A stretch of 16,261 bases of DNA from Selaginella moellendorffii. Its lineage: Eukaryota > Plantae > Lycopodiophyta. The stretch spans positions 1-16,261 of the forward strand of contig NW_003314305.1 of NCBI RefSeq assembly GCF_000143415.4. The letters are read 5' to 3'. The notes beneath the pieces are model-generated. The model did no database searches. It was given only the letters and a program-made list of their open reading frames with translations, and was not told the DNA's origin. Below are positions 1 to 16,261 of the stretch, piece after piece (the first letter of the stretch is position 1; every line of letters begins with the position of its first letter). The position numbers and the translations under genes are program-made.

Positions 1-436
1 AACCCTAAACCCTAAACCCTAAACCCTAAACCCTAAACCCTAAACCTAAACCCTAAACCCTAAACCCTAAACCCTAAACCCTAAACCTAAACCCTAAACC
101 TAAACCCTAAACCCTAAACCCTAAAACCCTAAACCCTAAACCCTAAACCCTAAACCCTAAACCCTAAAACCCTAAACCCTAAACCCTAAACCCTAAACCC
201 TAAACCCTAAACCCTAAACGCGCCTAAACCCTAAACCCTAAACCCTAAACCCTAAACCCTAAACCCTAAACCCTAAACCCTAAACCCTAAACCCTAAACC
301 CTAAACCCTAAACCCTAAACCCTAAAACCCTAAACCCTAAACCCTAAACCCTAAACCCTAAACCCTAAACCCTAAACCCTAAACCCTAAACCCTAAACCC
401 TAAACCCTAAACCCTAAACCCTAAACCCTAAACCCT
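1..436 (+). repeat. Terminal telomeric array, plant-type (CCCTAAA)n / (TTTAGGG)n
   Basis: About 60 tandem CCCTAAA units from base 1, with the C-rich strand on +, as expected at a left chromosome end. There are a few CCTAAA/CCCTAAAA variants and one CGCGCCTAAA variant (219-228). The junction to non-telomeric sequence is sharp, at ...AAACCCT|TCATC. Confidence 0.98.
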
Positions 437-479
437 TCATCATGTCCTAAGTGGCCATTGGTCCTTCGCAAAAAACCGG

Positions 480-702
480 ATTCGGTCTCGGACTCGATCT
501 CGGACTCGATCTCGGACCCGATCTCAGACCCGACCTCGAACTCGACCTTGGACTCGGTCTTGGACCCGATTTCGGATCTCGAACTCGGTCTCGAACTCGG
601 TCTCGAACTTGGTCCCCGAGTCAGCCTTGAACTCAATTTCGGACTCTATCTCGAACTCGGTCTCCGAGTCGATCTTGGACTCGATCTTCGACTTGGTCCC
701 AT
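480..702. repeat. Degenerate 6/12-mer minisatellite (consensus ~TCGGACTCGATC)
   Basis: Repeating TCGGACTCGATC / TCGAACTCGGTC / TTGGACTCGGTC units. These account for the low-complexity ORFs 421..636, 458..709 and 524..730. Confidence 0.85.
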
Positions 703-940
703 CCGATGAATTCTTTGTCAATTTGGTCATGCTTTCAGGGTTCCTTTAGCCTACGACACTTTGGCGAGTTGGTTCCTTACAGGCACTTGATGTGGGGAAC
801 ACCCTAAACAGGTGATTCTGAAGTTCTATCAAACTCACTCCCCAGAGTGATCACATGCTGGACACAGTCCCCAAACCTTGCCTCCCACTTGGTTTCAGCA
901 AGACTCCCACCATATGGATAAGCTACCTTGGACTTGTCCA

Positions 941-1263
941 AAGCTGCCTCTTGCAAACTCGGAGTGGAATATTCCTGGAATATTCTGATGCTTTGAAATA
1001 TTTTTTGAGGTTAGCTATTAAGCATGATGAGGAACAATTAGGACGTGCTGCATGGCTGATATCCATCACCATCACCATTCACAATATACTGCTATGAATA
1101 AGCTACCTCTTGCAAAGTCGGAGTGGAATATTCCTGGAATATTCTGATGCTTGGAAATAACTTTTGAGGTTGGCTATTAAACATGATAAGGAACAATTAG
1201 GACGTGCTGCATGGCTGATATCCATCACCATCACCGTCCACAATATACTGCTATGAATAAGCT
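941..1263. repeat. Tandem duplication, 159-bp unit x2
   Basis: AAGCT(G/A)CCTCTTGCAAA(C/G)TCGGAGTGGAATATTCC... starts at 941 and at 1100, and AAGCT recurs at 1259. The two copies are highly similar. Confidence 0.92.
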
Positions 1264-1295
1264 TCACACCACTAAGCTTGTTTATTTCCTATTTC

Positions 1296-1580
1296 AGTCT
1301 TTGAAATTTTCAACTTTTTTGAAATTTCAATTGATTATTATATCTTGTGCCTTGCACAGTGATGTCATTGAAGCTCACATCTATTCTCTACAAACCAAAT
1401 TTGAGGGAAATATACTGAGCTAATTAAAATCACCACCACCTATTCTCTGAAATTTTTCTGAAATTTCAAGGGACTATCACATCTTGTGCCTTGCACAAAG
1501 ATGTCATTAAAACTCATATTTTATTTTCTACAAACCAAAATTTGTAGAAAATAAACTCATAATAATAGCAATCAATACCA
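1296..1580. repeat. Older diverged tandem duplication, ~139-bp unit x2
   Basis: ATCTTGTGCCTTGCACA..GATGTCATT occurs at 1342 and 1481. TGAAATTTCAA and TCTACAAACCAAA are present in both copies. Boundaries are approximate. Confidence 0.8.
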
Positions 1581-1726
1581 CTATCATAATATATAAGATA
1601 AGTGGCTAGTGACAACCAAGTCTGTGAGGCTGTTCCTCCAAGCTTGCCTGCTCACCACAAGATCTTTGAAATTCTAAAACAGTTGGATATTTTCAAAGCT
1701 TCTTGAATATTCTTAAGGCATCTGGG

Positions 1727-1734
1727 TATAAATA
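1727..1734 (+). promoter_or_regulatory. TATA box upstream of the hammerhead (putative pseudo-LTR promoter)
   Basis: TATAAATA lies about 25 nt upstream of the CTGATGA core. Function is inferred from position only. Confidence 0.5.
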
Positions 1735-1747
1735 GAGGAAAAAGAGG

Positions 1748-1800
1748 GACTACACCCAGCTGATGAGTCCCAAAAAGGACGAAACCGGTCTCGGGTTGTC
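1748..1800 (+). ncRNA. Minimal type I hammerhead ribozyme (Penelope-like)
   Basis: Core CTGATGA at 1760-1766. Stem II is GTCC(1767-70)-CAAAAA-GGAC(1777-80), followed by GAAA 1781-84. Stem III is the palindrome ACCGGT 1784-89. The cleavage triplet is GTC, with a predicted cut after 1790. Stem I pairs GAC-tac-ACCC-AG with TC-GGGT-t-GTC (one G.U and one A-C mismatch next to the core). Confidence 0.9.
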
Positions 1801-1950
1801 ATGCCAATGTATTTCCTTTCTCTTTAGTGAATTTTTCATTATAAATTTTCTCTAGTTTTTCCTCTTATCTCAAATTGCCATAGCCGATCTCTAGCATTCT
1901 TGAGTTCCACTGGATCAAGCAATGTGGAGTGCTTTTGGCTAATCGCAATT

Positions 1951-2007
1951 CCACAAAACCCAAAACCCAAAACCCTAAAAACCGGTAAACCCTAAAAACC
2001 CTAAACC
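1951..2007 (+). repeat. Interstitial degenerate telomeric tract 1
   Basis: CCACAAAA CCCAAAA CCCAAAA CCCTAAAAA CCGGTAAA CCCTAAAAA CCCTAAA CC, in the same polarity as the terminal array. It abuts the truncated gag. Confidence 0.85.
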
Positions 2008-2008
2008 G

Positions 2009-2635
2009 GTTACCATATGTTGCTGCTGGAGCTGCAGCTGCAACATTCTGCGACGACATCCAGGCCTATTCCCATGTTGCTGCGTGCACCACTACTGCGT
2101 TCAAATCTGCTGGTCTCTGCACCTTCACGTGGAACCCGATCTCAAATGGCAACCCATTCAAGAACCAGCAAACTTGGTCGTCAGCAGTAGGCTGTGGATC
2201 TTTCCTCGCGAGCAGCCTCTTGTAGTGAAGAACGTAATTTTGCAATGTCTCTCCAAGTAACAATTGAATTGAATTTAGCTCGTCGCTGATACGCTACTTG
2301 AATCCCATAGGACAGAAAGCATTGAGAAATGCTGTTTTGAGGTCTGCCCAGGCTGCAAAGGCTGCTGCTGCATTCGCCTGACCATACCACTCTGCTGCTG
2401 CTCCCAGCAACGTCGCCGGAAACAAACAGACTCTCACAGCATCTGTCTGCTCCTGATTTGCTGTGCTGACATTTTCAAAAGCAGTTACGTGAGCGTCTAG
2501 ATTGTTAGTCTGTGTAAACGTTGGATACTTCATCCTCGCGTTGGCAGGCTGTGCCATTTGAGGATTTACTGCTTGAGGTGTGGGCGAGGCTGGTTCAAAT
2601 GGCCCCCACTTCTCCCAACTCAAACTTGAGTCCAA
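2009..2635 (-). pseudogene. gag: Ty3/Gypsy gag (Retrotrans_gag-like), two in-frame stops, 3'-truncated
   Basis: ORFs 2294..2635, 2066..2263 and 1865..2059 share one frame: KYPTF..LDAHVTAFE..LFPATLLGAAAEWY..WADLKTAFLNAF..GETLQNYVLHYKRL..WFLNGLP. The translation runs into telomeric repeats after AAPAATYGNR. Confidence 0.9.
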
Positions 2636-2880
2636 AGTCCTTGGACTAGTTTTAGGACTGGTTTCAAGCGAGTTCTATAACAGTCTCCTCGCTGCTTGTT
2701 CAGAACGGCCTCGATTCTGCTCTACCCTCCTAGTAGAAAAATCTAGAAAATTATCCCAGTCCGGGGATCTACCCGCCAGACCAAGAACCAACTGCGGCAA
2801 AGGATGCTTACTGCAGATGCCCGCAGATGACCAGCCTTTTCCTCAGGCCTGGTTTACTGCACAGTTACTGTGACTAAGCC

Positions 2881-2898
2881 CTCCCAGCTAACACACCA
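2881..2898 (-). promoter_or_regulatory. Primer-binding site of the minus-strand LTR element
   Basis: The minus strand reads ...CTTGACA TTTTT TGGTGTGTTAGCTGGGAG: LTR end CA, a T spacer, then an 18-mer starting TGG. The tRNA identity was not assigned. Confidence 0.7.
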
Positions 2899-2903
2899 AA
2901 AAA

Positions 2904-3554
2904 TGTCAAGAAAAATACATGACAACAAAGGAAGACTGGAAAGACTCCCCTAGGGCTTGTATTTCAGCAGTAACTACAGATCACTCGTACTGTGGGCCTG
3001 CAATAACTCTTCTATGATCACGGTGATGGGATCTCGACGGCCTATAGGAGGTCTACCATCTTCAAGCAGAAAGAACTCAAGAATATGAGATAGAAAATAA
3101 GAACTATAAAATAACTGAATGGCCGTACTTAATTTTCAAACTACCAAAAACTTAAACACCAACCAATGGCTGAGACTTTTCCAACTAATAACTCTTCATC
3201 CACAACTTCGATCGACTTGATTTTACCACCATGTAACTTCCCTTGATAAGATCTTCAACTTCATAGAAAACAACTTCTTCAAATTCTCACTTCTGAAATC
3301 TGTCACTTTTTCTCTCTCTAGTTAGAATATTCCTAGGAAGCTTCTTCAGCGAGCTTCTTCATTTTTCACCTTTTTCTAGCTCAGAAATACGTCAGTACTC
3401 ACAAAAGCAACCACAAGTGTGAAAATACAACCATATATACACTTATTGAGAGGGCGGTATGCCCAGTTTTTGTATTAGTCCCATTGGGACATGGGGAATG
3501 TACAAACACATTCAATGATCTCGCCAGATAACAGCACCGTGGGGTGTCTTTGAC
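2904..3554 (-). mobile_element. 5' LTR (~650 bp) of the minus-strand Ty3/Gypsy element
   Basis: Inverted termini TGTCAA(2904)...TTGAC(3554), with the expected terminal A replaced by telomeric C. It is adjacent to the PBS and has an internal minus-strand TATATA near 3434-3439. Confidence 0.78.
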
Positions 3555-3591
3555 CCTAAACACCTAAATGCGCCTAAACCCTAAGCCCTAA
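3554..3591 (+). repeat. Interstitial degenerate telomeric tract 2
   Basis: CCCTAAA CACCTAAA TGCGCCTAAA CCCTAAG CCCTAA, in the same polarity as the terminal array. Confidence 0.85.
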
Positions 3592-3719
3592 TGCAAATGA
3601 TTATGTTGTGGGTGGTGTTCTCATGCAAGATGATCATCCTATTGCATATGAGAGCAAGATATTTAACCCAATAGAGCAGTGATACTCTACATATGAAAAA
3701 GGAAGTGTTAGGAATTATA
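3590..3719 (+). pseudogene. Ty3/Gypsy RNase H fragment (chromovirus-like)
   Basis: Manual translation gives NANDYVVGGVLMQDDHPIAYESKIFNPIEQ*YSTYEK/EVLGII, which matches the DASxxAVGGVLxQ..PIAYES..L..AE.RY.TYEKELLAI motif. It starts immediately after telomeric tract 2. Confidence 0.88.
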
Positions 3720-3951
3720 AATTAAAGTGAGTTTTTTTAGCCACAACATAGTCATTTGCATCCACAACCACCATATATGGTTTGCTTGGATCCACAATTG
3801 GGTGCTTGAGATCAGTTACCCTTCCTAACCGCCCAGCATTTGCACTAGCACAAACATAAGTTCGTACAAAACTTTAAAAGAGAAAACTGCCTTTATCCCA
3901 TGTCCTATTTTAGTTCTCCATGCGTTTCACGATAGGGTTTCACTTAGCAAA

Positions 3952-4138
3952 ATGGAGAAGGTGCAGGCACGAATCGAGCTTCTTGAGCCACAGATCCAAG
4001 CGGCTGGGAAATCTTTTCTCTCTGCCCTTCAGAGTGGCAATCAATCTCTGGCGGAATATTGGCTGAAGGAGAAAGAGCGGCTGCAGAAGAAGGAAGAGCG
4101 GCTGTCGGAGGAAAAACTCGTCCTCCTCAGAAGTAATG
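3952..4138 (+). CDS. Exon 1 of the CR-like gene: alpha-helical/coiled-coil header
   Basis: AAAATGG start context, the peptide MEKVQARIELLE...EYWLKEKERLQKKEERLSEEKLVLL, and a canonical donor GTAAGT at 4139 (phase 1). Confidence 0.72.
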
Positions 4139-4514
4139 GTAAGTGATTTGGGGCGTTTTGCTGTGTTGTGGATATGTGTGGCTATGGCTGCTTTCCGTTC
4201 TAGTGGTCCAGTCCTAGTGCGCCATGAAAGTGGCAGATGTCAGCCATGATTTCGTCACTGTTGGATTTGGTCTTGCTTGTGGCTGGTTATTCACGGCAAT
4301 CTGTTTGGTATGGTATCATTAATCTTGCGTTCTACTAAGAGTTTCTCTCTGGGCCCCCTTGTTTGTTCCCTTGCAGCATGTAGATCTTCTGCTGCTTTTC
4401 TGTTGTCGTTTAAGCCAGATGTTTCTTGCGTTTCCTCTGCTTAAAATCCCCTCGCTTCTCACTGCAGACAGCCCTTGTGTCTTTTCGTTCATGTAACTAG
4501 CGATTTGTTTCCAG

Positions 4515-5704
4515 GTCCGTCTTTTGTTTTACCTGAGCTAACTTCGAGCGACATCGCAAGTTTGGATTGCTTTCTGGAGGGCAAGGCTGGCATACCCCAC
4601 TATCGTGACACGAATATTCCGCGATTTGGTGACAGGCCGAGCTTGTTGCTGCATGGCCTACTAGCACACGACACTGAAGACTTCGACAAGTTCGTGAGCA
4701 GGGGTAGCAGGTTTTTATTGGTGCCAGGAACAAGTGGAGCAGGAAAAACCAGGACTCTCTATGCTCACCTGGCGAAGAACTTCGGTTTTTACTTCATTTC
4801 CAATGACCTGGGGAATGGCGGGTCTGCAGACTTGAGGGAGGTGATTGGTATACTGGCAACGTATCTGGGCGCGGATCAAGTTAAGAACTATACTATAACT
4901 ACCTTTATGGTCACTGTGCTGCTGCTGGTCAGGATAGTGGTCTTCCACTACTGCAAAGGAAAGGATATAACTCCTGAGAAGTGGCTCATGTTACAGGTCG
5001 GGTGCCAGAGGCTGGAACAGGACAGGAAGCCATTGAACTTGGATCCTTTTGCTGCTTGCACTCGGCTGGCTCTCGGTAGATATGGGCCTGTCCTCCATGG
5101 CTCGTTAGTGGGGATTGCAGGTTTACTGGGTCAGGCCAAAATTGCCCTTTCAGAGTTGCTGGGAGGACAGCAGTTACCCCTGTTGGTAGTTGATGAGGCA
5201 CAGGAACTGGTTAAGCTGTATGCCGGAAAGTTCCGTACAGATCTTGAACCCTTCAAGGACCGACCATTGGCAAAGCCAGTGTTGGAAACTTTGCTCTACC
5301 CAGGCAACGAATCTCCAATTCATCATGTTGTATATGCTGGAACGGGCTTTCTTCTGAGCTTCAGCCGTTTGGAATCGAACAGCCCGGTGGGAAAACCGCT
5401 CGTCAAAGATGACGTGTACGAAGGTCTTGGTAGCTGGACAGATTGGAAGCAGATGGCAGCCTATTCCTGTTGTATTCTGGGGACAGCTTGGGATGCTGAA
5501 GCTCAGGAGACAGTGAAGAATGAGGTATTTCCCTATTTCAGGGGTCGGTTTCGCCCATTTGCGACATTGCTCGAGGAGGTGATTAGGAGGGGCAAGCACA
5601 TCCGATGGGTTTGGAACGACGTTTTTATAGGACTGACAGCTCGCCAAGGAATTCCAGGGATACAAAAGAGCTACTACAGGATTCTTGCAGAGGTAGCAAG
5701 GTAA
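4515..5704 (+). CDS. CR-type P-loop NTPase region
   Basis: An open frame of about 400 codons with Walker A GTSGAGKT, GSADL, Walker B VVDEAQ, YAGTG and GRFRPFA motifs. Confidence 0.85.
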
Positions 5705-6585
5705 CCGTGCAGTACTTCTACTTTGGGTGGTCATTCACGTGTCCAGTTTATGGTGATGAGCAGGAGAATGATTTACCTTCGACTCTTTTGGAGGTTGCCA
5801 TAGGAAGGGTCTACGGAAAGCAAATGGTTATAGTTGACGAGCCTCTTATGCTGGTGGCGATGCACAACTACTTTTTGGACGAAAAGAAGATCACCGGAAA
5901 TATGCTGGACACCCTTTATGCTCTGAACAATCCTTCCACAGGCAACTGGTGGGAGCATCTGTTTCCGCTGGAGATAAAGGATTTGTGGGAAAAGCACGAG
6001 GGGAAACTGGATCAGTTTGAGCTGTTTCATGATTTGGACCTGACACAGAATTTGGAGGCTTTGAAGAGCAAGAAGAGTCGTATTATGGAAGGCTCTATCT
6101 TTTACTTGGATGGGGCGCCAATGCCACCGGTGGTGATCTATAAGGCGGACAAAAACTACACTTGCCATGACTATTTGGCAAGTGATGTGCCTGGTTGCAT
6201 GTTTTTGGTGGCTGAGCATGCTGCAGGTTGTGACCTCATGTTCAGAATTCAGTTTGAGGACCATACCATCATATGGGTTAGTGTGCAACTCAAGCTGAGG
6301 AAGATCTTGTCCAATGCTTATGATGCTGTTTGCAAGGCAGAACCATCACCAAAATATGCTTGCAGGGGAGATATGTTGTGCCTGTTGGTTGCATATCCAG
6401 CATCACTGAACCATCCACCAGTGGAGAAACAGAAGATTGATGGGCAGACTAGATGTGTGGTTACAGTAGACAGGAAGAACGCCCGCAAGTTTATCTCAGT
6501 GGACCATTTGAAGAACCTTGATATTTTATCTGGTAAGAATAAAATACTAGTAAAAGTAATAAATAAAAGTAATGGTTTTACATAA
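5701..6585 (+). CDS. CR-type C-terminal region with restriction-endonuclease-fold (PD-(D/E)xK, QxK variant) domain
   Basis: IVDEPL, GNWWEHL, AGCDLMF and VSVQLKL motifs, in the order typical of CR NTPase-REase proteins. A possible further donor G|GTAAGA near 6533 precedes the AT-rich tail. Confidence 0.75.
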   Translation, partial: VTVQYFYFGWSFTCPVYGDEQENDLPSTLLEVAIGRVYGKQMVIVDEPLMLVAMHNYFLDEKKITGNMLDTLYALNNPSTGNWWEHLFPLEIKDLWEKHEGKLDQFELFHDLDLTQNLEALKSKKSRIMEGSIFYLDGAPMPPVVIYKADKNYTCHDYLASDVPGCMFLVAEHAAGCDLMFRIQFEDHTIIWVSVQLKLRKILSNAYDAVCKAEPSPKYACRGDMLCLLVAYPASLNHPPVEKQKIDGQTRCVVTVDRKNARKFISVDHLKNLDILSGKNKILVKVINKSNGFT

Positions 6586-7009
6586 TTAGAATAAACTTCG
6601 GTGCTAAGCTGTTCTAATGTAATGTTTGTCCATATATAAAGGCAGTCAGATCTAGCTCAAAATATGATGCTGTTTGCAAGTCAGATCTAGACCAAAATAT
6701 GCTTGCAGGGGAGATATGTTGTGCCTGTTGGTTGCATATCCAGCATCACTGAACCATCCACCAGTGGAGAAACAGAAGATTGATGGGCAGACTAGATGTG
6801 TGGTTACAGTAGACAGGAAGAACGCCCGCAAGTTTATCTCAGTGGACCATTTGAAGAACCTTGATATTTTATCTGGTAAGAATAAAATACTAGTAAAAGT
6901 AATAAATAAAAGTAATGGTTTTACATAATTAGAATAAACTTCGGTGCTAAGCTGTTCTAATGTAATGTTTGTCCATAACTTTAATAATATAAAGGCAGTC
7001 AGATCTAGC
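6348..7009. repeat. Near-identical tandem duplication of the CR gene 3' end (offset 343 bp)
   Basis: ACCAAAATATGCTTGCAGGGG...GGCAGTCAGATCTAGC occurs at 6348-6656 and 6691-7009. Copy 2 has an extra ACTTTAATAA. A 34-bp filler lies at 6657-6690. Confidence 0.95.
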
Positions 7010-7109
7010 CAATGGCATGTTGTTGTTATGGGAAAAGAAGGAAATTTATTGTTGGCTCCTACCAAAATAATGTTTAGGGATAATGTTTTGCTTACTTTTC
7101 TCAATTGCA

Positions 7110-7385
7110 TGGTCTCGGCCTTGGTCTCGGTCTTAGTCTCGGTCTCGGTCTTGGCCTCAGACTCCATTTCAATCTTGGCCTCAGTCTCGGCCTCGGACTC
7201 CATCTCAGGTCCATCTTAGACTCCATCTCGGGTTCATCTCGGGTCCATCTTAGATTCCATCTCGAACTCCATCTCGGGTCCATCTTAGGTCCATCTTAGA
7301 CTCCATCTCGGACTCCATCTGGGTCCATCTCAGACTCCATCTTTGACTCCATTTTAAGTCCATTTTGGACTCCATTTCAGACTCA
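7110..7385. repeat. Degenerate 6/12-mer minisatellite (GTCTCG then ~TCGGACTCCATC / TCGGGTCCATCT)
   Basis: Visible 6/12-bp periodicity. The unit is related to the 480-702 array. Confidence 0.85.
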
Positions 7386-7700
7386 TTTACTACTTGCTTC
7401 ATGCTCGTCCCTTGAGCTCTTCGTTGGGAATTTAACTCCCACTCTTGAATATCCAAGTCGGAGCTTTTAGTCCAAATGTGTTACACTCATTTGGTTTCCG
7501 CTTTAGCCACTACCACATGGCACCCTTTCTGCTCCACTTTAGGGCTTAGAGATTTGTGTCTCACAATAATCTTCTACTGATGGTAAGTAAATACTCAAAA
7601 GCTGTACACTTTATAGCATGAGGATGATGGGGAAGATCATTTCAATCTAAGGAAGAAGCTTTTGATTGTTGTTCGTGAACTCAATTGTGTGTAGAACAAG

Positions 7701-8345
7701 ATGGAGCTTGAGGACACTCATGCATTAATTTTAATGTTGGAAGGCATGTTTTGTGGTGGTTTAGTGTGGATATTACTAGATAGTGGGAGCAATAATAACT
7801 TTGTTTCAACAAAGTTTGTTGAGGAGCACAATCTAGTGACACGAGGAATTCTGCCATACAATAGTGGAAGGTGCTACTACCCTTGCTTAGCATTTTGATG
7901 CTTGTGTAGAGGGGTTGGAAGAGTTGGTTAGTAAAACCATACTTGTGAAGATTTTTTATCTCATATCCATTGTGTGGATCTTATTCTTGGGATGCCATGG
8001 TTGGTGAAGGTGGATCTAAAGATAAAGTGGAGTATTAAGCATGTCTCACTAATACAATAGCATTAAAGATGTGTGGTTAAGAGAGGGAATTTAGCCTATA
8101 GTTGTTATACTCTTCACTACATCTTTGAAGTGGGCTTATCATAATGAAAAAGCACTTTCTAGTTACTTGCTTTTTGTTTGTGACTTGGGGAATCAAGGTA
8201 CGTGTGGGGGAGAGGCAATCATATGGGTTGTAATTAAAGAGTTTTTTGATGCTTTTCCGCTAAACTTCTTTATAGGTTGCCTTCATGACAAGGTGTGGAG
8301 CATGGGATTAAGGTATAGCCAAAGACACAACCAATTTAGCAACAT
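7701..8345 (+). pseudogene. Decayed Ty3/Gypsy (chromovirus-like) aspartic protease and pre-RT linker
   Basis: ILLDSGSNNNFVS (~7770-7808), DLILGMPWLVKVDLKIKW (~7977-8030), IKEFFDAFP and GVEHGI, with many stops and frameshifts. Confidence 0.85.
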
Positions 8346-9562
8346 TCATTTCAGTTGAGTTATGTGGAGGACCAAGAAGTTTAACCATTAAAGGCTCTCT
8401 TATTAAGTAAATTGCCCTCTTTTCAGTTGGTTTAAAGGGAGATAAATAGGGTGCACTACATGAGCGTGGACCATATTTGAGCTCATGAGTTGAAGAGTTG
8501 AGTTCATGAGTTAGGCTCAAGTTTCAATTGTAGTTTAATACAAACATTAAAAACTTTAAAATATTAAGGTTATGGCAAACTTAATAATTTCATAACTCTC
8601 TATATATTCTCTAGATAAAAATGTTCTAAAGAACACTTCTTATTCTAATAATTTAAATATTTATTATTAATATTCTAACATATTCTAATGTTCTAACACA
8701 ATTTTAATATTCTAACACATTATTATTCTAAATATTTACTATATGCCATAATAGGGATATTTATTAGAACATAAAATAAGATGTTTTAGAAAAAGTATTC
8801 TTGTCACTTCCTTAAATCTGTACTCTATGCTTTCTGACTAGTAAATGTCAAGTTTGTCAGAATTAAAAAATTATTAAATTTGAAATAAGATTCTATGTAA
8901 GGCCATATAACCGTTTGAAAGGAAAAAAGATAACCATTGATATAAGCTTATTACATATAAAAGAAAGGCTTAGTTCTTTTCTAGAATACACTTTTGAGGG
9001 GTTTGTCATAACATACTATTTAGAATTTATGGATCTTCATTCACATTCTCATTCAAAAAGAGGGAAATACACATAAATGTTTATGGGTTCTAATGTTGGT
9101 AATTTTCACTCTCACAATCTTTCTTCCCAGGGTTTAAGGGCTAGAAGATGCAATAACTATCCCATTGCATAGTATAACCAAACCATACAAGAGAATGAAA
9201 GAGAGGATAATGAAGATAGTGATCATGAGTTGGCTCGCTTACTTGTTTCTACAATTTTGTAACTTTCAAGAAATGCCCTATATATTTTGTAGCCTTTAGT
9301 GGAAACAATGGCGATGATTAGTACAATGGTATATATGCTCTCGCGATACACTGCAACATCACGCACCTGAAAGACTACCATAAAATATTTTTTGAGATGG
9401 TAAAGACAAAAATGGAGATACACGAGTAATTATGGGCAGTATTGCAAAAAGAACACTCGCAAGTATATAAAATAAAAAGTGAATAATTTTTTTTATTAAT
9501 TATATAAATTATAATAAGTTTATATTATTGATAGAGAATAAATATCGATAGTGTTGGAAAAT

Positions 9563-10950
9563 CTAGTTAACTCCAAAAGTTTTTTGCAACTCAGCAATAG
9601 AAAGGCTTGCTTGGTGTATATAAATATTCACTTTAGAATCTTGGTGCAAGATGTTGATGAAGATGTAGTACATATACTTGCAAGGAGTATATGCCTTCCC
9701 ATGTTCCCCACGCTTCATAAAGTTTAAACATATGTAAGAAGGAAGGTCTTGAATGGCAATTATATACTCTCCACCTTCTATTTTGACTATGTACTCCTTT
9801 GCAAACATAGTGATGTACTTTGTGGAGAGAATCTCACACTCAAGTGTTTAAGCTAAATTTGTTTTACCTTGCTTCTTCTTTAAGACAATACAAATAAATT
9901 TAACTACCTTACCTTTTCTTGCTAGCCTCTTGTGCATCTCTATAAGAATAATTCTAATTCTGTCACTTATGTCTCCAACTCTCCTCTCAAGATTGAAACT
10001 AGATTTCTCAAAGTTTTCAATCTTATCTAAGGTGAGCATAAACCCATTAGCAACTGGCCATTCTTTAGGTACTACATCAAATTTAGTCACTATAGTGTTT
10101 TCAAGTTGCTTCATATAGTTAGCATCGGTGTTGCAACAATACAACCAACACCATCTTGAAAATCCTTCTTGCTTTCATTCCCCATAGAAACATGGGGTTA
10201 GAATAGAAGCAGATTTGTCACTACAAATCCAAGCCCAACACTTGCCCCTTAAAAGCATCCCCACATATCTTACATTTGATTTTGCTGGCATGCATCAGAT
10301 TGCCCATTACTTTGGCTCCATGCTATGGTAACTAATTTCAACTTATTGTGATGCACTCTCTTCATCAGCCACTTGAGGTGGCTCAGTCCAAGAACGGTGT
10401 CTTGGAGTAGAATGGTACTCAAAATCAAGACTGTGAGAACTTTGCTCCAAGGTCTGTACCAACATTTTCACAAGTAAAGGAAAAATAATGCTTTGAGCAA
10501 ACAATCTTCATATCACCAATAGAAGCCCGAGGAGTGTACTCCATAGATGTGCCACGAATCACTTCCTCAATTTTAGTTGCCATTGTTTGGGCGGGTAGAG
10601 TTAACTTTCTTTTCATCCTATCATATAACATTAGAAAAGTACATACATTTTTGCATTGTGATTTTCGCACAAAGGCATTTCCTGAGTCAGGAATTGAGAT
10701 TAGGATTACTTCCAGTCTAAATTCCTGATTTGGATGATTGGGCATGTAGTGGTTATATAGGCTGGTGATAGCATGCCAGACCTATCCCCTTTCTGTTTTT
10801 TTATATCCTTGGCCATAATAACATACACTCCACTTGCTCAACATTTACTCTTCCCTTCCATGCCTATCTTACTCACTGCCTTCTAGGGATCAAGGCTGTG
10901 AGATGTGCAACAATCTCAGCTTCAACATCTTTGCAACAGCACATGGCTAA
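9563..10950 (-). pseudogene. Decayed SWIM zinc-finger gene, probably transposon-derived
   Basis: YIIAIQDLPSYICLNF..PCKYMYYIF..IHQASLS resembles a degenerate SWIM (PSCxCxDF..CKH). Upstream are Cys/Trp-rich blocks (TPCFYG, WLYCC, WPVANG.LT). The gene is fragmented over several frames and the upstream boundary is approximate. Confidence 0.6.
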
Positions 10951-11039
10951 GTATTTCTTTCCTTTTTATGTTTAGATCTAGTTTAAATTAAAGAGGATTC
11001 ACAAGATCATTGTAGAGGTGATTTTGTAGTTTTCCACTT

Positions 11040-11056
11040 TGGCGACCACGGTGGGA
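11040..11056 (+). promoter_or_regulatory. Primer-binding site, probably tRNA-Arg
   Basis: TGGCGACCACGGTGGGA lies 3 nt after ...CCA. From memory it resembles the complement of plant tRNA-Arg 3' ends; this was not checked. Confidence 0.78.
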
Positions 11057-11602
11057 TAGGCAAAGTGAAGAGCACCCAAAGAACAAATACTAGAAGCCTT
11101 AGCCACAACTAAAAGAAGAAGCCGAAGTCAAGAATCAAGGGAAAAGTCAAAAAGAGACAAAAAGAAGAAAATCGACAAAAATCTACAGCAAGAAGCATGG
11201 CAATCATGCTAGAGACCAAGCACTTCAAGACTACGATCATCTAGTGATCGCCCACTTCTCAGAAAGTCCAAGCATCTTCCATAACTACCTCTTGGCGAGA
11301 GGTTGAAGACGAAGAATATTCTGCGCATCAGAATATTTGAAGAATCTCCGACAAGAAATCAGAGCAAGCAAGTGTTAACGAGCATGAAAACATGAAGAAC
11401 ACTTGAAAATTGAAGCCATGGAAAACTTGGAGTGTGAGTTTAATCGTTTTTAACGAGAGGTTGAAAAAAACAAATATATCAAGAATCTACAATAAGGAAA
11501 CGACCAAAGAAAAATTCCAGCAACTGACAATGGAGGATGAATGAAAAAGCACGACTACCCATTTAGAGACACAAACTATACAAGATATGGATTGCCTTTT
11601 GT

Positions 11603-12673
11603 GTGGTTTCAGAAATTGTGCAAAACCATACAAGCAATGCTATCCAAAATGGCACTTGCAAGCAAGTGAAAGCAAGACTCCGAATCAGGGATGAATATGC
11701 CACAGTAGAAGAGAAAAAAGAACGAAAAGAAATAGCCCAAGAAAACAACACCAAAAAGAATAATGATAGTTTGGAAAAAGAAGAAAAACAAAGCTTTGGT
11801 TGCTTTCAAAAACTTCAAGAAACACTTTTGCGACTCTTTTACAAATTGTCTAGCAAATAGGAAGAATGTGAAAATGAGGAAATGTTGAAAGAAAAACATG
11901 TTTACTTTGATTTCTTTGCAACTCGAAGAACCCTGACTTGGGTGTATCGTGGACACATCTTTCAACAAACAATTATTGAATTCCTAGGCATACATAAACA
12001 TGAAACTTTTCAACTATTAACACTTGTTTTCAACACTGATTTGATGAGGGTTTTAGCAGCAACAGAGTGTGGAACCTTTGAACCACAAGTTCGTTGGTTT
12101 GTTGACACACTTAAATTTAGAGATTTTGAAGAGAATGCAAAATTACTTTATCTACTTCTTCAAAGTCCTCTGGGTGTAACACTACCAACAAGCACTCTTA
12201 ACGAACTATATACTATAGCATATTGGCATTGTTTAGGACAGATAAGAATAGCTGGAGAATTAAGGAATCAAGAACAAGGCAATCAACAAATTCGAATTGG
12301 GAATTTGAGTTCAAGAAACCGACGGGAACCTGAACTTGTGACAAGTTCAAGGGAACATCTTGAAAGCTCAAGGATTACAAATCGAAGGAGGAGAAATTCA
12401 AGACGGAATCACAATGGGCCAAGATTAAATACAGTAACAAACTTCAACTTTGACACGGAGGTCCAACATCGAAACCCCAGCTTAGAAATACATATCACTC
12501 GCAATCAACAAGGGAGAGTGCGTCCAAGGAGTCTCAACATTTTAAGGAGTATTTTAGGAGATCTTGTGTCAAAATTACAAACTTATAATGCAAGAATATT
12601 AATTGAGACTATACCTTGGGAAGTTCGTGAAGCGATTGACTCTGATCATGGAAGAGAACGTGCTATACGATAG
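11603..12673 (+). pseudogene. Extra ORF of unknown function between PBS and gag
   Basis: ORFs 11603..11860 and 11882..12673 are in one frame separated by a single TAG, and the frame continues past the TAG at 12673. The order is a charged N-terminal part, a globular hydrophobic core and an Arg-rich tail. Confidence 0.6.
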
Positions 12674-13248
12674 AGGGAAGTAGAACAAGACCGGCAAGAA
12701 CGGCCTCAGGGAAATGCACCATCACGACATCGACCATAGAGAAAAGCGCACTGGATAGATTTGCGCACACATAAGCTTACAGCAACAAGAATCTGTTAGA
12801 ATCCATACTTTGACGTGTGGACGTCACTTGAGACAAGAAACATACGAGAATTAGGACATTAAAAATACAACCACTGCTGTATTCAGCATCTTCAAATCTT
12901 ACCAACGACTAGGAAGCACAAAAGCTCATAGTGAGAGCTTGCATTCCAAAACAACCAACACATTGTAAGAGATTAAAACAATTGTTCAAGATTGGACTAC
13001 TAAAAAGAATTGCAATCGTTTGCATACCTACTCGATCCCAAAGTTGGCGAGCAGTAACCAAATTTACTAGTGAACAGCTAAATCGATCAATTTATGACAA
13101 AACAGACCTCCTTCCAACAAACAAAATCGTGCTTACTTACACCATCAGATTTTTCAAATACAAGACCTTACTTGAGCTAGACTCAGGAAAGTGATCTCGA
13201 GGCGAAACTCGGGAAGAATCAAGAAAGAAAACAAAAAAAAACTCGATT

Positions 13249-13333
13249 GAAGACTCAAGACACAAGAGCTTGACTTCACATTTAAACTACAAAACCAAAC
13301 TTGCAGAAGACTCAAGACACAAGAGCTTAACTT
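13249..13333. repeat. Short direct repeat (28 bp, offset 57 bp)
   Basis: GAAGACTCAAGACACAAGAGCTT(G/A)ACTT occurs at 13249 and 13306. Confidence 0.85.
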
Positions 13334-13765
13334 TGCAATTTATGAAGAACAACAATTAACTCAAGATAACGTAGGCAAAACACAAATTCAAGAAACTTAC
13401 CTCAACACTCAAGTTGAGAAGACTCAGCAAATTGAATGTACAAATAGAAACCAGACCCAATCAAGATCCGGGAAAGAGATCTTTGACAAAAGAATCGAGA
13501 AGTGAAAAAGGAAGAGGTAGTAAAAGAGAAATTATAACAACAACAGCAACAAATTTTAGAAACAATTTTAAACAAGTACGACAAAGAAGATAAAAAAATT
13601 CAAGTTGCCGAGTCGAGCAAACCAGTCAAAGATAACAAAGAACTGAATATCGAAGACGCCCCAGAGTTTGAGGCATTCGAAGAAGCAGAATACACAGCAC
13701 CAGAGTTTTACTCAAATCCGGACTCACCAGAACAACAACTCAACCAACAAAGTTTACAACCACCT

Positions 13766-14983
13766 ATGGCAATCATCAACCCGATGAAAACAATTGGAAG
13801 CATGATTACATATCCAATTTTCATAGGAAGTAAGTCAGAAGATTCAGAATTACATGTAAAGCAATTCAACCAAATTGTCAAGATGAACAATCAAGAACAA
13901 CACTAGCCATACTTTTCCCATACACACTTAAAGGAAAAGCTCTTGAGTGGTATCATACACTAGAGGATTCTGTACCACATGATGACAAAATTAAACAATT
14001 CAAAGAACAATTCCTAGCCGAAGGAACACTGGAGGAGCATTATGAGCAAATTAAAAATATAAAACAGCGACCAAAGGAAGGAATTCAAAACTATACTAGA
14101 CGATTCAAATTACATACAAAGAAATGTAAAGATCTCATCACCGACAAAGGCAAGAGTTTGTCTTATATACAAAGATTACGAGAAGCCTATGGCAACATGA
14201 TCGCATTGGCTGATACACCTGATGAAGAAAGTGTTGATTCACTATCTCAAGGAATCTTAAAACTTGAGAAATGGTTTAAGCAGTTCACTAAAGGTGAATC
14301 TTCTCATGTTAATGATGACTCAGATGATGAAGAGGAGGAAATACTAATCAAGACCAAAAAGAAATAGACATAGGGAAAAGACATTAGACATGTATTGAAG
14401 AAGTTAGCTTCAACAGAACTTAAACAAGGAGTCTTTTGTACAAAATGCAAAAATGAAGGACATTCTGTTTCAGATTGTAAATTCCAATTACCCAAATGTC
14501 AGATTTGTGATAGAGAAGGACATATAGCCAAGAATTATCGATATAGAAATACCACTGAAGTTTCAAGAGTGGAAAATGTTCAACGAGGAACACCACGACA
14601 AAATTATCAAGGAAACAACAACCAAGAACAAAGACCACCAAGAAATTATTACTACCAAGATAATCAACAATATAATCAAGGATATAATTGTGGATATAAT
14701 TCCCCACAAAATCAAAACTATAGTTAAGGACAAAATGATTATAGAGGCAATTACAATCAACAACGATATAATGGACACCAAAACAATTATCAACATCCAC
14801 AAGGGAACAACTACAACCAAAACCAACAAAGGCAATATAACAATTACAACAATCAAGCATCGCAACAAAATTATCAACCAAGACAAAATCAACCACAAGA
14901 AAATCAAATTCAACAACAATACAATCCACAAAACCAAAGAATCAATCAAGATCCTACTGGAAGACCATCAGCAGCACGAGTAA
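13766..14983 (+). pseudogene. gag: gag with two CCHC zinc knuckles and N/Q/Y-rich tail
   Basis: YPIFIGSKSEDSELHVKQF..LKGKALEWY..IKQRPKEGIQNYTRRF, then CTKCKNEGHSVSDC (14437-14478) and CQICDREGHIAKNY (14497-14538, last Cys lost). Several stops and frameshifts are present, and the frame may extend upstream. Confidence 0.9.
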
Positions 14984-15469
14984 TTCAAGTAGAAGTTGAT
15001 GTAGAAGATGAAGCACAACTAAGGACTGAAGAACCAGAAGTTCTGGCAATCACAAGAACACAATATGAATGTCAACAACCTGATAAATATGGAGAACAAG
15101 ATGAAAGTGATCATGCATTAGAAATCAAGAATACCGAGTGGAAAAAGAGTAAGAAAATACTTAACACCATTCAACAAGAGCTTCAAAACAAAGATCCCAA
15201 AATTATTAATGATCAAATATACAATCAAGACGACCAAACTCAAGTATTAAGCTTTACTCAAGAAGAGCATACAACCATTGCCGAGCACATACTACATCAG
15301 GGAATTACTTTGACCTTACAACAAATATTGCAAATAGCACCATATATGAAAGACTAAATCTTAAAGATATGTACTTGAAGGATCCTTGAAGCTTGCACAC
15401 AAGAAAAACACCAATCTCAACCAGCACAACAAGAACAAGTTGAAAGAATCCAACCCGGTGATTATGATG

Positions 15470-15810
15470 ATAATGTACCTTGTATCAACGTACACATCGG
15501 CAAAAATCATATTGAAAGAGCTATCCTTGATGGAGGTTCTGGGGTTAATATCATCGAATATGCACTATGCAAAGCTTTAGGATTGGGCAATATACAAACT
15601 GCACCATTCAATGTACGCATGGCTGATCAAAGAGTTGTTAGACTAGCAGGCATCATCTGTGATGTCTCTATGACAGTAAAAAAGGACATAAATTTAAAGT
15701 TAACTTTGTTGTGTTAAAAATGCCAATTGAAGAATCTTCTTATGAAATCTTGTTAGGCAGACCTTGGCTTAACAAAGCTGTTTCTACACAGTATTGGATG
15801 GAACATGAGA
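15470..15810 (+). pseudogene. Retropepsin aspartic protease of the plus-strand element
   Basis: AILDGGSGVNII (~15520-15555), FNVRMADQRVV and, after a frameshift, YEILLGRPWL (~15741-15770). Confidence 0.9.
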
Positions 15811-16154
15811 TATGTATCCAATCCTAACAAGGACAAACTAAAATATCAACATTGACAAGTAAAAAAATCTCAAGAAGTTTCCGACCAACATAAGTTCAAG
15901 AATACAATTGGCAAGAAGGTTTAGACGATCTTGAAGAAGCTAAGTTATTTGAAGCATATTCTGAACTTAAGGCAATTCAAGAACTTGACCTCAACAAGAT
16001 ACTTCCTGTAACCAAGTGTCAAGACTATGAAGATTCAAAACAACCCAATTTAAAGAAGATACATACAACAAAAACCACCATACAAAAAGCAAGACTAGCG
16101 ATACAACCCAAACAATTACAAATTATAGAATATCACCTAGATATACAAAACGAA

Positions 16155-16206
16155 CCAGCACTCACTCACCATTCAAATTAGTGAGTGAATGGTGAGTGAG
16201 TGCTGG
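16155..16206. repeat. Perfect 21-bp inverted repeat with 10-nt loop
   Basis: CCAGCACTCACTCACCATTCA (16155-16175), loop AATTAGTGAG, then TGAATGGTGAGTGAGTGCTGG (16186-16206). Confidence 0.95.
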
Positions 16207-16261
16207 AATCATCGTCAATCTGCAAAAACGTATCTGGAGCACTATGAAATCCAAAAGCCCG

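Follow-up and report, generated by a model that had tools for sequence, protein, structure and literature searches.

The window analyzed here, a stretch of 16,261 nucleotides, comprises bases 1-16261 of Selaginella moellendorffii scaffold GL377609.1, so that base 1 is the scaffold end. Positions 1-436 (plus strand) hold the C-rich strand of a telomere, (AACCCTA)n, as identified by TRF, unit parsing and its place at the scaffold start; TRF counts 61.9 copies with 95% matches. The C-rich strand reads inward, as expected of a left chromosome end, and the CCCTAAA array ends sharply between 436 and 437, where the original prediction had placed its junction. Its approximately 62 units include three CCTAAA, three CCCTAAAA and one CGCGCCTAAA at 219-228; the variant GCGCCTAAA may be a recurrent product of telomerase or repair. 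Going inward from the chromosome end, annotation begins with SELMODRAFT_419778 (3952-6928, plus strand), an orphan gene of 689 aa with a weak AAA_22-type P-loop. A 343-bp tandem lies at 6348-6977; two 287-nt copies are 100% identical, and it may be an assembly stutter.

We searched the entire window for a 14-mer of two telomere units, allowing up to two mismatches, and compared the result with shuffled windows. Outside the terminal array, the 14-mer matched three times at 1959-1996 and twice at 3572-3592, all on the plus strand, and once at 7538 on the minus strand, versus 0.13 matches on average in shuffled windows; on this basis, we rejected a chance origin of the inner tracts. The three co-oriented tracts of the original prediction are thus present, both inner ones sharing the polarity of the terminal array, a co-orientation that by itself has a chance probability of 1/4. 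Both are short and degenerate: canonical CCCTAAA makes up one of approximately eight units in the outer one (tract 1) and one or two of five in the inner one (tract 2). At sharp junctions they meet, respectively, a truncated Ty3-type gag on the minus strand and a 128-nt Gypsy RNase H piece on the plus strand.

The window comes from the end of a draft scaffold, and the 6348-6977 tandem with its identical 287-nt copies lies nearby, as one might expect if telomere-containing Sanger reads had been chimerically joined at short tracts in the 2011 draft. However, the inner tracts, at 38-61 nt, are far shorter than a read and have unique flanks, so single reads should span them, and the junctions match meaningful biological breakpoints. 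We regard such an artefact as extremely improbable; the analysis supports a genuine S. moellendorffii chromosome tip, built by successive terminal events.

Between the present telomere and tract 1, a type-I hammerhead ribozyme was found at 1754-1796 on the plus strand (Rfam RF00163, 38.4 bits against a gathering score of 34, E = 1e-6). Cleavage is predicted after C1790. Helix III consists of 2 bp and a 2-nt loop in the palindrome ACCGGU, an architecture like that of the type-I motifs of S. moellendorffii Penelope-like elements (PLEs) (PMC4209133). By eye, the bases for the open helix III of a type-III fold do not pair. The hammerhead is preceded by a region (437-1753, plus strand) that tandem-repeat and ORF/Pfam analysis describes as the body of a 5′-truncated, non-coding terminal retroelement unit; it contains a 12-mer minisatellite (477-693), a 159-bp tandem (941-1263) and a 69-nt pair (1312-1380 and 1451-1519). 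Contiguity suggests that this body belongs to the same unit as the hammerhead and the C-rich tail that follows. A 154-nt spacer (1797-1950, plus strand) separates the two and forms a long imperfect hairpin within a 293-nt fold (z −3.2). No ORF longer than 105 aa and no Pfam domain were found in 437-1950. An 80-aa ORF of the unit had no match in a protein search, and two pattern scans of metagenomes for other copies were blank. The 12-mer minisatellites at 437-746 and 7105-7384 resemble each other merely through low complexity, and homology between them was rejected.

Gladyshev & Arkhipova 2007 and Arkhipova et al. 2017 are reportedly the primary papers on endonuclease-less telomeric PLEs. Endonuclease (EN)-deficient PLEs attach to G-overhangs via reverse-complement telomeric repeats beside a hammerhead, and their copies are 5′-truncated by telomeric repeats and arranged in chains that hold captured genes (PMC8557442, PMC6431247, PMC12477314). 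The unit at 437-2011 lies on the C-strand at the chromosome terminus, its 3′ end pointing inward and its truncated 5′ end (437) capped by telomere, which is the orientation that this attachment mechanism predicts. It resembles EN-deficient telomeric PLEs in its chromosome-tip position, with the sense strand on the C-strand (PMC8557442, PMC6431247, PMC4209133), in having reverse-complement telomeric repeats after a type-I hammerhead close to the 3′ end, and in a truncated, telomere-capped 5′ end with foreign sequence caught between units. It differs from them in several respects. No reverse transcriptase is encoded anywhere in the window, so the unit is at best a truncated or non-autonomous Penelope-like member. 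In the published Athena/Terminon elements the C-rich stretch is directly beside the hammerhead, whereas here it is 154 nt away and partly folded into a hairpin. Finally, what the unit apparently sits on is not telomere repeats but a broken, non-telomeric gene. Plant retrozymes, likewise non-coding plant retroelements with hammerheads, are non-autonomous LTR elements with type-III hammerheads in two LTRs (PMC5680766), while this unit, which lacks an LTR pair, carries one type-I motif and ends in a telomeric tail; with a single type-I hammerhead and no flanking pair of direct repeats, a plant retrozyme was rejected. By analogy in hammerhead, C-rich tail and position, 437-2011 is most likely a terminal unit of the endonuclease-less Penelope-like type already described from S. 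moellendorffii telomeres.

Tract 1, delimited by repeat search, TRF, folding and unit parsing, extends over 1951-2011 on the plus strand, ending at 2011 rather than at 2007 as first proposed. It places C-rich reverse-complement telomeric repeats on the sense strand of the unit at its 3′ end, 154 nt from the hammerhead. Three CCCAAAA-type units are followed by a hairpin of 7 bp (stems AACCGGT at 1980-1986 and ACCGGTT at 2005-2011) whose 18-nt loop contains two telomere-complement units; the fold has −8.2 kcal/mol, and its z-score of −2.5 is modest, as 2 of 200 shuffles fold equally well. The sequence AAACCGGT occurs three times in the window, all within 1782-2010 and thus in the hammerhead and tail only, versus 0.26 expected. 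CCCAAAA (three times) and CCGGT (twice) occur in tract 1, and neither is among the 62 units of 1-436. The final 10 nt before gag are non-telomeric, and telomerase-type units do not reach the break. Given the odd CCCAAAA units and the ACCGGT-stem hairpin with its telomere-complement units, we read tract 1 as most likely the hammerhead element's own templated 3′ docking tail, not a fossil made by telomerase. In that case, the element lies immediately against the broken gag.

The truncated Ty3-type gag, with its capsid domain, occupies 2012-2674 on the minus strand (Pfam Retrotrans_gag and remote homologues). Two pieces of it, 2297-2674 and 2069-2293, are of the Retrotrans_gag/Ty3-capsid type, and in-frame stops lie at 2294-2296 and 2066-2068. 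A search of 1.84 billion representatives returned 40 remote homologues (best 46% identity) and no close relatives, so that the end of homology was mapped by remote protein alignments alone. In tblastn, the homologue extents run from 2670 down to 2045, with ends ranging from 2045 to 2069. These homologues have Ty3_capsid and zf-CCHC domains, with zinc knuckles 100-300 residues beyond; the zinc knuckles are missing from the gag copy, which is cut approximately 100-300 codons short of their expected position. The original prediction that tract 1 abuts a broken gag holds as to the truncation and was corrected only in the end of the tract. Its further step, in which the gag break was healed by a telomere, has against it the tract 1 units unlike those of 1-436, the hairpin and the non-telomeric last 10 nt. 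That a tract might be a normal part of its element family had been foreseen as what would overturn the original reading; tract 1 most likely does belong to an element, namely the hammerhead element, not the gag element.

Upstream of gag, 2675-3553 (minus strand) is a non-coding region, possibly a leader with part of a 5′ LTR; it has no Pfam match and no repeat partner in the window. An LTR element had been proposed to have inserted into an older telomere at this point. The minus strand at 3553 begins with TCAAAG, not TG; no initiator-Met primer-binding site was found in 2600-3553 with up to three mismatches, initiator-Met being the only type sought; and neither a second LTR for the gag element in the window nor a target duplication at 3553 was found. 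The window contains no tRNA genes. The proposed insertion finds no support in these results.

Tract 2 (3554-3591, plus strand; repeat search and TRF) consists of five degenerate telomere units, in order CCCTAAA, CACCTAAA, TGCGCCTAAA, CCCTAAG and CCCTAA. A 15-nt variant, GCGCCTAAACCCTAA, is common to tract 2 and the present telomere (220-234). The tract abuts a Gypsy RNase H fragment, here called B (3591-3740, plus strand), that is recognized by Pfam and an inverted repeat: the plus-strand frame from 3590 matches RT_RNaseH positions 11-42 and RT_RNaseH_2 positions 37-67. The break between tract and RNase H (3591/3592) falls within the codon of the first catalytic Asp, where this Pfam frame starts, in agreement with the original prediction of a junction at the first catalytic motif. 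Fragment B has one in-frame stop, and its homology fades at approximately 3719 (approximately 128 nt), followed by approximately 21 nt. Beyond it lies fragment A (3741-3873, minus strand), a Gypsy RT/RNase H linker fragment by nucleotide match to B and translation. An inverted repeat of 21 nt, 95% complementary, has its arms at 3591-3611 and 3741-3761 around a 129-nt spacer, and fragment A ends in the same DANDYVV-coding 21 nt with which B starts. From this repeat and the continuity of the reading frame, A and B appear to be one contiguous pol region of approximately 280 nt in a fold-back arrangement. Fragment A alone has no Pfam and no PDB match; it is probably Gypsy pol, judging from its nucleotide match to B and from a P..D.SKP....DA motif, which we take to be that of Ty3/gypsy pol.

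The fold-back would fit an origin by inverted template switching or from a palindrome that broke close to its centre. Simple snap-back of a resected minus-strand tail was rejected: it predicts B antisense on the plus strand, where B in fact runs in sense orientation, contiguous with the arm. Fold-back inversions and breakage-fusion-bridge intermediates are a known chromosome-end system. The arrangement here resembles these in that inverted arms enclose a short spacer at a chromosome tip and were then capped by telomere, and differs in that 21 nt of the outer arm are left, too little to establish a long palindrome. In a separate reading, a telomere-primed Penelope-like reverse transcriptase, or template switching, may have copied foreign retroelement RNAs onto the tip, with telomerase repeats added between copies. 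Fragment B, which is sense on the C-strand and telomere-capped at its 5′ end, looks like a 5′-truncated cDNA, as such copying predicts. We think this very improbable; gag is antisense on the C-strand and would require an antisense RNA template, and the proximal end of B joins inverted A, not a telomere.

Broken-end healing by de novo telomere addition, McClintock's chromosome healing, leaves interstitial telomeric repeats. Tract 2 resembles such a product in its C-strand polarity and in lying against truncated sequence on the centromere side, and departs from it in having 38 degenerate nt only and in capping a fold-back, not a plain break. Tract 2 is plausibly what is left of a telomere that was added to a break, as position and polarity fit; it could instead be part of the region to its left (2675-3553), or filler. 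The original prediction of a Gypsy pol break healed by tract 2 therefore keeps its position and polarity, but what was capped is a fold-back of a short pol fragment, marked by the 21-nt inverted repeat.

The rare 15-nt variant shared by tract 2 and the present telomere hints at an exchange of telomeric tracts, and subtelomeres commonly exchange. A shortened end could have invaded an interstitial telomere-like tract and copied the donor's distal sequence in one step, by break-induced replication or subtelomere exchange, in which case the layers would record the history of another end, or tract 2 would be merely a recombination joint. No parts of 437-3553 are duplicated in the window, however, and the same layers must still have formed at the donor end; we consider this acquisition, its corollary included, quite improbable.

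The same polarity of all three tracts, and the truncated coding fragment on the centromere side of each inner one, could also mean that both inner tracts are fossils made by telomerase after the end had twice been broken and healed, with an LTR element entering the first and the hammerhead segment added to the second. Since PLEs are expected to dock on telomeric G-overhangs (PMC8557442), an old telomere between tail and gag would be natural. Against this, the units of tract 1 are unlike the telomerase product at 1-436, its hairpin stem motif is common to the hammerhead, and its last 10 nt before gag are non-telomeric; moreover, 3553 showed neither an LTR terminus nor a primer-binding site nor a target duplication, and the fold-back at 3591-3761 is left unexplained. 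Two fossil telomeres are therefore unlikely. The prediction that both inner tracts cap broken retroelement genes stands in that truncation is seen at both boundaries, whereas tract 1 is probably an element tail. By contrast, the analysis supports the proposed distal joining of the hammerhead segment and its later capping by the present telomere.

The history that we favor would run from the inside out, the order of events being inferred only from position. A short Gypsy pol remnant upstream of SELMODRAFT_419778 would have suffered an end-processing accident that left the fold-back, most simply if a broken or stalled end underwent an inverted template switch or folded back. The outer end of the fold-back, inside the RNase H Asp codon, would then have gained telomere repeats by healing, of which 38 degenerate nt remain as tract 2. 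Distal to tract 2, a 1.5-kb LTR-type piece (the upstream region and gag capsid domain, antisense to the C-strand) would have been joined, with a captured DNA fragment or some act of copying being as likely as insertion by integrase. The end would later have broken or eroded into gag, and an endonuclease-less Penelope-like element would have been reverse-transcribed onto it; the element RNA would have a type-I hammerhead followed, 154 nt further on, by a C-rich tail that offers two telomere-complement units in the loop of its hairpin. Tract 1 would be this tail, copied from RNA and meeting gag without clear telomerase-made repeats between them. Finally, the cDNA would have stopped at 437, the 5′ truncation, and telomerase would have made the present array. 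We judge this layered explanation as a whole (fold-back, healing at tract 2, joining of the gag piece, Penelope-like element tail and present array) somewhat better than an even bet. The three telomere-like layers would then be one living telomere and, probably, one fossil telomere and one element-encoded telomere mimic.

In Drosophila, HeT-A/TART retrotransposition heals terminal deficiencies. If tract 1 is wholly element-encoded, the tip resembles this system, which is listed in PMC5537684, in that a retroelement was copied straight onto a non-telomeric break; it differs in that the Drosophila element is a LINE and the one here Penelope-like, in that the host here is telomerase-active, and in being a single case. 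Only tentatively, and with the balance against it, do we propose that the locus preserves at base-pair resolution both a Penelope-like element copied onto a non-telomeric broken gag and a telomerase-healed fold-back intermediate of the breakage-fusion-bridge type. This is one unreplicated case, and most of it agrees with biology already published.

Penelope-like elements that attach to telomeres are related to telomerase and rare in plants, and Selaginella is the textbook plant case. In S. moellendorffii, caution is needed before short telomere-like tracts are taken for fossil telomeres, as they can be mimics that an element encodes. An element on a broken gene, beside a fold-back probably healed by telomerase, would show telomerase and a retroelement sharing end repair, and the layered tip would offer dated layers for the study of end erosion. 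If true, the tentative proposal would mean that a retroelement healed a chromosome in a telomerase-positive land plant, and one chromosome end would hold three different modes of tip repair.

The window corresponds to bases 1-16261 of scaffold GL377609.1 (1.63 Mb, assembly GCA_000143415.2), the very start of the scaffold. Tandem Repeats Finder identified (AACCCTA)n at 1-436 (61.9 copies, 95% matches) with the C-rich strand reading inward, as expected for a left chromosome end, and with a sharp boundary at 436/437. Variants among the 62 units of this living telomere were limited to CCTAAA, CCCTAAAA and one CGCGCCTAAA. We searched for a two-unit telomere 14-mer (<=2 mismatches) outside this terminal array and found matches at 1959-1996 (+) and 3572-3592 (+), with only one - strand site, at 7538, against 0.13 matches per window in shuffled sequence. 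The two inner tracts, tract 1 (1951-2011) and tract 2 (3554-3591), though short and degenerate, are therefore real and co-oriented with the telomere, as the original prediction had proposed; its observation as a whole was confirmed. Misassembly of this region is highly improbable, as a single read is far longer than either tract. The reverse-oriented site at 7538-7551 (TTTAGGGCTTAGAG on the + strand) has the TTAGGGCTTAG variant in common with the reverse complement of tract 2 and may be a chance match.

The segment between the living telomere and the first broken gene (437-2011) has the anatomy of a known kind of terminal retroelement, and it is by anatomy that we assign it. Using Rfam, we found a type-I hammerhead at 1754-1796 (+) (38.4 bits, gathering score 34, E 1e-6) and discounted a weaker match to a second hammerhead family in the same clan. 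Helix III of this hammerhead, with 2 base pairs and a loop of two bases, has the palindromic sequence ACCGGU; Cervera and De la Pena (PMC4209133) described type-I motifs of this kind, in which helix III is short and the loop palindromic. Telomeric Penelope-like elements that carry hammerheads dock on G-rich overhangs via short reverse-complement telomeric repeats beside the hammerhead, telomeric repeats truncate most copies at the 5' end, and captured genes are held within chains of copies (PMC8557442, PMC6431247, PMC12477314). Like the published elements, segment 437-2011 lies on the C-strand, carries a hammerhead near its 3' end, terminates inward in a C-rich tail, and has a cut-off 5' end capped by the living telomere. 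Unlike them, it lacks a reverse transcriptase, and is thus a truncated or non-autonomous unit; no ORF or domain was found in it. The 154 nt between hammerhead and tail (1797-1950) form a long imperfect hairpin within a predicted 293-nt fold (z -3.2), which may be part of the 3' structure of the element. The distal end of the unit is a CpG-rich minisatellite (477-693, CGGACTCGATCT type); a second one, also with 12-mer-based units and on the same strand, is present at 7105-7384 (CTCCATCTCGGG type), and the two have only a low-complexity resemblance.

Tract 1, originally read as a fossil telomere capping a broken gene, looks element-encoded. Its approximate units are CCACAAAA, CCCAAAA, CCCAAAA, CCCTAAAAA, CCGGTAAA, CCCTAAAAA, CCCTAAA and CCGGTT; CCCAAAA and CCGGT units together make up half of the tract and are absent from all 62 units of 1-436. 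The tract ends in a hairpin (-8.2 kcal/mol, z -2.5; equally good folds in 2 of 200 shuffles), in which AACCGGT (1980-1986) forms a stem with ACCGGTT (2005-2011) and closes an 18-nt loop comprising two telomere-complement units; the structured tract thus reaches 2011, four bases past the boundary first proposed. The 8-mer AAACCGGT occurs 3 times in the 16 kb, against 0.26 expected: once in the hammerhead's helix III and once in each stem of the tract 1 hairpin. A model in which telomerase made both inner tracts is unlikely, failing mainly on this composition and structure. If tract 1 is indeed the element's tail, no clear telomerase-made repeats lie between element and gag. The - strand junction reads ...ATATGGT followed by AACCGGT; in that case a broken, non-telomeric end would have received the element copy directly, perhaps via a few paired bases.

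The gene inward of tract 1 (within 2012-3553) is a - strand gag, of which 2297-2674 matches Retrotrans_gag in Pfam. This piece has 40 remote relatives among 1.84 billion representatives (best identity 46%), and their tblastn alignments to the window run from ~2670 down to 2045-2069 through two in-frame stops. Longer relatives have Ty3_capsid and, 100-300 residues past the aligned part, one to three zinc knuckles, whereas on the zinc-knuckle side the sequence here passes into tract 1. Pfam, tblastn and the relatives' architecture thus bear out that both genes are truly truncated, with cuts that coincide with the tracts or lie no more than about 35-60 nt away. Integrase-mediated insertion of the gag element into an older telomere, also part of the original prediction, found no support: the - strand at 3553 starts TCAAAG rather than TG, and we found no initiator-Met primer-binding site, no second LTR or other repeat partner in the window, and no target duplication. 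This 1.5-kb piece may have been captured as a DNA fragment by an uncapped end, copied in from another site, or inserted as an element that lost its end afterwards. An LTR-type retroelement of another family is present at 13834-15714 (+); it is AT-rich, with gag (Retrotrans_gag, Ty3_capsid), a zinc knuckle, a long Q/N-rich low-complexity stretch and a protease-like DGGSG motif.

Tract 2 (CCCTAAA, CACCTAAA, TGCGCCTAAA, CCCTAAG, CCCTAA) joins an RNase H piece, and the boundary falls within the codon for the first catalytic aspartate. Pfam aligns the + strand frame from 3590 with RT_RNaseH profile positions 11-42 and RT_RNaseH_2 37-67; this piece retains none of the RT, nor the portion of the domain upstream of the match. 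A repeat finder identified a pair of inverted 21-nt arms, 3591-3611 and 3741-3761, which are 95% complementary and separated by 129 nt. Fragment B, the + strand piece (3591-3740), begins with the left arm and reads ..ANDYVVGGVLMQ...; fragment A, on the - strand (3873 down to 3741), ends with the right arm and reads ...DPSKPYMVVVDANDYVV, a stretch that we take to be the sequence preceding the RNase H motif in Ty3/gypsy pol; fragment A alone had no Pfam or PDB match. Together they make up one contiguous pol region of ~280 nt, with B flipped and 21 nt present twice. Plain snap-back of a resected strand was rejected, since it predicts the opposite orientation of B. The fold-back could have arisen through an inverted template switch as the - strand was extended or, alternatively, from a palindrome cut near its centre; under both, telomere repeats would then have been added at the outer arm. 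Trans copying of foreign RNAs would suit fragment B but not the antisense gag, and is very doubtful. We still favour telomere addition at 3591 as the explanation of tract 2, as originally proposed, though the history is more complex than simple breakage and healing, the capped end being a fold-back. The odd living-telomere unit CGCGCCTAAA (within 219-234) and TGCGCCTAAA of tract 2 (within 3569-3584) have the rare 15-nt variant GCGCCTAAACCCTAA in common (220-234 and 3570-3584), and these two stretches hold the only occurrences of GCGCCTAAA in the window. This hints at exchange between tracts or at a product of repair or of telomerase that recurs. Gain of the distal block in one step from another chromosome end could involve such exchange; we regard it as quite improbable.

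The first gene inward of the end is SELMODRAFT_419778 (3952-6928, hypothetical protein), which was the single match (99% identical) of a 419-codon open frame at 4445-5701. It is an orphan: its one domain match, to an AAA_22-type P-loop, is weak, and the best 8000 candidates from 5.8 billion proteins searched included no homologue but itself. A 343-bp tandem duplication (6319-6977; 1.9 copies, 98%, 287 nt identical) spans its 3' end and downstream region, and is either recent or an assembly stutter. Farther inward, a near-perfect ~30 bp hairpin built on GTGAGTGA-type repeats (16141-16219) gave sub-threshold microRNA-precursor matches (25 bits; gathering scores 71-100) and is probably just an inverted repeat.

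Overall, the original interpretation is partly supported: the gene truncations stand and telomere addition remains the favoured reading of tract 2, composition and hairpin speak against tract 1 as a fossil telomere, and LTR insertion is unsupported. A telomere-associated Penelope-like system has already been published for S. moellendorffii, and this chromosome end adds a rather rich example of it. Two features most deserve attention: the fold-back that tract 2 caps, and the possibility that the element itself directly healed a broken gene.

Follow-up and report, generated by a model that had tools for sequence, protein, structure and literature searches.

To our knowledge, Selaginella is the sole land plant in which telomere-attaching Penelope-like elements (PLEs), retroelements thought to stand close to the ancestor of telomerase, have been documented. 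Telomeric PLEs are on record for Selaginella moellendorffii (Gladyshev and Arkhipova 2007, as cited in PMC12477314 and PMC8557442), and the terminal repeats of Selaginella PLEs carry canonical type I hammerhead ribozymes, which are drawn beside the Schistosoma and human motifs in PMC4209133. In the accounts given in PMC6431247 and PMC8557442, the 3' end of endonuclease (EN)-deficient PLEs and Terminons bears a hammerhead and reverse-complement telomeric repeats, and the 5' end points toward the telomere; the tail repeats are believed to anneal to the G-rich overhang, with the chromosome end priming reverse transcription. For the Athena elements and Terminons of bdelloid rotifers (Arkhipova et al. 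2017), PMC6431247 describes a 3' end at which the hammerhead is followed by C-rich reverse-complement telomeric repeats, and copies that lie at telomeres, are 5'-truncated and co-oriented, and can form chains. An earlier note on the DNA analysed here had suggested that it may belong to an undescribed family in a plant. This is not supported, because both PLEs (PMC12477314 and PMC8557442) and their hammerheads (PMC4209133) have already been described for S. moellendorffii; the kind of element is known and is not new.

The locus compared with these systems lies at a chromosome end of the same species. The window, by which we mean the whole 16,261-nt stretch of DNA that was analysed, corresponds to GL377609.1:1-16261 of the S. 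moellendorffii v1 assembly (GCA_000143415.2), the first 3000 nt being 100% identical; the coordinates of the features are collected in Table 1. Positions 782-2008 probably represent the 3'-terminal region of one of the telomere-attaching PLEs of S. moellendorffii that lack an endonuclease. In this reading the module opens with a 3' body that is non-coding, continues with a type I hammerhead and a terminal hairpin, and closes with a C-rich tail whose complement is the telomeric G-strand. The unit begins 346 nt inward of the terminal array and shares its strand with the C-rich repeats; the hammerhead is situated 1.3 kb inward of the chromosome end, and ribozyme, hairpin and tail are all co-oriented with the array at 1-436.

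Like the published Selaginella PLEs, the unit is found at a chromosome end with its 5' end telomere-ward; its 3' end carries short telomeric repeats in reverse complement, and its terminal region holds a Schistosoma-like type I hammerhead. Unlike them, the window copy has neither RT nor ORF1, and its 5' side, rather than being capped by a telomere, is cut off by a different repeat. The earlier note had proposed that polarity and anatomy fit telomere-attaching EN-deficient PLEs, and the match to the published 3' end bears this out. It had also seen no remnant of an RT; in agreement with this, a frame check and a Pfam scan of 437-2059 revealed no RT, GIY-YIG or other Pfam domain and no long ORF. 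With no RT or long ORF in this interval, the assignment to the PLEs is based on the 3' module and on published accounts. A copy that is 5'-truncated or interrupted would be expected to lack the RT; the present one cannot be placed by its RT.

Table 1. Positions and supporting evidence for features at the telomeric end of the window
Feature	Position	Strand	Evidence
Terminal telomere array (CCCTAAA)n, C-rich strand	1..436	+	TRF: AACCCTA period 7, 61.9 copies, 95% matches
Fragment of hyper-abundant repeat, context outside the ribozyme unit	437..781	-	Contig depth; heterogeneous flanks at 781
Non-coding upstream body of ribozyme-bearing unit, 5' side interrupted at 781/782	782..1753	+	Stops, Pfam, TRF, contigs
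Internal single telomeric unit ACCCTAAAC	800..808	+	Sequence
TATAAATA octamer, TATA-like, 20 nt upstream of ribozyme	1727..1734	+	Sequence
Type I hammerhead, RF00163 Hammerhead_1	1754..1796	+	Rfam: 38.4 bits (gathering 34), E ~1e-6, model 1-45 of 45
AT-rich spacer, ribozyme to hairpin, 76 nt	1797..1872	+	Sequence, fold
Imperfect terminal hairpin, 78 nt, directly before tail	1873..1950	+	MFE fold; arms 1873-1881 / 1942-1950
Degenerate C-strand telomeric tail, 58 nt	1951..2008	+	TRF 1954-2007; BLAST 80-87% to terminal array
Truncated, degenerate LTR-retrotransposon gag	2009..2635	-	PF03732 Retrotrans_gag, E 2e-4, ORF 2294-2632

The intact hammerhead with a palindromic ACCGGT stem III that had been reported in the earlier note was recovered by Rfam above the gathering threshold. 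It was the single Rfam match in the 16-kb window, and nothing else reached E<=1 within 1-8000. All elements of the core are in place, with CUGAUGA at 1760-1766, GAAA at 1781-1784 and C17 of the RF00163 alignment corresponding to C1790; cleavage is predicted after C1790, the position that had been proposed before. Helix II is formed by GUCC/GGAC (4 bp) with a CAAAAA loop, and helix I by ACCCAG/UCGGGU (6 positions, one A-C mismatch); beyond a UAC internal loop the latter can continue with GAC/GUC, so that the structure spans 1748-1800. The UAC internal loop and the CAAAAA loop are reminiscent of the tertiary-contact elements found in canonical type I ribozymes. Lunse et al. reportedly found in 2017 that minimal type I hammerheads in the pseudo-LTRs of canonical PLEs cleave as dimers. 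In the window, helix III consists of the palindrome ACCGGU alone, with 1-2 bp possible in cis, and in predicted folds a homodimer with an intermolecular ACCGGU helix was slightly favoured over two monomers (-37.1 versus 2 x -17.1, or -34.2, kcal/mol). The dimer fold agrees with the dimeric cleavage described for PLE-type minimal hammerheads in PMC4209133 and PMC7761336.

The motif is a near-perfect match to the Schistosoma-type consensus and fits the description of Selaginella PLE hammerheads given in PMC4209133. When compared by description, the published Selaginella hammerheads have a 'typical' helix III, whereas that of the window is the ACCGGU palindrome only. The unit extends for 212 nt beyond the hammerhead, which thus lies within the 3'-terminal region. 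Judged on its sequence, it is a genuine ribozyme motif of the PLE type. A full-text literature search with the letters of the ribozyme returned no matching paper.

Hammerheads with a shared motif were sought in metagenomes using a pattern in which the core, the helix II stem and ACCGGTC were fixed, and nine loci were found. The ORFs of three of these loci were scanned by Pfam, and two of the three (L002 and L008) encode RVT_1 and GIY-YIG and are therefore canonical PLEs. Their minimal type I hammerheads are identical to that of the window in the catalytic core, the helix II stem and the palindromic ACCGGUC helix III, but loop 2 and helix I differ; furthermore, canonical PLEs with RT and GIY-YIG integrate internally by means of their endonuclease and carry no telomeric tail. 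None of the metagenomic loci with the hammerhead pattern had a telomeric tail after the ribozyme, and none was a Selaginella relative. For covariation, related hammerheads were aligned on the canonical structure, and compensatory changes were seen in five of the six pairs of helix I, in an alignment of few sequences whose helices II and III were predetermined by the search pattern. On the canonical structure 83% of cells overall were paired, compared with 25-48% in a slid register; the pairs were counted on this structure as the RNAalifold consensus failed to recover the canonical hammerhead. As a separate observation, L005 (metagenome contig TBL_comb48_EPIDRAFT_1049144) and L004 carry hammerheads with the same ACCGGTC helix III. 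Four such copies are present on one 1.5-kb contig, spaced 185 and 607 nt apart, and cleavage as dimers would be possible in this tandem layout.

Plants are known to harbor hammerhead-bearing LTR retrozymes (Cervera et al. 2016; PMC5680766), which have in common with the window a non-coding, ribozyme-bearing retroelement sequence in a plant. As described in PMC5680766, their own features are type III hammerheads in two LTRs, a PBS, a PPT and circular RNAs, whereas the window has a telomeric tail, lacks a pair of LTRs and contains a single ribozyme, of type I. It is thus highly improbable that the locus is a plant LTR retrozyme, or that it holds a chance hammerhead-like motif in ordinary subtelomeric DNA. 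The former was rejected on the Rfam assignment to type I rather than type III, the single ribozyme in 16 kb and the lack of a flanking direct-repeat pair; retrozyme-like LTRs, which the earlier note had raised as an alternative setting for the motif, were accordingly not found around it. A chance origin is excluded by the E value of ~1e-6.

Between the ribozyme and the tail, which starts ~155 nt downstream of it, lie the spacer and the hairpin. The fold of 1740-2010 gave z = -2.46, with 2 of 200 shuffles folding equally well. In this respect the window differs from the Athena/Terminon elements, in which the rotifer repeats follow immediately after the ribozyme, whereas here a 76-nt spacer and a 78-nt hairpin are placed between the two. 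Terminons are also giant multi-ORF units with the Athena RT, in contrast to the 1.2-kb, non-coding unit of the window with its plant CCCTAAA-type repeat. That a CCCTAAA-like tract is present on the C-rich strand, as the earlier note had stated, was confirmed by TRF and BLAST, which place it at 1951-2008 on the same strand as the array at 1-436. The tail reads as three CCCAAAA-type units followed by CCCTAAAAA, CCGGTAAA, CCCTAAAAA and CCCTAAACC, the most canonical units being the last ones, which adjoin the gag. Sequence variants within the true terminal array are CCTAAA, CCCTAAAA and CGCGCC; the absence of the three-fold CCCAAAA variant from among these favours an element-encoded tail. Taken together, the unit order suggests that the tail is encoded by the element and that its last one to three units may derive from the old telomere. 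Two further ACCGGT motifs are present in the tail, and 1784-1797 could pair with 1997-2010; as one of these arms spans the tail-gag junction, the complementarity was taken as coincidence.

The gag match on the other side of this junction is real but weak. A second gag ORF is found at 2066-2260(-), and the window copy is damaged by a frameshift near 2263-2294 and a stop at 2066. Contigs of public runs that represent other copies of the retrotransposon (X19, X1) align from 2009 on, with unrelated letters before. The gag is therefore cut at 2008/2009, and the fusion of the tract to a broken gag, a further claim of the earlier note, holds (PF03732, E 2e-4). This gag would have been the former chromosome end to which the tail was joined.

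A PLE-derived sequence could also have reached this position passively, as part of a subtelomeric patchwork assembled through recombination or duplication between chromosome ends or through end-joining, in which case 1951-2008 would be an eroded telomere that healed the gag. The end is a mosaic: besides the abundant repeat (437-781) it contains another telomere-like tract (3553-3591) and nested pieces of retrotransposons, and it has a breakpoint at 3445 when compared with other copies of a repeat. Copies with ~99% identity are likewise expected from subtelomeric duplication. Even so, we consider this origin unlikely: the tract begins exactly where the hairpin ends, and its distal part shows a pattern (CCCAAAA x3) unlike the variants seen in the true array. 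The attachment model requires the very strand and order observed, whereas end-joining could give either orientation, and a duplication from another end merely relocates the attachment event.

The second telomere-like tract is co-oriented; a rare (C/T)GCGCC variant occurs both in it and at 213-241 of the terminal array (93% over 29 nt). The tract continues into part of a Ty3-type RNase H (…DYVVGGVLMQDDHPIAYES…). When the window is compared with other copies of a multi-copy repeat (17 contigs over position 3505), its breakpoint is at 3445 and not at 3552.

The earlier note had suggested that part or all of 437-2007 may be an RNA-templated extension of the chromosome end. For 782-2008(+) this is probable, in that the segment fits PLE polarity, but 437-781(-) is excluded as a separate, hyper-abundant repeat. 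The summed contig depth of the latter is ~8e5 (~3000x), compared with 258 for the contig of a single-copy gene, and the end of the repeat family is sharp at 781, where ~60 contigs have heterogeneous loose ends beyond. The repeat includes a 12-nt array (477-693) and a minus-strand ATG ORF, 524..730(-), which encodes an acidic S/E/K-rich repeat; a Pfam scan of 437-781 matched no family. A looser array of the same type as the 12-nt array is seen at 7111-7384. Since 437-781 is a different repeat that ends sharply at 781, the present telomere (436/437) does not cap the ribozyme unit but the 437-781 fragment, and the unit on its 5' side adjoins the abundant repeat at 781/782 without a direct telomeric-repeat cap.

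The body of the unit upstream of the ribozyme is AT-rich, with stops throughout all three plus-strand frames. Two internal duplications were identified, one at 941-1263 (159 bp x2, 94% identity) and one at 1312-1557 (~139 bp x2, 81%). In the reads, another copy joins 1381 to 1684, which shows that the duplicated region varies in length among copies. The number of telomeric units also varies between copies or strains, since the covering contigs of two runs (X1, X12) have one additional ACCCTAA behind 800. The two longest plus-strand ORFs of the unit had no exact record match, and a homology search with the 70-aa ORF at 1211-1420 gave no candidate. Coverage of 1739-1924 was provided by one low-depth contig only, from a run presumed to be RNA. 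The octamer TATAAATA is present at 1727-1734 as had been noted, and is only a possible promoter element; on its own, a TATA-like octamer is not significant in DNA of 36% GC.

Copy number was approached using contigs from an independent DNA run, made in 2024 on the same organism, with the contig of the adjacent single-copy gene (depth 258) as reference. A contig covering 782-950 had a depth of 907 and one covering 1234-1675 a depth of 1393, both at ~99% identity. In the same run, 1684-1854 was found on a separate contig that represents a diverged copy, and position 1873 was covered by one contig only, at a depth of 1845. The unit contigs are thus 3.5-7 times as deep as the contig of the single-copy gene next to them; as contig depth does not equal copy number, the claim is limited to several copies. 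The unit 782-2008 is multi-copy, with several near-identical copies, and the single-copy status that would have spoken against the earlier note is thereby rejected. The 782-950 contig continues for 84 further letters upstream of 782 without a match to the window, from which it follows that the unit is longer in another copy.

These properties bear on a further reading, in which 782-2008, or the ~280-nt core of ribozyme, hairpin and tail with its own TATA-like promoter (1727), is a non-coding, non-autonomous family that uses the PLE RT in trans. Only the 3' docking module would then be in common with the autonomous Selaginella PLE, a relation like that of a SINE to a LINE. A body (782-1753) that is wholly non-coding and AT-rich, with internal tandem duplications, would fit such a family, as would the existence of several near-identical copies and the position of TATAAATA 20 nt upstream of the ribozyme. 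In addition, the summed contig depth of the bin containing the ribozyme exceeds that of the upstream body, depth again not being equal to copy number. An element with an RT and a long non-coding 3' UTR would look identical, however, if it had been truncated at the 5' side or interrupted as here at 781/782, and the 84 extra letters upstream of 782 in another copy indicate a unit that is longer elsewhere. On balance a trans-mobilised family seems unlikely, though it is the less improbable of the alternatives. If it were real, a non-autonomous 'telomeric retrozyme/SINE' would be hijacking the Selaginella PLE reverse transcriptase to extend chromosome ends; we know of no such class described in plants. 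The locus would represent something new only if its non-coding body turned out to be a family of its own that is mobilised in trans.

Under the preferred reading, that of a telomere-attaching PLE 3' module, the arrangement may have arisen in several steps. A break inside the gag of an LTR retrotransposon would have left a short telomere or merely a G-rich overhang, to which the tail of the PLE RNA could anneal; the reverse transcriptase of the element would then have been primed from the chromosomal 3' OH. Copying of the RNA would place the sense strand on the C-rich strand with its 5' end outward, as it is now found. The unrelated abundant repeat would later have come to adjoin at 781/782, by insertion or by joining, after which the end may have broken anew inside this repeat and telomerase added the array at 1-436. 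By analogy with Athena and Terminons, the hammerhead might serve as a 3'-terminal fold that presents the tail, as a processing site of longer transcripts, or as both.

Such an end invites comparison with the HeT-A/TART/TAHRE elements of Drosophila, which are likewise retroelement sequences added to chromosome ends in a fixed orientation. Those elements are non-LTR retrotransposons with poly(A) tails in a host without telomerase, whereas in the window telomerase repeats coexist with the element and docking would proceed via complementarity between tail and overhang. The locus offers a clean, readable example of a 3' docking module joined to a healed break, and indicates that such ends are repeatedly rebuilt by insertion, new break and new cap. 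Its contribution is an annotated copy together with anatomical detail, notably the 155-nt hairpin-bearing spacer between ribozyme and tail.

Further inward, the window contains an intron-containing gene, SELMODRAFT_419778 (window 3950-6980), which starts 3952 nt from the start of GL377609.1 and is ~3.5 kb inward of the inner end of the telomere (436); the ORF at 4475-5701 has 99% identity to it. The gene product showed a weak AAA/P-loop match (PF13401) below threshold, and in a search of 5.8 billion proteins its sole match at E<=1e-5 was itself. The 3' end of the gene falls within a 343-bp tandem duplication (6319-6977, 98% identity). At the far end of the window, 13560-16261(+) is the gag-protease part of an LTR retrotransposon, interrupted by stops, with a CCHC zinc knuckle at ~14430-14480 and a Q/N-rich low-complexity stretch at 14570-14950.
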